A DNA stretch of 64,000 nucleotides from an uncultured Gaiellales bacterium (lineage in GTDB: Bacteria > Actinomycetota > Thermoleophilia > Gaiellales > Gaiellaceae): assembly GCA_964578545.1 (NCBI GenBank), contig CAZODN010000001.1, positions 8,139-72,138 of the forward strand, in the 5' to 3' direction. Made by a program: the position numbers and the translations under genes. Shown one piece after another: positions 1 through 64,000 of this stretch. The number at the start of each line of letters is the position of its first letter. Position 1 is the first letter of the stretch. The notes beneath the pieces are model-generated. The model saw nothing but the letters and a program-made list of their open reading frames with translations, was not told the DNA's origin and did no database searches.

Positions 1-240
1 CTGCACGCGCGCTCCGCTCTCGGCTACGAGATCCGCTCCCGTGATGCCGCAGTCCACGACACCGTCCTGCACGTACTCGGGGATGTCCGCCGCGCGCACG
101 AGCAGCACGTCGACGGGTGCGTTCCGACACGGGAAGGCGAGCGCGCGCTCGCCCGGCTGCTCGGGGCCGAGTCCCGCGTCCTCGAGGAGCGCAACCGCTG
201 GGTCGCGCAGGCGTCCCTTCGCCGGGACCGCGATCGTCAA
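1..240 (-). CDS. hisG: ATP phosphoribosyltransferase, N-terminal 80 codons (gene runs off the left edge)
   Basis: Absent from the ORF track because it is edge-truncated. Reverse translation from TTG at 240..238 gives MTIAVPAKGRLRDPAVALLEDAGL...VDVLLVRAADIPEYVQDGVVDCGITGADLVAE, the conserved HisG N-terminus. The TTG start overlaps the TGA of the upstream gene (TTGA). Confidence 0.85.
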   Translation of the reverse strand, partial: MTIAVPAKGRLRDPAVALLEDAGLGPEQPGERALAFPCRNAPVDVLLVRAADIPEYVQDGVVDCGITGADLVAESGARVQ

Positions 241-566
241 CCGGGGCGGGTCCTGGGCTTCCGCCTCCGGCGATCGAGCACGAGCCGGTACCCGCCCGCC
301 CCGCGCTTCAGCCACTGCGCCACTCTCGTCACCGTCGTCGTCGAGGCGCCCGTGCGCGCCGCGACCTCGAGGTAGGGCAGGCCCTGGTCGAGGAGCCGCG
401 CCGCCTGCCAGCGATGCGTCAGCGCCTCGATCTCCTGGATCGTGCACAGATCCCTGAAGAACCGCTGCGCCTCGTCCTGCGTCCGCAGGCTGAGGATCGC
501 ATCGAAGAGATCGGCCGTCTCGTCGCTCTGCCACGCGTGGGGAACCTCGTCGCTGGTCGTCGTCAT
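237..566 (-). CDS. TrpR-like YerC/YecD family DNA-binding protein (109 aa)
   Basis: This is the tail of track ORF 237..1640(-), starting at ATG 566..564: MTTTSDEVPHAWQSDETADLFDAILSLRTQDEAQRFFRDLCTIQEIEALTHRWQAARLLDQGLPYLEVAARTGASTTTVTRVAQWLKRG. That is the typical Trp-repressor/YerC fold signature. The rest of the 467-aa ORF is Arg/Ala-rich and antisense to hisA. Confidence 0.8.
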   Translation of the reverse strand: MTTTSDEVPHAWQSDETADLFDAILSLRTQDEAQRFFRDLCTIQEIEALTHRWQAARLLDQGLPYLEVAARTGASTTTVTRVAQWLKRGAGGYRLVLDRRRRKPRTRPG

Positions 567-575
567 AGGACAGCA

Positions 576-591
576 TGTTAGCATGCTAACA
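576..591. promoter_or_regulatory. Perfect 16-bp palindrome TGTTAGCATGCTAACA in the 27-bp gap between the divergent yerC-like and hisA starts (candidate operator)
   Basis: Read directly: the sequence at 576..591 equals its own reverse complement. It is AT-richer than its surroundings and fills almost the whole intergenic gap. Confidence 0.45.
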
Positions 592-593
592 CG

Positions 594-1319
594 ATGGGAG
601 CGATGGAGACGAAAGCCCCGTTTCGCGTGCTCCCGGCGATCGACATCCTCGACACGGAGGCGGTGAGGCTCGTGCGCGGCTCGTACGACGACGTCGCGCT
701 CCGCGCACCCGACCCGTTCGCCCTCGTCGAGCGCGTGGTCCAGGCGGGTGCCGAGCTGGTGCACCTGGTCGACCTCACGGCCGCCCGCTCGGGGCGCATC
801 CGTCCCGAGATCGTGCGCCGTGCGAGCGCCAGCGCCGGAGCTGCCCGGATCCAGGCGTCCGGGGGCATCCGTTCGGTCGAGGACGCCGCGGCGCTCCTCG
901 ATGCGGGGGCCGCGCGCGTCGTCGTCGGCACTGCGGCCTTCGGCGAGAACGATCTCCTCGAGCGCCTCGTCGACGGGCTCGGAGAGCAGCTCGTCGTGGC
1001 GCTGGACGTACGGGACGGGCACATCGCCGTCCACGGCTGGCTCCAGTCGACCACGATCGACGTCGCGGCCGGTGTCGCCCGATGCCTCGCGGCGGGCGTT
1101 CCGCGCCTCCTCTGCACGAGCATCGAGCGCGACGGAACGCTCGCCGGGCCGGCGCTCGACCTGCTCGACGAGGTCGTTCGGACGTCCGGGCTTCCCGTCG
1201 TCGCAGCAGGCGGCATCAGATCGCTCGACGACGTCGCCGCGGTCGAGGCCGTCGGCTGCGAAGCGGCGATCGTGGGGCGCGCGCTGCTCGAAGGCGACGT
1301 CCCGCTGAGTGCTCTCTGA
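594..1319 (+). CDS. hisA: HisA/PriA-type ProFAR isomerase (TIM barrel)
   Basis: 241 aa. VLPAIDILDTEAVRLVRGSYDD...HLVDLTAARSG...ASGGIRSVEDAAALLDAGAARVVVGTAAF...ERDGTLAGPALDLL...VAAGGIRSLDDV...IVGRALLEG matches the HisA consensus along the full length. Confidence 0.85.
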   Translation: MGAMETKAPFRVLPAIDILDTEAVRLVRGSYDDVALRAPDPFALVERVVQAGAELVHLVDLTAARSGRIRPEIVRRASASAGAARIQASGGIRSVEDAAALLDAGAARVVVGTAAFGENDLLERLVDGLGEQLVVALDVRDGHIAVHGWLQSTTIDVAAGVARCLAAGVPRLLCTSIERDGTLAGPALDLLDEVVRTSGLPVVAAGGIRSLDDVAAVEAVGCEAAIVGRALLEGDVPLSAL

Positions 1320-1336
1320 CGTCCAGAGTCGCGCGC

Positions 1337-1700
1337 ATGGTGGACGGGCTTCGTGTCGAGCCGCGAACGGCTCCTGGGCTCGCACGGGGAGATCCGCGCG
1401 ACGATCTCGGGCTCGGCGACAAGGAGACCGCGAAGGCAGCTCGACGCGAGCTCGTGGAGCGGCTGGCGGAGCTTCAGGGAAGGCTCTTCGCCGAGAGCGC
1501 AGGAGCGTCGTGCTCGTGCTCCAGGGCATCGACGCCGCCGGCAAGGACGGCGGCGCCATCCGCTCCGCCTTCTCGGGCGTGAGCCCGCAGGGCGTCCGCG
1601 TCAGGTCGTTCCGGCACCGACCCAGACCGATCTGGCGCACGACGATCCCTGGGCCGGATCATCGGCGGACGGCGTCACCCTACGCGACCAACGCGTCGAC
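1337..1700 (+). pseudogene. Polyphosphate kinase 2 (PPK2) remnant: two frameshifts and a 3' truncation
   Basis: PPK2-like sequence is split over three frames. MVDGLRVEP...DKETAKAARRELVERLAELQGRLFAES runs in the frame of 1337. RSVVLVLQGIDAAGKDGGAIRSAFSGVSPQGVRVRSF (Walker-A-like block) runs from 1501. APTQTDLAHDDPW is in the third frame. Only about 115 of the expected roughly 270+ residues remain before the convergent gene that ends at 1706. Confidence 0.7.
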
Positions 1701-1705
1701 GCGGC

Positions 1706-2509
1706 TCAGTCGGGCCACGGGCCGGCGGACATGACCGCCTGGGCGTACTCGGCCAGCCGCTCGTCGTCGTGCCCCCTGACGTGCGCGAGGAACGGGAAGT
1801 CGCCCGGCGCCACCTCCAGGCGCGCGAACGGCGCCACGACGACGGGGCTCGCCAACTGGGGGACGCGAGCCGCATGGCCCGCGTACGTCCCGGCCGGCTG
1901 CTCCACGAAGCTCTCCCGCGGGAGGAGGTACAGGTGGCCGGTCCGCCACGGCCGCTGCGGCAGCGCCCAGCGGGAGACCGAGAAGTAGTAGGAGGTCGCG
2001 TCGGCGCCCCCCTCGGCGTCCAGCAGCACGATGCAGCCGTTGTTGAGCGTCAGCGGGTAGCGGTCGCGATCGACGACGGCGTAGAACATCGCCCAGATCG
2101 GGTCGCTCGTGGCGAAGACGGCCTTCTGGTTGCCGAACGGCGCGAAGTCGACCGGCTCGCGGGGCTCGAAGGACGCGATGTGCGGGTCGCCGGTCCCGTG
2201 GAACGCCATGGGGTAGCGGTCGGCGACTCCGGCCAGGAACTGCCAGCGCGTAACCACGGGCCGCTCGCGGAGGAACGCGTCGACGTCGAGCAGGTGACCC
2301 GCCGCCGACGCCCGAACGAGCCGCACGAACTCGTCGACCGCCGCCTCTGTATCGCCGTCGGGGCGGGGCGGAGACCACTCGATCCAGTAGTCCGGGAGCA
2401 CCGCGCGATTCTCCCAAAGGGCCCCGCTCGACGTCCGCGCCGACGCGACGACCCGGCTGCCGGCCGCACGAGCTGGACGGCCGGTCACACTCCGGGACAT
2501 GGCGGGCAT
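1706..2509 (-). CDS. Conserved-looking hypothetical protein (267 aa; start uncertain)
   Basis: Balanced, non-repetitive composition (…FHGTGDPHIASFEPREPVDFAPFGNQKAVFATSDPIWAMFYAVVDRDRYPLTLNNGCIVLL…). I recognise no domain. The N-terminal roughly 30 aa are Arg/Ala-rich, so the true start may be internal. Confidence 0.6.
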   Translation of the reverse strand: MPAMSRSVTGRPARAAGSRVVASARTSSGALWENRAVLPDYWIEWSPPRPDGDTEAAVDEFVRLVRASAAGHLLDVDAFLRERPVVTRWQFLAGVADRYPMAFHGTGDPHIASFEPREPVDFAPFGNQKAVFATSDPIWAMFYAVVDRDRYPLTLNNGCIVLLDAEGGADATSYYFSVSRWALPQRPWRTGHLYLLPRESFVEQPAGTYAGHAARVPQLASPVVVAPFARLEVAPGDFPFLAHVRGHDDERLAEYAQAVMSAGPWPD

Positions 2510-3059
2510 CGACCTCTACTGGCTGCCGCTCGGCGCGGGCGGGCGCTCGGTCCGCCTGAACGGCATCGCGTTCGAGGCCGTCGCGGCGCTGCTGCAGCGG
2601 CGGGAGAGCCGCGACCTCTACCACGCCGCCCTCGAGGTGACAACCCCGGAGGGCCGCTGGGTGATCGAGCAGGCTCCCGCGTGGGGCACCGCCGGGGAGC
2701 GGGGAGTCGTCGCGGAAGGCGCCGTGGGGCTGCGGGCGGCCAGCCGGCTGCGGGTGTTCCGCTACGAGGTGCGGTGCGGGCGCGACGGCACGATTCCCGA
2801 CGTCGCGGAGGCGGTCGAGAGCCCCCGGCGGGTCTCCGACGAGCCCAGCCGCGCACGGCGCCTTCTCGAGCTCGTGCCGCTCGCCCCGACGCCGACCTGG
2901 GGCCGCGACGAGCTCGGCGCGGGCGAGATGTGGAACTCGAACTCGCTCGTCTCGTGGCTGATCGCTCGCGCAGATATGGAGGCCGAGTCGATCCCGCTCC
3001 CCCGCGGCGGCCGCGCGCCGGGCTGGGACGCCGGGATCGTCGTCGCCCGCCGCCCGTGA
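2499..3059 (+). CDS. Hypothetical protein (186 aa), divergent from 1706..2509
   Basis: MAGIDLYWLPLGAGGRSVRLNGIAFEAVAALLQRRESRDLYHAALEV...GEMWNSNSLVSWLIA has a globular-looking composition. I cannot name a family. Confidence 0.65.
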   Translation: MAGIDLYWLPLGAGGRSVRLNGIAFEAVAALLQRRESRDLYHAALEVTTPEGRWVIEQAPAWGTAGERGVVAEGAVGLRAASRLRVFRYEVRCGRDGTIPDVAEAVESPRRVSDEPSRARRLLELVPLAPTPTWGRDELGAGEMWNSNSLVSWLIARADMEAESIPLPRGGRAPGWDAGIVVARRP

Positions 3060-3129
3060 GCGAGCGCGGCGTATGCCGAGAGCAGCCTCGGTGGTGGCCG
3101 CGTCGCTCGCGCCGGCACACCGCTCGGCG

Positions 3130-3135
3130 TAGATT
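3130..3135 (+). promoter_or_regulatory. -10-like TAGATT, 5 nt upstream of the GTG start at 3141 (leaderless-type promoter)
   Basis: The string TAGATTCCGCA immediately precedes the start codon. The same 11-mer recurs at 12915 in front of the cupin gene. Confidence 0.4.
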
Positions 3136-3140
3136 CCGCA

Positions 3141-6100
3141 GTGATGCTGTGCCCTCACTGCGGAACGGAGAACCGGGCGGACGCGAAGTTCTGCGGCGGC
3201 TGTGGCGCCGCCCTCGGGCGGGCGTGCCCGACCTGCGGAGCTGCCAACGACCCCGGCATGCGCTTCTGCACCGAGTGCGGAAGCGCGCTCGCGGAAGGGG
3301 CCACGCCACCCGCTCCCGCGGCTCCCTCGGCGTCGGCCGAGGCCTCGCCCGCCGCAGCCGCTGCAGAGCGGCGTCTCGTTTCGGTGCTCTTCGCCGACCT
3401 CGTCGGGTTCACGACCATCTCGGAGAGGCGCGACGCGGAGGAAGTCCGCGACCTCCTCTCCCGCTACTTCGACACGTGCCGCCGCCTGATCGAGCTCTAC
3501 GGCGGCACGGTGGAGAAGTTCATCGGCGACGCGGTCATGGCCGTCTGGGGAACTCCCGTGGCGACCGAGGACGATGCCGAGCGCGCCGTGCGCGCCGCGC
3601 TCGACCTCGTCGCTGCGGTGTCCGCGCTGGGGCAGGAAGTCGGGGCCGAGGAGCTCCGCGCACGCGCAGGCGTCCTCACGGGCGAGGCGGCGGTGACGAT
3701 CGGAGCGACCGGCGAGGGGATGGTCGCAGGCGACCTCGTGAACACGGCGTCACGCATCCAGTCCGTCGCGGAGCCGGGCTCGGTGTTCGTCGGCGAGCCC
3801 ACCCGGCGCGCCACCGAGCAGGCGATCGTCTACGAGGACGCGGGCACGTTCGAGCTCAAGGGAAAGGAAGGCGAGACCCCGCTCTGGAAGGCGCTCCGCA
3901 TCGTCTCGGGCGTCGGCGGACAGCTGAAGTCGCAGGGGCTCGAGGCGCCGTTCGTCGGCCGCGACAGGGAGCTGCGCCAGATCAAGGACCTCTTCCACAT
4001 CTGCGCCGAGGAGGGCCGCGCCCAGCTCGTCTCCGTGACCGGGATCGCCGGCATCGGCAAGTCCCGGCTCGCGTGGGAGTTCTACAAGTACTTCGACGGC
4101 CTGAAGCAGATCGTCTACTGGCACCGGGGCCGCTGCCTCGCCTACGGCGAAGGCGTCACCTACTGGGCGCTCGCGGACATGGTGCGGATGCGCTGCCGGA
4201 TCGCCGAGGACGACGAGCCGGCCGCCGCGCTGGCAAAGCTCCACGCGGCGCTCGAGGAGCACCTCCTCGACTCCGAGGAGCGGCAGTTCGTCGAGCCGCG
4301 GCTCGCACAGCTCCTCGGCCTCGGGGGACAGGAGACCGGCGAGCGGCAGGACCTGTTCGCCGCCTGGCGACTCTTCTTCGAGCGGCTCGCCGACACCTAC
4401 CCCACCATCCTCGCCTTCGAGGACATGCAGTGGGCGGACGAAGCGCTGCTCGACTTCGTCGAGTACCTGCTCGAGTGGTCGCGGAACCACCCGCTGTACG
4501 TGGTCACGCTCGCCCGGCCGGAGCTCCTCGAGCGACGGCCGACGTGGGGCGCCGGGCACCGCAACTTCACGTCGCTCTACCTCGAGCCGCTCTCGACCCA
4601 GGCCATGGAGGACCTCCTCGGCGGCCTCGTTCCGGGCCTGCCCGCCGACCTACGCGACCGGATCCTCGACCGCGCCGAGGGCGTGCCGCTGTACGCGGTG
4701 GAGACGGTGCGCATGCTGCTCGACCGGGGGCTCCTGGTCGAGGACGGCGCCGCCTACCGCGTCGTGGGCGAGGTGGGCGCGCTCGAGGTGCCGGAGACCC
4801 TGCACGCCCTCATCGCCGCCCGGCTGGACGGGCTCGCGCCCGAGGAGCGCCAGATCCTCGGGGACGCTGCCGTGCTCGGAAAGACGTTCACGCTCGCAGG
4901 GCTGGCGGCGCTCACCGGCATGGAGAGGGACTCCCTCGAGGAGATCCTCGGAGGGCTCGTGCGACGGGAGGTCTTGAGCCTCCAGTCCGACCCGCGCTCG
5001 CCCGAGCACGGTCAGTACGGGTTCCTGCAGGACCTTCTGCGCCACGTCGCGTACGAGACGCTCCCGAAGCGAGAACGGCGCCTGAAGCACCTCGCGGCTG
5101 CCGATCACCTCTCCACGTCGCTGAGCGAGGACGAGGTGGCCGAGGTCGTCGCCTCGCACCTCCTCGACGCGTACAGGCTCGATCCGGACGCGGAAGACGC
5201 CGCCGCCGTGCGCGTGCGCGCCCACGCGGCGTTCGCACGGGCCGGCGAGCGAGCGCAGTCGCTCGGCGCCGCGGCAGAAGCGCAGCGCTACTTCGAACAG
5301 GCCGGCGAGCTGGCCGAGGAGCCGCGGGAGCAAGCGGCGTCGTTCTTCCGCGCAGGGGAAATGGCAGCCCGAACCGGGGCGATCGACCGCGCGGGCGCCC
5401 TCTACGAGCGCGCGCTCGTCCTCTACGACGCGGTCGGCGCAACGCACCCGGCGGCGCGCGTGTCCGCGTCGCTCGCCTGGGTGGAGCAGACGATGGGTCA
5501 CCTCGATCAGGCCATCGAGCGCATGGAGCGGGCGTACGAGGTGATCGCGGACGACGAGCTCGACGCGGACACGGCCTACCTGCTGACCCGACTCGGCAAC
5601 TCCCACTCGTTCGCAGGGAACCTGGAGCGCGCGCTGGAGCACACGGAGCGGGGGCTGGACCTGGCCGAGGCGCTGCAGGTCGCGGAGCCGCTCTGCCGGG
5701 GCTGGATGACCAAGGCCACGATCATCCTGCCTCGACGTCCCGAGGAAGCGCGCGCGCTGTACCAGCTCGCGCTCGACACGGCGCTTCGAAACGACGACCT
5801 CCGGCAGGCGGGCGTGGCGGCCGCCAGCCTGTCCGACCTCGGCTTCCACCGCGACGGGTATGCCAACTCGCTCCGCTACCTCGAGCAGTCGATCGAGCTC
5901 GCCCGGAGGATCGGCGACCGAAGAGGCGAGTGGTTCGTGCTCAGCGAGATGAGCTACGCGCTCACGATGCTCGGGCGCTGGGACGAGGCGCTCGGTCGCC
6001 TGGCAGAGATCCCCGAGGAGCGACTGAGCCTCGGGGCCAACGTCGTCAGCCCGCTCACCGGTGTGATCGAGGTGTACGTGCACCGTGGCCGGCTCGACGA

Positions 6101-6695
6101 CGCGCGCACGTTGCTCTCGCGGTACGGCGAGATCGAGGAGCTCGCGAGCTCCGTCGACGTGCAGACGCAGGGCTGCTACTGGGGTGCCGTCGCAGCCGTC
6201 CGCCTCGCCGAGGGCGACACCCGGGCGGCGCTCGCCGCGGGCGAGCGTGCGTACGGCGGCCACCCGGTGCTCGGCTTCGGATCCCAGGACGTCAAGCAGG
6301 GGCTCACGCACGCGCTCGAGGCCGCGCTCGCGCTCGGCGACCGCGACAGGGCCGACGAGCTGCTCGCGCCCGTGGAGCAGCTCCCGGTCGGCCTTCGCCC
6401 GCCCCTGCTCACCGCGCTCGCCCATCGCTTCCGCGCCCGTCTCGCCGGTGAGAGCGCCGAGGCCGACGACGAGTCCTCGGCGGCGGCCACGGCCTTCCGC
6501 GAGCTCGCGCTCCCCTTCCATCTCGCGGTCGTCCAGCTCGAGCACGGCGAGTGGCTCGCGGCGCAAGGCCGTCCGGCGGACGCCGACGAGCTGCTGGCCC
6601 AGGCGCGAGAGACGTTCGAGGACCTCGGCGCGACGCCCTGGGTGGAGAGAGCCACGGCGGCCGCTCCGGCGCGCTCCGAGCCGATCTCGGCCTGA
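3141..6695 (+). CDS. Multidomain signalling protein: double zinc ribbon, class III adenylate/guanylate cyclase, AAA/STAND ATPase, TPR array (1184 aa)
   Basis: Zinc ribbons: CPHCGTENRADAKFCGGCG and CPTCGAANDPGMRFCTECG. Cyclase block: RRLVSVLFADLVGFTTISERRDAEEVRDLLSRYFD...GGTVEKFIGDAVMAVWG. P-loop: VTGIAGIGKSRL. A long C-terminal helical/TPR-like region follows. No LuxR-type HTH is seen at the C-terminus. Confidence 0.9.
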   Translation: MMLCPHCGTENRADAKFCGGCGAALGRACPTCGAANDPGMRFCTECGSALAEGATPPAPAAPSASAEASPAAAAAERRLVSVLFADLVGFTTISERRDAEEVRDLLSRYFDTCRRLIELYGGTVEKFIGDAVMAVWGTPVATEDDAERAVRAALDLVAAVSALGQEVGAEELRARAGVLTGEAAVTIGATGEGMVAGDLVNTASRIQSVAEPGSVFVGEPTRRATEQAIVYEDAGTFELKGKEGETPLWKALRIVSGVGGQLKSQGLEAPFVGRDRELRQIKDLFHICAEEGRAQLVSVTGIAGIGKSRLAWEFYKYFDGLKQIVYWHRGRCLAYGEGVTYWALADMVRMRCRIAEDDEPAAALAKLHAALEEHLLDSEERQFVEPRLAQLLGLGGQETGERQDLFAAWRLFFERLADTYPTILAFEDMQWADEALLDFVEYLLEWSRNHPLYVVTLARPELLERRPTWGAGHRNFTSLYLEPLSTQAMEDLLGGLVPGLPADLRDRILDRAEGVPLYAVETVRMLLDRGLLVEDGAAYRVVGEVGALEVPETLHALIAARLDGLAPEERQILGDAAVLGKTFTLAGLAALTGMERDSLEEILGGLVRREVLSLQSDPRSPEHGQYGFLQDLLRHVAYETLPKRERRLKHLAAADHLSTSLSEDEVAEVVASHLLDAYRLDPDAEDAAAVRVRAHAAFARAGERAQSLGAAAEAQRYFEQAGELAEEPREQAASFFRAGEMAARTGAIDRAGALYERALVLYDAVGATHPAARVSASLAWVEQTMGHLDQAIERMERAYEVIADDELDADTAYLLTRLGNSHSFAGNLERALEHTERGLDLAEALQVAEPLCRGWMTKATIILPRRPEEARALYQLALDTALRNDDLRQAGVAAASLSDLGFHRDGYANSLRYLEQSIELARRIGDRRGEWFVLSEMSYALTMLGRWDEALGRLAEIPEERLSLGANVVSPLTGVIEVYVHRGRLDDARTLLSRYGEIEELASSVDVQTQGCYWGAVAAVRLAEGDTRAALAAGERAYGGHPVLGFGSQDVKQGLTHALEAALALGDRDRADELLAPVEQLPVGLRPPLLTALAHRFRARLAGESAEADDESSAAATAFRELALPFHLAVVQLEHGEWLAAQGRPADADELLAQARETFEDLGATPWVERATAAAPARSEPISA

Positions 6696-6702
6696 GCTCT
6701 CC

Positions 6703-7371
6703 TCACGCCCCGTCGCGGAGCCGCTCCAGGCCGGTCAGGATGAGGTCGAGCCCGAGCTCGAACCCGCCCTCCGCCCCCGGCGGCGGATCGAGGTGCTGCC
6801 GGACGTGCTCGACGAGGTCGGGGTACTCGTCCGCCGGCAGCTGCTCGAGGAACCTGCTCGCCATCCCCGCGAGCTCGTCCCCGCTGTACGGGAAGCTCTG
6901 GTGCTGGACCGTGGCCCCGAGCACGTAGGCATCGAGGATGTGCAGCGCGTGGTAGACGAGATCCTGCGAGAGGCCGGCCTCGCGGAGCGTCCGCAGGATC
7001 CAGTCCGTGCGCCTGAGCTGCGCGGGCCCTCCGCTCTGGCGCGACATCCACAGGCCCGAGGCCCACGGGTGCCGCCGCAGGACGTCCCGGTTCGAGATCG
7101 CGCTCCGGCGCAACGCGGCCTTCCAGTCGGCCTCGTCCGTCGGCAGCTCGATCTCGCCCACGACGATCTCGATCATCCCCGCGAGGATCTCGTCCTTGTT
7201 CGCGACGTGGTTGTAGAGGGACATCGCCTCGACACCGAGCTCCTTCGCGAGCCGGCGCATGCTGAGGGCGTCGAGGCCCTCGGCGTCGGCGAGCTCCACG
7301 GCCGCGTGCAGGACTCGCTCCTTGCTCAGAGGAGCCCTGGGTGCTGCGCTCGCATCGCTCCGGCTCGTCAT
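6703..7371 (-). CDS. TetR/AcrR family transcriptional regulator
   Basis: RAPLSKERVLHAAVELADAEGLDALSMRRLAKELGVEAMSLYNHVANKDEILAGMIE is a TetR HTH. I prefer the start at ATG 7371 (MTSRSD). The track start at 7392 would overlap the TTGACA box. Confidence 0.85.
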   Translation of the reverse strand: MTSRSDASAAPRAPLSKERVLHAAVELADAEGLDALSMRRLAKELGVEAMSLYNHVANKDEILAGMIEIVVGEIELPTDEADWKAALRRSAISNRDVLRRHPWASGLWMSRQSGGPAQLRRTDWILRTLREAGLSQDLVYHALHILDAYVLGATVQHQSFPYSGDELAGMASRFLEQLPADEYPDLVEHVRQHLDPPPGAEGGFELGLDLILTGLERLRDGA

Positions 7372-7385
7372 CGACTCGCCTCCGC

Positions 7386-7438
7386 TTGACATGCTGACGG
7401 CGGAAGTCTAACGTACAGCGTACGCTTACACTGTACGT
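7386..7438 (+). promoter_or_regulatory. Promoter TTGACA-17 nt-TAACGT with an overlapping inverted repeat ACGTACAG-N12-CTGTACGT (candidate TetR operator)
   Basis: TTGACA lies at 7386..7391 and TAACGT at 7409..7414, with a 17-nt spacer. The 8-bp inverted-repeat arms lie at 7411..7418 and 7431..7438, with an inner GCGTACGC palindrome. The site sits between the divergent TetR and oxidoreductase genes. Confidence 0.55.
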
Positions 7439-7454
7439 CAGGAAGGGGCCGAGA

Positions 7455-8408
7455 GTGAGAGCAGTCGTCCACGACAGGTACGGGCCGCCGGAGGTCCTGC
7501 GCGTCGAAGAGGTCGAGCCGCCCGTGCCGGCGGACGACGAGGTCCTCGTGCGGGTCCACGCGACGACGGTCTCGCAGACCGACTGCCACATGCGCCGGGC
7601 ACGGCCGCTCATGTGGCGCTTCATGCTCGGGTTTCGGAAGCCGAAGCGTCGGACCTTGGGCTCCGAGTTCGCGGGCGAGGTCGACGCCGTCGGCGGAGGC
7701 GTCACCACGCTCGCCCCGGGCGACCGCGTGTTCGGCATGCGCACGGGTGCGCACGCCGAGCTCGTCCGGGTGCGCGAGGCAGGCGTGATCGCGCGGATGC
7801 CGGACGGGTGGACGTTCGAGGAGGCGGCAGCAGTGTGCGACGGAGCGTTCCAGGCGCTCGGCCACCTCCGCGCAGGCGGGGTCGGCGAGGGCACGCGACT
7901 CCTCGTGTACGGGGCCTCGGGCTCGTGCGGGACGGCCGCCGTCCAGATCGGCCGGCACCTCGGCGCGCACGTCACCGCCGTGTGCGGGCCGAACGCCCTC
8001 GAGCTCGTCCGCTCGCTCGGCGCCGACGAGGTGATCGACTACACGGAGGAGGACTTCACGAGGAACGGCGAGACCTACGAGGTGATCCTCGACGCGGTCG
8101 GAAAGCACTCGTTCTTCCGCTGTCGGCGGTCTCTGGCGCCGGGCGGACGCTTCGTGGCCACCGATCGCCTCTACAACCTTCCCCTCTCGCTCGTGACGCG
8201 ACTCTCCGGACGGAAGGTCGTGTTCGACATGTCCCGCCCGAAGAAGGCCGACATCGTCGTCCTGCGGTCGTTGCTGGAGGCCGGCGAGTACCGCGCCGTG
8301 GTCGATCGCACGTACCCGCTCGAGGACGTCGTCGAGGCGACCCGGTACGTCGACACCTGGCAGAAGACCGGCAACGTCGTGCTCACGCTGAGCGGGGGTG
8401 CGCGATGA
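7455..8408 (+). CDS. MDR-family NAD(P)H quinone oxidoreductase / zinc-type alcohol dehydrogenase-like protein
   Basis: 317 aa. YGPPEVLRVEEVEPPVPADDEVLVRVHATTV...LVYGASGSCGTAAVQIG...GNVVLT is the typical quinone oxidoreductase layout. Confidence 0.85.
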   Translation: MRAVVHDRYGPPEVLRVEEVEPPVPADDEVLVRVHATTVSQTDCHMRRARPLMWRFMLGFRKPKRRTLGSEFAGEVDAVGGGVTTLAPGDRVFGMRTGAHAELVRVREAGVIARMPDGWTFEEAAAVCDGAFQALGHLRAGGVGEGTRLLVYGASGSCGTAAVQIGRHLGAHVTAVCGPNALELVRSLGADEVIDYTEEDFTRNGETYEVILDAVGKHSFFRCRRSLAPGGRFVATDRLYNLPLSLVTRLSGRKVVFDMSRPKKADIVVLRSLLEAGEYRAVVDRTYPLEDVVEATRYVDTWQKTGNVVLTLSGGAR

Positions 8409-9379
8409 AGGCCGCAATCCGGGACCGCTTCGGCCCGCCGGCCGACGTGATCGAGATCCGCGACGTGGAGACGCCCGCGCCCGGCCCGGGCGAGCTCCTC
8501 GTCCGCGTCGAAGCGGCGGGGGCGAACATCGCCGAGTGGTACGGCGTCACGGGCCTGCCCTACGCCGGCCGCGTGATGATGGGGCTGCGGCGGCCGAAGA
8601 CGAGCGGGATTGGCGTGGACTACGCCGGACGGGTCGAAGCGGTCGGCGAGGGCGTCACGCGGTTCCGGCCCGGCGACGAGGTCTTCGGTGCCCGGAGCGG
8701 CGCCTTCGCCGAGTACCTGTGCGCCCGTGAGGACCGGGCCGTCATGCCGAAGCCCGCGAGCCTGACGTTCGAGGAGGCGGCGTCGGTGGCGACCGCGGCG
8801 ACGACGGCGCTGCAGGGGCTTCGCGACAAGGGCGGGCTCGAGGCGGGGCAGCACGTCCTCGTCAACGGGGCGTCGGGAGGCGTCGGCACGTTCGCCGTGC
8901 AGATGGCGAAGGCGTTCGGCGCCGAGGTGACCGGCGTGTGCAGCACCGGGAACGTGGAGCTCGTCCGCTCGCTCGGCGCCGACCACGTCGTCGACTACAC
9001 GCGCGAGGACGTCACCCGGGGCGGCCGCAGCTACGACCTCGTCCTCGACATCGCCGGGACGAGGCCGTGGCGGGAGTGGAAGCAGGTCCTCGCGCCGCAC
9101 GGCACCTTCGTCATCGTCGGGGCGCCGATGGGCGGCAGGCTGCTCGGGCCCCTGCGGCGCATCGTGCGCCTGCGCCTCGCGTCGCTCGGCGGCAGCCGCA
9201 AGGTCGTCTTCTTCGTCGCGAGGCTGAACCGGGAGTCGATGGAGGCCCTGGCGGAGCTGCTCGAGCCCGGGACGGTGAAGCCGGTCGTCGGACGCACGTA
9301 TCCGCTGAGCGAGATCGCCGAGGCCCTCGACCACGTGAGCCTGGGGCACGTGCGAGGAAAGGTCGTGATCGATGTCTAG
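8405..9379 (+). CDS. Second MDR-family quinone oxidoreductase (tandem paralog)
   Basis: In-frame tail of track ORF 7613..9379 from ATG 8405: MKAAIRDRFGPPADVIEIRDVETPAPGPGELLVRVEAAG...VNGASGGVGTFAVQMAK...GKVVIDV. It has an ATGA overlap with the upstream stop. Confidence 0.85.
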   Translation: MKAAIRDRFGPPADVIEIRDVETPAPGPGELLVRVEAAGANIAEWYGVTGLPYAGRVMMGLRRPKTSGIGVDYAGRVEAVGEGVTRFRPGDEVFGARSGAFAEYLCAREDRAVMPKPASLTFEEAASVATAATTALQGLRDKGGLEAGQHVLVNGASGGVGTFAVQMAKAFGAEVTGVCSTGNVELVRSLGADHVVDYTREDVTRGGRSYDLVLDIAGTRPWREWKQVLAPHGTFVIVGAPMGGRLLGPLRRIVRLRLASLGGSRKVVFFVARLNRESMEALAELLEPGTVKPVVGRTYPLSEIAEALDHVSLGHVRGKVVIDV

Positions 9380-10220
9380 CGTGGCCATGGAGACGCTCGT
9401 CACCCCGGAGTGGCTGAGCGCGCACCTCGACGACGAGGACCTCGTCGTCCTCGACTGCACCGTGAACGTCGGCCAGGACTTCCGGGCCGTCAGCGGGCGC
9501 GCCGACTACGAGGCCGGCCACGTTCCGGGCGCCGCCTTCGCGGACCTGCTGGACGACCTCTCGGACCCCTCGAGCCCGTTCGAGACGGCCATGCCGACGC
9601 CGGAGCGGTTCTGCACGACGATGGGCGCGCTCGGCGTCGGCGACGACGCGCGCGTCGTCCTCTACGACGGGACCATGTCGATCTGGGCGGCGCGGGTCTG
9701 GTGGATGCTGCGCTGGGTCGGCTTCGACCGCGCCGCGCTCCTCGACGGCGGGCTCGTCGCCTGGGAGCTCGCCGACCTCCCGCTCTCCACGGAGCCCGCC
9801 GACCGGCCCGCGAGGACGCTCACCCCCGCGCTCCGGCCCGGGCTGATCGCCGACCGGGAGGAGGTGCTCGCGGCGATCGACGACCCGTCGGTGCACCTCG
9901 TGGACACGCTCATGGCCGAGCACTACCGCGGCGACTGGACGATGTACGCGCGCCCCGGGCACATCCCCGGCGCGACCAACGTCTCCGCGCTGGACCTGTT
10001 CGACGAGAGGGGGCGCTTCCGGCCCGACGACGAGCTGGCCACGCTCCTCGACGGCGACCGGGCCGCCCGCCACATCACCTACTGCGGCGGCGGCATCGCG
10101 GCGTCGGCGAACGCGTTCGCCATGACCCGGGTCGGCTTCACCGACGTCGCGGTCTACGCCGCCTCGCTCCAGGAATGGGCAGCCGACCCCGCGTGCCCGC
10201 TGGTCGTCGGCGAGCCCTGA
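9372..10220 (+). CDS. Sulfurtransferase with two rhodanese domains
   Basis: TPEWLSAHLDDEDLVVLDC...GHVPGAAF...GHIPGATNV...YCGGGIAASANAF contains an active-site Cys loop. Confidence 0.85.
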   Translation: MSSVAMETLVTPEWLSAHLDDEDLVVLDCTVNVGQDFRAVSGRADYEAGHVPGAAFADLLDDLSDPSSPFETAMPTPERFCTTMGALGVGDDARVVLYDGTMSIWAARVWWMLRWVGFDRAALLDGGLVAWELADLPLSTEPADRPARTLTPALRPGLIADREEVLAAIDDPSVHLVDTLMAEHYRGDWTMYARPGHIPGATNVSALDLFDERGRFRPDDELATLLDGDRAARHITYCGGGIAASANAFAMTRVGFTDVAVYAASLQEWAADPACPLVVGEP

Positions 10221-10244
10221 GACAGCGGCTCCGCGAAAACCCGG

Positions 10245-11660
10245 ATGCCCCGGGAGGCGTCGCACGGTAGACAGCGAGCGGTGTTCGAGACGATCTTCGA
10301 GCCGTTCCGGATCCACTCCGTCGAACCGCTCCGCATGACGACGCCGGAGCACCGGCGGCAGGCGATCGCGGAGGTCGGCTTCAACCTCTTCGCGCTCCAC
10401 GCGGACGACGTCCTCATCGACCTCCTCACCGACTCGGGCACGGGAGCCATGTCCCGCGACCAGTGGGCGGCGATCCAGCACGGCGACGAGAGCTACGCGG
10501 GATCGCCCTCCTGGTACACGTTCCTCGCCGCGGTCCGAGAGCTCTTCCCGTTCGAGCACGTGATCCCGACCCACCAGGGGCGCGCGGCCGAGAAGATCCT
10601 GTTCGCGGCCATCGGCGGTCCCGGGAAGGTCGTCCCCAACAACACGCACTTCGACACGACCCGCGCGAACGTCGAGTACACGGGGGCGGAGGCGGTCGAC
10701 CTCGTCGTGCCGGAGGGGCTCGACCCCGCGAGCGAGCACCCGTTCAAGGGGAACATGGACGTCGCGGCGCTCGAGGCGCTCTTGTCCGAGCGAGGCGCGG
10801 AGAACGTGCCGGTCGTGTTCGTCACCGTGACGAACAACTCTGGCGGCGGGCAGCCCGTGTCGCTCGAGAACCTCCGCGCCGTGCGGGCGGTCTGCGACCG
10901 CCACGGCGTTCCCCTCTTCCTCGACGCCTGCCGGTTCGCCGAGAACGCGTGGTTCATTCGCGAGCGGGAGCCCGGCCAGGGCGAGCGGACGGTCGCGGAC
11001 ATCGTCCGTGAGATGGCCTCGCTCGCCGACGGGATGACGATCAGCGCGAAGAAGGACCCGCTCGCGAACATCGGCGGCTGGCTGGCGCTGAACGATCCCG
11101 ACCTCGCGGAGCGCTGCCGGAACCTCCTCATCCTCACCGAGGGGTTCCCGACCTACGGCGGCCTCGCCGGCCGCGATCTGGAGGCGATCGCGCAGGGGCT
11201 CCGGGAGGCCGTGAACCACGACTACCTCCGCTACCGCATCGGCTCGACCGCCTACCTCGGCGACGGCGTGTCGCGCGCGGGCGTGCCGATCGTGCACCCG
11301 GTCGGCGGGCACGCGGTGTACCTCGACGCGCGGGCGCTCCTCCCCCACGTCCCGCCTCTCGAGTACCCCGGCCAGGCGCTCGCCGTCGCCCTCTACGAGA
11401 CCGGAGGCATCCGCGGGTGCGAGATCGGGACGGTCATGTTCGGCCGCCACCCCGACGGCAGTGAGCACCCGGCTCCGCTCGACCTCGTGCGGCTCGCGAT
11501 CCCGCGGCGCACGTACACGCAGAGCCACCTGGACTACGTGATCGAGGTGTGCGCGTTCGTCGCCGCGCGGGCGGCCGAGCTGCAGGGGTTCCGGATCGTG
11601 GAGCAGTCCCCGCAGCTCCGCCACTTCACGGCGCGGTTCGAGCGGCTGGGCGGGGCGTAG
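10245..11660 (+). CDS. Tryptophanase / tyrosine phenol-lyase family PLP-dependent beta-eliminating lyase
   Basis: FEPFRIHSVEPLRMTTPEHRRQAIAEVGFNLFALHADDVLIDLLTDSGTGAMS...THQGRAAE...SAKKDPLANIGGWLA includes the PLP-lysine block. The start may instead be GTG 10281. Confidence 0.85.
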   Translation: MPREASHGRQRAVFETIFEPFRIHSVEPLRMTTPEHRRQAIAEVGFNLFALHADDVLIDLLTDSGTGAMSRDQWAAIQHGDESYAGSPSWYTFLAAVRELFPFEHVIPTHQGRAAEKILFAAIGGPGKVVPNNTHFDTTRANVEYTGAEAVDLVVPEGLDPASEHPFKGNMDVAALEALLSERGAENVPVVFVTVTNNSGGGQPVSLENLRAVRAVCDRHGVPLFLDACRFAENAWFIREREPGQGERTVADIVREMASLADGMTISAKKDPLANIGGWLALNDPDLAERCRNLLILTEGFPTYGGLAGRDLEAIAQGLREAVNHDYLRYRIGSTAYLGDGVSRAGVPIVHPVGGHAVYLDARALLPHVPPLEYPGQALAVALYETGGIRGCEIGTVMFGRHPDGSEHPAPLDLVRLAIPRRTYTQSHLDYVIEVCAFVAARAAELQGFRIVEQSPQLRHFTARFERLGGA

Positions 11661-11669
11661 AGCGCGACG

Positions 11670-12167
11670 CTACGCCTGGAGGTGCGCCTCCACGAACCAG
11701 AGGTGCTTGTCGATCGCCCGCGAGACCTCGGTGAAGAGGTCGGCGGTGTCCTGGTCGCCCAGCTCGTCGGCCGTGTCGCTCGCCTCGCGCACGTGCGCGC
11801 CGAAGGTCGCGAGCCGGTCCGCGACGACCTCGACGGTCTCCTTCCCCGCGACGGCGTCGAGCGGGTACTCGTCGAGCGTCGTCGCCTCCGCCGCCAGGCG
11901 CGCGGTGCCGAGAGCGAGCCCGCCGAGCGCGGTCGCGCGCTCCGCGATCATGTCCACGAACTCGAGCACGGACTCCGCGACGTCGTCGTAGAGGGCATGG
12001 AGCTGGATGAAGTCGCTGCCCTTCACGTTCCAGTGGGCCTGCTTGAGCTGCGAGTAGAGGTCGAAGCTGTCCGCGAGGCGCGCGTTCAAGAGCTCGACGA
12101 GCTTCGTCCGCGCCTCCTCGGGGATGTCGATGCGCGTCTCGAACGCGCGGATGGCCTGCGTGGTCAT
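11670..12167 (-). CDS. dps: Dps family DNA starvation/stationary phase protection protein (165 aa)
   Basis: From ATG 12167: MTTQAIRAFETRIDIPEEARTKLVELLNARLADSFDLYSQLKQAHWNVKGSDFIQLHALYDD...DELGDQDTADLFTEVSRAIDKHLWFVEAHL. An AAAGGGAG Shine-Dalgarno sequence lies upstream. The longer track ORF has an implausible N-terminus. Confidence 0.9.
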   Translation of the reverse strand: MTTQAIRAFETRIDIPEEARTKLVELLNARLADSFDLYSQLKQAHWNVKGSDFIQLHALYDDVAESVLEFVDMIAERATALGGLALGTARLAAEATTLDEYPLDAVAGKETVEVVADRLATFGAHVREASDTADELGDQDTADLFTEVSRAIDKHLWFVEAHLQA

Positions 12168-12227
12168 CGCACTCCCTTTCGGTCGGATTCGTCCCGATTG
12201 TCGCGGACCGGGCATGATGCGCGTCCC

Positions 12228-12506
12228 GTGACCGCCGGCGCCTGCACGCACCTCGACTCCGTCCACGTCCGGGAGCTCCCACCCGCCCCACTCGCGTGCG
12301 AGGAGTGCCAGAAGATCGGATCTCCCTGGGTGCACCTGCGCATGTGCCTCACGTGCGGCAAGGTCGGCTGCTGCGACAACTCGCCGAGCCGGCACGCGAC
12401 GGGGCACTTCCGCGAGACCGGGCACCCGCTGATCCGCTCGGCGGAGTCGAACGAGAGCTGGTCGTGGTGCTTCGTGGACGAGGTCGCCTTCGTCCTGCGC
12501 GGCTGA
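12228..12506 (+). CDS. UBP-type zinc-finger protein (about 92 aa)
   Basis: From GTG 12228: TAGACTHLDSVHVRELPPAPLACEECQKIGSPWVHLRMCLTCGKVGCCDNSPSRHATGHFRETGHPLIRS...WSWCFVD carries the zf-UBP Cys/His pattern. Confidence 0.7.
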   Translation: MTAGACTHLDSVHVRELPPAPLACEECQKIGSPWVHLRMCLTCGKVGCCDNSPSRHATGHFRETGHPLIRSAESNESWSWCFVDEVAFVLRG

Positions 12507-12512
12507 CCGCGC

Positions 12513-12779
12513 TCAGGCCGCCGACGTCAGGTCCTCCGGTCCGATGAGGTCGACGGGGTGAGCCGCGTCCGGGTGCCTCTCGAGCACGTGCTCCCGTGCG
12601 TACCGGTGCACGAGCACCGGGACGAACGCGTCGATCCGCGCCGTCTCGAGCAGCTCCTGCGCCGTCGCCTCGACCTCGGCGGCGAGCTCCTCCTCGGGGA
12701 CGGTCGGGAACTCCGCATGCAGGGCGACGGGAATCCGCATGAGCTTGTCCTCGGTGCGTTCGTGAACGTGCATCGTCAT
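12513..12779 (-). CDS. Small helical protein homologous to the N-terminal extension of the ArsC-like protein at 24331
   Basis: MTMHVHERTEDKLMRIPVALHAEFPTVPEEELAAEVEATAQELLETARIDAFVPVLVHRYAREHVLE aligns by eye with ...ALQDEFAGTFSKETIQRFLTESVDLLGESKINVFVPVLAYRFARERL of 24331..24978. A GAGGAGAGG Shine-Dalgarno sequence lies upstream of ATG 12779. Confidence 0.6.
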   Translation of the reverse strand: MTMHVHERTEDKLMRIPVALHAEFPTVPEEELAAEVEATAQELLETARIDAFVPVLVHRYAREHVLERHPDAAHPVDLIGPEDLTSAA

Positions 12780-12914
12780 GTGTCGACCTCTCCTCGTCGA
12801 ATGTCTCCCGTAGAGTCGCTCGTGGCCGACCGGGCGGGAATCGGCGTCTCCTCGGAGAGGCATCCCGGAGAACTATGGATTGCGGCGACCGACCGCCGGC
12901 GCGCGACGTCCGGC

Positions 12915-12920
12915 TAGATT
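12915..12920 (+). promoter_or_regulatory. -10-like TAGATT, 6 nt upstream of ATG 12927 (leaderless-type promoter)
   Basis: TAGATTCCGCAC is followed directly by the ATG. Confidence 0.4.
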
Positions 12921-12926
12921 CCGCAC

Positions 12927-13613
12927 ATGCCGCTCAGGGAGATCGTGCCGCCCGTCGCGGGCTCCGAGCTCGCGCTCTCGGAGGTGAGGCTCGCGGAGCC
13001 CGACACCGAGGTGCTCGGAGACGCCGATCGCGACACGCTCGTCTACGTCTTCGCCGGCTCGGGCCTGCTCGCGCTGAACGGCGAGACGTGGCCCGTCGCG
13101 TCGGGCGCGGCCGGGCTCGTCCTGGCCGGGGAGCAGGGACGGCTCGAGGCGGTCGAGGGCGAGCTCGCGGCGATCGTCGCGACGGTCGGTCCCGACACCG
13201 ACCGCCACGCGCCGATCGGGGCGCGCGAGGCCGTCGCGCGCCTCAACCATGCCGGGTCGGAGCAGGCGACGGGCGCGCGCTCGTTCCAGATCCTCCTCGG
13301 GCCGCACAACGGCTCGACGCGGGCGACGCTCTTCGCCGGGTACATCCCGCCGGGCAAGGCGCCGTGGCACTACCACCTGTACGACGAGATCGTCTGGGTT
13401 CCCGAGGGCCCCGGCCGCCTGCACATCGGCGACCGAACGCAGGAGCTCGGACCGGGCTCGGCCTTCCGCCTCCGGCCCCGGCAGGTGCACATCGTCGAGA
13501 ACACGAGCGCCCACCGTGAGCTGACCGTCCTCGGGATCTTTACGCCGGCGGGGAGCCCGTCGGCCGCCTACCTCACGCCGGACGTGGCCGCCGAGTACCG
13601 CTTCGCCGGGTAG
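12927..13613 (+). CDS. Cupin domain protein (two cupin-like halves)
   Basis: 228 aa. The C-terminal half, GARSFQILLGPHNGSTRATLFAGYIPPGKAPWHYHLYDEIVWVPEGPGRLHIG...LRPRQVHIVEN, has the cupin motif pattern. Confidence 0.75.
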   Translation: MPLREIVPPVAGSELALSEVRLAEPDTEVLGDADRDTLVYVFAGSGLLALNGETWPVASGAAGLVLAGEQGRLEAVEGELAAIVATVGPDTDRHAPIGAREAVARLNHAGSEQATGARSFQILLGPHNGSTRATLFAGYIPPGKAPWHYHLYDEIVWVPEGPGRLHIGDRTQELGPGSAFRLRPRQVHIVENTSAHRELTVLGIFTPAGSPSAAYLTPDVAAEYRFAG

Positions 13614-13615
13614 GC

Positions 13616-14668
13616 GTGGCGCTCTCGACCCCCGTCGCCTGGTCGGACGCGCACCGCCTGCACGGCCCCGCGAGCGCCGTCTGGGTCGGCCTCGCGATCC
13701 CGAACGACGAGACCCCGGAGCGCGCCGACGCCATCCGTGGCGCCCTCGTAGAGGCCGGCGCGGAGGTCGTCCCCGCGGCCGCCCACGCGGACGACGCGCT
13801 GCTCGCCGTCCACGACGCCGGCCTCGTGGAGTTCCTCAGGACCGCGTGGGACGACTGGGCCGAGGCGGGCTACCCGGACGACCCGGGACAGGGCGACGTG
13901 GTCGGCTACCTCTTCCCGACGCCGGGCTTCCTCGCGGGCCTCGAGCCGCGAGTGCCCGCGTCGCTCGCAGCCCGAACCGGCGCGTGGGCGTACGACACGA
14001 TGACGGTCGTCGGGCGCGGCACGTGGGAGGCCGCGCGGGCAGCCGTCGACACGGCGCTGACCGCGGCCGACCTCGTCCTCGACGGCGCGCGCGCGGCGTA
14101 CGCCTGCTGCCGCCCGCCCGGCCACCACGTCACGCGCTCCGCCTTCGGCGGCTCCTGCTACCTGAACAACGCCGCCGTCGCCGCCCAGCACCTCCGCGAC
14201 CAGCGCTTCGCGCGCGTCGCGATCCTCGACCTCGACGCGCACCACGGGAACGGCGCGCAGGCGATCTTCGCCGAGCGCAACGACGTCCTCACCGGCTCGG
14301 TGCACGTGAACCCGGCGCACGGCTGGTTCCCGCACTTCCTCGGGTTCGCGGACGAGAGTGGGCCTACGAACCTGAACGTACCCCTGTCGCCCGGCGCCCG
14401 CGACGACGCCTGGCTCGAGGGAGTCGCACAGCTCGTCGGCGCCGCGAACCGGCACGAGAGCGAGGCCCTCGTCGTGCCGCTCGGCGTGGACGCGGCGGCA
14501 GAGGACCCGAACGCGCCACTCGAGGTCACGGAGGCGGGCTTCCGAGAGGCGGGCCGTCTCCTCGGCGCCCTCGGGCTCCCCACCGTCTTCGTCCAGGAGG
14601 GGGGCTACGTCGTCGAGACGGTCGGGGCGCTCGTCCGCGCCGTGCTCGAGGGCTTCGAGGACGGGTGA
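13616..14668 (+). CDS. Histone deacetylase family protein (acetoin utilisation / acetylpolyamine amidohydrolase-like)
   Basis: CRPPGHHVTRSAFGGSCYLNNAAV...ILDLDAHHGNGAQAIF...VPLGVDAA carries the HDAC-family catalytic motifs. Confidence 0.85.
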   Translation: MALSTPVAWSDAHRLHGPASAVWVGLAIPNDETPERADAIRGALVEAGAEVVPAAAHADDALLAVHDAGLVEFLRTAWDDWAEAGYPDDPGQGDVVGYLFPTPGFLAGLEPRVPASLAARTGAWAYDTMTVVGRGTWEAARAAVDTALTAADLVLDGARAAYACCRPPGHHVTRSAFGGSCYLNNAAVAAQHLRDQRFARVAILDLDAHHGNGAQAIFAERNDVLTGSVHVNPAHGWFPHFLGFADESGPTNLNVPLSPGARDDAWLEGVAQLVGAANRHESEALVVPLGVDAAAEDPNAPLEVTEAGFREAGRLLGALGLPTVFVQEGGYVVETVGALVRAVLEGFEDG

Positions 14669-14678
14669 CCCCGAGTGA

Positions 14679-15842
14679 CTACGCGGACTTGAGGGAGCGC
14701 CGGACCTCGCGGAGCCGCGCGCTCTCGACCGCGATCGCCGCCACCAGGAGGGCGACGACGGCGCCGAGGGTCACGATCGCGTCGACGCCGTCGAGCGCCA
14801 CGGCGAGCGCGACCGCCGCCACGGCCGCAGCGACACGCTCCCAGGCGACGGCCCGGACGACGCGGAGCCGCATGAGCACGAGGCCGAGCAGGAAGAGCGC
14901 GACGCCGAGCCCGAGCGCCCAGCGGCCTGCGTCCGACAGCGGGTCACGCGGGTGCGCGAGCGTCTTCTCGGCCGCGACGGCGTAGAAGATGATCCCGAGG
15001 ACGATCGGGAAGTGGAAGTACGTGAAGACGTCCCGCGCGAACCTTCCTCGGTCCTCGGGCCGCGTGGCCGCGAACGAGCGCGCGACCGAGACCGCCGTCA
15101 CGTCGAAGTACGTCCACCAGAGCGAGACGACGCCGGCGAAGGCCACGACGACCGAGAGGGCGAAGGTCCAGTCCCGCGCGAGCCCGGCCGCGCCGATCCC
15201 GATCGCGACGATCGACTCCCCGAGCGCGATGATCACGATGAGGGCGAAGCGCTCCGCGAAGTGCGAGGCCGAGACCTTCCACCCCGCGCGGGCGACGGTG
15301 AGCGTGCCCGTCACGTCGATCGCGAGCGAGGCGAGCCACACCCACGGCCGGAGGTCGCTGTCCACGAACCCGCCCGCGAGGGCGACGAACGCGGCGACGA
15401 GGAACCAGGGGCCGAGCCTCAACGTCGCCCTGAGCTGCACCGGATCGTGGCGGACGCCCCAGCTGAAGAGGGCCGAGTTGAGGACGCGCACGACGAAGTA
15501 CGCGACCGCGAACCACGCCCCCTCGTCCGCGTACGCATCCGGTACGGCGAGCGCCATGAAGAAGCCGGCGGCCATCGCAGCGAAGACGAGCAGCCGGGTC
15601 ACGATGTTCTCGATGTCGATCGCGTTCGTCATCCACGTGTACGCGGACCACGCCCACCACACCATCGCCAGGACGAGCGCCGCCCTGGCGAACCCCGCCG
15701 CGCTCGTGTCCTCGAGGATGAGCGCCGTAACCTGGGTGAAGGCGAAGACGAACACGAGGTCGAAGAAGAGCTCGAGGTAGCTCGTCTTCCGCTCTTCCTC
15801 CTCGACCGTCGCCTCGGCGACGAGCCGCGAGAGGTCGCTCAT
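14679..15842 (-). CDS. Low temperature requirement A (LtrA) family membrane protein
   Basis: C-terminal 387 codons of track ORF 14679..18068, from ATG 15842: MSDLSRLVAEATVEEEERKTSYLELFFDLVFVFAFTQVT... followed by multiple TM segments. It has an ATGA overlap with the upstream peptidase stop. Confidence 0.8.
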   Translation of the reverse strand: MSDLSRLVAEATVEEEERKTSYLELFFDLVFVFAFTQVTALILEDTSAAGFARAALVLAMVWWAWSAYTWMTNAIDIENIVTRLLVFAAMAAGFFMALAVPDAYADEGAWFAVAYFVVRVLNSALFSWGVRHDPVQLRATLRLGPWFLVAAFVALAGGFVDSDLRPWVWLASLAIDVTGTLTVARAGWKVSASHFAERFALIVIIALGESIVAIGIGAAGLARDWTFALSVVVAFAGVVSLWWTYFDVTAVSVARSFAATRPEDRGRFARDVFTYFHFPIVLGIIFYAVAAEKTLAHPRDPLSDAGRWALGLGVALFLLGLVLMRLRVVRAVAWERVAAAVAAVALAVALDGVDAIVTLGAVVALLVAAIAVESARLREVRRSLKSA

Positions 15843-17428
15843 GCGGCCGACACCGCCCGGTGCAGCCACTCGACGGAGAACGGGGCGCCGGTCGCGCGCT
15901 GGACGAGGCGATCCCACCGAATCGACTCCCCCGGCGCGAACAGGCGCTCGCACAGCAGGGCGGCGGCCTCGGGACGGTCGACGATCCCGCCCGCGGACTC
16001 CCGAAGCGCGCCCTCGAGCTGCAGGGCGACGATCGCCCCGTAGAGGTAGGTGTGGTAGTAGACCGGCGCCGTGGCGACGTGGATCTTCGCCGCCCAGTCG
16101 GGGGCGCTGCGGCCGTCGGGCGGTGTCACGAGCTGGTAGCGGGAGACGAGCTCCCACCAGGTCGCGTCGAGGTCGCCGTCGGGGTCGGCGTAGAGCGCGC
16201 GCTCGAACGCGTTCATCACGAGCACCCAGCGCGTGAAGACGAGCAGCCCGGCGGCCCGAGCGACGCGCAGCGGCCCCGCGAGCCGGGATGCCTCGTCGCG
16301 ATCGACCCCGCGCACGCGCTCGAGCCACTCCGGGTCCCCGGCGAGCGCGCCGAACAGCAGAGCGGAGGCCTCGGTCGCGACGAGGTGGGTGCTCCGGAAG
16401 AGCCACGGGAGGTCGTCGGCGAAGCCGAGGTCGTAGACGGCGTGCCCGAGCTCGTGGAGCATCGTGTCCGCCCAGTCGTGGTTCGGGACGACGTTGGCAA
16501 GCACGCGGACGTCGCCGGCGCGGTCGATGTCGATGCAGAACGCGTGCTGGCACTTGCCCGCGCGCGGGTAGAGGTCGCTGCGCCCGAGGACACCGGCGAC
16601 GTCGATCTCGATGCCCTCGAAGGTACGGCGTGAGAGCGCGACGACGTCCTCCCCCTCGAAGTACGGGTCGAGGTCGACCGACCCGTCCGCGGGCCGCTCT
16701 TGGAAGAACGGGTCCGCGTAGTGCCAGGGGCGGAGCTCCGAGACGGACGTGCCGAAGCGCGTCGCGAGCCGCTCGTCGAGCCCCGCCTTCCAACGCGCGA
16801 ACGGCTCGGCGGTCACCCGGTCGGCGTCGGCGAGCATCGCGATCAGCTTCGCCTCGTCGAGCTCGTCCGTCGCGAGCGAGAGCGCGAACCAGTCCCGGTG
16901 CCCGAGCGCGCGCGCCGCCTCGTTGCGGAGCCGCGCGAGCTCCCGGACGTCGTCGGCGACGGCCCCTCCGACCGTCTTCGACGCCTCCCACGCCTCTCGC
17001 CGCTCCGCCGGGTCGTCGCTCTCGCGCAGGATGCGGTTGATCTCGTTGTCGTCCACCTCGACGCCGCGCACCACGCCCCGATGCCGGGAGAAGCGCGCCT
17101 CCACCGCCGACTCGAGCTCCACGATCCGGGCGCGGAGCCCGGCCGGAACCTGGTGCGCGAGCATGACGTTCCGGGCGAGCTCGAGCCGCCGGCGCACGGT
17201 CGTGTCGGGCTCGACCTCGAGCGCGCGCCCGACGGCCTCGAAGACACCGGCGTCCGCGAGCGCGTCCGACCAAGCGAGCTCGGTCGCGGCACGCGCGCGC
17301 TCGTTCGCCTCCGATGCATCGAGCTGCGACTCCCACCAGGCGAGCGCGCGGGCGAGCGCGAGCGGCTGCCACTCGGCCTCGACCGACGCCGCGAGCGCCT
17401 CGGCCGACGTTCCCGACCCACTCGTCAT
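15839..17428 (-). CDS. Clan MA zinc metallopeptidase (M2/M3/M32-like, HELGH motif)
   Basis: ...CQHAFCIDIDRAGDVRVLANVVPNHDWADTMLHELGHAVYDLGF... carries HExxH. The preferred start is ATG 17428 (MTSGSGTSAEAL); the track start is 17491. Confidence 0.8.
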   Translation of the reverse strand: MTSGSGTSAEALAASVEAEWQPLALARALAWWESQLDASEANERARAATELAWSDALADAGVFEAVGRALEVEPDTTVRRRLELARNVMLAHQVPAGLRARIVELESAVEARFSRHRGVVRGVEVDDNEINRILRESDDPAERREAWEASKTVGGAVADDVRELARLRNEAARALGHRDWFALSLATDELDEAKLIAMLADADRVTAEPFARWKAGLDERLATRFGTSVSELRPWHYADPFFQERPADGSVDLDPYFEGEDVVALSRRTFEGIEIDVAGVLGRSDLYPRAGKCQHAFCIDIDRAGDVRVLANVVPNHDWADTMLHELGHAVYDLGFADDLPWLFRSTHLVATEASALLFGALAGDPEWLERVRGVDRDEASRLAGPLRVARAAGLLVFTRWVLVMNAFERALYADPDGDLDATWWELVSRYQLVTPPDGRSAPDWAAKIHVATAPVYYHTYLYGAIVALQLEGALRESAGGIVDRPEAAALLCERLFAPGESIRWDRLVQRATGAPFSVEWLHRAVSAA

Positions 17429-17538
17429 CGGGCAGGAGCCTACCCGCCGCCGCGCAGGTCGCAATGGATCGAGATCTTCCCTGGAAATCAACCACTTTTC
17501 TCCCCACGTCGGCCCGTGCCTGCGGCACGCTGACGGCG

Positions 17539-18273
17539 ATGCGACGAGCCCTCGGACCGCTCCTCTGCGAGCTGCACGCCCACTCGACGTGGTCCGACGG
17601 CGCGCTCACGGTTCCGGAGCTCGTGGACTTCCACGGGCGCAACGGGTTCGACGTCCTCGCCGTCACCGACCACGTCGTCCGCTCGGACGACCCGTGGCGC
17701 CTCCAGCTGGAGGTTCCCTTCTCGTCCGTCGACGAGGAGTCCTGGCCGGGGTACCTCGCCGAGGTCGAGCGGGAGGCCGCCCGCGCGTGGCGGACGTACG
17801 GGATGCTCGTCGTCCCGGGCCTCGAGCTCACGTACAACGACGACGTGCCCGACCGGGCCGCGCACGCGGTCGCCATCGGGCTCCGTCGGTTCGTCTCGGT
17901 CGACGAGGGGATCGCCGAGGCGATGAGAACGGCCGCCGAGGCCGGCGCCGCGCTCGTCGCGGCGCACCCGAACGGAAGCGAGCCCGCGACGAGCCCCGGA
18001 CGTCTCACGAGACGCTTCTCGCGCGACGCCGAGCTCCGCGGGCTCGCGCACCGGTTCGAGCTCTTCAACCGGACGCAGCTCTTCTCCTGGGTCGCGGACG
18101 CCGGCCTCTCCTCGGTCGCGTCCGGTGACTTCCACTCCCCCGAGCACGTCGCGGGCTGGAAGACCCTCCTCCCGAGCCTCCACGAGGAGGCGGCGGTCGT
18201 CGACTACCTCCGCTCACCACGCCCCGTGTACCTCATCAGGCTCGAGGCGGATACCGCGCGCATCGCCGCCTGA
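17539..18273 (+). CDS. PHP (polymerase/histidinol phosphatase) domain protein
   Basis: From ATG 17539: MRRALGPLLCELHAHSTWSDGALTVPELVDFHGRNGFDVLAVTDH. Confidence 0.75.
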   Translation: MRRALGPLLCELHAHSTWSDGALTVPELVDFHGRNGFDVLAVTDHVVRSDDPWRLQLEVPFSSVDEESWPGYLAEVEREAARAWRTYGMLVVPGLELTYNDDVPDRAAHAVAIGLRRFVSVDEGIAEAMRTAAEAGAALVAAHPNGSEPATSPGRLTRRFSRDAELRGLAHRFELFNRTQLFSWVADAGLSSVASGDFHSPEHVAGWKTLLPSLHEEAAVVDYLRSPRPVYLIRLEADTARIAA

Positions 18274-18280
18274 GCGCGGG

Positions 18281-18286
18281 TACCGT
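18281..18286 (+). promoter_or_regulatory. -10-like TACCGT, 7 nt upstream of GTG 18294 (leaderless-type)
   Basis: Read directly; fits the TANNNT pattern. Confidence 0.3.
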
Positions 18287-18293
18287 TCTCCAC

Positions 18294-19349
18294 GTGGGCG
18301 CGGTCGAGACGAGGACGCTCCCCTGGAGCTGGTACACGGACCCGACCGTCCTTCGGCTGGAGCAGGAGCGGATCTTCCACCACGCCTGGCAGTACGTCGC
18401 CCGCAGGGACGAGATCGCCGAGCCCGGCTCCTTCCTCGCGGCGCAGGTCGGCCACGTTCCGGTCGTGCTCGTCCGCGACGAGGACGGACTGCTGCGCGCC
18501 TTCCTCAACGTGTGCCGGCACCGGGGCTCGCTCGTCTGCGAGGGCTCTGGGAAGCGCGCGACGCTCCAGTGCCCGTACCACGCCTGGACGTACGGCCTCG
18601 ACGGGCGCCTCGTCGCCGCCCCTCGCTTCGCGCGCGAGGGCGGAAGCGACGCGGCCGAGCTCGGGCTCGTGCCGGTGCAGGTCGACACCTGGGGGCCGCT
18701 CGTCTTCGTCAACCCCGACGTCGACGCTCCCCCACTCGCCGAGCACCTCGGCGACGTCCCGGAGCGGATCCGGGCCGCCGGGATCGACCTCGACGCCCTC
18801 CGCTTCCTCCAGCGCGCCGAGTGGGAGGTCGAGGGCAACTGGAAGATCTCGGCCGAGAACTTCCTCGAGTGCTACCACTGCCCGGTCGCCCACCCCGGCT
18901 TCTCCGCGGCGATGGACGTGTCGCCCGAGGCCTACCTGCTCGAGGTCGAGGGGAACCGGATGACGCAGCACGGCCCGCCGCGGCCCGAGCCGAAGGGGGG
19001 CTACGACCTCACCGGCGAGGTCGAGCGCGGCCAGTTCCACCTCCTCTTCCCGGGAACCGTGATCAACGTGATGCCCGGCCGGCCGAACTTCTCGATCGGG
19101 CCGATCCGCCCGCTCACGACCGAGCGCACGTCCCGCTTCCTCGACTACTTCGTGGCCGAGGACGCCGACCCGGGCTGGATCGAGGAGTCGCTCGAGTTCG
19201 ACCGCCAGGTCGGCGCCGAGGACAGCCTCCTCATCGCGCGCGTGCAGGCCGGCGTCCGCTCGGGCCTCGTCGAGCACGGACGCCTGCTGCCCGAGTCGGA
19301 GCAGCTCGTCGCGCACTTCCAGGCGCTCGTCGTCGACGCCCTCGCCTGA
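18294..19349 (+). CDS. Rieske (2Fe-2S) aromatic ring-hydroxylating oxygenase, alpha-subunit type
   Basis: CRHRGSLVC...CPYHAWTY is the Rieske motif, and NFLECYHCPVAHPGF is the mononuclear-iron region. Confidence 0.85.
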   Translation: MGAVETRTLPWSWYTDPTVLRLEQERIFHHAWQYVARRDEIAEPGSFLAAQVGHVPVVLVRDEDGLLRAFLNVCRHRGSLVCEGSGKRATLQCPYHAWTYGLDGRLVAAPRFAREGGSDAAELGLVPVQVDTWGPLVFVNPDVDAPPLAEHLGDVPERIRAAGIDLDALRFLQRAEWEVEGNWKISAENFLECYHCPVAHPGFSAAMDVSPEAYLLEVEGNRMTQHGPPRPEPKGGYDLTGEVERGQFHLLFPGTVINVMPGRPNFSIGPIRPLTTERTSRFLDYFVAEDADPGWIEESLEFDRQVGAEDSLLIARVQAGVRSGLVEHGRLLPESEQLVAHFQALVVDALA

Positions 19350-19518
19350 CGTCACCCGCGCCCGAGCACCCGCCGCCGTTCACCGACTCGTCGCCGGAGC
19401 GTCACCGCGCCGACACCCATCCCGCTCGTCCCGTGTGCGATGACTGCGGACGCATCGAGCAGGGCAGGGGCTTCCTGCTTCGGCCGACGACCTGACGCGG
19501 GGCCGAGCCGCAGGAAGG

Positions 19519-19556
19519 GGCAAGCGGGGGCCCGCCAGGGCCGGCCCCCGCTTGCC
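19519..19556 (+). terminator. GC-rich hairpin (14-bp arms GGCAAGCGGGGGCC / GGCCCCCGCTTGCC) downstream of the Rieske gene
   Basis: The arms at 19519..19532 and 19543..19556 are exact complements. No clear U-tract follows. Confidence 0.4.
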
Positions 19557-19597
19557 GCGTTCACCGGACGATTACCCCCGACCCGTCGCTGCCGATA

Positions 19598-19603
19598 CAG
19601 AAT
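19598..19603 (+). promoter_or_regulatory. -10-like CAGAAT, 6 nt upstream of GTG 19610 (ppk1; leaderless-type)
   Basis: Read directly. GTTCACC and GATTACC, 11 nt apart at 19559..19576, lie in the -35 area. Confidence 0.3.
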
Positions 19604-19609
19604 GTCGAC

Positions 19610-21700
19610 GTGGAGACGCGAATCGATACCGAGCCGGCGAGCCGCCTCCTCAACCGCGAGCTCTCCCAGATCGACTTCCACGCGCGGGTGCTCGAGCTCG
19701 CGAGCGACCAGACGCTGCCGCTCCTGGAGCGCGTCACCTTCTGCTCGATCTTCTCCTCGAACATCGACGAGTTCTTCCAGGTGCGCGTGGCAGGCCTCCT
19801 CGAGCAGGCCGAGTCGGGCCTCGCCATGCGCTCGGCCGACGGTCTCACGCCACAGCAGGCGCTCGCCCGCATCCGAGAGCGGATGCTCGGCCTCGTCGCG
19901 CAGCAGGCGCGAACCTGGAAGCGGGAGCTCCGGCCCGCGCTCGCCGAGGAGGGGATCGTCGTCGGGGGGATCGAGGACTGCACGTCGAAGGAGCTCGACC
20001 GCCTCCGGAAGCACTTCGAGCGCGAGATCTTCCCGATCCTGACGCCGCTCGCGGTGGGGCCGGGGCGCCCGTTCCCGTACATCTCCGACCTCTCGCTGTC
20101 GCTCGCCGTCTTCGTCGGCGACCCCGAGACCGGCGAGGAGCGCTTCGCGCGGGTGAAGATCCCGGAGGGCCTCCCCCGCTTCGTCGAGATCGGCAAGCGC
20201 GGTCTCTTCGTCCCGCTCGAGCAGGTGGTGGCGCACTTCCTGCCGACGCTCTTCCCGGGCGCGACGGTTCTCGAGCGGGCGGTCTTCCGGGTGACCCGGG
20301 ACGCCGACTTCGAGGTCTCGGACGACGCGAGCGATCTGCTCGAAGCCGTCGAGAGCGAGCTGCGCAAGCGGCGCTTCGGGGATGTCGTGCGGCTCGAGGT
20401 CAGCTCGTCGGCCACGACGGCGATGGTGGCCCGGCTCCAGGAGGGCCTGGGCGCCGACGAGACGCAGGTCTACCGCGTGGACACGCTCCTCGACCTCGCC
20501 GACCTCCGGGAGCTCGCCGCGCTCGACCGCCCCGACCTCAAGCTGACGCCCTGGGTGCCCGTCGTCCCGCCGCGGTTCCTGCGGGCGCAGGGCGACGTCA
20601 CGCGGATCTTCGACGAGATCAAGCGCGGTGACATCGCCGTCCACCAGCCGTACGAGTCGTTCCGCGCGAGCTTCGAGCTCTTCGCCCAGGCGGCGGTCCA
20701 GGACTCCGACGTGATCGCGATGAAGACGGCCGTCTACCGAACGAGCGACGACAGCGCGCTCATCGGCGCGCTCATCCAGGCCGCCGAAGAGGGCAAGCAG
20801 GCGGTGTGCCTCGTCGAGCTCAAGGCGCGCTTCGACGAGCGCCGCAACATCGAGTGGTCGCGCGCGCTCGAGAAGGCGGGTGTCCACGTCGCATACGGGT
20901 TCCCCGACCTCAAGATCCACGCGAAGATGACGCTCGTCGTCCGGCGCGAGGGCAAGGAGCTCAAGCGCTACGCGCACATCGGGACGGGCAACTACCACGC
21001 CGCCACCGCTCGCCTGTACGAGGACCTCGGGATCTTCACGGCGGACGAGGACATCTGCGCGGACGTCGCCGACCTCTTCAACTACATCACCGGGTTCGGC
21101 CGCCCGCAGCAGTTCCGGAAGCTCCTCGTCGCCCCGTTCACGCTCCGCAGCGGGCTCGTCGAGGAGATCCGAGCCGTCGCCACCGCGGCGGCCGCAGGCG
21201 AGCACGCGCGGATCAGGCTCAAGATGAACCACCTCGTCGATCGAGCCATCGTGGACGAGCTGTACGCCGCCTCGCAGGCCGGCGCGAGCATCGACATCAT
21301 CGCGCGGACGACGTGCTCGCTGCGTCCCGGCGTCGAGGGGCTCTCCGAGAACATCCGCGTCCGCTCGATCGTCGGGCGCTTCCTCGAGCACAGCCGCATC
21401 TACGACTTCGAGGCTGGCGACCGGTCGATGACGTACATCGGGAGCCCGGACCTCATGGGCCGAAACCTCGACCACCGCATCGAGGTCGTCGTCCCCGTCG
21501 AGAACGCGCGGATCAAGCAGGAGGTGAGCGGGATCCTCGACAGCGCCCTCGCCGACGACACGAACGCGTGGGCGCTCGCGCCCGACGGAACCTGGTCTCG
21601 CATCCCGACCTCCGAGAAGCCGCGCACGCACCAGGCGACGATGATGCGCCGTGCCGCCGTGCGGTCGCGGCGACGCGCCCGCGAGCAGCGGAGTGTCTGA
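19610..21700 (+). CDS. ppk: Polyphosphate kinase 1
   Basis: 696 aa. LLNRELSQIDFHARVLELASDQTLPLLERVTFCSIFSSNIDEFFQVRVAGL...GTGNYHAATARLYEDLGIFT...GSPDLMGRNLDHRIEVVVPV are PPK1 hallmarks. Confidence 0.92.
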   Translation: METRIDTEPASRLLNRELSQIDFHARVLELASDQTLPLLERVTFCSIFSSNIDEFFQVRVAGLLEQAESGLAMRSADGLTPQQALARIRERMLGLVAQQARTWKRELRPALAEEGIVVGGIEDCTSKELDRLRKHFEREIFPILTPLAVGPGRPFPYISDLSLSLAVFVGDPETGEERFARVKIPEGLPRFVEIGKRGLFVPLEQVVAHFLPTLFPGATVLERAVFRVTRDADFEVSDDASDLLEAVESELRKRRFGDVVRLEVSSSATTAMVARLQEGLGADETQVYRVDTLLDLADLRELAALDRPDLKLTPWVPVVPPRFLRAQGDVTRIFDEIKRGDIAVHQPYESFRASFELFAQAAVQDSDVIAMKTAVYRTSDDSALIGALIQAAEEGKQAVCLVELKARFDERRNIEWSRALEKAGVHVAYGFPDLKIHAKMTLVVRREGKELKRYAHIGTGNYHAATARLYEDLGIFTADEDICADVADLFNYITGFGRPQQFRKLLVAPFTLRSGLVEEIRAVATAAAAGEHARIRLKMNHLVDRAIVDELYAASQAGASIDIIARTTCSLRPGVEGLSENIRVRSIVGRFLEHSRIYDFEAGDRSMTYIGSPDLMGRNLDHRIEVVVPVENARIKQEVSGILDSALADDTNAWALAPDGTWSRIPTSEKPRTHQATMMRRAAVRSRRRAREQRSV

Positions 21701-21721
21701 CCAGCCGCCCCCGACACCAGA

Positions 21722-22618
21722 ATGCCGCTCGTGAAGGTCGCCGTCGTCGACATCGGCTCCAACACCGCGCGCCTCCTCGTCGCGGACGTGGACGGAGGCA
21801 AGGTCGCCCAGACCCGTCGCGAGCGGCACTACCTCCGGCTCGGCGATGACGTCTACGTCCTCGGCCGTATCGGTCGGGCGAAGCTCGAGGAGACGCGAGA
21901 GGTCGCCCGGCGATTCGCGCGGCTGGCTCGCAAGGGAGGCGCCGAGCGCATCGAGACGATCGTGACCGCGCCGGGGCGCCAGGCAGCGAACGGCGACGAG
22001 CTTCGCGCCGTCCTCGCCGAGGCGACGAAGGCACCGGTCGTCCAGCTCGAAGGGGACGACGAGGGCCGGCTCGCCTGGGAGGGCGCCGTCGCCCGGATGA
22101 AGCACCCTCGGGGCGCGGTCGCCGTGATCGACCTCGGGGGCGGCTCGTGCGAGCTCGCCGTCGGCGTTCCCGGCTCGAGCCCGGGCTGGGTGCGGTCGCT
22201 CGACACGGGGGCGCTCCGCGTCACGCGCGAGCACCTCGGCTCCCCGGTCTCGACGGCGGAGCAGGTGCTCGCAGCCGGCCATGCCGTCCGCTGCGCGCTC
22301 GACACGCTCGACCCGCCCGAGACGAGCACGACGCTCGCCGTCGGAGGCACGGCGCGTGCCATCGGCAGGATCGTCGGCGTGCGCTTCGGTGTCCGGGAGC
22401 TCGACGCGTTCACGGAGACACTCCGGCGCGTGCCCCCGGCGTCGCTGGTCACCGCGTACGGAGTGACGCCGGAGCGCGCCGCGACGCTCCTCGGCGGGAC
22501 GCTCGTGCTCGCGGAGCTCGCGTACCGGCTCGGCGCGACGCTCGAGGTCGGGCGCGGCGGGCTCCGCGAGGGCGCGGCCCTGATGCTCGCGCAGCCCGCG
22601 CGCGCGGCGGCCGCCTGA
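21722..22618 (+). CDS. ppx: Ppx/GppA family phosphatase (exopolyphosphatase-like)
   Basis: VKVAVVDIGSNTARLLVADV...VIDLGGGSCEL is the ASKHA/Ppx-GppA signature. The gene lies directly downstream of ppk1. Confidence 0.85.
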   Translation: MPLVKVAVVDIGSNTARLLVADVDGGKVAQTRRERHYLRLGDDVYVLGRIGRAKLEETREVARRFARLARKGGAERIETIVTAPGRQAANGDELRAVLAEATKAPVVQLEGDDEGRLAWEGAVARMKHPRGAVAVIDLGGGSCELAVGVPGSSPGWVRSLDTGALRVTREHLGSPVSTAEQVLAAGHAVRCALDTLDPPETSTTLAVGGTARAIGRIVGVRFGVRELDAFTETLRRVPPASLVTAYGVTPERAATLLGGTLVLAELAYRLGATLEVGRGGLREGAALMLAQPARAAAA

Positions 22619-22636
22619 GCGCTGGAGCCGCTGGAC

Positions 22637-23110
22637 TCAGCGAGACGCGGCCGCGAGAGCCGAGCGCACCGCCGCGGCGCTCGGCGGCGCGACGTACACG
22701 TCCGGCTGCCAGCTTCCGTCGACCCGGGTGAGGAACCAGCCTCCGCCCTTCTCGCACGTGATGCCCGCAGGGAAGAGCGCCTCGAACGCCTCGCGGTGCG
22801 TGCAGGCGAGCGTCGAGCGCTCGTCGAGGCCGTCGAGCAGGGTCGCGAGGCTCTCGTACGACGAGCCCGGCGCGAGCTCCTCACGGAGCTCGATCCCGAG
22901 TCCGAGCCGCGCCGCGAGCTCCTCGACGGTCTCGACCGAGCGGAGGAGCGGGCTCGAGAGGATGCGCTCGAAACCGAGAGGCGCAAGGGCGCGGCCGAGG
23001 CGCGCCGCCTCCAGCAGGCCCTGCTCGTCGAGCGGTCGCGAGCGGTCCAGGCTCGGCGAGGCGAGACGCTCGCCTGCGCTGGCGTGCCTGAGCAGGAAGA
23101 CGACCCCCAC
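22637..23110 (-). CDS. SixA-type histidine phosphatase family protein
   Basis: VGVVFLLRHASAGERLASPSLDRSRPLDEQGLLEAARLGRALAPLGFERILSSPLLRSVET contains the RHx catalytic motif. I prefer GTG 23110, which has GGAGAGGA upstream. The track start (TTG 23182) would make a TTGA overlap with the MIP stop. Confidence 0.7.
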   Translation of the reverse strand: MGVVFLLRHASAGERLASPSLDRSRPLDEQGLLEAARLGRALAPLGFERILSSPLLRSVETVEELAARLGLGIELREELAPGSSYESLATLLDGLDERSTLACTHREAFEALFPAGITCEKGGGWFLTRVDGSWQPDVYVAPPSAAAVRSALAAASR

Positions 23111-23178
23111 CCGATCTCGTTCCTCTCCCGTGGACGACGACGCGGCACCGGGGATTCTGTGCCGATCGCCGGGGGGCG

Positions 23179-23853
23179 TCAAGCCCGAACGTGCTCCGGG
23201 GCGCCTCCCCGGAGGAGGCCGTACACGAGCGCTCCGGCTCCCGCGCCGAGAACCGGCGCGACGAGGTAGATCCAGAGCGCGGAGAGCTCGCCCGAGGCCA
23301 GCGCGGGGCCGAGCGAGCGCGCCGGGTTCAGCGACGCGCCCGAGATCGGCCCTGCGACGAGCGCCGCGAGCGCGATCGTCCCGCCGATCGCGATGGCGGC
23401 CGCCTCTCCGACCGCCCGCGTGTCCGTCGCGACGGCCATGACGACGGTGACGAGGATCCCGGTGAGGAGCAGCTCCCAGACGAACGACTGCGCATCCGAC
23501 CCCGACGGCGACGTCGCGCCGACGCTCGCGACGTCGCCGAGCGACGCGCGCAGGACGAGCGCCGCCGCGATCGCGCCCGCGACCTGCGCCGCCCAGTACG
23601 CGGGCAGGCGCCGTACCGGGAAGTGGCGGCTGAGCGCGAAGCCGAGCGTCACGGCCGGGTTGAGGTGCGCGCCGGAGATGTGGCCGATCGCGTAGATCAT
23701 CGCCATGACGACGAGGCCGAAGGCGAGCGCGATCCCGACCTGCCCCAAGCCGGCGTCGCCGGCGTCGACCATGATCGCCCCGCAGCCCAGGAGCACGAGC
23801 GCGAACGTCCCGATCGCCTCGGCCGTCAGCGCCCGCGCGAGATCGGCCCGCAC
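23179..23853 (-). CDS. MIP family channel (aquaporin/aquaglyceroporin-like)
   Basis: Two NPA boxes (HLNPAVTL and SLNPARSL) and six hydrophobic segments. The gene starts 2 nt after the arsR stop. Confidence 0.88.
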   Translation of the reverse strand: MRADLARALTAEAIGTFALVLLGCGAIMVDAGDAGLGQVGIALAFGLVVMAMIYAIGHISGAHLNPAVTLGFALSRHFPVRRLPAYWAAQVAGAIAAALVLRASLGDVASVGATSPSGSDAQSFVWELLLTGILVTVVMAVATDTRAVGEAAAIAIGGTIALAALVAGPISGASLNPARSLGPALASGELSALWIYLVAPVLGAGAGALVYGLLRGGAPEHVRA

Positions 23854-23854
23854 G

Positions 23855-24205
23855 TCAGGCTGTCGTGAGAGAGGCGGGCTCTTCGAGGAGGACGCCGATG
23901 CGCTCGAGGGCGCCCGGCTTCAACCGGTAGTACGCGAAGGTGCCGCGCTTCTCCCGCTCGAGCAGCCCTGCCTCGACGAGCTGCTTGAGGTGGTGGGAGA
24001 CGGTCGGCTGGGAGATGCCGAGCGTCGGCTGGAACTCGCAGACGCAGACCGGTTCCCCGTGTGCCTGCAGGAGGGCATTGAGGATCCGGAGCCGGTTGCG
24101 GTCGGCGAGCGCCTTGAACAGGCGCTCGAGCTCGGCCGCCTCGTCGACCGAGAGCGTCGAGCCCGCGAGCGGGGTGCAGCACTCGACGAGCGGGAGCTCC
24201 TTCAT
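23855..24205 (-). CDS. arsR: ArsR/SmtB family metalloregulator
   Basis: LFKALADRNRLRILNALLQAHGEPVCVCEFQPTLGISQPTVSHHLKQLVEAGLL has a CVC metalloid-binding motif in the HTH region. Confidence 0.88.
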   Translation of the reverse strand: MKELPLVECCTPLAGSTLSVDEAAELERLFKALADRNRLRILNALLQAHGEPVCVCEFQPTLGISQPTVSHHLKQLVEAGLLEREKRGTFAYYRLKPGALERIGVLLEEPASLTTA

Positions 24206-24211
24206 CGCCAG

Positions 24212-24235
24212 CGATGGTATCGACTGCCTTCGATG
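24212..24235. promoter_or_regulatory. CGATGG / ATCGA / TCGATG half-site cluster abutting the arsR start (candidate ArsR operator; overlaps a TACCAT -10-like box on the minus strand)
   Basis: The sequence is gCGATGGTATCGActgccTTCGATGcg. The same CCATCGA/TCGATGG heptamer recurs four times upstream of acr3 (26248..26343). Confidence 0.4.
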
Positions 24236-24330
24236 CGCTGCCCGACGCTCACCACATATTTACCAGAGTCGATATTGACGACGCCCGATCTCTTCTGCGA
24301 GCATCAGGTCGTCGCGACGAAGGAGGAGAA

Positions 24331-24978
24331 GTGACCAACGTGTACGACCCCGTCACTCGCGCGCACGTCGAGAAGGCGGCCGAGGCGCTCCAGGACGAGT
24401 TCGCAGGCACCTTCTCGAAGGAGACGATCCAGCGCTTCCTGACGGAGTCGGTGGACCTCCTCGGCGAGTCGAAGATCAACGTGTTCGTGCCCGTCCTCGC
24501 CTACCGCTTCGCGCGCGAGCGCCTGCGGGCCCTGGCGCAGGCCGAGCGCCTCGTCACGAAGGAGAAGCCGGAGGTGCTCTTCGTCTGCGTCCAGAACGCG
24601 GGGCGAAGCCAGATGGCTGCCGGCCTCGTGAACCTTCGCTCGGACGGCGCGGTGCACGTTCGCTCGGCCGGGTCCGATCCGGCGGAAGTCGTCAACCCGC
24701 ACGTCGCGGAGGTGATGTCGGAGCTGGGCGTCGACCTCGCCGACGCCTTCCCGAAGCCACTCACCGACGAAGTCGTACGGGCGGCTGACGTCGTCATCAC
24801 CATGGGCTGCGGCGACGCGTGCCCGATCTACCCCGGCAAGCGCTACGAGGACTGGGTCGTCGCCGATCCCGCCGAGGCGGGCTCCCTCGACGAGGTGCGG
24901 GCGATCCGGGACGACCTCGACGCGCGCGTGCGGCGGCTGCTCGCGGAGCTCGAGGCCGAGCCGGCGACGACGCGCTGA
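24331..24978 (+). CDS. arsC: Arsenate reductase of the LMW-PTP type with an N-terminal helical extension
   Basis: GTG 24331 is preceded by AGGAGGAG. The CX5R loop is LFVCVQNAGRSQMAAGL, and the downstream Cys pair is TMGCGDACP. The N-terminal roughly 75 aa form a separate helical module. Confidence 0.85.
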   Translation: MTNVYDPVTRAHVEKAAEALQDEFAGTFSKETIQRFLTESVDLLGESKINVFVPVLAYRFARERLRALAQAERLVTKEKPEVLFVCVQNAGRSQMAAGLVNLRSDGAVHVRSAGSDPAEVVNPHVAEVMSELGVDLADAFPKPLTDEVVRAADVVITMGCGDACPIYPGKRYEDWVVADPAEAGSLDEVRAIRDDLDARVRRLLAELEAEPATTR

Positions 24979-25719
24979 TCACGCGAGGACGGTGACGACC
25001 TTGTACGCGGTGACGACCACGATCAGCACCGCGAACAGCTGCTTGACCCACCCGGCCGGAACGTAGAGGCTCGTGATCCGGGCGCCCAGGAAGGAGCCCG
25101 AGACGCCGGCGATGAGCAGAGCGACGGTCAGCGTCGGGTCCCACGCCGCCGTGCTCAGGTGCGGGACGAGCGCGGTGAAGGACGGCGGGGTCACCGCGAT
25201 CGCGTTCATGGCGGCGGCGTGCTTCACCTCGACGCCGACCAGCACGAGCGTCGGGAGCAGGAGGAACCCCGGCCCGACGCCGAGGAGGCCGCTGAGTACC
25301 GCGATCGGGATCGCGAGCAGCACGGCGAGTCGGAAGCGAACCTTCGCCGGCGCCGCCTGCACCGGGCGGAACAGGCGAAACGCGAGGTAGCCGACCGCGG
25401 CGAGGTACACGGTCCAGATCAGCTCCGCCGCGACGACCTGGGCGAGCAGCGCTCCGACGGGAGCGGCGACCGCCGTCACCCCGGCGAGGATGCCCGCCCG
25501 GCGCCAGTCCACGAGGCCGCTGCGGGCGAAGCCGATCGCCGCGGCGAACGCGGTCGCGCCGTTCAGCAGCAGGCTGAGCGGCTGCACCTCGTTCACGAGG
25601 TCGGACATGAAGAGCGAGAGGAAGGGAACGGCGGCGAAGGCGACGCCGAGCCCGAGCATCCCCGACACGATCGCGAGGACGAGAAGGCCGATCACCATCA
25701 CGACGGTCTCGGTGTCCAC
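24979..25719 (-). CDS. TauE/SafE family sulfite-exporter-like membrane protein
   Basis: From GTG 25719 (GGGGAGG upstream): ...VVMVIGLLVLAIVSGMLGLGVAFAAVPFL...LSGLLGVGPGFLLLP is the typical duplicated TauE motif. Confidence 0.8.
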   Translation of the reverse strand: MDTETVVMVIGLLVLAIVSGMLGLGVAFAAVPFLSLFMSDLVNEVQPLSLLLNGATAFAAAIGFARSGLVDWRRAGILAGVTAVAAPVGALLAQVVAAELIWTVYLAAVGYLAFRLFRPVQAAPAKVRFRLAVLLAIPIAVLSGLLGVGPGFLLLPTLVLVGVEVKHAAAMNAIAVTPPSFTALVPHLSTAAWDPTLTVALLIAGVSGSFLGARITSLYVPAGWVKQLFAVLIVVVTAYKVVTVLA

Positions 25720-25745
25720 GGCTACCTCCCCTCGGACGGCCTCGA

Positions 25746-26189
25746 CTACTCGCCGTGCACGCCGGAGCCGACGGACGCCTCGGCACAAACGGTGCCGCTG
25801 ACCTCGCAGACCGCGGCGAGCGTGTTGAAGACGGACCCGAACTTCACGAGGTTGCGACGCAGGAGCTCGACGCGCTCCGGCGGCTCGTCGGTCGCGAGCA
25901 CGAGCTCGTACTCGACCCTCGTGAAGCGCGGCGGCGACTCCTGGCGCTCGGCGACGACTCTCACCCGCGCGCCCTCCTGCCGGAACCCGAGCAGGCGGGA
26001 GAAGCGCTCGACGTTCTTCAGCATGCACGCGGCGAATGCCGTCGCGAGCAGCTCACCGGGACCGGGCAGCTCGTCGCGAGGCTCCGGGGACGTGTCGAAG
26101 ACGACGGCGCTGCGTTTCATCCGGGCCTCGGACGTGCCCGGCGCGAGGATGCTCGCCTCCACCTCGTACAGGAGCGGAGCGTTCACCAT
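25746..26189 (-). CDS. OsmC/Ohr family protein (147 aa)
   Basis: From ATG 26189 (GAAGGAGG upstream): MVNAPLLYEVEASI...GELLATAFAACMLKNVERF...LAAVCEVSGTV has two conserved Cys regions. Confidence 0.8.
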   Translation of the reverse strand: MVNAPLLYEVEASILAPGTSEARMKRSAVVFDTSPEPRDELPGPGELLATAFAACMLKNVERFSRLLGFRQEGARVRVVAERQESPPRFTRVEYELVLATDEPPERVELLRRNLVKFGSVFNTLAAVCEVSGTVCAEASVGSGVHGE

Positions 26190-26247
26190 GGTGACCTCCT
26201 TCTCGCCGGAACGTGCACGCTCGACAGCTCGGGCCAAGCGTAGAACT

Positions 26248-26343
26248 CCATCGACGTCCATCGATTCGTAGGTATCCCGCAATCGGGTAGGGGATTCCCC
26301 CGAGGCCTCCCTGTGGTCGATCACCATCGACGCCTGTCGATGG
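26248..26343. promoter_or_regulatory. Four copies of the heptamer CCATCGA/TCGATGG, including the inverted pair CCATCGA-N6-TCGATGG (candidate ArsR operators for acr3 and the divergent OsmC-TauE genes)
   Basis: CCATCGA occurs at 26248, 26258 and 26324. TCGATGG occurs at 26337. TCGAT also occurs at 26317. All were read directly. Confidence 0.45.
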
Positions 26344-26348
26344 AGCTG

Positions 26349-26354
26349 TAGTCT
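26349..26354 (+). promoter_or_regulatory. -10-like TAGTCT, 7 nt upstream of ATG 26362
   Basis: Fits TANNNT. The heptamer pair lies where a -35 element would be. Confidence 0.35.
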
Positions 26355-26361
26355 CCTGGGC

Positions 26362-26400
26362 ATGAGACCGCCTGCCTCGGGTCGAGCGCCCACCACATGA
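26362..26400 (+). CDS. Candidate leaderless 12-codon uORF (MRPPASGRAPTT) whose TGA overlaps the acr3 ATG (ATGA)
   Basis: The ATG at 26362 sits at the predicted transcription start. The stop at 26398..26400 overlaps ATG 26397..26399. No Shine-Dalgarno sequence is visible in front of acr3. Confidence 0.3.
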   Translation: MRPPASGRAPTT

Positions 26401-27539
26401 CCGCGGACGAGCAGGCCGTCCTCACGCGCCTGTCGCGGCTCGACCGCTACCTCCCGCTCTGGATCGGGCTGGCCATGGCAGGCGGGCTCCTGCTCGGGAC
26501 GATCGTGCCGAGCCTGAACGACGGGCTCGAGAAGCTCCAGGTCGGCACAGTCTCGCTGCCGATCGCGATCGGGCTGCTCGTGATGATGTACCCGGTCCTG
26601 GCGAAGGTCCGCTACGAGGACCTCGGTCGCCTGAGCGACGACGGCGTAGGAAACGGCCGCTTCTTCGGCGCCTCGCTCTTCCTCTCGTGGGTCGTCGGCC
26701 CGGCGCTCATGTTCGCGCTCGCCTGGATCTTCCTCGCCGACCAGCCCGCCTACCGCACGGGCGTGATCATCGTCGGCCTCGCGCGCTGCATCGCGATGGT
26801 CCTCGTCTGGAACGACATCGCGCTCGGCGACCGCGAGCGGGCGGCGATCCTGGTGGTCTTCAACGCGATCTTCCAGCTCGTCGCCTATGCGCTGCTCGGC
26901 TGGTTCTACCTCAGCGTGCTGCCCGGCTGGCTCGGGTTCGACACCCAGGGGTTCGAGGTCGGGATCTGGGAGGTCGCGCGGACGGTGCTGATCTTCCTCG
27001 GCATCCCCCTCCTCGCCGGCTACCTCACGAGGACGATCGGGATCCGGCGGCGGGGACGCGAGTGGTACGAGAGCCGGCTCGTCCCGCGCATCGCGCCGTT
27101 CACCCTCTACGGGCTCCTCTTCACGATCGTGCTCCTCTTCGCCATCCAGGGCGAGGAGATCACCTCGCAGCCGCTCGACGTCGCGCTCATCGCCGCGCCG
27201 CTCCTCGTCTACTTCGCCGTCATGTGGGTGCTGGGCTTCTTCTCCGGCCGGGTGCTGGGGTTCCCGTACCCGCAGACCGCCGCGCTCTCCTTCACCGTCG
27301 CCTCGAACGACTTCGAGCTCGCGATCGCCGTTGCGGTCGGCGTCTTCGGCGCCGCGTCCGGCCAGGCCCTCGCCGGCGTCGTCGGGCCGCTCATCGAGGT
27401 CCCCGTCCTCGTCGCGCTCGTCTACGTCGCGCTCTGGCTCCGGCGGCGGCTGACCTGGCCCCCGTACCCGAGCGCAGCTCCCGTCGTCCGGACGGAGCCC
27501 GTCGGCTCACCGGCCGGCCGGAGCGCGCCGGCGCCGTAG
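26397..27539 (+). CDS. acr3: ACR3 family arsenite efflux transporter
   Basis: LSRLDRYLPLWIGLAMAGGLLLG...VSLPIAIGLLVMMYPVLAKVRYEDL...FTVASNDFELAIAVA matches ACR3 over the full length. Confidence 0.92.
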   Translation: MTADEQAVLTRLSRLDRYLPLWIGLAMAGGLLLGTIVPSLNDGLEKLQVGTVSLPIAIGLLVMMYPVLAKVRYEDLGRLSDDGVGNGRFFGASLFLSWVVGPALMFALAWIFLADQPAYRTGVIIVGLARCIAMVLVWNDIALGDRERAAILVVFNAIFQLVAYALLGWFYLSVLPGWLGFDTQGFEVGIWEVARTVLIFLGIPLLAGYLTRTIGIRRRGREWYESRLVPRIAPFTLYGLLFTIVLLFAIQGEEITSQPLDVALIAAPLLVYFAVMWVLGFFSGRVLGFPYPQTAALSFTVASNDFELAIAVAVGVFGAASGQALAGVVGPLIEVPVLVALVYVALWLRRRLTWPPYPSAAPVVRTEPVGSPAGRSAPAP

Positions 27540-27551
27540 CGCCGGAACGCT

Positions 27552-27579
27552 GAGGGGGCGGCCCGTCGGCCGCCCCCTC
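27552..27579. terminator. Bidirectional hairpin GAGGGGGCGGCC-cgtc-GGCCGCCCCCTC between convergent acr3 and pstS2
   Basis: 12-bp perfect arms at 27552..27563 and 27568..27579. Confidence 0.6.
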
Positions 27580-27610
27580 TGCTGGCAGGTGTCGGGTGGA
27601 GGAGGAGCTG

Positions 27611-28603
27611 CTAGGACTTGTTCGCAGCCTTGACGGCGAGGTAGAACGTCGTCCGCGCCTTCTTCAGCTGCTTCGGCGTCAGGGGGATGAAGTCCGCCCG
27701 CTTCGCGATCGCGACCTCGTTGTCGAAGATGAAGTCGAGGAACGCCTGCACTTCCTTGCGCTGGAACGACGACGCCTTCGCGTAGATGAAGAGCGGTCGC
27801 GCGAGCGGCTTGTACGTCCCGGTCTGGGCCGCCTTCGCCGACGGGGCGACGCACTCCCCGGTCTTCGGGTTCCTGATCTCGAGCGCCTTCAGCTTGTCCT
27901 GGTTCTCCACGAAGTAGGAGTACCCGAAGTACCCCATTCCCCCGCGCTCACCAGCGACGCCCTGAACGGTGACGTTGTCGTCCTCGGTCGCCACGTAGTC
28001 GGACCGGCTCCGCTTCGACTTCCCGTTGATGACCTCGGTGAAGTAGTCGAACGTCCCGGAGTCCGTGCCGGCTCCGAAGAGCTTGAGCGGCACATCCGGG
28101 AACCCGTCCCTGATGTCCTTCCAGTTGTTGACCTTGGAGCCCTGATCCCAGACCTTCTTGAGCTCGTCGACCGAGAGGCACTTGGCCCACGTGTTCTGCT
28201 TGTTCACGACGACGGTCAGCGCGTCGTTCGCGACGGTGAACGCGCGCCGGTAGCCGACGCCGTTCTTGATGCACTCCTGCGCCTCGCTGGCCTTGATCGG
28301 GCGGGATGCGTCCGCCAGGTCGGTCTCGCCCTTGCAGAAGCGCTGGAAGCCGCCGCCGGTCCCGGAGATGCCGACCGTCACCCGGACGCCCGAGGCGCCG
28401 GCGCGGGCGAACAGCTCCGCCGCGGCCGTCGTGTACGGGCCAACGGTGGACGAGCCGTCCGCGGTGATCGAGCCCTTGAGCTTCTTCAGGTTGTACGTCG
28501 GGTTCTGCTGCGCCGACCCGGCGACTGCGATGGACGCAACCGCGAGACAGGCGACGACCCCTCCGGCGACCGCGAGCACGCGGCGCCCCACTGAGTACTT
28601 CAT
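27611..28603 (-). CDS. pstS: Phosphate ABC transporter substrate-binding protein, second (basic) paralog
   Basis: [23 protein letters not shown]...[18 protein letters not shown]...[29 protein letters not shown] prefer ATG 28603 over the track start 28615. The protein is Lys/Arg-rich, whereas the 32114 paralog is Asp/Glu-rich. Confidence 0.88.
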
Positions 28604-28676
28604 GTCCTTCTCCACTCCTCCGTCGTTGACGAGTTACCGTGCGCCGGAAGGGTCGCCGCGGCGTGCCTGGCGGTGG

Positions 28677-28715
28677 GGTGAAGAGCGGTGAACGATCGGT
28701 TGCGAGGTGGTGAAC
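28677..28715 (-). promoter_or_regulatory. PHO-box-like direct repeats (minus strand GTTCACC ... GTTCACC, CTTCACC) upstream of pstS2
   Basis: On the plus strand GGTGAAG lies at 28677, GGTGAAC at 28687 and GGTGAAC at 28709. The spacings are 10 and 22 nt. Confidence 0.45.
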
Positions 28716-28769
28716 GCGCCAGAGCCGGCGCGCTCGGACGCGGCGGCGCGGGCGCTGCCCGGCTGGAGA

Positions 28770-29432
28770 TCAGCGAGAGGCGTCGGTGAACTCGGCGAAC
28801 TCGCCGGTGACGACGAAGGCCGTCTGCTCGCCGATGTCCACGGCGTTGTCGCCGATCCGCTCGAAGCAGCGGGCGACGGTGATCTGGCGCATCCCCCACT
28901 CGAGCGCCTCGACGTCGTCGACGTAGCCGAGCACCTCCTGGAACACCTGCCGGTTCGCACGGTCGACGAGCTCGTCGAGACCGTGCAGCCCGCGAGCGCG
29001 CTCGAGGTCGCGCGAGGAGAAGGCATCCAGCGCGACCTTCACCATCTCGGCGCACCGCTCGCCCATGTCGACGAGGCTCTCGACGACCTCCGAGCGCGTC
29101 CCGAGGTGGCTGGAGAGCTTCGTCAGCTTGGCGATCGTGACGCACTGGTCGCCGATACGCTCGAGATGCAGCCCGCAGTGCAGGAGCGCGAGGACGAGGC
29201 GAAGGTCGCTCGCGACCGGGGTCTGGCGGGCGATGACGACCTCGACGTTCCGCTCGACCGCGAGGTAGTGCGCATCGATCTCGTCGTCGAAGGCGATGAC
29301 CTCGTCGCAGAGCTCGACGTCCTGCGTGCGGAGCGCGTCGACGGCTCCGCGGATGGCCCGGAGGACCACCTCGCCCATCTGCTGGAACTCGGCCTCGAGG
29401 GAGTCGAGCTCGGCCTGGAGCTCGATCCTCAT
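28770..29432 (-). CDS. phoU: Phosphate signalling complex protein PhoU (220 aa)
   Basis: From ATG 29432: [23 protein letters not shown]...[36 protein letters not shown]...[19 protein letters not shown] shows the two PhoU repeats. It has an ATGA overlap with pstB. Confidence 0.92.
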
Positions 29433-30292
29433 CCGAACCGTCCCGTCACGTAGTCCTCGGTTCGCTTGTCGGACGGTGACGTGAAGATCTTCGTCGTCGC
29501 GTCGTACTCGACGAGGATGCCGCGGCGACCCGCACCGTCTTCGTCCACGAGGACGCTGAAGAAGGCGGTCATGTCCGCGACGCGTGCCGCCTGCTGCATG
29601 TTGTGAGTGACGATCACGATCGTGTACTCGCGCTTGAGCTCGTGCATGAGGTCCTCGATGCGCGTCGTGGAGATCGGGTCGAGCGCCGACGCCGGCTCGT
29701 CCATGAGGATGACGTCGGGCTCGACCGCGAGCGCCCGGGCGATGCAGAGGCGCTGCTGCTGGCCTCCCGACAGCCCGAGCGCGCCATCCTTCAGCCGGTC
29801 CTTGACCTCGTCCCAGAGCGCGGCGTGGCGGAGGGCGCCCTCGACGCGCTCGTCCATGCTGCCCTTCATGCCGAGCACCCGAGGACCGAAGGCGATGTTG
29901 TCGTAGATCGACTTCGGAAACGGGTTCGGCTTCTGGAACACCATGCCGATCCGGCGCCGGATCTCCACGGGGTCGAGGTCGGGGCTGTAGAGATCCTGGC
30001 CGTGGTAGAGGACCTCTCCCGTCACCTTGGCGCCGGGAATGAGGTCGTTCATGCGGTTGAAGCAGCGAATGAACGTGCTCTTCCCGCACCCGGACGGGCC
30101 GATGAATGCGGTCACGGTGTTCCGGTAGACGTCGAGGTTGACGTCCAGGAGCGCGACCTTGCCGCCGTAGGAGACGCTCAGGTCGGTCACCGAGAAGACC
30201 TTCTCGCGGCGCTCGACCTCGCTCCGGTCGAGGGCGGTGGAGACCTCTGCGATGCGGGAGCTGTCGATGTGCGGGGCTTCCATCTGCGTCAT
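29429..30292 (-). CDS. pstB: Phosphate ABC transporter ATP-binding protein
   Basis: [25 protein letters not shown]...[33 protein letters not shown]...[11 protein letters not shown]. Start chosen at ATG 30292. Confidence 0.95.
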
Positions 30293-30300
30293 TGCCTCGA

Positions 30301-31182
30301 TCACCATTGCTTGCGGTAGCGATTGCGAAGGAAGATCGCCACCGCGTTCATGCTGAGCACGATGACGAGGAGGACGATAGCGCCGGCGGCGGCGAGGGTC
30401 TGGAAGTCCACGTCCGGCTGTCGCGTCCAGTTGTAGATCTGCACGGGGAGCGCGGTGTACGGCCCGAGGAGCGTCGGGTTGAAGGCGACGTAGGTGATGG
30501 CGCCGACCATGATCAGCGGCGCCGTCTCGCCCACGGCGCGCGAGAGGGCGAGGATCGAGCCGGTGGCGATGCCGGGGATCGACGCCGGGAGCACCTGGCG
30601 CCAGACGACCTGCCACTTCGTCGCCCCGAGCGCGAACGCGCCCTGGCGGATCGAGTCCGGGACGGCGCGGATCGCCTCTCGCGAGGAGACCACGACCGTG
30701 GGCAGCACCACGAGGGTGAGGATCAGCCCACCGGCCAGGATCACGCGGCCGACGCCGATCCCGCGCACGATGAACGCGAGCCCCAGGATCCCGTAGACGA
30801 TGGCCGGAACGGCCGCGAGGTTCTGGATGTTCACCTCGATCGCCCGGTTCCACCACCGCTCGCGGTTCGCGTACTCCTCGAGGTAGATCGCCGTGAGGAC
30901 GCCGATCGGGACGGAGAAGAGCAGGACGAGCGCCCCGAGGTAGAGCGTCGCCAGGATCGCAGGCCGCGCGCCCGCTTCCTCCGGGAGCGTCGACGGCAGC
31001 CCGTTGAGGAGCTGGCCGTCGAGCTCGGGCCAGCCCGTCACGAAGGTGTCCACGAGCAGGACGGCGAGCGTTCCGAAGGCGACGAACATGCAGAACAGCA
31101 TCGCCACCTTGAACAGGCGATTCCGCCAGACGCGGCGTGGGCGCTCCGACAGCATCGAGGTGGGCGCGGCGACCGACGTCAC
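30301..31182 (-). CDS. pstA: Phosphate ABC transporter permease PstA
   Basis: 293 aa with multiple TM segments. The EAA-type loop is [40 protein letters not shown]. Confidence 0.92.
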
Positions 31183-32117
31183 TCGTAGATCTCCCGGTAC
31201 TTGCGAACGAGGCGGATCGAGATGAGGTTCATGACGAGCGTCATCGCGAAGAGCGTGAGCCCGACGGCGAAGATCGTCTTGTACTCGATCGAGCCCGTCG
31301 GGACGTCACCGTTGCCGGTTGCGCCGATGAAGGCCGTGATCGTCTCGATCGTGTTCCGCGGGTCGAACGTGATCTGGGCCAGCTGCCCGGCGGCGATGAG
31401 CACGATCATCGTCTCGCCGACGGCGCGCGAGAAGGCGAGGACGAACGCGGCGATGATCCCCGAGACGGCGGCCGGGACGACGATGCGGGTCGAGACCTGG
31501 AGCTTGTCGGCGCCGAGCGCGTACCCACCATCGCGAAGGTCGCGTGGGACTGCGGCCATCGCGTCCTCCGAGAGCGTCGCCACCGTGGGGATGAGCATGA
31601 TTCCGAGCACGAGGCTCGCGGACAGCGCGTTGAAGACCTCGACCTGCACGCCCACCTGGTCGCGCAGGAACGGGGTGACGAACGTGAGTGCGAAGTACCC
31701 GAGCACGACCGTCGGGATCGCCGCCAGGATCTCGAGGATCGGCTTCAGGAACGCGGTCGCCCGCGGCGGCGCGTACTCGCTCAGGTAGATGGCGACCCCG
31801 ATCCCCAGGGGGAAGGCGACGAGCGCCGACCAGAAGGAGATCGTGAGCGTTCCCACCACGAGCGGCACGACGCCGAAGTGCGCATCCAGGAAGAGCGGCG
31901 CCCAGACCGTGCCCGTGAAGAACTCCCAGGGGCTGACCACCTCGAAGAACTCGAGCGCGGGCAGGACGAGCGAGAGGACGATCCCGACCGTCGTGAGCAC
32001 GGAGACGGCGGAAGCGGCGAAGAGAACCGCATACACGACCTGCTCACCCCACCGGATCTTCTTGGTCGGGAGGGCAACGACGGCGGGCGCCCCGCTGGTG
32101 ATCTCCGCAGTCGTCAC
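31179..32117 (-). CDS. pstC: Phosphate ABC transporter permease PstC
   Basis: From GTG 32117 (GTGA overlap with the pstS stop): ...[41 protein letters not shown]. Confidence 0.9.
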
Positions 32118-33040
32118 GATGCCGTCGCGTCCTCGAGCGTCTGCCGCTGCTCGTCGATCGTCTCCTGGCTCAGCGGGACGAACTGCGCTTCCTCGGCGAT
32201 CGTCTGGGCATTGTCGAGCGTGTACGTCAGGAACTCGACCAGGGACTCGTTGTCCTCGAGCGAGCTCTTCTTGACGTACATGAAGAGGGGCCGCGAGAGC
32301 GGCGTGTAGCTGCCGTCCTGCGCGCTCTCCGCACTCGGCGCGACGCAGCCGGAGCCGCCGTCGACCTCGAGGGCCTTGAGCTTGTCCTGGTTCTCCTCGA
32401 AGTACGAGAAGCCGAAGTACCCCAGCGCGCCCTTGTCGCCCGCGACGCCCTGAACCGTGACGTTGTCGTCTTCGGTGGCGGAGAAGTCGGACCGGCTCGC
32501 ACCGCTCTCGCCGTTGATCACCTCGGTGAAGTAGTCGAACGTGCCCGAGTCGGTCCCTGCGCCGTACAGCTTGAGCGGGACGTCCGGGAACGAAGGATCG
32601 ACCTGGTTCCAGCTCTTCACCGTGGAGCCGGGCTTCCAGATCGCGTTCAGCTGCTCGACCGTCAGGCACGTGGCCCAGTCGTTCTCGAGGTTGACGACAT
32701 TCGTGAGCGCGTCGAGGGCGACCTCGAGCTGGATGTACTCGATGCCGTTCTCCTCGCAGATCGCCGCCTCCTCGTCCTTGATCGGGCGAGAGGCGTCGGA
32801 GATGTCGGTCTCGCCGGCGCAGAAGCGCTCGAAGCCGCCCCCGGTTCCCGAGATGCCCACGGTGACGTCGCCGCCGCCGCTCGCCTTCCAGTCCTCGGCG
32901 GCCTTGGTCGCGAAGGGGCCGACGGTGCTCGATCCGTCGGCGATGATGACACCCCCGGACTCGTCGCCGCCGCAGCCGGCAGTGACGAGGGCGAGGACAG
33001 CGGTGCAGGCGACCACGGAGACGAGCGCGCGTCTAGTCAT
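32114..33040 (-). CDS. pstS: Phosphate ABC transporter substrate-binding lipoprotein (acidic paralog, head of pstSCAB-phoU)
   Basis: From ATG 33040: MTRRALVSVVACTAVLALVTAGCGG (lipobox) ...[16 protein letters not shown]...[28 protein letters not shown]. Confidence 0.9.
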   Translation of the reverse strand: MTRRALVSVVACTAVLALVTAGCGGDESGGVIIADGSSTVGPFATKAAEDWKASGGGDVTVGISGTGGGFERFCAGETDISDASRPIKDEEAAICEENGIEYIQLEVALDALTNVVNLENDWATCLTVEQLNAIWKPGSTVKSWNQVDPSFPDVPLKLYGAGTDSGTFDYFTEVINGESGASRSDFSATEDDNVTVQGVAGDKGALGYFGFSYFEENQDKLKALEVDGGSGCVAPSAESAQDGSYTPLSRPLFMYVKKSSLEDNESLVEFLTYTLDNAQTIAEEAQFVPLSQETIDEQRQTLEDATAS

Positions 33041-33084
33041 GCCGGGAGTCTCCCGCTGGACCTCCAGGTCACGGGGCACCTGCT

Positions 33085-33113
33085 GGTGAACATCTGGTGA
33101 GAATCTAGTGAAC
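33085..33113 (-). promoter_or_regulatory. PHO-box-like array: three 11-nt-spaced repeats (minus strand GTTCACt / TCTCACC / GTTCACC) about 45 nt upstream of pstS
   Basis: On the plus strand GGTGAAC lies at 33085, GGTGAGA at 33096 and aGTGAAC at 33107, with exact 11-nt periodicity. From memory, actinobacterial PhoP/RegX3-type boxes are 11-nt GTTCACC-type direct repeats. Confidence 0.6.
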
Positions 33114-34085
33114 GGGCTCGGCGGGCTGCTCTGCCAAGCGTGCGCCAGGCGGCCACTCGTCCGGCTCCTCTCCCGTCGTCTCCGGGCGCAGGAGCGAGGC
33201 GATCACGGCGACCGCGAGCGTCAGGACGATCACGGCCAGCGAGATGGCCACGGGGATCTTGTAGAAGTCCGAGATCGTCATCTTCACGCCGACGAAGACG
33301 AGCACGACGGCGAGCCCGACGTTGAGGTACCGGAACTTCCCGATCATGCTCGCAAGGACGAAGTAGAGCGCGGCGAGGCCGAGCAGGGAGAACGCGTTCG
33401 CGGCGTAGACGATGAAGGGCTCGCGCGTCACGGCGAAGATGGCCGGGATCGAGTCCACGGCGAACACGACGTCGAACGTCGCGACGAGCACGAGGGCCGC
33501 GAGCAGCGGCGTCCCGATGCGCTTCCCGGCCTCGCGCACGGTGAGCTTGTCTCCGTGGTACTCGGTCGTCAGCGGGACCATCCGACCGAGCAGCTTCAGG
33601 ACGGGGTTGCGCTCCGGGTGGATCTCCGTCGTGTGGTGCCGCGCCATGCGGATCCCCGTGACGATGAGGATCGCGCCGAAGACGTAGATCGTGTAGTGGA
33701 AGGTCTCGAGCAGGACCGAGCCCGCGGCGATGAAGATGCCGCGAAGGACGATCGCCCCGGCGATCCCCCAGAAGAGCACGCGGCGCTGCGACGCCTCCGG
33801 AACGGCGAAGTACGCGAAGATCAGCGCGAAGACGAAGAGGTTGTCGACGGAGAGCGACTTCTCGATCAGGAAGCCCGCGAAGTACTCCTCGGCCCAGACG
33901 CGCCCCTGCCAGGCCCAGAGCCCGAATCCGAACGCCACGCCGAGCGCCGTCCAGGCGACGCTGGCCACGGCCGCGCGCCGGAACGAGATCCGCCCACGCT
34001 CGCGACCCGCGACGACGAAGTCGACCGCGAGCAGCGCGACGACGAGGACGCCGAACGCCGCCCATGCCCACCACTCGAGATTCAC
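33105..34085 (-). CDS. TerC family integral membrane protein
   Basis: EYFAGFLIEKSLSVDNLFVFALIF...VLFWGIAGAIVLRGIFI...FAVDSIPAIFAVT is the duplicated TerC motif. GTG start with GGAGGAGG upstream. Confidence 0.88.
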   Translation of the reverse strand: MNLEWWAWAAFGVLVVALLAVDFVVAGRERGRISFRRAAVASVAWTALGVAFGFGLWAWQGRVWAEEYFAGFLIEKSLSVDNLFVFALIFAYFAVPEASQRRVLFWGIAGAIVLRGIFIAAGSVLLETFHYTIYVFGAILIVTGIRMARHHTTEIHPERNPVLKLLGRMVPLTTEYHGDKLTVREAGKRIGTPLLAALVLVATFDVVFAVDSIPAIFAVTREPFIVYAANAFSLLGLAALYFVLASMIGKFRYLNVGLAVVLVFVGVKMTISDFYKIPVAISLAVIVLTLAVAVIASLLRPETTGEEPDEWPPGARLAEQPAEPVH

Positions 34086-34117
34086 CGAGAGCCTCCTCCG
34101 TCAGGCCGTTGACTGGT

Positions 34118-34212
34118 CGACGAAGGTCTTCCCCGCCGCTCTCGCGGCCGACGTCACCGGGCACGAAGCCGGATTGACGATGACGCCCGTTGCGGAGTAC
34201 TGCCCTTCGGCC
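34118..34212 (-). promoter_or_regulatory. Candidate yybP-ykoY (Mn2+) riboswitch in the TerC leader
   Basis: The minus-strand RNA reads CGAAGG-GCAGUAC-...-CGUCAAUCCGGCUUCGUGCCCGGUGACG-...-GGAAGACCUUCG. The closing helix is CGAAGG/CCUUCG. The blocks resemble the family's GGGGAGUAG, GUCAAU...CCGGCUU...UUGACA and AAGACC elements as I recall them. TerC genes are classic hosts of this riboswitch. Confidence 0.5.
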
Positions 34213-34236
34213 GGTGAGCGTAGCAGTCGGGGGAGC

Positions 34237-35166
34237 TCAGCCGGGGCCCGGGAGCTCGCACCGCACCTCGAAGCCGCGCCCGCGCCCTCCGTGGGCTTCG
34301 ACCGTGCCGTCGGCCTGCGTGACGACGTGCTTGACGATGGCGAGCCCGAGCCCGGTTCCCCTCGAGGCGCGAGCGCGGTCGGCGCGGTAGAAGCGCTCGA
34401 AGAGGCGGGGGAGCTCCGACTCCTCGACCCCGATCCCGTCGTCGCGGGCGGCGATGACCACCGTCCCGTCGGGCTGTCGCTCGACCACGAGCGTGAACGT
34501 CGCGCCCGGGCCTGCGTAGCGGATCGCGTTCTCGGCCAGGTTCCGGGCCAGGATGCGCATCATCCTCGGGCGCATCGCGAGCTCGACGTCTGGGTCGCAC
34601 TCGAGCCGGAGCTCGACATCCGCGCGGGCCGCCCGCTCGCGCAGCTCGTCGAGGGCCTCCTCGAGCACCGGGCGGACGAGCGTCGGCCCGAGCGCGACGA
34701 CGCGCGCGCCGGATTCGAGCTCGCTGAGGAAGAGCACCTCGTCGATGAGCTCCGTGATCTGCTCGACCTCCGCGCGCGCCTGCTCGACGAGCGCGGTGAC
34801 GTCCTCCCCGGGGAGCGCTGCCGTCTCCAGGAGCGTCAGGAGCCGGGCGAGCGGCGTGCGGAGCTCGTGCGAGACGGCGGCGGTGAACCCGGCGCGGAGC
34901 TCCTCGTAGGCGGCGAGGTCTCCCTCCTGGGAGAGGTAGACGAGCCGCTCCCGGCGGCCCTCGACCTCGAGCGGGACGATGTGCGGCACCAACCCTCTAC
35001 CGCCGGAGAGGAGCTCCGGCGGGAGCGGCTCTCCTTCGCGAAGGTCCTCGATCGACTGCCGGGCACGGCGGCTGGCGGCGACGACATGGTCGTCCTCGTC
35101 GAGCACGACCACGGCCTCCCTACTCTCCTCGACGAGCGCGCGCCCCCGGATCGCGTCGGCGTTCAC
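34237..35166 (-). CDS. Cytoplasmic sensor histidine kinase (PAS-like N-terminus, HisKA, HATPase_c)
   Basis: H-box FTAAVSHELRTPLARL. N and G boxes NLAENAIRYAG, RDDGIGV and GTGLGLAIVKH. I saw no TM segment. Confidence 0.85.
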   Translation of the reverse strand: MNADAIRGRALVEESREAVVVLDEDDHVVAASRRARQSIEDLREGEPLPPELLSGGRGLVPHIVPLEVEGRRERLVYLSQEGDLAAYEELRAGFTAAVSHELRTPLARLLTLLETAALPGEDVTALVEQARAEVEQITELIDEVLFLSELESGARVVALGPTLVRPVLEEALDELRERAARADVELRLECDPDVELAMRPRMMRILARNLAENAIRYAGPGATFTLVVERQPDGTVVIAARDDGIGVEESELPRLFERFYRADRARASRGTGLGLAIVKHVVTQADGTVEAHGGRGRGFEVRCELPGPG

Positions 35167-35234
35167 TTCTCACAGGGTTCTAACAGAAGGCTTGCGCTTC
35201 CCTAGCCGGCTCCTCATTCCGCCCGAACTCACAT

Positions 35235-35253
35235 GTTCGTCAATCCGTTCGTC
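35235..35253 (+). promoter_or_regulatory. Direct repeat GTTCGTC-N5-GTTCGTC upstream of the RTX-like gene (possible response-regulator site)
   Basis: The copies at 35235 and 35247 were read directly. The significance is unproven. Confidence 0.25.
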
Positions 35254-35275
35254 AGCTCGACGAAAGGGGACAGTG

Positions 35276-35920
35276 ATGAGGTGGAAGGCGTTCGCACTGC
35301 TCGCAGCGGCCACGCTCGCGATCGCGAGCGTCGCCGCTGCGGCGGTGGTCACCGGCACGCCGGGGGACGACGTGCTCCGCGGGACGGACAAGGCAGACGA
35401 GATCCACGCCTTCGCGGGGAACGACGCCATCTACGCGCGTGCCGGCTCCGACGACGTGCGGGCAGGCACCGGCAACGACGGAGCCCGTGCCGGCGACGGG
35501 ACCGACACCGTCTACGGCGGGCTCGGCTCGGACACGCTGGCGGGCGCGGCGGGCAACGACCGCCTCGTCGGCGGCTCGGACGGCGATCAGGTGGCCGGCG
35601 GCGACGGGAACGACCGCGCCTCCGGTAACCGCGGCGACGACTCGGTCTCGGGGAACGACGGTAACGACTCGCTCTTCGGCGGCTGGGGCGCCGACCGTGT
35701 CTTCGGAGGGGCGGGGAACGACGAGCTCCACGCGCTCGCGCCGGACGGCCAGCCCGACCTCCTGAGCTGCGGGCCGGGCAACGACAAGGCCTGGGTGCTC
35801 CGTGCCGAGCGGCCGCGGACGCAGCTCGTCGGCTGCGAGAAGGTCGAGGTCGTGGATGCGCCGACCGCCGAGCAGGACGAGGGCGAGAACGCGGTGGCGG
35901 ACGCGGAGGCCGACGGGTAG
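35276..35920 (+). CDS. Secreted calcium-binding repeat (RTX/hemolysin-type GGxGxD-like) protein
   Basis: From ATG 35276: MRWKAFALLAAATLAIASVAAA is a signal peptide. Repeated GxDxL/V nonapeptides follow: GTPGDDVLRGT, GNDAIYA, GSDDVRAGTGNDGARAGDGTDTVYGGLGSDTLAGAAGNDRLVGGSDGDQVAGGDGNDRASGNRGDDSVSGNDGNDSLFGG. Confidence 0.75.
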   Translation: MRWKAFALLAAATLAIASVAAAAVVTGTPGDDVLRGTDKADEIHAFAGNDAIYARAGSDDVRAGTGNDGARAGDGTDTVYGGLGSDTLAGAAGNDRLVGGSDGDQVAGGDGNDRASGNRGDDSVSGNDGNDSLFGGWGADRVFGGAGNDELHALAPDGQPDLLSCGPGNDKAWVLRAERPRTQLVGCEKVEVVDAPTAEQDEGENAVADAEADG

Positions 35921-36002
35921 CACGGCCCGGAGACGAGCCCGCGACGCCCCTGTCCGAGGCGGGCTCACGTTCTCCAGTCGGATACCAGTTGGTAACCGCT
36001 TA

Positions 36003-36029
36003 GCGGCCCCCGGCGACCCCGGGGGCCGC
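36003..36029 (+). terminator. GC hairpin (11-bp arms GCGGCCCCCGG / CCGGGGGCCGC) after the RTX-like gene and 3 nt before the RR -10 box
   Basis: The arms at 36003..36013 and 36019..36029 are exact complements. Confidence 0.4.
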
Positions 36030-36032
36030 GAC

Positions 36033-36038
36033 TATCGT
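36033..36038 (+). promoter_or_regulatory. -10-like TATCGT, 6 nt upstream of GTG 36045 (leaderless-type)
   Basis: Read directly. Confidence 0.35.
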
Positions 36039-36044
36039 GAAGGA

Positions 36045-36746
36045 GTGTCGAAGGTCCTGATCATCGAGGACGACGACGTCATCGCCCGTGGCATGGCGCG
36101 CCATCTGGAGGCGGCCGGCTTCGACGCGATCGGCGTCGCGAGCGGCGAGACCGGGCTCGCGCGGCTTCGCTACGAGCATCCGGACGTCTGCGTGCTCGAC
36201 CTCATGCTCCCCGGGATCGACGGCTGGCGCGTCATCGAGCAGGCCCGGAACGAGGGCATCGGGACGCCCATCGTCGTCGTGTCGGCCCGCGGCACCGAGC
36301 ACGACCGCGTGCACGCGCTCGAGATCGGCGCCGACGACTACCTCGTCAAGCCGTTCTCGATGAAGGAGCTCGCCGCCCGCGTCCGCGCGGCAGCACGCCG
36401 AGGAGTCAGCGCCGCGGAGCCCCGCCGCGACGACGCGATCGTCATCGCGGAGCTCCGCCTCGACCCCGCCAACGTGCAGGCGTACGTCGACGGGACGAGC
36501 GCCGAGCTGACACCGACGGAGTTCCGCCTCGTGTACACGCTCGCCCGCGAGGCCGGCCGCGTCCTCACGCGGGACGAGTTGCTCCAGCGCGTCTGGGGCC
36601 GCCGGGCGACCCACCGCGACCGCACGGTCGACGTGTTCGTCCGGAAGCTGCGCGAGAAGATCGACCGCCGCGCGTCGACCCACGACTTCATCCACACGCG
36701 CTACGGCGTCGGCTACAAGCTCGAGGCGCTCCCGAAATCCCGCTGA
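36045..36746 (+). CDS. OmpR/PhoB family response regulator
   Basis: VSKVLIIEDDDVIARGMARHLEAAGFD...VLDLMLPGIDGW...VVVSARG...DDYLVKPF... The C-terminal winged helix is LTPTEFRLVYTLAREAGRVLTRDELLQRVWG...VDVFVRKLREKI. Confidence 0.88.
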   Translation: MSKVLIIEDDDVIARGMARHLEAAGFDAIGVASGETGLARLRYEHPDVCVLDLMLPGIDGWRVIEQARNEGIGTPIVVVSARGTEHDRVHALEIGADDYLVKPFSMKELAARVRAAARRGVSAAEPRRDDAIVIAELRLDPANVQAYVDGTSAELTPTEFRLVYTLAREAGRVLTRDELLQRVWGRRATHRDRTVDVFVRKLREKIDRRASTHDFIHTRYGVGYKLEALPKSR

Positions 36747-36940
36747 CGCGACCGACCTCTCCAGGCCCGTCGCTGGAGACGCTGCCAGCCGTCGGGCGGG
36801 CGCAGCGCGCACGCGGCGCGGTCGAGCCCCGTCTCCGAGCCACCAGCTGACGGCACGGCAGGAAGACGCCCCTGCGGTCGATCACCCGCTCGGAGTCGCT
36901 CGTCCGGGGGTCGCGGCAGGCACTCCGAGGTTGCTATCGT

Positions 36941-36946
36941 TAGCCT
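36941..36946 (+). promoter_or_regulatory. -10-like TAGCCT, 5 nt upstream of ATG 36952 (leaderless-type), in an unusually AT-rich patch
   Basis: The sequence is ttgctatcgTTAGCCTcgttaATG. Confidence 0.35.
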
Positions 36947-36951
36947 CGTTA

Positions 36952-37395
36952 ATGGTTAGTGAGGTTACGGTCAGCGCCGACGTCGTGGCGGCCGAGCTGC
37001 GGCCCGTTCTCCTCCGCCTCGCGCGCGAGCTCCGGAAGGAGACCGAGCAGCTCGGGATCACCGCTCGCCAGGCGACGCTCCTGTGGCTCGTGAAGCGGAG
37101 CCCCGGGCTCTCGCTCGCCGAGCTCGCCGCCGAGGAGGGGATCTCAGCGCCTGCGATGTGCGGGCACGTCGACCGCCTGGAGCGCGCGGGCCTGATCGAG
37201 CGCGTGCGCTCGACGGAGGACCGCCGGCGGATCGGGCTCCGCCTCACCGACGAGGGCGCCCGGCTCCTCAGGCGCGTGCGCGCGCGCCGGACGACCTGGC
37301 TCGCAGAGCGCTTGCGCACGCTTGCGCCGTCGGAGCTCGAGGCCGTCGAGGCAGCCGTCCGGCCCCTGGCGAGGCTCGTGGGGGACGAGCGTTGA
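36952..37395 (+). CDS. MarR family transcriptional regulator
   Basis: ITARQATLLWLVKRSPGLSLAELAAEEGISAPAMCGHVDRLERAGLIERVRSTEDRRRIGLRLTDEG. The ATG at 36952 is preferred over the track TTG at 36931. Confidence 0.85.
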   Translation: MVSEVTVSADVVAAELRPVLLRLARELRKETEQLGITARQATLLWLVKRSPGLSLAELAAEEGISAPAMCGHVDRLERAGLIERVRSTEDRRRIGLRLTDEGARLLRRVRARRTTWLAERLRTLAPSELEAVEAAVRPLARLVGDER

Positions 37396-38642
37396 CGACG
37401 CTCGCGTTCGCGCTGCGGGCACGCACGTTCCGCAGCCTCCGCCGCCACCGCAACTACCGCATCTTCTTCACCGGCCAGGTGGTGTCGCTCGCCGGCACGT
37501 GGATGCAGAACGTCGCGCTCGCCTGGCTCGTCATCGAGCTCTCGGGCTCCCCGCTCGCGATCGGAGCTCTCGCCTTCTGCCGGTTCGTGCCGTTCACCGT
37601 GTTCGGCCTCGTCGCCGGCGTCCTGGCCGACCGGATCGACTCGCGGCGGCTCGTCATGACGACGCAGGGAGCCGCGATGGCCGTCTCGATCGCGCTCGCC
37701 GTCGTCACCCTCACCGGCACCGCGACGCTGACCATCGTGTACGTGCTGGCCGCACTCGGGGGGATCGCCCTCGCGTTCGACGCCCCTGGACGACAGTCGC
37801 TGACGTTCCAGATGGTCGGCCCGCGCGAGCTCCCGAACGCCGTGGCCCTCAACTCGGGGCTCTTCAACGGGTCACGGATCGTCGGCCCGGCCATCGCCGG
37901 GATCCTGATCGCGGTCGTGGGCACCGGCATCTGCTTCGCCCTGAACGCGGTCAGCTTCCTCGCCGTGCTCACCGCGCTCGCGCTCGTGCGGGAGTCGGAG
38001 CTCCACCACGTCGCGCGCGACCCGTCGACGCGGATCGTGGCAGGGATTCGCCGGGCGCTCGGCTTCGCGTGGCGCGACGAGCAGCTCAGGCTCGTCCTCC
38101 TCGTGGTCACGGTCGTCGCCACGGTCGGCTTCAACTTCCACGTGCTCGTGCCGATTCTCGCGGCGAGCACGCTCCACGTCGGGCCCGTCGGGTTCGGGCT
38201 GCTCTCCGCCTCCTTCGGCCTCGGTGCGCTCGTCGGCGCTCTCGTCGCCGCGACGCTACGGGGCGCGAGCTGGCGCACGTTCTCCGTCGGGACGACCTCG
38301 TTCGGCATCTTCGCCGTGCTCCTCGCACCCGTCCACGACGCGCTCGTCGCCGGCGCCATCCTCTTCGCCATCGGGATCTCCTTCACCCTCTTCACCGCGA
38401 ACGGGAACGCGCTCGTGCAGCTCGCCGCGCCGGATCACCTCCGCGGCAGGCTGATCAGCCTGTACCTCTTCGCCTTCCTCGGTCTCGCCCCGCTCGGAGG
38501 GCTCTTCGCCGGCTGGCTCGCGGAGGTCGGCGGTACGACCCTCGCCTTCGCGGTCGCCGGGCTCACCTCGCTCGTCGCGATCGGCGTCGCGAGCTCCGTG
38601 CGGTCGCGCTGGCTCGGCGCCGCCCCGGCGGACGTCGGTTAG
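37392..38642 (+). CDS. MFS transporter (EntS/MFS_3-like), translationally coupled to MarR
   Basis: From TTG 37392 (TTGA overlap): TTLAFALRARTFRSLRRHRNYRIFFTGQVVSLAGTWMQNVALAWLV..., with about 12 TM segments. Confidence 0.85.
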   Translation: MTTLAFALRARTFRSLRRHRNYRIFFTGQVVSLAGTWMQNVALAWLVIELSGSPLAIGALAFCRFVPFTVFGLVAGVLADRIDSRRLVMTTQGAAMAVSIALAVVTLTGTATLTIVYVLAALGGIALAFDAPGRQSLTFQMVGPRELPNAVALNSGLFNGSRIVGPAIAGILIAVVGTGICFALNAVSFLAVLTALALVRESELHHVARDPSTRIVAGIRRALGFAWRDEQLRLVLLVVTVVATVGFNFHVLVPILAASTLHVGPVGFGLLSASFGLGALVGALVAATLRGASWRTFSVGTTSFGIFAVLLAPVHDALVAGAILFAIGISFTLFTANGNALVQLAAPDHLRGRLISLYLFAFLGLAPLGGLFAGWLAEVGGTTLAFAVAGLTSLVAIGVASSVRSRWLGAAPADVG

Positions 38643-38692
38643 CCGAGCGGCCCACCTCCTCGCCGGGCCTCGGCGATCGTCATGATCACCGG

Positions 38693-39574
38693 GTGGACTT
38701 CTACCGCACGCCCGACGAGCGCTTCGACGGACTCCCCGGCTGGGCGCACGAGCCGCGGTACGTCGAGCAGGACGGGCTGCGCCTGCACTTCGTCGACGAG
38801 GGCTCGGGGGACCCCGTGCTCCTACTCCACGGCGAGCCGACCTGGGGCTACCTGTACCGGAAGATGATCCCGACCCTCGCGACCGTCGCACGAGCGGTCG
38901 CCCCCGACTACTTCGGCTTCGGACGCTCGGACAAGCCAACGCGGATCGAGGACTACTCGTACGACTTCCACTCGACGTCGATCGAGCGCTTCGTCGACGA
39001 GCTCGACCTCCGCGGCGTCACCGTCGTCGTGCAGGACTGGGGCGGTCCGATCGGGCTCCGGCTCGCGGTCGAGCGGCCCGACGTCGTCTCGCGGCTCGTG
39101 ATCCTCAACACCGGCATCGGAGCGGGTCGCGCGCCCTCGCCCGAGTGGCTGCGCTTCCGCGAGTTCGTGCGCCGCCTGGGGACCGATCTCGTCCCCGGGC
39201 AGCTGATCCGCCTCTCCTGCGTGACCGATCCGGGCGTCGAGGTGATCGCCGCCTACGACGCGCCGTTTCCGACGCCCGAGTCCAAGGCGGGCGTCCTCGC
39301 GTTCCCGGAGCTCGTCCCGACCGAGGTCGACCACCCGTCGGCGGCGAAGATGCTCGAGGTCCGCGCCGGGCTCGAGCGCTGGGAGCGCCCCGCGCTCGTC
39401 CTCTTCTCCGACTCGGACCCGATCTTCTCGACCGCCGCCGCGGAGCGCATGGCAGCACGGATCCCGGGAGCCGGCCCGGCAGAGATCGTCGCCGGCGCCG
39501 GGCACTTCCTGCAGGAGGAGGCCGGCGAGGAGATCGCGGCGCGGATCGTCCGCTTCCTCGGCGAGAGCCGGTAG
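38693..39574 (+). CDS. Haloalkane dehalogenase-type alpha/beta hydrolase
   Basis: From GTG 38693: DFYRTPDERFDGLPGWAHEPRYVE...LLLHGEPTWGYLYRKMIP...VVVQDWGGPIGLRL (nucleophile Asp)...GAGHFLQEE. Confidence 0.85.
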   Translation: MDFYRTPDERFDGLPGWAHEPRYVEQDGLRLHFVDEGSGDPVLLLHGEPTWGYLYRKMIPTLATVARAVAPDYFGFGRSDKPTRIEDYSYDFHSTSIERFVDELDLRGVTVVVQDWGGPIGLRLAVERPDVVSRLVILNTGIGAGRAPSPEWLRFREFVRRLGTDLVPGQLIRLSCVTDPGVEVIAAYDAPFPTPESKAGVLAFPELVPTEVDHPSAAKMLEVRAGLERWERPALVLFSDSDPIFSTAAAERMAARIPGAGPAEIVAGAGHFLQEEAGEEIAARIVRFLGESR

Positions 39575-39577
39575 CGC

Positions 39578-40594
39578 CTACTCGACCGTCCAGGTGTCGC
39601 CGGAGTGCAGGAGCGCCTCCAGGTCGCCTTCCCCCCGAAGCTCCGTCGCCCGCTCGAGCTGCTCGCTCATGAGCTCGTCGTAGACCGGGCGCTCGATCGA
39701 GCGGAAGACGCCGAGCGGAAGCGCGCCGTCGGTGTCGAACTGCAGCCGCGAGAGGGCGAATGCCAGGCTCGGCTCGCGGTGCTTCGGGTCGTGGACGACG
39801 AGAGCGTCCTCGCCGACGTCGGCCACGCGAACGACCTTGGCGGAGCCGTCGGCGTGCTGCACGACCCCCATCTCGCCGTCAGGGCCGAACCGGATCGGCT
39901 CGCCGGCGCGCAGGTAGATGCGGTTGTCCTTGCTCTCGCGGACGTAGTCGAACGCGCCGTCGTTGTAGATGTTGCAGTTCTGGAGGATCTCGACGAACGC
40001 CGAGCCGCGATGGCGGGCGGCGGCCTCGAGCACCTCCGTCAGCTCCTTCTTGTCCGTGTCGATCGCGCGGGCGACGAACGAGGCCTCGGCGCCGATGGCG
40101 ACGGACAGCGGGTTGAACGGGTGGTCGAGCGAGCCCATCGGCGTCGACTTCGTGACCTTCCCGAGCTCCGAGGTGGGCGAGTACTGGCCCTTCGTCAGCC
40201 CGTAGATCCGGTTGTTGAAGAGGAGAATGGTCAGGTTCACGTTGCGCCGCAGCACGTGGATGAGGTGATTCCCTCCGATCGAGAGCGCGTCCCCGTCGCC
40301 CGTCACCACCCACACGGAGAGGTCGGGCCGCGTGACCGCGAGACCCGTCGCGATCGCCGGCGCGCGCCCGTGGATCGAGTGCATCCCGTACGTGCTCATG
40401 TAGTAGGGGAAGCGGGCGGCGCAGCCGATCCCGGAGACGAAGACGATGCGCTCGCGCTCGATCCCGAGCTCGGGCATGAAGCCCTGGACGACGTTGAGGA
40501 TCGCGTAGTCCCCGCAGCCGGGGCACCAGCGGACCTCCTGGTCGGACTTGAAGTCCTTCGCGGTCAGCTGGAGGAGGTTCCCGTCGCCGCTCAT
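39578..40594 (-). CDS. korB: 2-oxoacid:ferredoxin oxidoreductase beta subunit
   Basis: From ATG 40594: FKSDQEVRWCPGCGDYAILNVVQ...GIGCAARFPYYM...HGRAPAIATG...VTGDGDALSIGGNH is the TPP-binding region. Confidence 0.92.
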   Translation of the reverse strand: MSGDGNLLQLTAKDFKSDQEVRWCPGCGDYAILNVVQGFMPELGIERERIVFVSGIGCAARFPYYMSTYGMHSIHGRAPAIATGLAVTRPDLSVWVVTGDGDALSIGGNHLIHVLRRNVNLTILLFNNRIYGLTKGQYSPTSELGKVTKSTPMGSLDHPFNPLSVAIGAEASFVARAIDTDKKELTEVLEAAARHRGSAFVEILQNCNIYNDGAFDYVRESKDNRIYLRAGEPIRFGPDGEMGVVQHADGSAKVVRVADVGEDALVVHDPKHREPSLAFALSRLQFDTDGALPLGVFRSIERPVYDELMSEQLERATELRGEGDLEALLHSGDTWTVE

Positions 40595-42441
40595 CGATCC
40601 ACCAGCGCGCCGATGGCGTCCGCGAGCTCCGCCGCACGGAACGGGCGGCCCCGCACCTGGTTGTACCCGACCGCGTCCACGAGGTACTCCGCGCGCAGGA
40701 GCAGGCGGAGCTGGCCGAGGTTCATCTCGGGCACGAGCACCTTGTCGTAGGCGCGGAGCACGTCGCCCGTGTTCTGCGGGAAGGGGTTGAGGTAGCGCAG
40801 ATGCGCGGTGGCGACCTTGCGCCCGCTCGACCGGACCCGCCGCGCTGCCGCGACGATCGCGCCGTACGTCGAGCCCCAGCCGAGCACGAGCGTGTCGGCG
40901 CCGTCCGGGTCGTCGACCTCGAGCTCGGGGATGTCCGCCGCGATCCCGGCGACCTTCGCGGCCCGGAGCTGAATCATGAGGTCGTGGTTGTCGGGGTCGT
41001 AGGACACGTTCCCCGTCTCGTTCTCCTTCTCCAGGCCGCCGATCCGGTGCTCGAGCCCGGGGGTGCCCGGGATCGCCCACGGCCGCGCGAGCGTCTCCGG
41101 GTCGCGCTTGTACGGGAGGAACCGATCGCCGTCGTTCGGCGCGGTCGCGTACTCGACCTCGATCTCCGGCAGCGACTCGACGTCGGGCACGAGCCACGGC
41201 TCGGAGCCGTTCGCGAGGTACGCGTCGGAGAGCAGGAAGACGGGCGTTCGGTACTTGACGGCGATGCGCGCGGCCTCGATCGCCGCCTCGAAGCACCCGG
41301 CGGGAGTGGAGGGCGCGATCACGGGGACCGGCGACTCGGAGTTGCGGCCGAACATGACCATGAGCAGGTCCGCCTGCTCGGGCTTCGTCGGCATGCCAGT
41401 GGACGGCCCGGCCCGCTGGACGTCCACGACCACGAGCGGGAGCTCGAGAGCGACGGCGAGACCGACCGTCTCCGACTTGAGGACGACGCCCGGCCCGGCC
41501 GAAGTCGTGACGCCGAGCGCGCCGCCGAAGGAGGCGCCGAGCGCGGCCCCGGCAGCCGCGATCTCGTCCTCGGCCTGGAACGTCCGCACCCCGAAGTGCT
41601 TGAACTGCGCGAGGTCCTCGAGGATGCTGGACGCCGGGGTGATCGGGTAGGCGCCGAGGAAGAGCGGGAGCCCCGAGAGCCGGCTGGCGGCGACGAGCCC
41701 GTACGAGAGGGCGGTGTTGCCGGAGATCTGTCGGTACGTGCCGGGGGCGATCTGCGCGGGCGCGACCTCGTACGAGATCGCGAAGTCCTCGGAGGTCTCC
41801 CCGTAGTTCCACCCCGCCCGGAAGGCGCGCGTGTTCGCCTCGACGATCTCGGGCCGCTTCGCGAACTTCTCCCGGATGAACGCGAGCGTCCCCTCGGTCG
41901 GGCGGTGGTAGAGCCACGACATGAGCCCGAGCGCGAAGAAGTTCTTCGAGCGCTCGGCCTCGCGCGGGGTCACCCCTTCGATGCCCTTGAGCGCCTCCAC
42001 CGTCATCGACGAGAGCGCCACCGCGTGGACGTGGAAGTCCGAGAGCGACCCGTCCTCGAGCGGGTTCGACTCGTAGCCGGCCTTCTGCAGGTTGCGCTCG
42101 TTGAACGCATCCGTGTTGGCGATGATCGTCCCGCCCTTCACGAGGTCCTGCACGTTGACCTTGAGCGCGGCCGGGTTCATCGCGACGAGCACGTTCGGCT
42201 GGTCGCCGGGGGTGAGGATGTCGAAGCTCGCGAAGTGAACCTGGAAGCCCGACACCCCCGGCAGCGACCCGGCGGGCGCGCGGATCTCGGCCGGGAAGTC
42301 GGGGAACGTCACGAGGTCGTTCCCGAACACGGCGGTCTCGCTCGTGAAGCGGTCGCCGGTGAGCTGCATCCCGTCGCCGGAGTCGCCCGCGAAGCGGATC
42401 ACGACCCGGTCGAGCTGCTCGACGGGCTTGGAGGTGCTCAC
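40591..42441 (-). CDS. korA: 2-oxoacid:ferredoxin oxidoreductase alpha subunit
   Basis: 616 aa. VVIRFAGDSGDGMQLTGDRFTSETAVFGNDLVTFPDFPAEIRAP...GAYPITPASSILE. It has an ATGA overlap with korB. Confidence 0.92.
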   Translation of the reverse strand: MSTSKPVEQLDRVVIRFAGDSGDGMQLTGDRFTSETAVFGNDLVTFPDFPAEIRAPAGSLPGVSGFQVHFASFDILTPGDQPNVLVAMNPAALKVNVQDLVKGGTIIANTDAFNERNLQKAGYESNPLEDGSLSDFHVHAVALSSMTVEALKGIEGVTPREAERSKNFFALGLMSWLYHRPTEGTLAFIREKFAKRPEIVEANTRAFRAGWNYGETSEDFAISYEVAPAQIAPGTYRQISGNTALSYGLVAASRLSGLPLFLGAYPITPASSILEDLAQFKHFGVRTFQAEDEIAAAGAALGASFGGALGVTTSAGPGVVLKSETVGLAVALELPLVVVDVQRAGPSTGMPTKPEQADLLMVMFGRNSESPVPVIAPSTPAGCFEAAIEAARIAVKYRTPVFLLSDAYLANGSEPWLVPDVESLPEIEVEYATAPNDGDRFLPYKRDPETLARPWAIPGTPGLEHRIGGLEKENETGNVSYDPDNHDLMIQLRAAKVAGIAADIPELEVDDPDGADTLVLGWGSTYGAIVAAARRVRSSGRKVATAHLRYLNPFPQNTGDVLRAYDKVLVPEMNLGQLRLLLRAEYLVDAVGYNQVRGRPFRAAELADAIGALVDR

Positions 42442-42484
42442 AGGTCAGGTATAGCGGACGGGGCGGCTCGCCGGTCGGCGAGGG

Positions 42485-42967
42485 TCACTCCGCCTCCGCG
42501 AGGAGCGCGGCGAGGTCGAGCGGCGCGTTGAACATCGCGACACCCGCGCCGTCGGGCGGGCGCGGCCACTCCTCCTCGGGCCGGTCGCGGTAGAGCTCGA
42601 CGCCGTTCCCGTCCGGATCGGCCAGGTAGATCGCCTCGCTGACCCCGTGGTCCGAGGCGCCCTGCAGCGGGATGCCCGCCTCGAGGACCCGCCTGAGCGC
42701 GCCCGCCAGCGTCCGGCGGTCGGGGAAACGCACGGCCACGTGGTAGAGCCCGGTCGTCCCCCGAGGCGGCGGCGAGCCGCCCTTCGACTCCCACGTGTTC
42801 AGGCCGAGGTGGTGGTGGTAGCCGCCGGCCGAGACGAAGGCGGCCTGGTCGCCCCAACGCTGCTGGAGCTCGAACCCGATGACGCCGCACCAGAAGTCGA
42901 GCGAGCGGTCGAGATCGGCGACCTTCAGGTGGACGTGCCCGATGTCCACGCGCGGGTCGAGCGTCAC
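42485..42967 (-). CDS. VOC (glyoxalase/bleomycin resistance/extradiol dioxygenase) family protein
   Basis: From GTG 42967 (GTGA overlap with the upstream stop): TLDPRVDIGHVHLKVADLDRSLDFWCGVIGFEL...GLYHVAVRFP...DHGVSEAIYLADPDGNGVELY. Confidence 0.8.
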   Translation of the reverse strand: MTLDPRVDIGHVHLKVADLDRSLDFWCGVIGFELQQRWGDQAAFVSAGGYHHHLGLNTWESKGGSPPPRGTTGLYHVAVRFPDRRTLAGALRRVLEAGIPLQGASDHGVSEAIYLADPDGNGVELYRDRPEEEWPRPPDGAGVAMFNAPLDLAALLAEAE

Positions 42968-44286
42968 GACGCAACCGTACCCGTCGGGCTCGCGGCCGTC
43001 CCGTCCGCGGGCTTCGGGAGCCCCAGCGCGAGCCCTGCGGCGGCCCAGACCGTGAACGCGAGCCAGTGCACGCCGATCACGTCCGTCTGCAGGGCGAGGA
43101 GGAGCACGGCCGAGAAGGCGCCCGCGAGCCACGGCTCCCTCCTCCAGAGGCCGACGAGGATCGTGAGGCTCCAGAGCACGAACGCGGCGACGCCCGCGAC
43201 GCCCGCGTCGACCCCGAGCTCCGTGTACGTGGACTCGCCCGCGCGGATCTCCACGCCCGTTCGCTTCGCGACGACCCCCGCGTTCCCGAGCCCGTACCCC
43301 CGCGGGTGCTCGATCACGACCCGCACGCCCTCGCGGAGGTTCCGCCAGTGGCTCTCGGTGGACGCCTCGCCGCCCGAGAACGGGTCGCCGCTCGTGCCGC
43401 CCTCCTGCTGCGCGTTCTGGCGCAGCCACTCGAGCTCCTCCGGCGTGTAGCTCGTCGTCGGCCCGATCGACGGGTACACCGAGAGGAAGGCGGCCGCCAC
43501 GACGACCGAGACCGCTCCCAGGACGGCCGGCGCGGGCCTCCGCTGGGCGAGCGCGAGGACGACGAGCCCCAGCGCGAGCGCGGCGAAGGCGGCCCGCGTG
43601 TGCGTGTACAGGAGGCCGACGTAGAGGAAGACGGAGAGCAGCCCCCACCACCAGCGGAAGGGCCGGCTCAGCACGTAGATGAGGGCGACGACGAGGAGGT
43701 ACGCGCTCGCGAGAGGCGAGAGGAACGTCGAGACCAGCCGCCGCAGGGGACTCTCCTCGTCGCCCGTGTTGAAGACCCAGTTCTCGGGGAGCCCCGACAG
43801 GCCCTCGTAGTCGAGGCCGAGCTGCTCCCGGTACCAGCCGGGGACGCCGGAGTCGCGCCAGGACTGGAGCGGGATGAAGGCGAGGTCGACGAGCCCGACG
43901 ACGACGACCGCGAGGGCGATCGCCGCGACGAGGCGGCCGAAGCGCTCGCGCTCGGGCCACGCGGCCGAGACGAGCCGCCCGAGCGCGTAGCCGGCGACCG
44001 GGAACAGGTGGTGGCGGAGCGCGAGCAGCTCGCCGCGGGAGGTCGCCTCCCCGCCGAGCCAGTCCTGCGGCAGCAGCCAGTAGGCGACGATCACGATCGC
44101 GTACGCGAGAGCCAGGGCGTCGGCGGCCCGCACCGCGGGCCAGCGGCGCACGTGCCAGGCCACGGCGACGAGCGCGACCAGGAGGAGCGCCTCCTTCCAC
44201 GCCGCGACGACGTCGAGCGTCGTCCCCCGGACGCCGAGCTCCCAGAGCTGCGCCATGGCGACGTTGTGAACCGCCAGGCCGAGCAC
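42964..44286 (-). CDS. O-antigen ligase (Wzy_C)-like polytopic membrane protein
   Basis: 440 aa with more than 10 hydrophobic segments. The central block VGLLYTHTRAAFAALALGLVVLAL is followed by a larger loop, as in the Wzy_C family. The start is uncertain. Confidence 0.65.
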   Translation of the reverse strand: MLGLAVHNVAMAQLWELGVRGTTLDVVAAWKEALLLVALVAVAWHVRRWPAVRAADALALAYAIVIVAYWLLPQDWLGGEATSRGELLALRHHLFPVAGYALGRLVSAAWPERERFGRLVAAIALAVVVVGLVDLAFIPLQSWRDSGVPGWYREQLGLDYEGLSGLPENWVFNTGDEESPLRRLVSTFLSPLASAYLLVVALIYVLSRPFRWWWGLLSVFLYVGLLYTHTRAAFAALALGLVVLALAQRRPAPAVLGAVSVVVAAAFLSVYPSIGPTTSYTPEELEWLRQNAQQEGGTSGDPFSGGEASTESHWRNLREGVRVVIEHPRGYGLGNAGVVAKRTGVEIRAGESTYTELGVDAGVAGVAAFVLWSLTILVGLWRREPWLAGAFSAVLLLALQTDVIGVHWLAFTVWAAAGLALGLPKPADGTAASPTGTVAS

Positions 44287-44323
44287 GAGGAGCCCGATCG
44301 CGAGGCCGGTGATCCGCTGCGCG

Positions 44324-44935
44324 CTAATCGACGATCGCCACCAGGGTCAGCCCGAGGTTCACGATCCGCACCCGGCCGGGGAAGAGGGAGACGAGCTCGC
44401 GGCGGGAGAGGAGGTGGTTCTCCGTCGCGAAGCCCTTCCCGAGCGCGCGGTAGACGCGGTGCGAGAGCGCGTCGGGAAGCCAGTGGACGAGCGGCAGGCG
44501 CGTGTGGACCTCGATCGGGAACCAGCGGTTCGGCGTCGTCACGAACACGCTGCGGCCGACCCGGAGCGCCTCCGACACGAGCGCGCGCTGGCGGTCGCGG
44601 CCTCCGACGTGCTCGATGACGGCGTTCGAGAAGACGATGTCGAACGCGCCGTCCTCGAACGGGAGCGCGCAGGCATCGCCCTGTACGTACCGGATGCGCG
44701 GGTACCGGGCGCGGAAGCCGGCGCCCTCGTGGAGCCCGAGCGCCGTGATCCGCTCCGGCCACGGGTACAGCTCCTCGAGGAAGTTGAGCGTCCCGCAGCC
44801 GTCCCCCTCGCCGAACCCGAGCTCGTCCGCGCCGACGTCGAGCACGGTCGTCTCGGCCGTCGGCCGGAGCTCCTCGAGGAGGAGGCGGAGCTTCCGCTCT
44901 CGGGAGCGGAGCGAGACGGCGTCCACGAGGCGCAC
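44324..44935 (-). CDS. Class I SAM-dependent methyltransferase-like protein
   Basis: TVLDVGADELGFGEGDGCGT...FDIVFSNAVIEHV shows Methyltransf_11-like spacing. Motif I is degenerate. Confidence 0.65.
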   Translation of the reverse strand: MRLVDAVSLRSRERKLRLLLEELRPTAETTVLDVGADELGFGEGDGCGTLNFLEELYPWPERITALGLHEGAGFRARYPRIRYVQGDACALPFEDGAFDIVFSNAVIEHVGGRDRQRALVSEALRVGRSVFVTTPNRWFPIEVHTRLPLVHWLPDALSHRVYRALGKGFATENHLLSRRELVSLFPGRVRIVNLGLTLVAIVD

Positions 44936-44964
44936 CGCGTAAGTATCGGGCCAGCGCCCGCGAG

Positions 44965-44970
44965 TAGGCT
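44965..44970 (+). promoter_or_regulatory. -10-like TAGGCT, 6 nt upstream of GTG 44977 (leaderless-type)
   Basis: Read directly. Confidence 0.35.
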
Positions 44971-44976
44971 GGCTCG

Positions 44977-45801
44977 GTGGTCGAGACGACGCTCACGCCA
45001 CGCGGCCCCTACTCGCTGCGGCTGACGACGGGGAGATCGGCCTGGAGCGCGAAGCTGCCCGCCGGCGGCGCGGAGGCGGCGCAGCTCGCGGACGGCCGTG
45101 TGCTGATCCGGGCATCCACCGAGGAGGCGCTCGAGGACGCGCGCTTCGTCCTCGCGCTCGACGACGACACGAGCGAGTTCCACCGCCGGTTCGCCGCCGA
45201 CCCCCTCCTCGGGCCGGCGGTGCGCGCGCTCCGCGGGTTACGCCCTCGCCGGCGGGCGACCGTCGCCCACGCTGCGCTGCGCGCCGTCTGCGGCCAGCTC
45301 GTCCAGGCCGGCAAGGCGCTCGCCCTCGAGCGATCTGTCGTCCGCGCCTGCGGCGAGGACCCTCCGACCCGCGAGGCGCTCCTGCGGCTGTCGCCGGCCG
45401 CGCTCACGGCCTGCGGGCTGGCGGCGAGCCGGGCAGCCGCGCTGCACCGGCTCTGCCGGACGGTCGACCTCGAGCGGCTCAGGTCGGAGCCGGACACCGC
45501 GCTCGCCCGGCTCGGGCGCGTGCCGGGGATCGGGCCGTGGAGCGTCGGCGTGATCGCGCTGCAGGGGCTCGGCCGCTACGACGCGGGGCTCGTCGGCGAC
45601 CTCGGGCTCGTGAAGCTCCAGGCGGCGCTCGAGGGCCGCTGGCCCGACCCCTCGGAGACGCGCCGCCTGCTCGAGCCCTACGGCGAGTGGCAGGGGCTCG
45701 CGAGCGTCTTCCTGCTCCGCGGCTTCGAGCACGGGCTCGTCCCCGGCGCGAGCAAGGACCGGGCGCGGCTCGTGCAGGCGAGAGCCGCTCGCGCGAGCTG
45801 A
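44977..45801 (+). CDS. DNA-3-methyladenine glycosylase 2 (AlkA-like, HhH-GPD) family protein
   Basis: LARLGRVPGIGPWSVGVIALQGLGRYDAGLVGDLGLVKL carries the HhH-GPD motif with its catalytic Asp. Confidence 0.8.
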   Translation: MVETTLTPRGPYSLRLTTGRSAWSAKLPAGGAEAAQLADGRVLIRASTEEALEDARFVLALDDDTSEFHRRFAADPLLGPAVRALRGLRPRRRATVAHAALRAVCGQLVQAGKALALERSVVRACGEDPPTREALLRLSPAALTACGLAASRAAALHRLCRTVDLERLRSEPDTALARLGRVPGIGPWSVGVIALQGLGRYDAGLVGDLGLVKLQAALEGRWPDPSETRRLLEPYGEWQGLASVFLLRGFEHGLVPGASKDRARLVQARAARAS

Positions 45802-45829
45802 CGCGACCCGCCCGGCGGGCCTCCCCGCC

Positions 45830-45835
45830 TAGACT
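45830..45835 (+). promoter_or_regulatory. -10-like TAGACT, 6 nt upstream of GTG 45842 (leaderless-type)
   Basis: Read directly. Confidence 0.35.
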
Positions 45836-45841
45836 CCGTCC

Positions 45842-46663
45842 GTGACCGACGGGCGGAAGATCGCGATCCTCGGCGCCGGGCGCATCGGCGAGTCGCTGAT
45901 CGCCGGCCTGCTCTCGTCCGGCTGGCGGGCGCCCGAGGAGATCGCCGCGACCGCGCGACGGGCAGAACGCGTCGCGGAGCTCCGGGAGCGGTACGGCGTC
46001 GCCGCCACGCTGTCGAACCGGGACGCAGCCTCGGGCGCTTCGCTCGTCGTGATCTCCGTCAAGCCACAGGACCTCGACGGCCTGCTCGGCGAGATCGGCG
46101 GGCTGCTCCTTCCCGAGCAGACCGTCCTCTCCGTGGCGGCGGCGATCCCGACCGCGCAGATCGAGAGCCGCCTCTCTCCGGGGGTACCCGTCGTGCGCGC
46201 CATGCCGAACACCCCGTCGACCGTGCACGAGGGCATCGCCGGCCTCTGCGCCGGAGCGCACGCGGGCGACGCGCACCTCGACCTCGCCGAGGACGCGCTC
46301 GCCCACCTCGGCTCGGTCGTGCGCGTCCCGGAGAAGGCGATGGACGCGATCACGGCGGTCTCCGGCTCCGGGCCTGCGTACTTCGCGCTCCTCGCCGAGG
46401 CGATGATCGAGGCGGGCATCCTGCTCGGGCTCTCGCGCGAGATCTCCACGCAACTCGTCGTGCAGACGATGCTCGGCACCGCGAAGCAGCTCCGCGACGA
46501 GCGCATGCACCCCGTCGAGCTCCGCGAGATGGTCACCTCACCGGGCGGGACGACCATCGCCGCGATCCGGGAGCTCGAGATGGCCGGCGTGCGCGCCGCG
46601 TTCCTGAACGCGATCCAGGCGGCGATGGTGCGCTCCCGCGAGCTCGCGTCGGGCGAGCAGTAG
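45842..46663 (+). CDS. proC: Pyrroline-5-carboxylate reductase
   Basis: KIAILGAGRIGESLIAGLL...VRAMPNTPSTVHEG...SGSGPAYFALLAEAMIEAG...VTSPGGTTIAAIRELE. Confidence 0.9.
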   Translation: MTDGRKIAILGAGRIGESLIAGLLSSGWRAPEEIAATARRAERVAELRERYGVAATLSNRDAASGASLVVISVKPQDLDGLLGEIGGLLLPEQTVLSVAAAIPTAQIESRLSPGVPVVRAMPNTPSTVHEGIAGLCAGAHAGDAHLDLAEDALAHLGSVVRVPEKAMDAITAVSGSGPAYFALLAEAMIEAGILLGLSREISTQLVVQTMLGTAKQLRDERMHPVELREMVTSPGGTTIAAIRELEMAGVRAAFLNAIQAAMVRSRELASGEQ

Positions 46664-46689
46664 CGGCGTTCCCGGGCGAGGCGCCGCAG

Positions 46690-46695
46690 TATCGT
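46690..46695 (+). promoter_or_regulatory. -10-like TATCGT, 7 nt upstream of GTG 46703 (leaderless-type)
   Basis: Read directly. Confidence 0.35.
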
Positions 46696-46702
46696 CTCCC
46701 GT

Positions 46703-47887
46703 GTGAGCGAGCTCCGCGAGGTGGTGTACGTCGACGGCGTGCGGACCGCCTTCGGCCGCGCCACCGCCGACGGCTACTTCGCCAAGACCCGCGCCGACGA
46801 CATGGCCGTCAAGCTCGTCCGCGAGCTCCTCCGCCGCCATCCGCAGCTCCCGCCCGAGCGCGTGGACGACGTCGTGTTCGCGGCGACCTCGCAGGTCGGC
46901 GACCAGGGGCTCACGCTCGGTCGCGACGTCGCGCTGCTCTCCGGGCTCCCCCCGACCGTCCCCGGCTTCGCCGTCGACCGCATGTGCGCCGGCGCCCTCA
47001 CGGCGACGACCGCCGGCGCCGGCGAGATCGCGATGGGCGCCGCCGACGTCGTCCTCGTCGGCGGCGTCGAGCACATGGGCCACCACCCCATGGGCCTGAA
47101 CGTCGACTTCAACCCGCGCTTCTTCGCCGAGCGGATCGTCGACGACTCGGCGGCCGTGATGGGGCAGACGGCGGAGAACCTCCACGACGAGTTCCCGCAC
47201 CTGACGAAGGAGGCGGCAGACCTCTACGCGCTCGAGTCGCAGCGGCGCGCGGGGAAGGCGTGGGACGACGGGGTCATGGACGAGATCGTCGTTCCGATGT
47301 CCGTGTTCACGGACCACGGCTGGAAGGTCACCGGGCGCGACGAGTTCCTGCGGCCGGACACGACCCTGGAGGCGCTCGCGAAGCTGCGCACGCCGTTCCG
47401 CGCAGGCGGCCGCGTGACTGCGGGGAACTCGGCCGGCCTGACCGACGGCGCGACCGCGGCGCTCATCGCCTCGGCCCAGGCGGCCGAGGAGCTCGGGCTC
47501 GAGCCGAAGATGCGCCTCGTGGGCTTCGCGTACGCGGGCGTCGAGCCACACCTCATGGGCCTCGGGCCCGTCCCGGCGACGAAGCGCGCGCTCGAGCGCA
47601 CGGGGCTGACGCTCGACGACATCGACCTCTTCGAGCTCAACGAGCCCTTCGCGGTGCAGGTGCTCACGTGGTGCGACGGGATGGGAATCGCGCCCGACGA
47701 CCCGCGGCTCAACCCGTACGGCGGCGCGATCGCGTGCGGTCACCCGCTGGCCGCGACCGGCGTGCGCCTCATGGCGCAGCTCGCCCGCGGCTTCCGCGAC
47801 CGGCCAGGCGCGCGCTACGGCCTGACGGCGCTCTGCGTCGGCCTGGGCATGGGCGCGGCGATCCTCTGGGAGAACCTCCAGGGTTGA
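46703..47887 (+). CDS. fadA: Acetyl-CoA C-acyltransferase (thiolase)
   Basis: AVDRMCAGALTA (active Cys)...NEPFAVQVL...GGAIACGHPLAATG...ALCVGLGMG. Confidence 0.92.
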   Translation: MSELREVVYVDGVRTAFGRATADGYFAKTRADDMAVKLVRELLRRHPQLPPERVDDVVFAATSQVGDQGLTLGRDVALLSGLPPTVPGFAVDRMCAGALTATTAGAGEIAMGAADVVLVGGVEHMGHHPMGLNVDFNPRFFAERIVDDSAAVMGQTAENLHDEFPHLTKEAADLYALESQRRAGKAWDDGVMDEIVVPMSVFTDHGWKVTGRDEFLRPDTTLEALAKLRTPFRAGGRVTAGNSAGLTDGATAALIASAQAAEELGLEPKMRLVGFAYAGVEPHLMGLGPVPATKRALERTGLTLDDIDLFELNEPFAVQVLTWCDGMGIAPDDPRLNPYGGAIACGHPLAATGVRLMAQLARGFRDRPGARYGLTALCVGLGMGAAILWENLQG

Positions 47888-49875
47888 GCTCGCCGACCCG
47901 CTTCGGCCTCCAGCGCGTCGAGACCTCGGTCGGGCCGGTCGCGCTCCTCACTATGGACAACGGCGAGGACTGGTCGAAGCCGAACACGTTCGGCGAGGCC
48001 GCGCTCCGCTCGCTGCAGGACGCGCTCGACCGGATCGGGGAGAGCGAGTGGGCCGGTCTCGTCCTCACGGGCAAGCCGTACGTGTTCGCGGTCGGCGCCG
48101 ACATCGACGAGTTCGGCGCGATCACGCCGGAGCGGGCGCGTGAAGGGGGCGCCGCCGGCCACGAGCTCTTCGGGCGGATCCGCAGCCTCCCGTTCCCGAC
48201 CCTGGCGGCGATCAACGGCGCGGCCCTGGGCGGCGGAGTCGAGATCGCGCTCCACTGCGACCTGCGGACGATCTCGTCCTCCGTCCGGCACTTCGGCCTG
48301 CCCGAGGTCTTCCTGGGGCTCATCCCGGGCTGGGGCGGCACGCAGCTCGTGCCGAGGCTCGTCGGCGCGGAGCAGGCGGTGAAGCTCGTCGTCGAGAACC
48401 CGCTCCGCCAGAACCGGATGCTGACCGGGCCGCAGGCGTTCGAGACGGGATACGCGGACGCGCTGCTCGACCCGGTCGAGTTCCTCGACGAGTCGATCGC
48501 GCTCCTCGTCGACCGCGTCGCGGCGGGCGGCGACGTCTCGCGATCGGACGCCGACCTCTCCGACGTGGGCGAGGTGTGCCGCAAGGCGCGCGCCCGCCTC
48601 GACGGCCAGGTGCACGGCGCGACCCCAGCGCCCTACCGCGCGCTCGATCTCATCGAGGGCGCCGCGACCTGGTCGCTCGAGGAGGGCTACCGGGCCGAGG
48701 AGGACGCCCTCGCCGAGCTCCTGCCCGGGCCGCAGGCACAGGCGTCCGTCTACGCCTTCAACCTCGTCGAGCGGCGCGCCAAGCGCGGCGTCGGGGTGCC
48801 GGAAGCGGAGCCGCGAGACGTGCGACGCGTCGGAATCGTCGGGGCGGGGCTCATGGCGCGGCAGCTCGCGCTGCTCGCGCTGCGCAGGCTCGAAGTGCCG
48901 ATCGTGCTCCGCGACCTCACCTCCGAGCAGGTGGACGACGCGATCGCGTGGATCCGCGACGAGCTCGGCGACCTCGTTCGGCGAGGGCGTCTCGGCGAGG
49001 GCAAGGCGCGCTTCCTCGGCTCCCTCCTCTCGGGCGGCACGGCGTGGGAGGTCTTCGCCGACTGCGACCTCGTCCTCGAGGCGGTGTTCGAGGAGCTCGC
49101 AGTGAAGAAGGAGGTCTTCGCCGAGCTCGAGCGGGTCGTCTCGCCCGAGTGCGTGCTCGCGACGAACACCGCGTCGCTCCCCGTGACCGCGATGGGCGCC
49201 GACCTCGAGCACCCCGAGCGCGTCGTCGGCATGCACTTCTTCAACCCGGTCGCCGTCCTCCCGCTCGTCGAGCTCGTCCGCACGCCGCGGACGGACGACG
49301 TGACCCTGGCGACGGCGTGGGCCGTCACGCGGAAGCTCCGCAAGACGGGCGTGCTCGTCCGCGACGCCCCGGCGTTCGTCGTCAACCGCCTGCTCGCGCG
49401 CCAGGGCTCGGTCGTGACCGAGGCGCTCGACCACGGGAACACCGTCGAGGAGACGGACGAGGCGGTGCTGCGGATGGGGCTGCCGATGGCGCCGTCGGTC
49501 CTCCTCCAGCTCGTCGGGCCGAAGGTCGCCAACCACGTCCGCCACACGCTCCACGACGCCTGGCCCGACCGCTTCCCGCTCTCCGCGACGCTCGAGAGCC
49601 TCGCGGAGGGGGGTGAGCCGGTAGTCGTCGAGCACGCCCCGAAGACCGTCGAGGAGCTCCACATGCTCGTCCTCGAGGCGCTGGCCGACGAGGCGCGCCA
49701 CATCCTCGAGGAGGGCGTGGTCGCGGAGGCAGCCGACATCGACACGTGCATGCTCCTCGGCGCGGGCTTCCCGTTCTGGCTCGGCGGGATCACGAAGCAC
49801 CTCGACCAGACCGGCGTCTCCCAGCGCGTCGTCGGGCGCCCGCTGGCGGAGATCCGAAGCCTGCCGGCCGCCTGA
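47884..49875 (+). CDS. fadB: Bifunctional enoyl-CoA hydratase / 3-hydroxyacyl-CoA dehydrogenase
   Basis: From TTG 47884 (TTGA overlap). The crotonase part is FAVGADIDEF...AAINGAALGGGVEIALHCD. The NAD part is VGIVGAGLMARQLA...MHFFNPVAVLPLVE. Confidence 0.9.
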   Translation: MSSPTRFGLQRVETSVGPVALLTMDNGEDWSKPNTFGEAALRSLQDALDRIGESEWAGLVLTGKPYVFAVGADIDEFGAITPERAREGGAAGHELFGRIRSLPFPTLAAINGAALGGGVEIALHCDLRTISSSVRHFGLPEVFLGLIPGWGGTQLVPRLVGAEQAVKLVVENPLRQNRMLTGPQAFETGYADALLDPVEFLDESIALLVDRVAAGGDVSRSDADLSDVGEVCRKARARLDGQVHGATPAPYRALDLIEGAATWSLEEGYRAEEDALAELLPGPQAQASVYAFNLVERRAKRGVGVPEAEPRDVRRVGIVGAGLMARQLALLALRRLEVPIVLRDLTSEQVDDAIAWIRDELGDLVRRGRLGEGKARFLGSLLSGGTAWEVFADCDLVLEAVFEELAVKKEVFAELERVVSPECVLATNTASLPVTAMGADLEHPERVVGMHFFNPVAVLPLVELVRTPRTDDVTLATAWAVTRKLRKTGVLVRDAPAFVVNRLLARQGSVVTEALDHGNTVEETDEAVLRMGLPMAPSVLLQLVGPKVANHVRHTLHDAWPDRFPLSATLESLAEGGEPVVVEHAPKTVEELHMLVLEALADEARHILEEGVVAEAADIDTCMLLGAGFPFWLGGITKHLDQTGVSQRVVGRPLAEIRSLPAA

Positions 49876-49959
49876 GGTCTGCTCTGGGCGTAACGCTCGC
49901 CGTTTGGAGGCGGGCGTCGACTCTCAGGAAGGAGCGGCACGGATCTCCGTGCTGCGCGA

Positions 49960-52467
49960 ATGCACGAGGCTACGACCATCCCGGCGCTCACGTCGGACAC
50001 ATCCCAAGCCCTGATCGAGGCCGCGAGTCGCACCGAGCGCTGGTGCGGCGAGCCGTTCCTGCAGGCCGACGAGGATGCGACGGTCGCGCTCGCCCCGGGA
50101 ACCGCGCGCCGCGCGGCCCTCGACGACGCGCTCGCCGAGATGGACGCGGGCCTCGCCGCGCCCTCGTACGACTGGAGGGTGCGGTACGGGCTCATGCTGG
50201 GCCTCGAGCGGGTGCTTCGCGAGAGCCCGCCCCGCACGGCAGCCGGGACCGAGCTCCGCCGCCACCAGGTGGACGCGCTCGCGGGGATGCTCACCGAGCT
50301 CATCGCGGCCACGCAGCGCTCCGCCGACGAGAACGGGAACGGCGGCGGCAACGGCCCCGTCGCGGAGGTCGAGCTCGAGGACGAGGAGGCGGAGGACGAC
50401 TTCGACGCCGGCTTCGTCGAGGACAAGGCGCTCGAGGAGCCCGACGAGGAGACCGATCCCGGCGCGGTTCGCCGCTACCGCTTCCGTCACCCGACCGCGT
50501 CGGGGAAGACGATCGCCGCGGCCGGCTTCGTCGAGGCGGCACGGCAGCTCGGCGTGCTCATCCTCACCCACCGCCGGCTCCTCGTCTCGCAATTCAAGCG
50601 AGACCTGACCACGGAGGGCTACGGCGACCGCTTCACCGACGCCGTGCTGGCGGGAACGCGTTCACGAGCCCGCAATCCGATCACCATCCAGACGTACGCG
50701 TGGTTCGCCCGCCACGGGCGCGAGCTCGACCGCGAGACGTACCACCTCGTCCTCTGTGACGAGGCCCACACGGCGCTCGGGGAGAAGACGAGCGCGGCGA
50801 TCCGCGCGTTCCACGAGCCGATCTTCATCGGCATGACCGCGACCGAGCAGCTGCTCGCGAAGCAGGTCTCGGATGTCTTCCCGGCATCGGTCGACGACCT
50901 CCCTCTCGCCGACGCGGCACGCCGGGGGCTGATCGCCCCGCTCCGCTGCCTGCGCGTCCCGCCTGCAGCCGCGATCAACTCCGTCCCGATCGTCGGCGGC
51001 GACTTCGACGAAGGCGCCCTGGCGGCCGCCCTCGACCACCAGGCCCTGAACCAGGCTGCCGCGAGCCTCTACCGCGAGCGCTTCGGCTCGACGCCGGGCA
51101 TCGTCTACGCCGCCGGCGTCGCCCACGCGTACAACCTCGCGCAGGAGTTCCGCGCCGCCGGCCTCAAGGCGGAGGCCGTCTCCGGGCGCACGCCGCCCGC
51201 CCAGCTCGCCGAGACCCTCGCGGCCTACGAGCGGGGGGAGATCAACGTCCTCATCAACGCGCAGCTCCTCGCCGAGGGCTGGAACTCCCCGCGGGCGACC
51301 GTGTGCATGCACCTCGCGCCGACCGCCTCGCGCCGCGTGTACCAACAGCGGATCGGCCGCATCATGCGGATCCACCCGCGCAAGGAGGCCGGGATCGTCG
51401 TCGACTTCGTACCCAAGGCCGCCACGCACAACGACCGCGTCGTCTCCCTGCACGCCCTGCTCGACGCCGACTTCTACCGCGAGGGCGCGCGCGTCACGCC
51501 GGCACCGCGCCGCCGACAGCAGCGCCGCACGCGGCGCAAGCTCTCGCCCGCCCCCTGGCTCGTCCCGGTCACCCCCGACGTCGCGCGGAGGCTGCACGTC
51601 ATCCAGCGCGAGTGGCAGCGGATCGACCCCAAGTACCTCGACGAGGACGAGCAGCGCTTCTGGGCCACCATCGCGGGCCGGCAGATCCGCTACGACCAGC
51701 GCGCCGAGTTCGCGCGCAAGTTCGCCGAGGGCCGTGCGAGCAAGGCGGCGCTCGAGCAGTTCCTCTCCACGTGCGCGGCCGAGAACCCGAACCGGCGGCT
51801 CCGGATGACCGCGCTCCTCGACCGGGTCGCGACGCCCGTGGACCGCGCTGACTTCGACGACCTCGTCACGCTCGTCACCCAGGCGCCGCCCTGGGAGAAG
51901 GACCGCGCGGCCGGCGTGCGCGTCCTCCTGCGCGCGATCGGCGAGGGGAAGCCCGTCGCGCCGGAGCAGATCCTCGCCCGCTGGACCTGGCGCCTTGCGC
52001 GCACGACCCGGAAGCTGCAGGACCGCCGCGTCTCCACGGAGTTCCCCGAGGCGAAGCGCCTGCTCGGCGCCGCCGCCAACTCGCGGGGGTACCGCCACGA
52101 GGAGAACGTGAAGCGCCTCGTGGAGGTCGCCCGCACGATGCCGCTACCCGTTGGTGCAGCGCTCCTCGCGTCGGCCGAGGGGTACACGCCCCGCGCGAAC
52201 GCGGTCCTCGACCGCGCGCGCGAGGAGCTCGGCACGATCGCGGAGATCGCCAACGCGCTCGCCGACAACCTCCCCGCGCCGAAGCTCACCGCGCGCAAGC
52301 CGCGGCGTCGGCGGCGCAGGAAGAAGGGCGGCTCGCAGCCCGAGACCGCCGCGACCGACGGCGCCACGAGCGAGACCGGGGCGGTCGAGCCGTCTGGGGA
52401 CGGTCGGCCGGAGCCCTCGCCGGCAGCCGACCTCGCAGCCCACGAGCCCGCCGGCGGGCTCGCCTGA
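49960..52467 (+). CDS. Superfamily 2 DEAD/DEAH-box helicase (ResIII-like core) with a long C-terminal extension
   Basis: Motif I is HPTASGKT, motif II is LCDEAHT, motif III is GMTATE and motif VI is QRIGRIMR. An acidic low-complexity insert precedes motif I. The start is uncertain. Confidence 0.85.
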   Translation: MHEATTIPALTSDTSQALIEAASRTERWCGEPFLQADEDATVALAPGTARRAALDDALAEMDAGLAAPSYDWRVRYGLMLGLERVLRESPPRTAAGTELRRHQVDALAGMLTELIAATQRSADENGNGGGNGPVAEVELEDEEAEDDFDAGFVEDKALEEPDEETDPGAVRRYRFRHPTASGKTIAAAGFVEAARQLGVLILTHRRLLVSQFKRDLTTEGYGDRFTDAVLAGTRSRARNPITIQTYAWFARHGRELDRETYHLVLCDEAHTALGEKTSAAIRAFHEPIFIGMTATEQLLAKQVSDVFPASVDDLPLADAARRGLIAPLRCLRVPPAAAINSVPIVGGDFDEGALAAALDHQALNQAAASLYRERFGSTPGIVYAAGVAHAYNLAQEFRAAGLKAEAVSGRTPPAQLAETLAAYERGEINVLINAQLLAEGWNSPRATVCMHLAPTASRRVYQQRIGRIMRIHPRKEAGIVVDFVPKAATHNDRVVSLHALLDADFYREGARVTPAPRRRQQRRTRRKLSPAPWLVPVTPDVARRLHVIQREWQRIDPKYLDEDEQRFWATIAGRQIRYDQRAEFARKFAEGRASKAALEQFLSTCAAENPNRRLRMTALLDRVATPVDRADFDDLVTLVTQAPPWEKDRAAGVRVLLRAIGEGKPVAPEQILARWTWRLARTTRKLQDRRVSTEFPEAKRLLGAAANSRGYRHEENVKRLVEVARTMPLPVGAALLASAEGYTPRANAVLDRAREELGTIAEIANALADNLPAPKLTARKPRRRRRRKKGGSQPETAATDGATSETGAVEPSGDGRPEPSPAADLAAHEPAGGLA

Positions 52468-52471
52468 CCCC

Positions 52472-53374
52472 CTACCCGGCGCCGCCCGAGCCGGGCTGCG
52501 TCCCCTCGCCGGTCTCCCGCTCGCGGAGGAAGCGCGTGATCTCGTCGGCGAGCTCCTCCCCCGAGGCGAGGTCGCCCTCGCGCTCGAGCAGGTCGAGCGA
52601 GTCCGCCCGCTGCTCGAGCTCCTCGACGTAGGCGCTCATCTCGGCGTCGCCGAGGACGGCCTCGGAGACGTGCTCGACGTACTCCCTCTCCGCCTCCTCG
52701 AGCTCGCCGACGTCGATCTCGACGCCGAGGACTCCCGCGAGGCGCTCGCACAGCGCGCGCGCGGCGCGCGGGCTCGGGGCGAGCTGCACGTAGTGGGGGA
52801 CGGCCGCCCACAGGCTGACGGACGGGATCCCGGCGCGCTTGCAGGCGTCGAGGAGGACGCCGACGATCCCCGTCGGCCCCTCGTAGCGGGAGAGCTGGAG
52901 GCCGAGCTCCTCGACGAGCTGGGGGTCGGTCGCCGCGCCCGTCACGGGGGCCGGCCGCGTGTGCGGGACGTCGGCGAGGAGCGCGCCGAGCGTGACCACG
53001 AGCTCGACGCCGAGGTCGCGCGCGAGGTCGGCGATGAGCTCCGAGAACGTGCGCCAGCGGTAGTTGGGCTCGACGCCGACGAGGATGACCGCGTCCCGGC
53101 CGGCGCCCAGGATCGTGCCGCGGTAGAACGCGTTCTCCGGCCACTCGATCGTCCGCGTCCTCCCCTCCTCGAGCGACACCGTCGGCCGCGTCGCCTGGAA
53201 GTCGACGAAGAGCTCCGGGTCGATGTCCGCGAACTTCCGGGCATCCCAGAGCCTCGCGAGGTACCCGGCCGCGAGCGTCGCCGCCTGACCGCCGTCGTTC
53301 CAGCCCCGGAAGGCGGCGACGAGGACGGGGCGCTCGAGCGTCGGCCGCTCGTAGATCCTGAGCTCGCGCTCCAC
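52472..53374 (-). CDS. PAC2 (proteasome assembly chaperone 2) family protein
   Basis: PVLVAAFRGWNDGGQAATLAAGYL...GIPSVSLWAAVPHYV, with an acidic C-terminal tail. Confidence 0.8.
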   Translation of the reverse strand: MERELRIYERPTLERPVLVAAFRGWNDGGQAATLAAGYLARLWDARKFADIDPELFVDFQATRPTVSLEEGRTRTIEWPENAFYRGTILGAGRDAVILVGVEPNYRWRTFSELIADLARDLGVELVVTLGALLADVPHTRPAPVTGAATDPQLVEELGLQLSRYEGPTGIVGVLLDACKRAGIPSVSLWAAVPHYVQLAPSPRAARALCERLAGVLGVEIDVGELEEAEREYVEHVSEAVLGDAEMSAYVEELEQRADSLDLLEREGDLASGEELADEITRFLRERETGEGTQPGSGGAG

Positions 53375-53383
53375 CGGGTGAGC

Positions 53384-54304
53384 TTACTGGCCCCGGCTCA
53401 GCGGCCTCGGCGGACGCCAGAGCACGTACGCGAGCGCGAGCCCCAGCGCCCAGATCGTGGCGGCGAGGAACACGTGCACGAGCACGAGGCCCCAGGGCAG
53501 GGCGTTTCGGTACTGCACCTCCCCCAGCACCGCCTGGAGGACGAGGACGCCGACGAGCGCGAGCCAGAGACCGACGATGCCCGGGTACGTCGGCCGGAGC
53601 CGCCACAGGAACCAGCCCACGACGAGCACGCCGATCCCGACCGCGGCGGCGGCACGGACGTGGACGTACACCGTCTCGGTGATCGCCACGCCCAGGCGCT
53701 TCACGTCCTCGCTCGCGCCCGGGTGCGGACCGGAGGCGGTCGCGACGGCGCCGGTCACGACGAGCGCGGCGAGCGCGGGCAGCCCGAGGAAGGTCACGAC
53801 CTGCCGGAGCCGGCGCGGCCCCGCGGGCGGAGCGAGGCCTCGCAGCAGGATCCAGCCCTCGAGCACCGCGACGAGGGCGAAGCCGAGCACGGCGATCCCG
53901 AGGAGGAAGTGCGCCATCACCGCGAGCGGGTGGAGCTCGAGCGCGATCGTGATCCCTCCCATCGGGATCTGCGCGACCGCGACGAGAAACGCGCCGAGCG
54001 CCGCGAGGCGGCCCCCGCGCGAGAGGCCGACCACCCTGCGTGCCGCGAGCAGGGTGACGAGCGAGAGCACGATGCCGACGAGCGCCACCATCCGGTTCCC
54101 GAACTCGACGAAGGCGTGGAACCCCTGCTCCGGGTAGGGCTTGTCGCCGCACCGGGGCCAGTTCTCGCACCCCAGGCCCGAGCCGGTCAGGCGGACGAAC
54201 GCCCCCGAGGTGACGACGAGGAAGAGCGCGACGAGGGACGCGACGGCGATCCGGAGAAAGCTCCTAGCCGAGAGCGTGCGCGCGCGAACGGCCGCGACGC
54301 TCAC
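53384..54304 (-). CDS. ctaA: COX15/CtaA family heme A synthase
   Basis: LTGSGLGCENWPRCG... Eight TM segments with conserved His residues (FVEFGNRMVA, AVMAHFLLG). Confidence 0.85.
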   Translation of the reverse strand: MSVAAVRARTLSARSFLRIAVASLVALFLVVTSGAFVRLTGSGLGCENWPRCGDKPYPEQGFHAFVEFGNRMVALVGIVLSLVTLLAARRVVGLSRGGRLAALGAFLVAVAQIPMGGITIALELHPLAVMAHFLLGIAVLGFALVAVLEGWILLRGLAPPAGPRRLRQVVTFLGLPALAALVVTGAVATASGPHPGASEDVKRLGVAITETVYVHVRAAAAVGIGVLVVGWFLWRLRPTYPGIVGLWLALVGVLVLQAVLGEVQYRNALPWGLVLVHVFLAATIWALGLALAYVLWRPPRPLSRGQ

Positions 54305-55326
54305 GCGAGCAGGGCGACCCCGGCGCCCTCCTCCACGCGGCCGATCCGCGCGGCGAGCAGCCCGGCCTGCGCGATCGTCGCCTCGAGCACGGCGGCACGC
54401 TCAGCCGGCACCGAGACGAGGAGGCCGCCCGCCGTCTGAGGATCCCAGGCGAGCGCCTCCAGCGCGGGGCCGGCCGCGCTCTCGACGTGGGCCTGCGCGA
54501 AGTCGCGGTTCCTCCGGTCGCCGCCGGTGCGAACGCCGGACTCGGCGAGCTCGCGCGCGCCCGGGAGCGCGGGGAGCGCCCCGGACTCGAGGACGACGCG
54601 CACGCCGCTCCGCGACGCGAGCTCGTGCGCATGGCCGAGGAGGCCGAAGCCGGTGACGTCGGTGACCGCGCTCGGCGCGAACGGCCGGACGAGGTCGGCA
54701 GCGGCCCGGTTGAGCGCGGTCATGGCCTCGACCGCCGCCTCGAGCGCGCCGGGCGGCGCGACGCCGTCACGCACCGCCTGGAGCACGATCCCCGTCCCGA
54801 GCGGCTTCGTCAGGAGGAGGACGTCGCCCGGCCGAGCGCCCGCTTTCGGCCAGATCCCCTCCGGGTGGACGGTCCCGACGACGGCGAGGCCGTACTTCGG
54901 CTCGACGTCGCGAATCGTGTGCCCGCCCGCGAGGATCGCCCCCGCCTCGCGAACCTTCTCCTCGGCGCCGGCGAGCACGTCGCCGAGCACGCTCGTCGGC
55001 AGCTCCTCGGGGAAGGCGGCGACGGAGAGCGCGAGCAGCGGCGCGCCGCCCATCGCGAACACGTCGTTCAGGGCGTTCGCGGCCGCGATCGCGCCGAACG
55101 TGCGCGGATCGTCGACGAGCGGCGGGAAGAAGTCCACGGTGAAGACGATCGCGCGCTCGTCGTCGAGCCGGTACACCGCGGCGTCGTCCGCCGGGTCGAG
55201 CCCGACGAGGAGGTCCTCCGCGTGGACGGGCGCGATGCCCGCGAGGAGCGTCTCGAGCCGACCCGCCGCGTACTTCGCGGCGCACCCGCCGGCGCGTGCG
55301 AGCGAGGTCAGCGGAACGGTGTCCAC
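54301..55326 (-). CDS. selD: Selenide, water dikinase (Cys-type)
   Basis: VPLTSLARAGGCAAKYAAGRL (Cys/Lys N-terminal loop)...DDAAVY...TVDFFPP...DPRTFGAIAAANALNDVFAMGG. It has a 4-nt overlap with the ctaA start. Confidence 0.9.
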   Translation of the reverse strand: MDTVPLTSLARAGGCAAKYAAGRLETLLAGIAPVHAEDLLVGLDPADDAAVYRLDDERAIVFTVDFFPPLVDDPRTFGAIAAANALNDVFAMGGAPLLALSVAAFPEELPTSVLGDVLAGAEEKVREAGAILAGGHTIRDVEPKYGLAVVGTVHPEGIWPKAGARPGDVLLLTKPLGTGIVLQAVRDGVAPPGALEAAVEAMTALNRAAADLVRPFAPSAVTDVTGFGLLGHAHELASRSGVRVVLESGALPALPGARELAESGVRTGGDRRNRDFAQAHVESAAGPALEALAWDPQTAGGLLVSVPAERAAVLEATIAQAGLLAARIGRVEEGAGVALLA

Positions 55327-55413
55327 GCCGCAACTCTAGGCGGAAGGAGAACACGCCTCCGAGACGAACCCGACGTGCGGAGAGATCCGTCCCCTTCTCC
55401 TCTCCCCTGACGA

Positions 55414-55443
55414 CAGCGGCCGCCGCCCCCTCGGCGGCCGCTG
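55414..55443. repeat. GC hairpin CAGCGGCCGCCG-ccccct-CGGCGGCCGCTG in the selD/SDR divergent intergenic region
   Basis: 12-bp perfect arms at 55414..55425 and 55432..55443. Confidence 0.8.
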
Positions 55444-55451
55444 ATCCTTCG

Positions 55452-55501
55452 GGGTCAGGTCTTGATCCGTGCATGACCGTGCACGGATCAAGACCTGACC
55501 C
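55452..55501. repeat. 50-bp perfect palindrome (22-bp arms GGGTCAGGTCTTGATCCGTGCA / TGCACGGATCAAGACCTGACCC, 6-nt centre) abutting the SDR -10 box
   Basis: The arms at 55452..55473 and 55480..55501 are exact reverse complements. TAGACT (55502..55507) follows immediately. The function is unknown. Confidence 0.9.
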
Positions 55502-55507
55502 TAGACT
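55502..55507 (+). promoter_or_regulatory. -10-like TAGACT, 7 nt upstream of GTG 55515 (leaderless-type)
   Basis: Read directly. Confidence 0.35.
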
Positions 55508-55514
55508 CGCAGCC

Positions 55515-56195
55515 GTGAGGTCGGCACTCGTCACCGGCGGCTCCTCCGGGATCGGGCTCGCGCTCGCGCGCATGCTGCGCGAGGACGGGTACGAGCTCAC
55601 CCTCGTGGCACGCCGGCCCGAGCCTCTCGCCGAGGCGGCCTCCGAGCTCGGCGCCCTGGCGGTGGCGGCGAACCTCGGCGATCCCGACGAGTGCGTTCGC
55701 GCTGTCGCCGCGCACGCCGAGCGCTACGGCGGGCTGAGCGTGCTCGTCAACTCGGCCGGCATCGGGATCGGCGGGTCGTTCGCGGAGCAGGACACGAAGC
55801 GCATCGGCCTCCAGCTCGACGTGAACCTGCGCGCGACGCTCGTCGTGACCCGCGAGGCGCTCCCTCTCCTTCGCGCCTCCCACGGCCACGTGATCACGCT
55901 CGCATCGATCGCCGGGACGATCCCGACCCCCGGGCTCGCCGTCTACGGGGCGACGAAGGCGGCGCTCATCGCCTTCACGCGCTCGCTGAACCGCGAGGAG
56001 GCCGAGCACGGCGTGCGCGCGACCGCGATCTCGCCCGCCTTCGTCGCGACGAGGATGACCGAGTGGACGGGGCTCCCGGACGAGGAGCAGATCCAGCCGG
56101 AGGACATCGTCGAGCTCGTGCGCGCCGTCCTCCGCCTGAGCCCGAAGGCGCGCGTGCCGAACATCGTCGTCGAGCGCGTCGGCGACGAGGTCTGA
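55515..56195 (+). CDS. Short-chain dehydrogenase/reductase (SDR)
   Basis: From GTG 55515: RSALVTGGSSGIGLALA...NSAGIG...SIAGTIPTPGLAVYGATKAAL shows the TGxxxGxG and YxxxK motifs. Confidence 0.85.
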   Translation: MRSALVTGGSSGIGLALARMLREDGYELTLVARRPEPLAEAASELGALAVAANLGDPDECVRAVAAHAERYGGLSVLVNSAGIGIGGSFAEQDTKRIGLQLDVNLRATLVVTREALPLLRASHGHVITLASIAGTIPTPGLAVYGATKAALIAFTRSLNREEAEHGVRATAISPAFVATRMTEWTGLPDEEQIQPEDIVELVRAVLRLSPKARVPNIVVERVGDEV

Positions 56196-56231
56196 CGCGA
56201 CGCGTCGAGCCCTGGCGGCGTCGGCCGCGCG

Positions 56232-57071
56232 TTACTTCTCGATCGGGACGTCGACGAGGTTCCCCCACTCCGTCCAGGACCCGTCGTAGTTCCGCACCCG
56301 CTCGTAGCCGAGCAGCTCGCGGAGCACGAACCACGTGTGCGCCGACCGCTCGCCGATCCGGCAGTACGCGCGAACCTCCTTGTCGGGGGTGACGCCCTGG
56401 GAGGCGTAGATCTCGCGCAGCTCGTCGAGGTTCTTGAAGGTGCCGTCGTCCCGGACCGCGGTCGCCCACGGGATCGACCGTGCCCCCGGGATGTGGCCCG
56501 AGCGCGACGCGCCCTCCTGCTCGTACCCGGGGGGAGCGACGAGCTCGCCCGCGTACTCCTGCGGGCTACGGACGTCCACGAGCACGACCCCGGGGTCATC
56601 GAGACCGGCGAGGACGTCGTCGCGCCGGACGCGGATGGACTCGTCGAGCTCCGGCGCCGTGTACGAGGCGGGCGCAGGCCGCGGCAGCGCGATCGTGAGC
56701 CCCCGGCCCTCGTCGATCCACTTCTGCCTGCCGCCGTCGAGCAGGCGGACGTCGCGGTGCCCGTAGACCTTGAGGTACCAGTACGCGTACGCCGCGAACC
56801 AGTTGTTCTTGTCCCCGTAGAGCACGACGGTCGTGTCGTTCGAGATCCCGCGCTCGCTCATGAGGCGCTCGAACTGCTCCCTGGGGACGACGTCGCGGAC
56901 GAGCGCGTGCTGGAGGTCTTCCTTCCAGTGGAGCTTGACCGCCCCCGGGATGTGCCCGTCCTCGTAGAGGTCCGGGTCCTCGTCGACCTCGGCGACGACC
57001 ACGGAGGGGTCGTCGAGGTGCTCTGCGAGCCAGTCCGTCGTGACGAGCACGTGGGAGGTCGAGACGCTCAT
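56232..57071 (-). CDS. Thiosulfate sulfurtransferase (two rhodanese domains, CysA/SseB-like)
   Basis: From ATG 57071: [49 protein letters not shown]...[15 protein letters not shown] has the active-site loop. Confidence 0.88.
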
Positions 57072-57107
57072 CCTCGCCGGCGAGCCTAGCAACGGCTCTC
57101 GCGACGG

Positions 57108-58028
57108 TCAGCCGGTGGCGAGCTTCTCCAGGACCGCGCCCTCGAGCTCCCTGACCGAGACCGCCCCCTCGAACCGCTCGACGATCCGGCCGTCGCGGTC
57201 GACGAGGAACGTCCACGGCTCCGTGTCGAGCTTCCACTCGCGCAGCCAGCGATTGAGGCCCTTCGTCGGGTCGTTGCCCTCGTAGACCTCGACGTGGATG
57301 AAGCGGACGCCGCTCCCGTCGAGCCGGCGCGCGACCTCCTCGACGACGTCCACGGTCGGCCCGCACGTCCTGCTCGTGCAGAACTTCGGAGTCGCGAAGG
57401 TGACGACGAAGGGGACGTGCGCGTCGAGCGACTCGGCGACGGAGTGCTCGAGCAAGGTCTCGTCCGGCGGCGTCCGGGTCGTCAGCTTCGCGAGATCGCC
57501 GCCCGTCGAGCGAATCGTGGGGGTCTCCGAGCGGGGAGCCGGATCGCCGACGTCGGGCTCCGGGTTCTCCGTCCGCACGACGACGTTCCCGAGCGCCTGC
57601 ACCTGCTCGCCGCCGCCTTCGGGCTCCGCGAGGAGCCAGTACGTGCCGGGGTTGGGCAGGCGCAACCGGGCGACGTAGATGTGGCTCGCGTCCGCCTCGG
57701 CGCCCCCGGGGACGCCGATCCGCTCGAGCTTCGCCTCGGTCTCGAGGAAGGGCACGGCATCGAGGGCGGTGGCGACCCAGACGCGGGCCGTCGGCAGCGT
57801 GACGGGACGGCCCTCGGCGTCCACGACGAGGAACGAGACGCGAACCTCGCCGGGCCCGTGACTCTGGGTCCCGGCGACGACGGCCACGTCGTCGCCGGGA
57901 GCCCGCCAGAGCTCTTCGAGCGTCTCGCCACCACCCGCTCCTCTCGCGGTCGCAGGCTCCTCGTCCGAGGCGCCGCAGCCGACGAGGAGCACGCACGACA
58001 GCGCGGTCACTGCCGCAGCGAGGCGCAT
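57108..58028 (-). CDS. Lipoprotein with a C-terminal thioredoxin-like (redoxin/TlpA-type) domain
   Basis: MRLAAAVTALSCVLLVGCGA carries a lipobox. The C-terminal part is VPFVVTFATPKFCTSRTCGPTVD...FIHVEVY. I do not recognise the N-terminal roughly 150 aa domain. Confidence 0.7.
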   Translation of the reverse strand: MRLAAAVTALSCVLLVGCGASDEEPATARGAGGGETLEELWRAPGDDVAVVAGTQSHGPGEVRVSFLVVDAEGRPVTLPTARVWVATALDAVPFLETEAKLERIGVPGGAEADASHIYVARLRLPNPGTYWLLAEPEGGGEQVQALGNVVVRTENPEPDVGDPAPRSETPTIRSTGGDLAKLTTRTPPDETLLEHSVAESLDAHVPFVVTFATPKFCTSRTCGPTVDVVEEVARRLDGSGVRFIHVEVYEGNDPTKGLNRWLREWKLDTEPWTFLVDRDGRIVERFEGAVSVRELEGAVLEKLATG

Positions 58029-58055
58029 ACGCGCCCGAGTGTAGCCGCGGTTCGG

Positions 58056-58151
58056 CTAGTTCCCGTCGGGCCAGGACGCCATCCCGAACTTGCCAAGCCA
58101 AGCGGCCAGCAAGGCCAGGTTGACGAGCAGCAGCAGCAGCCTCGGCTTCAT
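58056..58151 (-). CDS. Unannotated 31-codon ORF encoding a signal-peptide-like small peptide MKPRLLLLLVNLALLAAWLGKFGMASWPDGN
   Basis: The ORF is below the track size cut-off. ATG 58151..58149 is preceded by GAGAGGAGG with a 5-nt spacer, and starts 14 nt after the TAA of the XRE-TPR gene. 29 of 31 codons end in G/C, as in real genes here. The peptide has a basic N-terminus, a Leu-rich core and a polar C-terminal tail. Confidence 0.45.
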   Translation of the reverse strand: MKPRLLLLLVNLALLAAWLGKFGMASWPDGN

Positions 58152-58165
58152 GGCGACCTCCTCTC

Positions 58166-59539
58166 TTAGAAGCGGATTTCCTGAAGTGCCTCGGCGGCAC
58201 TCCGGTAGAGACGTGCGGCCCCGCGGTCGTCTCCTCGACGCGCCGCGAGATCACCCAGTGCGACCCACGCCTCCGCCCGGTGGCTGATCGACGCCATCTG
58301 CTCAGCAGCCGCGTCAGCCGCCCGGAAACACTCTTCCGCCTCGTCGAGCCGTCCCCGCTCCATCAACGCTCGCCCCAGAACGAGCTGCGAGGGACTGACT
58401 TCGTGGAGGTAGTCCACCCGGTCCCGCAGGAGCCCCAACGCCTGCCGGGCCAGGTCCTCCGCCTGGTCGTACTCGCCACGGTTCAGGTGAACCCTGGCTA
58501 TCCCCTCGAGCGCCTGAGCGGCGTCGGCAGGGGAATCCGAGTCCAGCGCCCGTGCATAGGACGCCTTCAAGTGCTCGACGGCGTTCTCCTCGTCACCCAG
58601 CATGAGCGTGAGGCCGCCGAGCATCAGCAGCAGCCGACCGACGTTGCGCTCGTCGTTCAGCTGCCCGTACAGCTCCTTCGCGCGCTGCGCGTAGCTGCGC
58701 GAGAGCACGTAGTGCCCCTGGCGCTGCGCGATGAGCGACGCCTGGAAGTACGCGTTCGCGATCGACGCTCGGTCGCCCACGTCCTGCGCGAGCTCGAGCG
58801 AGCGCTCGACGTCGTCGCGGGCGGCGACGTAGTCGCGCAGGCGGCGGTGGCACCGCGACCGCCACTGCAGCACGTCCGAGCGGAGCACGTCCGCCGGAAG
58901 GCCGCTGCGCTCGGCGAGCTCCAGCGCCTCGTCGAAGAGCGCGATCGCGCTCGAGATGCTCGAGAGCTTGTACCGGCACACGCCGAGCCGGAACAGGAGG
59001 TCCGCCCGGTCGAGGTCGGAGAACTCGGGCCGCTCGGCGAGGCCGCGCGCGCGCTGAAGGAGCTCGATCGCCTCCCGCTGAGCGCCGACCTCCTGGAGCG
59101 CCCACGCCTCGATCGCGAGCGACCGCACCTCGAGCGACGCGACCCCGGCCCGCTCGACGTTCGGCCGGATGCCCTCGACGACCTCGAGCGACTCCTCGTA
59201 GCGATGGGCCTCGAGCAGCGCCTCGGCGCGGGAGAGCTCCGCCTCCACCATCGTGCGCTCCTCGGTGGAGACACCCGACGCGAGGAAGGACGCGTCGACG
59301 CCGAGCTGCTCGGCGAGGATCGCGAGCGTCGCCTCCGTCGGGCGCGTCTTGCCGCGCTCGATCTGGCTGATGTACTCCTTCGAGAAGCGTCCGGCGGCGA
59401 GCTGGCTCTGGGTGAGGCCGGCCGCGACGCGGAGCTCCCGGACGCGCTCGCCGACCCGGGCTGCGCTCGTCCGGACGCCGGCAGGCGAAGCCGTGTCGGA
59501 GACCATCGTGGGCGTGCGCGGCTGCTCGGTCATTCCCAT
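58166..59539 (-). CDS. XRE-family HTH regulator fused to a roughly 9-repeat TPR domain (about 457 aa)
   Basis: The HTH is VGERVRELRVAAGLTQSQLAAGRFSKEYISQIERGKTRPTEATLAILAEQLGV. Repeated 34-aa TPR-like units follow to the C-terminus. Start at ATG 59539 or 59533. The upstream part of the track ORF is implausible. Confidence 0.85.
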   Translation of the reverse strand: MGMTEQPRTPTMVSDTASPAGVRTSAARVGERVRELRVAAGLTQSQLAAGRFSKEYISQIERGKTRPTEATLAILAEQLGVDASFLASGVSTEERTMVEAELSRAEALLEAHRYEESLEVVEGIRPNVERAGVASLEVRSLAIEAWALQEVGAQREAIELLQRARGLAERPEFSDLDRADLLFRLGVCRYKLSSISSAIALFDEALELAERSGLPADVLRSDVLQWRSRCHRRLRDYVAARDDVERSLELAQDVGDRASIANAYFQASLIAQRQGHYVLSRSYAQRAKELYGQLNDERNVGRLLLMLGGLTLMLGDEENAVEHLKASYARALDSDSPADAAQALEGIARVHLNRGEYDQAEDLARQALGLLRDRVDYLHEVSPSQLVLGRALMERGRLDEAEECFRAADAAAEQMASISHRAEAWVALGDLAARRGDDRGAARLYRSAAEALQEIRF

Positions 59540-59619
59540 CCCAGTCAACCCGAGGAAGACGCCGGACGCGCTCCCCCGGGAGGGGGATGTGGCCGGGTGC
59601 TCCTGGGTCAACCAAGCAT

Positions 59620-59649
59620 ACTTGAAATCACTTGACAGAGCTACTTGAC
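59620..59649. promoter_or_regulatory. Three direct repeats ACTTGA(A/C) (59620, 59630, 59643) in the AT-richest patch of the window (candidate regulator sites)
   Basis: The sequence is catACTTGAAatcACTTGACagagctACTTGACt. The third copy contains the -35 box of the orphan promoter. Confidence 0.3.
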
Positions 59650-59673
59650 TTTTTCGGACCTGGCCCCTATAGT
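59645..59673 (+). promoter_or_regulatory. Near-consensus sigma-70-type promoter TTGACT-17 nt-TATAGT with no protein gene downstream
   Basis: TTGACT lies at 59645..59650 and TATAGT at 59668..59673, with an exact 17-nt spacer. Such an element is very unlikely by chance in sequence this GC-rich. Confidence 0.55.
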
Positions 59674-59679
59674 CAGGCC

Positions 59680-59855
59680 CACACCGCACCGATCGGACGC
59701 CAGATCGGATGCGTGGCACCACCGCCGGAGCAGCCGGCGGGCGCAGGAAGAGCGTGGCTGGGCCGCAGAGCCACGACTCTCCGGCTCGCCGACCCGGGAA
59801 GGGGTCGCCTCGAACGGAAAACGCCCCCGGAGCCGCAGCCGGGGGCGTTTTCACA
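59680..59855 (+). ncRNA. Candidate roughly 175-nt structured small RNA (promoter to intrinsic terminator), class unknown
   Basis: Four internal hairpins have exact arms: CCGATC/GATCGG at 59689/59703, CCGCCGG/CCGGCGG at 59722/59734, CGTGGCT/AGCCACG at 59753/59769 and CGACCC/GGGTCG at 59790/59802. The terminator at 59817..59852 closes the unit. The only ORF (59709..59858) has no Shine-Dalgarno sequence and weak third-position GC bias. Confidence 0.4.
59817..59852. terminator. Bidirectional intrinsic terminator GAAAACGCCCCCGG-agccgcag-CCGGGGGCGTTTTC
   Basis: 14-bp perfect arms, flanked by an A-run and a T-run. Confidence 0.7.
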
Positions 59856-60218
59856 TGACGGGGGAACCCATGGTTCCCCCGTCAGCCCCCTCCTTCGCCG
59901 CCCGTCACGGCTCAGCCGCACTCAGCCTCCCGGGCACATGGAGTGCCCTCCGGCCTCGGCCCCTGCTCCATCGCTCAGCGCGAGCCCGAGAGCCAGCGGT
60001 GGCCCTGCTCGAGGAGCGCGGCGACGCGCTCAGCCCTGACGGGGGAACCCATGGTTCCCCCGTCAGCCCCCTCCTTCGCCGCCCGTCACGGCTCAGCCGC
60101 ACTCAGCCTCCCGGGCACATGGAGTGCCCTCCGGCCTCGGCCCCTACTCCACGGCTCAGTGCTCGCCGGCGAGCCAGCGGTGGCGTTGCTCGAGGATCGC
60201 GGCGAAGTCCTCGGCCGA
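59856..60218. repeat. Tandem direct repeat, 2 x 181 bp. The first 109 bp are identical and carry a 12-bp-arm hairpin; the remainder is diverged and corresponds to the 3' end of the TetR gene
   Basis: 59856..59964 equals 60037..60145 exactly. This stretch includes GACGGGGGAACC-cat-GGTTCCCCCGTC at 59857..59883 and 60038..60064, and GGGCAC-atgga-GTGCCC. The following roughly 70 bp differ at many positions. On the minus strand, copy 1 reads AERVAALLEQGHRWLSGSR* and the live TetR C-terminus reads AEDFAAILEQRHRWLAGEH*. Confidence 0.9.
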
Positions 60219-60755
60219 GAGGAGGCCTCCGAGCCGGTCCGCGACGGAGACGAGCATGATCGCACCGACGAAGATCCACGCCTCGGCGTCCGCGTCCCGG
60301 TCCCGGTGCACGACCCCCGCCTCCTGCATGCGCCGCACGAAGTCGGCGAAGAAGCCGTGCACCTCCCGCATGTGCCGGCGGACGTGCTTGCGGATCTCCG
60401 GGTCCTCCCCGGCCTCGGTGATCGCCTGGAGCCACAGGCTCGGGAGGAGGAACCGCGTCTCACGGAGCGCGGCCGGCGTGATCGAGCGCAGCCCCGCGAC
60501 GGGACCGAGCTCGTCGATCTGCGACTCGATGCGCACGCGGATCCGTCTCCACGCCTCGTCGAGGCACGCGAAGTAGAGGTCGCGCTTCGACGCGAAGTGC
60601 CGGTACAGGATCGGCTCCGAGATTCCCGCCGCACGCGCGATGTCGGCGGTCGTGGCCCCTGCGTAGCTCCCCTCCGAGAACACGCGCAGCGCAGCGTCGA
60701 CGATCGCCCTCCGCCTCTCGGCCGCAGGGAGCCGCGCCGCCGTTCCAGGCTTCAC
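60156..60755 (-). CDS. TetR/AcrR family transcriptional regulator
   Basis: RRAIVDAALRVFSEGSYAGATTADIARAAGISEPILYRHFASKRDLYFACL. It has a GTGA overlap with the upstream MFS stop. Confidence 0.88.
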   Translation of the reverse strand: MKPGTAARLPAAERRRAIVDAALRVFSEGSYAGATTADIARAAGISEPILYRHFASKRDLYFACLDEAWRRIRVRIESQIDELGPVAGLRSITPAALRETRFLLPSLWLQAITEAGEDPEIRKHVRRHMREVHGFFADFVRRMQEAGVVHRDRDADAEAWIFVGAIMLVSVADRLGGLLSAEDFAAILEQRHRWLAGEH

Positions 60756-62182
60756 GCCGCCGGCTCCGGCGCGACCCCATCCGGGGGCCGCCCGGCCTCC
60801 TCGTGCGGTCGCACGAGGGTGAACGCGACGACCGCTCCTGCGGCGGCGACCACGCCGGCGACGAGCAGCGCCCGCTCGAAGCCGTCCATGAACCCGGCCG
60901 GATCCGGGACGGCGCCCATCTGCGACGCCACGACTGCACCCATCACGGCGATGCCCATCGTCCCGCCGACCTGCCGCGAGGTGTTGAGCACCGCCGAGCC
61001 GATGCCGGCCTTGTCGACGGGGACCGCGCGCGTCGCTGCGGCCGCGCTCGGAGTCATCGTCAAGGCCATCCCGACCCCGCCGATGAGGAGCGACGGCAGG
61101 AGATGCCAGTAAGTGGCATCGGCACCGAGCTGGGAGAAGAGGAAGAGCTGGAACGAGATGAGCGCCATGCCTGCCGTCATCAGCCCCCTCGAGCCGAACC
61201 GGTCGGCTGCCCTCCCCGCCATCGGCGCGACGAGGATAATCAGCACGGTCATCGGCAGGAACGCAGCGCCCGCCTGCACCGGCGAGTAGCCGAGGATGTT
61301 CTGCATGTAGAGGGAGACGAAGAAGAACACCCCGAACATGGCGAGCGCGACGAGGAGCATGGTGAGGTTCGCGCCGGTGTACGTGCGGTTCCGGAAGAAC
61401 TCGAGCGGGAGCATCGGCGCTCGCTGGTGGCGCTCGAGGAGCACGAAGGCGGTCAGCGCGACCGCCGCGACGGCGAACGAGCCGAGGATCCTCGGCGAGG
61501 TCCAGCCGTACGAGTTCGCCTCGATCAGCCCGTACGTGAGCGCGAACAGCCCGAGCCCGGACGTCGCGAGGCCCGGGAGGTCGAGGCGCTCGTGGGTCTC
61601 GTCTCGCGACTCGTCGATGAGCAGGAAGCTCGCGACCACGCCGAGGATGCCGATCGGGACGTTGATGAAGAAGATCCAGCTCCAGTCAAGGTGCTCCGTG
61701 ATCAGCCCGCCGACGAGGGGGCCGATCGCGAGAGCGAGCGCCGACACCCCGGCCCAGATCCCGATCGCGGCGCCGCGCTCCCGGGGCGGGAACGTCGCGG
61801 CGATGATGGAGAGCGTGGCGGGGTTCATCAGGGCAGCGCCGGCGCCCTGCAGCACGCGGGCGCCGATGAGCATCTCGCTCGTGCTCGCGAGCCCGCAGAG
61901 GAGCGAGGCGACGGTGAAGACGACGATCCCGACGACGAAGATCAGCCGCCGGCCGTACGCGTCGGCGACCTTCCCGCCGACGAGCATGAGGGCCGCGAAC
62001 GTGAGGGCGTAGCCGGTGACGATCCACTGGAGCTCCGAGAGGTCGGCGTGCAGGTCGCGCTCGATCGACGGCAGCGCCACGTTCACGACCGTGTTGTCGA
62101 GCATGATCATGAACAGGCCGACCGAGACGGCCGCCAGTGTGAGCCACTTCCGGTTCTCCTCTGCGAAGATCCGTGCCTTCAT
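60752..62182 (-). CDS. MFS transporter, DHA2 (EmrB/QacA, 14-TMS) type
   Basis: MKARIFAEENRKWLTLAAVSVGLFMIMLDNTVVNVALPSIERDLHADLSELQWIVTGYALTFAALMLVGGKVADAYGRR. Confidence 0.9.
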   Translation of the reverse strand: MKARIFAEENRKWLTLAAVSVGLFMIMLDNTVVNVALPSIERDLHADLSELQWIVTGYALTFAALMLVGGKVADAYGRRLIFVVGIVVFTVASLLCGLASTSEMLIGARVLQGAGAALMNPATLSIIAATFPPRERGAAIGIWAGVSALALAIGPLVGGLITEHLDWSWIFFINVPIGILGVVASFLLIDESRDETHERLDLPGLATSGLGLFALTYGLIEANSYGWTSPRILGSFAVAAVALTAFVLLERHQRAPMLPLEFFRNRTYTGANLTMLLVALAMFGVFFFVSLYMQNILGYSPVQAGAAFLPMTVLIILVAPMAGRAADRFGSRGLMTAGMALISFQLFLFSQLGADATYWHLLPSLLIGGVGMALTMTPSAAAATRAVPVDKAGIGSAVLNTSRQVGGTMGIAVMGAVVASQMGAVPDPAGFMDGFERALLVAGVVAAAGAVVAFTLVRPHEEAGRPPDGVAPEPAA

Positions 62183-62203
62183 GCATCCTCTCCAGTCGAT
62201 AAG

Positions 62204-62217
62204 TTAGTGGACACTAA
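62204..62217. promoter_or_regulatory. Palindrome TTAGTG-ga-CACTAA between the MFS start and the synthetase gene (candidate TetR operator)
   Basis: 6-bp exact arms, nested in the outer pair AGTTAG...CTAACT. It overlaps the candidate GTG start at 62207. Confidence 0.35.
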
Positions 62218-64000
62218 GCTAGCAGCTGCTAACTCACGCGCGCAAGGCCCCTTCACCTGGGTGCCGAGCGACGAGCAGCTCGCGCGCGCGAACGTCGCCC
62301 GCCTCGCGCGACGCCTGGGCTGCGACGGGTACGACGATCTCCACCGCGTCTCGATCGAGGAGCCCGACCGCTTCTGGCGCGCGGTGATGGACGACCTTGG
62401 CATCCCGCTCGCGCGGCACTGGGACCGGGTGCTCGACGACTCCCGCGGGCCGGAGTGGGCGACGTGGTTCCTCGGCGCCCGGCTGAACGTCGCCGACGCG
62501 TGCGTGCATCGCTGGGCGCGGGAGCGCCCGGACGAGGAGGCCGCGGTCTGGGCGCCCGAGGTGGGCGAGCGGCGGTCGCTGACCTGGGCCGAGCTCTCGC
62601 TCGAGGTGCGGCGCCTCGCGGAAGCGCTTCGGGAGCTCGGCATCGAGGAGGGTGACGTCGTCGGGACCTTCCTCCCCATGGCACCGGAGGCGGCGATCGC
62701 GTCGCACGCGTGCGCGCACCTCGGCGCCGTCCAGGTCCCGGTCTTCTCCGGGTTCGCCGGGCCGGCCGTCTCCTCGCGGCTCGCCGACGCCGGAGCCAAG
62801 CTCGTGCTCACCGCGGACGCCTCGTACCGGCGGGGGAAGCTCGTCCCCATGAAGGAGGTCCTCGACGAGGCGCTGGAGGACGCGCCAGGCGTCGAGCGCG
62901 TCGTCGTCTGGAGACGAGCCGGCGGGACGTGCCCGATGACGCCCGGCCGCGACCTCTGGTGGGACGACGTCGTCTCCGCGCAGCCCGGGACTCTCGAGCC
63001 CGTGGAGGTCGAGAGCGAGGCGCCCTACCTCATCGCCTACACGTCCGGGACGACCGGGAAGCCGAAGGGCGCCGTGCACGTCCAGGGCGGGTTCCTCGTC
63101 TCGATCGCCCGCGAGACCGCGTACCAGGCCGACCTGCGGACGGACGACCGCGTCCTCTTCTGCACGGACATGGGCTGGATCATGGGCCCGTGGACGGTCG
63201 TGGGCGCGATGGCATGCGGCTCGACGGTGGTCTTCATGGAGGGCGCCCCCGACTTCCCGCACGATCGCGTGTGGGAGCTCGTCGAGGCGGAGCGGGTCAC
63301 GATGCTCGGCGTGTCGCCGACGCTCGTGCGCGCGCTGATCCCGCACGGCGACCCCGACGCCGACCTCTCCTCCCTGCGCTCGGTCGTCACGACCGGGGAG
63401 CCGTGGAACCGCGGGCCCTACGACTGGCTCGACGAGCACGTCTGCGGCAAGGGGCGCATCCCCATCGTCAACTGCTCGGGAGGCACCGAGGTCGGCGCCT
63501 GCTTCCTGTCCGTGACGATGCTGCGCCCGACGAAGCCGGTCTCGCTCGGCTTCCCCGCGCTCGGCGAGGACATGGACGTCTTCGACGACCACGGGCGGCC
63601 GGTGCGGGGCGAGGTGGGCGAGCTCGTGTGCAAGCGCCCCTGGCCGGGAATGACCCGCGGGATCTGGGGCGACCCCGAGCGCTACCTCGAGACGTACTGG
63701 CGCCGGTTCCCGGGCGTCTGGACGCACGGCGACTGGGCCTCCGTCGACGAGGACGGGTACTGGTTCCTGCACGGGCGCTCCGACGACACGCTCAACATCG
63801 CCGGCAAGCGGATCGGCCCCGCCGAGCTCGAGTCCGCGGCCGTCGGGCACACTGCGGTCGTGGAGGCGGCCGCGGTGGGGATCCCCCACGAGGTCAAGGG
63901 CGAGGTCGCCTGGCTCTACTGCGTGCTCGCGCCGGGCGCCGAGACGACGGAGCAGGAGGTCACCGACGCGGTCGTCGAGGAGCTCGGGAAGGCCTTCGCC
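62207..64000 (+). CDS. AMP-dependent synthetase/ligase of the acetyl-/acetoacetyl-CoA synthetase type (3' end beyond the window; start uncertain)
   Basis: Absent from the track because it is open at the window edge. My translation gives ...FTWVPSDEQLARANV...PYLIAYTSGTTGKPKGAVHVQGG...TDMGWIMGPW...TTGEPWN...YWFLHGRSDDTLNIAGKRIGPAELESA, which contains AMP-binding motifs. The 551-aa antisense track ORF 62234..63889(-) is spurious. Confidence 0.85.
   Translation, partial: MDTKLAAANSRAQGPFTWVPSDEQLARANVARLARRLGCDGYDDLHRVSIEEPDRFWRAVMDDLGIPLARHWDRVLDDSRGPEWATWFLGARLNVADACVHRWARERPDEEAAVWAPEVGERRSLTWAELSLEVRRLAEALRELGIEEGDVVGTFLPMAPEAAIASHACAHLGAVQVPVFSGFAGPAVSSRLADAGAKLVLTADASYRRGKLVPMKEVLDEALEDAPGVERVVVWRRAGGTCPMTPGRDLWWDDVVSAQPGTLEPVEVESEAPYLIAYTSGTTGKPKGAVHVQGGFLVSIARETAYQADLRTDDRVLFCTDMGWIMGPWTVVGAMACGSTVVFMEGAPDFPHDRVWELVEAERVTMLGVSPTLVRALIPHGDPDADLSSLRSVVTTGEPWNRGPYDWLDEHVCGKGRIPIVNCSGGTEVGACFLSVTMLRPTKPVSLGFPALGEDMDVFDDHGRPVRGEVGELVCKRPWPGMTRGIWGDPERYLETYWRRFPGVWTHGDWASVDEDGYWFLHGRSDDTLNIAGKRIGPAELESAAVGHTAVVEAAAVGIPHEVKGEVAWLYCVLAPGAETTEQEVTDAVVEELGKAFA

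Follow-up and report, generated by a model that had tools for sequence, protein, structure and literature searches.

A predicted structured RNA gene divergent from an XRE-HTH/TPR regulator gene in Gaiellaceae

The sRNAs OxyS, GcvB, and SgrS of enterobacteria are encoded divergently from the genes of their controlling regulators (OxyR, GcvA, and SgrR, respectively). In the agr locus of Staphylococcus aureus, a peptide-signaling operon and a structured effector RNA, RNAIII, are served by back-to-back promoters (P2 and P3) with shared regulator sites, and RNAIII, which is 514 nt long, repeats a C-rich anti-Shine-Dalgarno motif in several hairpin loops, including that of the terminator. The PrgX/prgQ system of Enterococcus pCF10 contains two operator sites, one of them over the −35 element of a strong promoter, and combines peptide-controlled repression with small RNAs in the circuit. 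The Gaiellaceae, soil actinobacteria that occur in abundance and are almost uncultured, have to our knowledge no described regulatory RNAs, and we know of no description of peptide-based RRNPP-like systems in Actinomycetota. A literature search turned up no work on sRNAs of Gaiellales and none on RRNPP systems of actinobacteria that have an RNA as output. A survey of RRNPP systems places them in Firmicutes and assigns small-molecule signals to Actinomycetota (PMC10075063). AimR, the arbitrium receptor, is an HTH-TPR protein with spaced hexamer repeats next to its target gene as binding sites (PMC6458997), and that target, aimX, is now read as encoding a small protein in phage phi3T (PMC10769878).

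The locus considered here lies in a 64-kb stretch of Gaiellaceae DNA (the window, which means the whole stretch that was analyzed) and comprises the following elements.

58056..58151, minus strand: exported-peptide-like ORF of 31 codons, MKPRLLLLLVNLALLAAWLGKFGMASWPDGN, 14 nt past the regulator stop codon
58166..59539, minus strand: XRE-HTH/TPR regulator gene, start codon at 59539 or 59533, with Pfam domains HTH_3 and TPR_12/TPR_MalT
59645..59673, plus strand: sigma-70-type (housekeeping sigma) promoter TTGACT-17-TATAGT, predicted from promoter scans and conservation
59681..59854, plus strand: predicted sRNA of about 174 nt, its start placed from the −10 element and its end from the terminator

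The preliminary description of this DNA had pointed to AimR and aimX by analogy. The analogy fits better than proposed because a conserved exported-peptide gene follows the regulator gene; one correction concerns the target, since aimX is now read as encoding a small protein and no conserved ORF was found here. As in arbitrium (AimR-AimP-aimX of SPbeta-group Bacillus phages, an RRNPP system), a gene for an HTH+TPR receptor lies beside that of a small putatively secreted propeptide, spaced short repeats adjoin one adjacent small target gene, and the operator is essentially a single genomic site. Unlike arbitrium, the Gaiellaceae locus belongs to an actinobacterial chromosome and is passed on vertically, without phage context; its target is divergent from the receptor gene instead of downstream of the peptide gene and has no conserved ORF, and its candidate operator is made up of three half-sites, a direct pair among them, and overlaps a strong −35 element. 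Sequence similarity to arbitrium is at the domain level only. The back-to-back layout and the short loop motif repeated in several loops, the terminator loop included, are shared with agr and RNAIII. However, the sensor would be a cytoplasmic HTH-TPR protein rather than the two-component pair AgrCA, and the RNA is only about 175 nt long, encodes no peptide, and carries a motif (GCCGCAG) that is not anti-Shine-Dalgarno. The pairing of an XRE-HTH plus helical-repeat receptor with an exported peptide is likewise that of PrgX and of PlcR-PapR and NprR-NprX of the Bacillus cereus group, but those systems belong to Firmicutes or plasmids and have protein-coding operons as targets, the PlcR boxes are palindromic, and the likeness is architectural only. 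As a stand-alone sRNA unit with a candidate intrinsic terminator, divergent from a regulator gene, the locus resembles OxyR-OxyS, GcvA-GcvB, and SgrR-SgrS, from which it differs in that their regulators are of the LysR type or SgrR, their sRNAs use Hfq-dependent single-stranded seeds in place of a motif repeated in hairpin loops, and those pairs involve no peptide signal.

The RNA gene and its fold

Judged from comparative sequence analysis, this stretch is a genuine and so far undescribed noncoding RNA gene of Gaiellaceae, about 175 nt long. The RNA region shows 85 to 92% identity in 33 of the 36 genomes of the same genus and occurs once in the source genome. Covariance model R1 gave matches in 60 out of 201 genomes of the order, every one in a single family, and covariance model R2 found one copy each in 49 out of 53 sampled Gaiellaceae and none in 248 other Thermoleophilia; the matches within the family cover the full model length. 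The preliminary description had proposed a stand-alone structured RNA of this size with no credible ORF. Family-wide conservation, single-copy occurrence, and strong covariation bear out the former claim, and the ORFs on both strands, which are unconserved among homologs and lacking altogether in some of them, agree with the latter. In addition, the lengths that separate the two invariant GCCGCAG motifs are spread evenly over the residue classes modulo 3 (15, 17, and 20).

The RNA had been matched to no known family, which a cmsearch-type check against Rfam 15 confirmed, with zero gathering-level matches in the window. Between 59300 and 60300, only chance-level matches to miRNA and lncRNA models (at most 18 bits) appeared at E values of up to 10, and a search for tRNA and tmRNA found none. 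Identity as 6S RNA was rejected since RF00013 has no match at the locus, the sole 6S-like match in the genome is a separate candidate on another contig (C2; 45.5 bits versus a cut-off of 46.4), and the conserved fold places an internal rod between a 5′ hairpin and a separate terminator, unlike the 6S rod, which is closed by both ends around a central bubble. The RNA does not fit a Csr/Rsm-type sponge RNA because the loop motif is GCCGCAG (two to three copies) rather than GGA and no CsrB/Rsm match was obtained. Nor does it fit a riboswitch or cis leader, since the gene that comes next is a convergent one in the window (TetR) and varies among genera.

The source sequence folds with −99 kcal/mol (z = −4.9). 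All four exact-arm hairpins noted earlier are present in it, but only 59690 to 59708 and 59753 to 59775 are evolutionarily kept; the local hairpins 59722 to 59740 and 59791 to 59806 were dropped, being 78% paired, which is not above shuffles, with long-range pairing instead. Covariation, which had been suggested as a check, supports three domains, SL1, a long rod, and the terminator.

59683..59715, plus strand: SL1, with outer stem 59683-59688/59710-59715, inner stem 59690-59694/59704-59708, and loop GGACGCCAG at 59695-59703
59715..59809, plus strand: SL2, a long irregular rod, from the RNAalifold consensus
59753-59759/59769-59775, plus strand: SL2 apical stem, with loop GGGCCGCAG at 59760-59768 and GCCGCAG at 59762-59768
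59817..59852, plus strand: SL3, candidate intrinsic terminator, with loop AGCCGCAG at 59831-59838, GCCGCAG at 59832-59838, and U run at 59848-59851

Over the whole fold, 90.2% of cells were paired versus 72% in shuffles, both-side changes were present in 41 of the 46 pairs, and the covariation score of 0.451 (versus 0.163) was reached by none of 500 shuffles, with slid controls at 0.04 to 0.08. Plain MAFFT alignment of all genera was too noisy for RNAalifold outside the SL2 tip and the terminator, so model-guided and subregion alignments were used. The SL2 rod and the SL1 outer stem were confirmed on alignments built blind to structure. The SL1 stems were 86.5% paired on one of these (alignment A8; 79.5% in shuffles), with compensatory changes in seven of nine pairs, and the SL2 rod pairs were 97.2% paired on MAFFT alignment A2, with six compensatory pairs. 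The loops remain invariant while the stems under them covary: ACGCCAG of SL1 is nearly invariant, and GCCGCAG of SL2 is invariant in 55 family sequences. An extra helix, GGAAGAG/CUCUCC, was also proposed in the course of the analysis and found to be unsupported.

The terminator had been described with a 14-bp stem, which is present as a perfect stem with arms at 59817 to 59830 and 59839 to 59852. A consensus scan for terminators (rule, at least 5 T in 8) did not call SL3 because just four U residues follow the G+C core in the source genome; the tails across the family are U-rich. The SL3 stem covaries (CGCCCCC/GGGGGCG, CGUCCCC/GGGGACG, and AGGCCCC/GGGGCCU) with its loop kept, and two genomes have an additional GCCGCAG hairpin in tandem. 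A further hairpin follows.

59856..59897, plus strand: second hairpin, GACGGGGGAACC-CAT-GGTTCCCCCGTC then CCCCCUCCUUC, outside the conserved RNA core

Most of the genus, but few other genera, have the second hairpin 3′ of the sRNA, and the same element is found elsewhere in the source genome after the 5S rRNA gene and between two genes. We read it as a probable back-up terminator or processing element.

Promoter, candidate operator, and adjacent regulator

TTGACT-17-TATAGT had been singled out as the best promoter match in the window, and a scan of the whole 64 kb upheld this, giving it a sigma-70-type score of 10/12 with just one further site at 9/12. Between 57000 and 62000 it is the sole match, where shuffles predict 0.1. 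The spacer is 17 nt long in 50 out of 53 relatives, among which the −10 element reads TATAGT, TAGAGT, or TACAGT. The promoter had also been placed in the AT-richest patch, and the 60 nt from 59614 indeed have the lowest G+C content of the window (43%, versus 71.9% for the window).

Upstream of and within the promoter, the preliminary description had recognized three direct repeats, ACTTGA(A/C), as possible binding sites of the adjacent regulator. The two ACTTGAC copies are conserved, whereas the first copy, ACTTGAA, is peculiar to the source genome, and the third half-site of the family is an inverted one.

59607..59613, strand not assigned: half-site R1, inverted and degenerate in the source genome (GTCAACC), about 16 nt upstream of half-site R2
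59620..59626, plus strand: ACTTGAA, the first direct repeat noted earlier, not conserved (AGCCGAA or similar in relatives)
59630..59636, plus strand: half-site R2, ACTTGAC, centered at about −48 from the predicted start, not itself a promoter element
59643..59649, plus strand: half-site R3, ACTTGAC, overlapping the −35 hexamer

The family consensus of half-site R1, GT(C/G)AAGT, is the reverse complement of ACTTGAC, and most family members have GTCAAGT, GTGAAGT, or GTGAAC there. Half-sites R2 and R3 show conservation of at least 95% in 53 of the 54 Gaiellaceae family sequences and persist while the identity of the neighboring protein drops to 54 to 55%. The tandem ACTTGAC-N6-ACTTGAC occurs once in the 2.66-Mb genome, even when up to two mismatches are allowed. 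In another family (f5), ACTTGA(C/T) repeats and an RNA at the same position adjoin a 42%-identical ortholog of the regulator, the HTH recognition region of which resembles that of the Gaiellaceae protein. In genus g23, a paralog of the regulator is adjoined by a less exact but similar repeat pair, CACTTGAC and CCTTGACT, and by an RNA with a GCCGCAG loop. The idea that the ACTTGA repeats are candidate sites for the adjacent regulator is strengthened by these comparisons, since the tandem hardly varies, has no second copy in the genome, and is met again, in similar form, beside the f5 ortholog and beside the paralog. Another factor, or sigma itself, could also be the reader of the repeats.

The regulator has an HTH_3 domain (residues 31 to 83) and a TPR_12/TPR_MalT region (residues 177 to 453), and its AlphaFold model (pLDDT, 88) is all helical, with the HTH followed by approximately nine helix pairs. 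This arrangement of a predicted N-terminal HTH and a C-terminal TPR-like domain is the one expected of an RRNPP receptor. PDB sequence and fold searches do not discriminate, because generic TPR proteins dominate them; in the fold comparison such proteins came first, whereas PlcR (3u3w, with peptide and DNA) ranked 37th and RapJ 48th. The ORF following the regulator gene would supply the propeptide of an RRNPP system, being a small adjacent ORF with predicted export and a conserved mature end. Its hydrophobic N-terminus and C-terminal SW(P/S)DG(N/H) are kept in most of the 80 genus loci, and the counterparts in other genera and in family f5 have a hydrophobic N-terminus and a related conserved tail. 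The conserved, unique half-sites overlapping the −35 element would likewise provide the candidate operator of such a system. From these features we infer that the regulator and the exported-peptide gene may form an RRNPP-like peptide-sensing cassette. In occurrence, however, the locus departs from RRNPP systems of Firmicutes and their mobile elements, as the related loci belong to Gaiellaceae, Thermoleophilia, and Actinomycetota.

The divergence of the RNA from the XRE-TPR gene, already noted in the preliminary description, is general: in 29 of 30 loci, the gene of the regulator ortholog lies next to the RNA and is read away from it, and the remaining locus is at a contig end. In 10 further genomes, independent genome-wide searches for the RNA and for the protein converged side by side, and two genomes without the regulator are also without the RNA.

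Possible functions of the RNA

Since the RNA always lies back-to-back with a regulator of the peptide-sensor type, it is probably the output of that system. The reading preferred here, to which a probability of about 60% is given, is that of an sRNA acting in trans via its GCCGCAG loops, with the adjacent peptide-sensing regulator setting its transcription. The near-consensus promoter, presumably used by the housekeeping sigma factor, would direct transcription of 59681 to 59854, with the hairpin terminator of the RNA ending the transcript. The divergently encoded XRE-HTH/TPR protein would bind the three-site operator in which this promoter is embedded (an inverted ACTTGAC, then ACTTGAC-N6-ACTTGAC with the last copy over the −35 element), so that the RNA would be the direct, and perhaps sole, transcriptional output of the peptide-sensing cassette. 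The peptide may relieve or impose repression, which is somewhat likelier than activation because the promoter is already near consensus. The RNA would then act in trans through its exposed invariant loops, two copies of GCCGCAG (three in some genomes) and ACGCCAG, which may pair with CUGCGGC-type sites in target RNAs or bind a protein. A target search with the three loop regions against positions −45 to +25 of crude gene starts yielded no usable signal in this 72% G+C genome: the duplex energies were distributed as inside genes, with first percentiles of −30.9 (starts) and −31.6 (inside genes) kcal/mol. GCCGCAG was not enriched in hairpin loops genome-wide (7.4%, rank 79 among 140 7-mers of equal composition).

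Because no activator is required at a near-consensus promoter, the RNA may also be expressed constitutively. It would then be a stable housekeeping-type RNA (6S-like or another abundant species) that merely shares the intergenic region, and ACTTGAC would serve the promoter or autoregulation of the regulator. The rrn-type second terminator hairpin 3′ of the gene, as after 5S rRNA, and the single copy of about 175 nt per genome fit such an RNA. However, half-site R3 lies on the RNA's own −35 element and R2 is equally conserved without a promoter role, the association with the regulator holds without exception across genera and extends to family f5 and to the paralog, the distribution is confined to one family, and neither the fold nor the separate 6S candidate on the other contig favors a 6S-like RNA; this explanation is considered unlikely. 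In a reading as a cis-acting leader or riboswitch-like attenuator, the RNA would control the downstream gene. In genus g15 a codirectional transporter-like gene does follow the terminator, and in g23 the paralogous RNA is followed, after about 90 nt, by a superoxide dismutase gene of the same strand. Against this, the gene beyond the RNA, both in the window and across most genera, is either convergent or variable (TetR, MFS, and others); a strong, conserved candidate terminator closes the RNA, no alternative antiterminator pairing was seen, and no Rfam riboswitch matched. A cis role is considered very improbable. Even less credence is given to a transcript that encodes a small protein or peptide, with structure being secondary, as in some arbitrium phages. 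Although aimX, once taken for an RNA, is now described as a small protein (PMC10769878; bioRxiv 10.1101/2025.11.23.689978), and the source genome contains a 49-codon ATG ORF at 59709 to 59858, no ORF is conserved on either strand, several homologs have no plus-strand ORF of at least 10 codons, a Shine-Dalgarno sequence is absent, indels are not multiples of three, and substitutions in the stems are compensatory.

Action on the RNA's own locus would be feedback within the cassette and thus a special case of the preferred trans-acting sRNA, not an alternative to it. The GCCGCAG loops would pair with CUGCGGC in the 3′ untranslated region of the regulator-peptide transcript and at the 5′ end of the adjacent leaderless lipoprotein mRNA, whose gene runs from 58028 downward. 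CUGCGGC is found within 45 nt past the peptide stop codon in 40 of the 70 genus loci, a count that shared ancestry in the genus inflates, against approximately 1% per locus expected from its genome frequency. In the window, it lies at 58012 to 58018 (minus strand), stretching from the codon 3-codon 4 boundary of the lipoprotein gene through codon 6, where it uses the rare alanine codons GCT and GCA (3.5% and 4.3% of genome alanine codons), but codons ending in A or T are frequent near starts for unrelated reasons. Moreover, the site is kept only within the genus and one neighboring genus and not in most other genera, and the same alanine codons spell GCCGCAG in genus g15. Own-locus pairing is regarded as a minor prospect, doubtful on present evidence.

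A broader and tentative interpretation, possible but short of probable, is a system of RRNPP-like peptide cell-cell signaling in Actinomycetota with the RNA as its dedicated effector arm, in which the receptor would set the RNA level and the loops would dock a partner. If this wiring is true, the locus would be a compact signaling circuit with an RNA output, of a kind not known to be described for the phylum, built of one operator, one promoter, and one RNA. The repeated invariant loop motif provides a precise handle on the RNA partner, and the covariance model obtained here can be used for annotating the RNA in metagenomes. For the same-position RNA of family f5, covariance models R1 and R2 gave no significant match at the expected place, so it is at most a putative homolog, though position, promoter, and operator agree. 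The paralogous pair of g23, with the same loop and just upstream of the superoxide dismutase gene, hints at a partner or physiology connected with oxidative stress.

A structured RNA gene

An RNA of about 174 nt is predicted on the plus strand, comprising a 5' hairpin (SL1), a long rod (SL2) and a terminator hairpin (SL3); its expression and both of its ends are predictions. The elements of the gene are as follows.

59645-59673, plus strand: promoter TTGACT-17-TATAGT, inside the AT-richest patch
59681-59854, plus strand: predicted RNA
59695-59703, plus strand: SL1 loop GGACGCCAG, invariant
59760-59768, plus strand: rod-tip loop GGGCCGCAG, invariant
59817-59830 and 59839-59852, plus strand: arms of the terminator hairpin, a perfect 14-bp stem
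59831-59838, plus strand: terminator loop AGCCGCAG, invariant

The preliminary description had called this promoter the best match in the window, and its score of 10/12 is indeed the highest, with one other site at only 9/12. It is the sole promoter-like site within 57000-62000, where 0.1 would be expected. The surrounding patch, also noted there as the AT-richest, has a G+C content of 43% over the 60 nt from 59614, compared with 71.9% for the window. The stem of the terminator proposed there is perfect, but the hairpin was missed by a consensus terminator scan because just four U follow its G+C core.

The plus strand at about 59681-59854 folds at -99.2 kcal/mol (z = -4.9), and in the RNAalifold consensus of the genus alignment a 5' hairpin is followed by a long irregular rod and then by the terminator. 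Covariation analysis, which had been proposed as a check, supports this fold. In the main test, based on a 51-sequence model-guided alignment, 90.2% of cells were paired versus 72.0% in shuffles, both-sided changes occurred in 41 of 46 pairs, and the covariation score was 0.451 versus 0.163 for shuffled alignments (0 of 500 reached 0.451) and 0.04 to 0.08 for slid partners. Since that alignment was fitted to the model, the key tests were rerun on structure-blind alignments, in which both SL1 and the rod are supported. The outer and inner stems of SL1 are 86.5% paired versus 79.5% in shuffles, with seven of nine pairs compensatory, and the outer stem alternates among CCGCA/UGCGG, UUGCA/UGCAA, CCGA/UCGG and CUCCG/CGGAG. 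Four local hairpins had been read in the RNA originally; two of these, CCGCCGG/CCGGCGG and GACCC/GGGTC, are 78% paired, the same as shuffles, whereas the same stretch drawn as the rod has 97.2% pairing, including six compensatory pairs. A further helix suggested by eye was unsupported on testing.

Three loops are invariant while their stems change. Two genomes (loci L154 and L168) have, past the covariance-model match and ahead of the terminator, an extra tandem hairpin whose loop is GUGCCGCAG; together with a U run it comes immediately after the usual GCCGCAG hairpin, and each of these RNAs has three GCCGCAG loops. That a conserved loop of a terminator hairpin recurs on another hairpin points to a role in recognition and not in structure alone.

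The RNA belongs to no described RNA family. Consistent with the earlier failure to place it in a known class, Rfam 15 gave no match at the gathering level across the whole window, and only chance-level matches around the site at E values up to 10. No tRNA or tmRNA genes were found, and the literature yielded no publications on this Gaiellaceae RNA.

Distribution and linkage to the regulator gene

BLAST detected a single copy in the own genome and, in the proposed comparison with relatives, homologs with 85% to 92% identity in 33 of 36 same-genus genomes; the three genomes lacking it are 52% to 85% complete. Sequence conservation spans the promoter block to just past the terminator. A covariance model (R1) made from 33 genus sequences matched 60 of the 201 genomes in the order; all 60 belong to one family. 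A second model made from 51 family-wide sequences (R2) matched, among 301 Thermoleophilia genomes, 49 of 53 Gaiellaceae and none of the 248 others, always as a single copy. Of the four R2-negative Gaiellaceae, one has the relevant contig ending immediately before the upstream side of the regulator gene, two yield partial R1 matches without speed filters, and one also lacks the regulator.

The neighboring genes are as follows.

58166-59539, minus strand: XRE-HTH/TPR gene (the regulator), divergent from the RNA
58056-58151, minus strand: exported-peptide-like ORF of 31 codons, behind the regulator
60156-60755, minus strand: TetR gene, convergent with the RNA and followed by a likewise convergent MFS gene

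An XRE-TPR ortholog lies directly upstream of the RNA on the opposite strand in 29 of 30 loci (at least 14 genera), and the lone exception is a contig end. The TetR/MFS pair is often swapped for other genes across loci. Of 16 family genomes that were R1-negative under strict speed filters, 14 carry the regulator (52% to 59% identity) and 2 do not; an unfiltered search beside the regulator, or a genome-wide R2 search, recovers an adjacent RNA in almost all of these.

In most of the 80 genus loci, the 31-codon ORF has a hydrophobic N terminus and ends in SW(P/S)DG(N/H), and related tails (FFDGH, HFDGH, WDGP and FHEW) occur in other genera and a second family. In the predicted regulator model (pLDDT 88), roughly nine helix pairs come after an HTH. 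Its fold matches are mostly generic TPR proteins (PlcR-PapR-DNA ranks 37th and RapJ 48th), and thus the resemblance of the cassette to the peptide-sensing RRNPP family rests on architecture and gene order, without close similarity. In a survey of RRNPP systems (PMC10075063), these are assigned to Firmicutes and their mobile elements, and the signals described for Actinomycetota are small molecules; the cassette falls outside the phylum of the described systems.

Two other elements were observed on the minus strand. A conserved hairpin with a variable loop, GCTCCCCC-N4-GGGGGATGTG, lies at 59566-59590 in the presumed 5' untranslated region of the regulator gene in most of the genus, and other genera have a CCCC(C)-AAAA-GGGG form. 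A lipoprotein gene (57108-58028; 306 amino acids, no Pfam match) may be part of the cassette; in many Gaiellaceae genera it comes next after the peptide gene. It is apparently leaderless, since its -10 element, TACACT at 58038-58043, ends 9 nt before the ATG.

Candidate operator and proposed mechanism

A comparison of 53 of 54 family sequences anchored on the promoter revealed the site AAATC-ACTTGAC-CGAGCT-ACTTGAC, in which both heptamers are at least 95% conserved. Of the three repeats described originally, these two are retained, and ACTTGAA at 59620 is unconserved. The promoter spacer is 17 nt in 50 of 53 sequences, and the -10 element is TATAGT, TAGAGT or TACAGT. The second heptamer includes the -35 element; the first, which has no promoter role, is equally conserved, even at loci where identity of the neighboring protein is down to 54% to 55%. 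About 16 nt further upstream is GT(C/G)AAGT, an inverted copy that is degenerate in the own genome. The 2.66-Mb genome has a single tandem site of this kind, even when two mismatches are allowed.

Two sets of more distant loci appear to tie the ACTTGAC motif to the regulator. In another family (f5; L196-L198, in genomes G044, G040 and G048), a gaplessly alignable ortholog with 42% identity and a similar HTH recognition region has, in the same divergent position, ACTTGA(C/T) repeats, a TTGAC-17-TAnnnT promoter and a structured RNA of about 190 nt (z = -3.8). This RNA contains GCCGGUGGGCCGCCGGC and was undetected by the covariance models built here; the propeptide ends in GFHEW. In another genus (g23; L203-L206, in G099, G155, G203 and G176), a paralogous XRE-TPR regulator (52% to 53% identity) has the divergent promoter CACTTGAC-AATCCC-CCTTGACT-17-TATAGT, which is predicted to drive a shorter RNA of about 115 nt with the terminal rod loop UUGGGCCGCAGAA and a weak R2 match (19 to 23 bits).

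The XRE-TPR protein probably binds the three ACTTGAC sites and, in response to the peptide signal, controls how strongly the RNA is transcribed. Given a near-consensus promoter with one of the sites over its -35 element, repression would be slightly ahead of activation. PrgX at the prgQ promoter is a precedent for repression. By function, PrgX/prgQ, agr P2/P3-RNAIII and AimR-AimP-aimX are the closest systems, and OxyR-OxyS, a divergent regulator-sRNA pair, has a more general likeness. A precedent for a receptor on spaced repeats beside its target comes from the RRNPP family, in which the HTH-TPR receptor AimR binds two spaced hexamers beside its single target gene (PMC6458997).

Other explanations fit the locus less well. 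A small protein could be encoded, as by AimX of phage phi3T, described as a small protein in PMC10769878. However, in agreement with the initial reading that no credible ORF is present, ORFs of the region vary between species on both strands, some homologs lack any plus-strand ORF of at least 10 codons, and the distance between two invariant GCCGCAG motifs is even over residue classes modulo 3 (15/17/20); the region is non-coding. A cis-acting leader is conceivable for the g23 paralog only, whose RNA lies about 90 nt upstream of an Fe/Mn superoxide dismutase gene on the same strand, and is contradicted elsewhere by downstream genes that are convergent or variable. A constitutive housekeeping RNA is possible, but it poorly fits an operator over the RNA's own -35 element, the family-restricted distribution and the strict regulator linkage. 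In addition, the genome has a separate 6S RNA candidate (L199; G000:C2:18720-18878) with 45.5 bits against the Rfam cutoff of 46.4 (E = 6e-8).

A regulated RNA of this kind would act in trans through its loops, by pairing with RNA or binding protein. When duplexes were scanned crudely around gene starts, no enrichment over windows inside genes was seen, and hairpin loops in the rest of the genome had no excess of GCCGCAG. A lead to possible targets is CUGCGGC, the complement of GCCGCAG, which occurs within 45 nt past the peptide-gene stop codon in 40 of 70 genus loci and is not conserved in most other genera. In the window, CUGCGGC falls at 58012-58018 (minus strand), among the opening codons of the neighboring leaderless lipoprotein gene, and is read there through two rare Ala codons, GCT (3.5% of Ala codons in the genome) and GCA (4.3%).

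Repeat module downstream of the RNA gene

A 181-nt tandem duplication (59856-60036 and 60037-60217, 91% identical) repeats a module made up of a hairpin plus CCCCCUCCUUC, along with the TetR gene 3' end in the form of a diverged relic. The module, GGGGGAAMC-nnn-GKTTCCCCC followed by CCCCCUCCUUC, has four copies in the genome, at 59856-59897 and 60037-60078 in the window and at about 19180 of contig G000:C38 (L201) and about 7573 of G000:C93 (L200). Beyond the window, one copy lies directly 3' of a 5S rRNA gene and one between co-directional glutamate-synthase-like genes. With its constant orientation relative to transcription and a tail resembling the anti-Shine-Dalgarno sequence, the module may be a terminator or processing signal of the rrn type.
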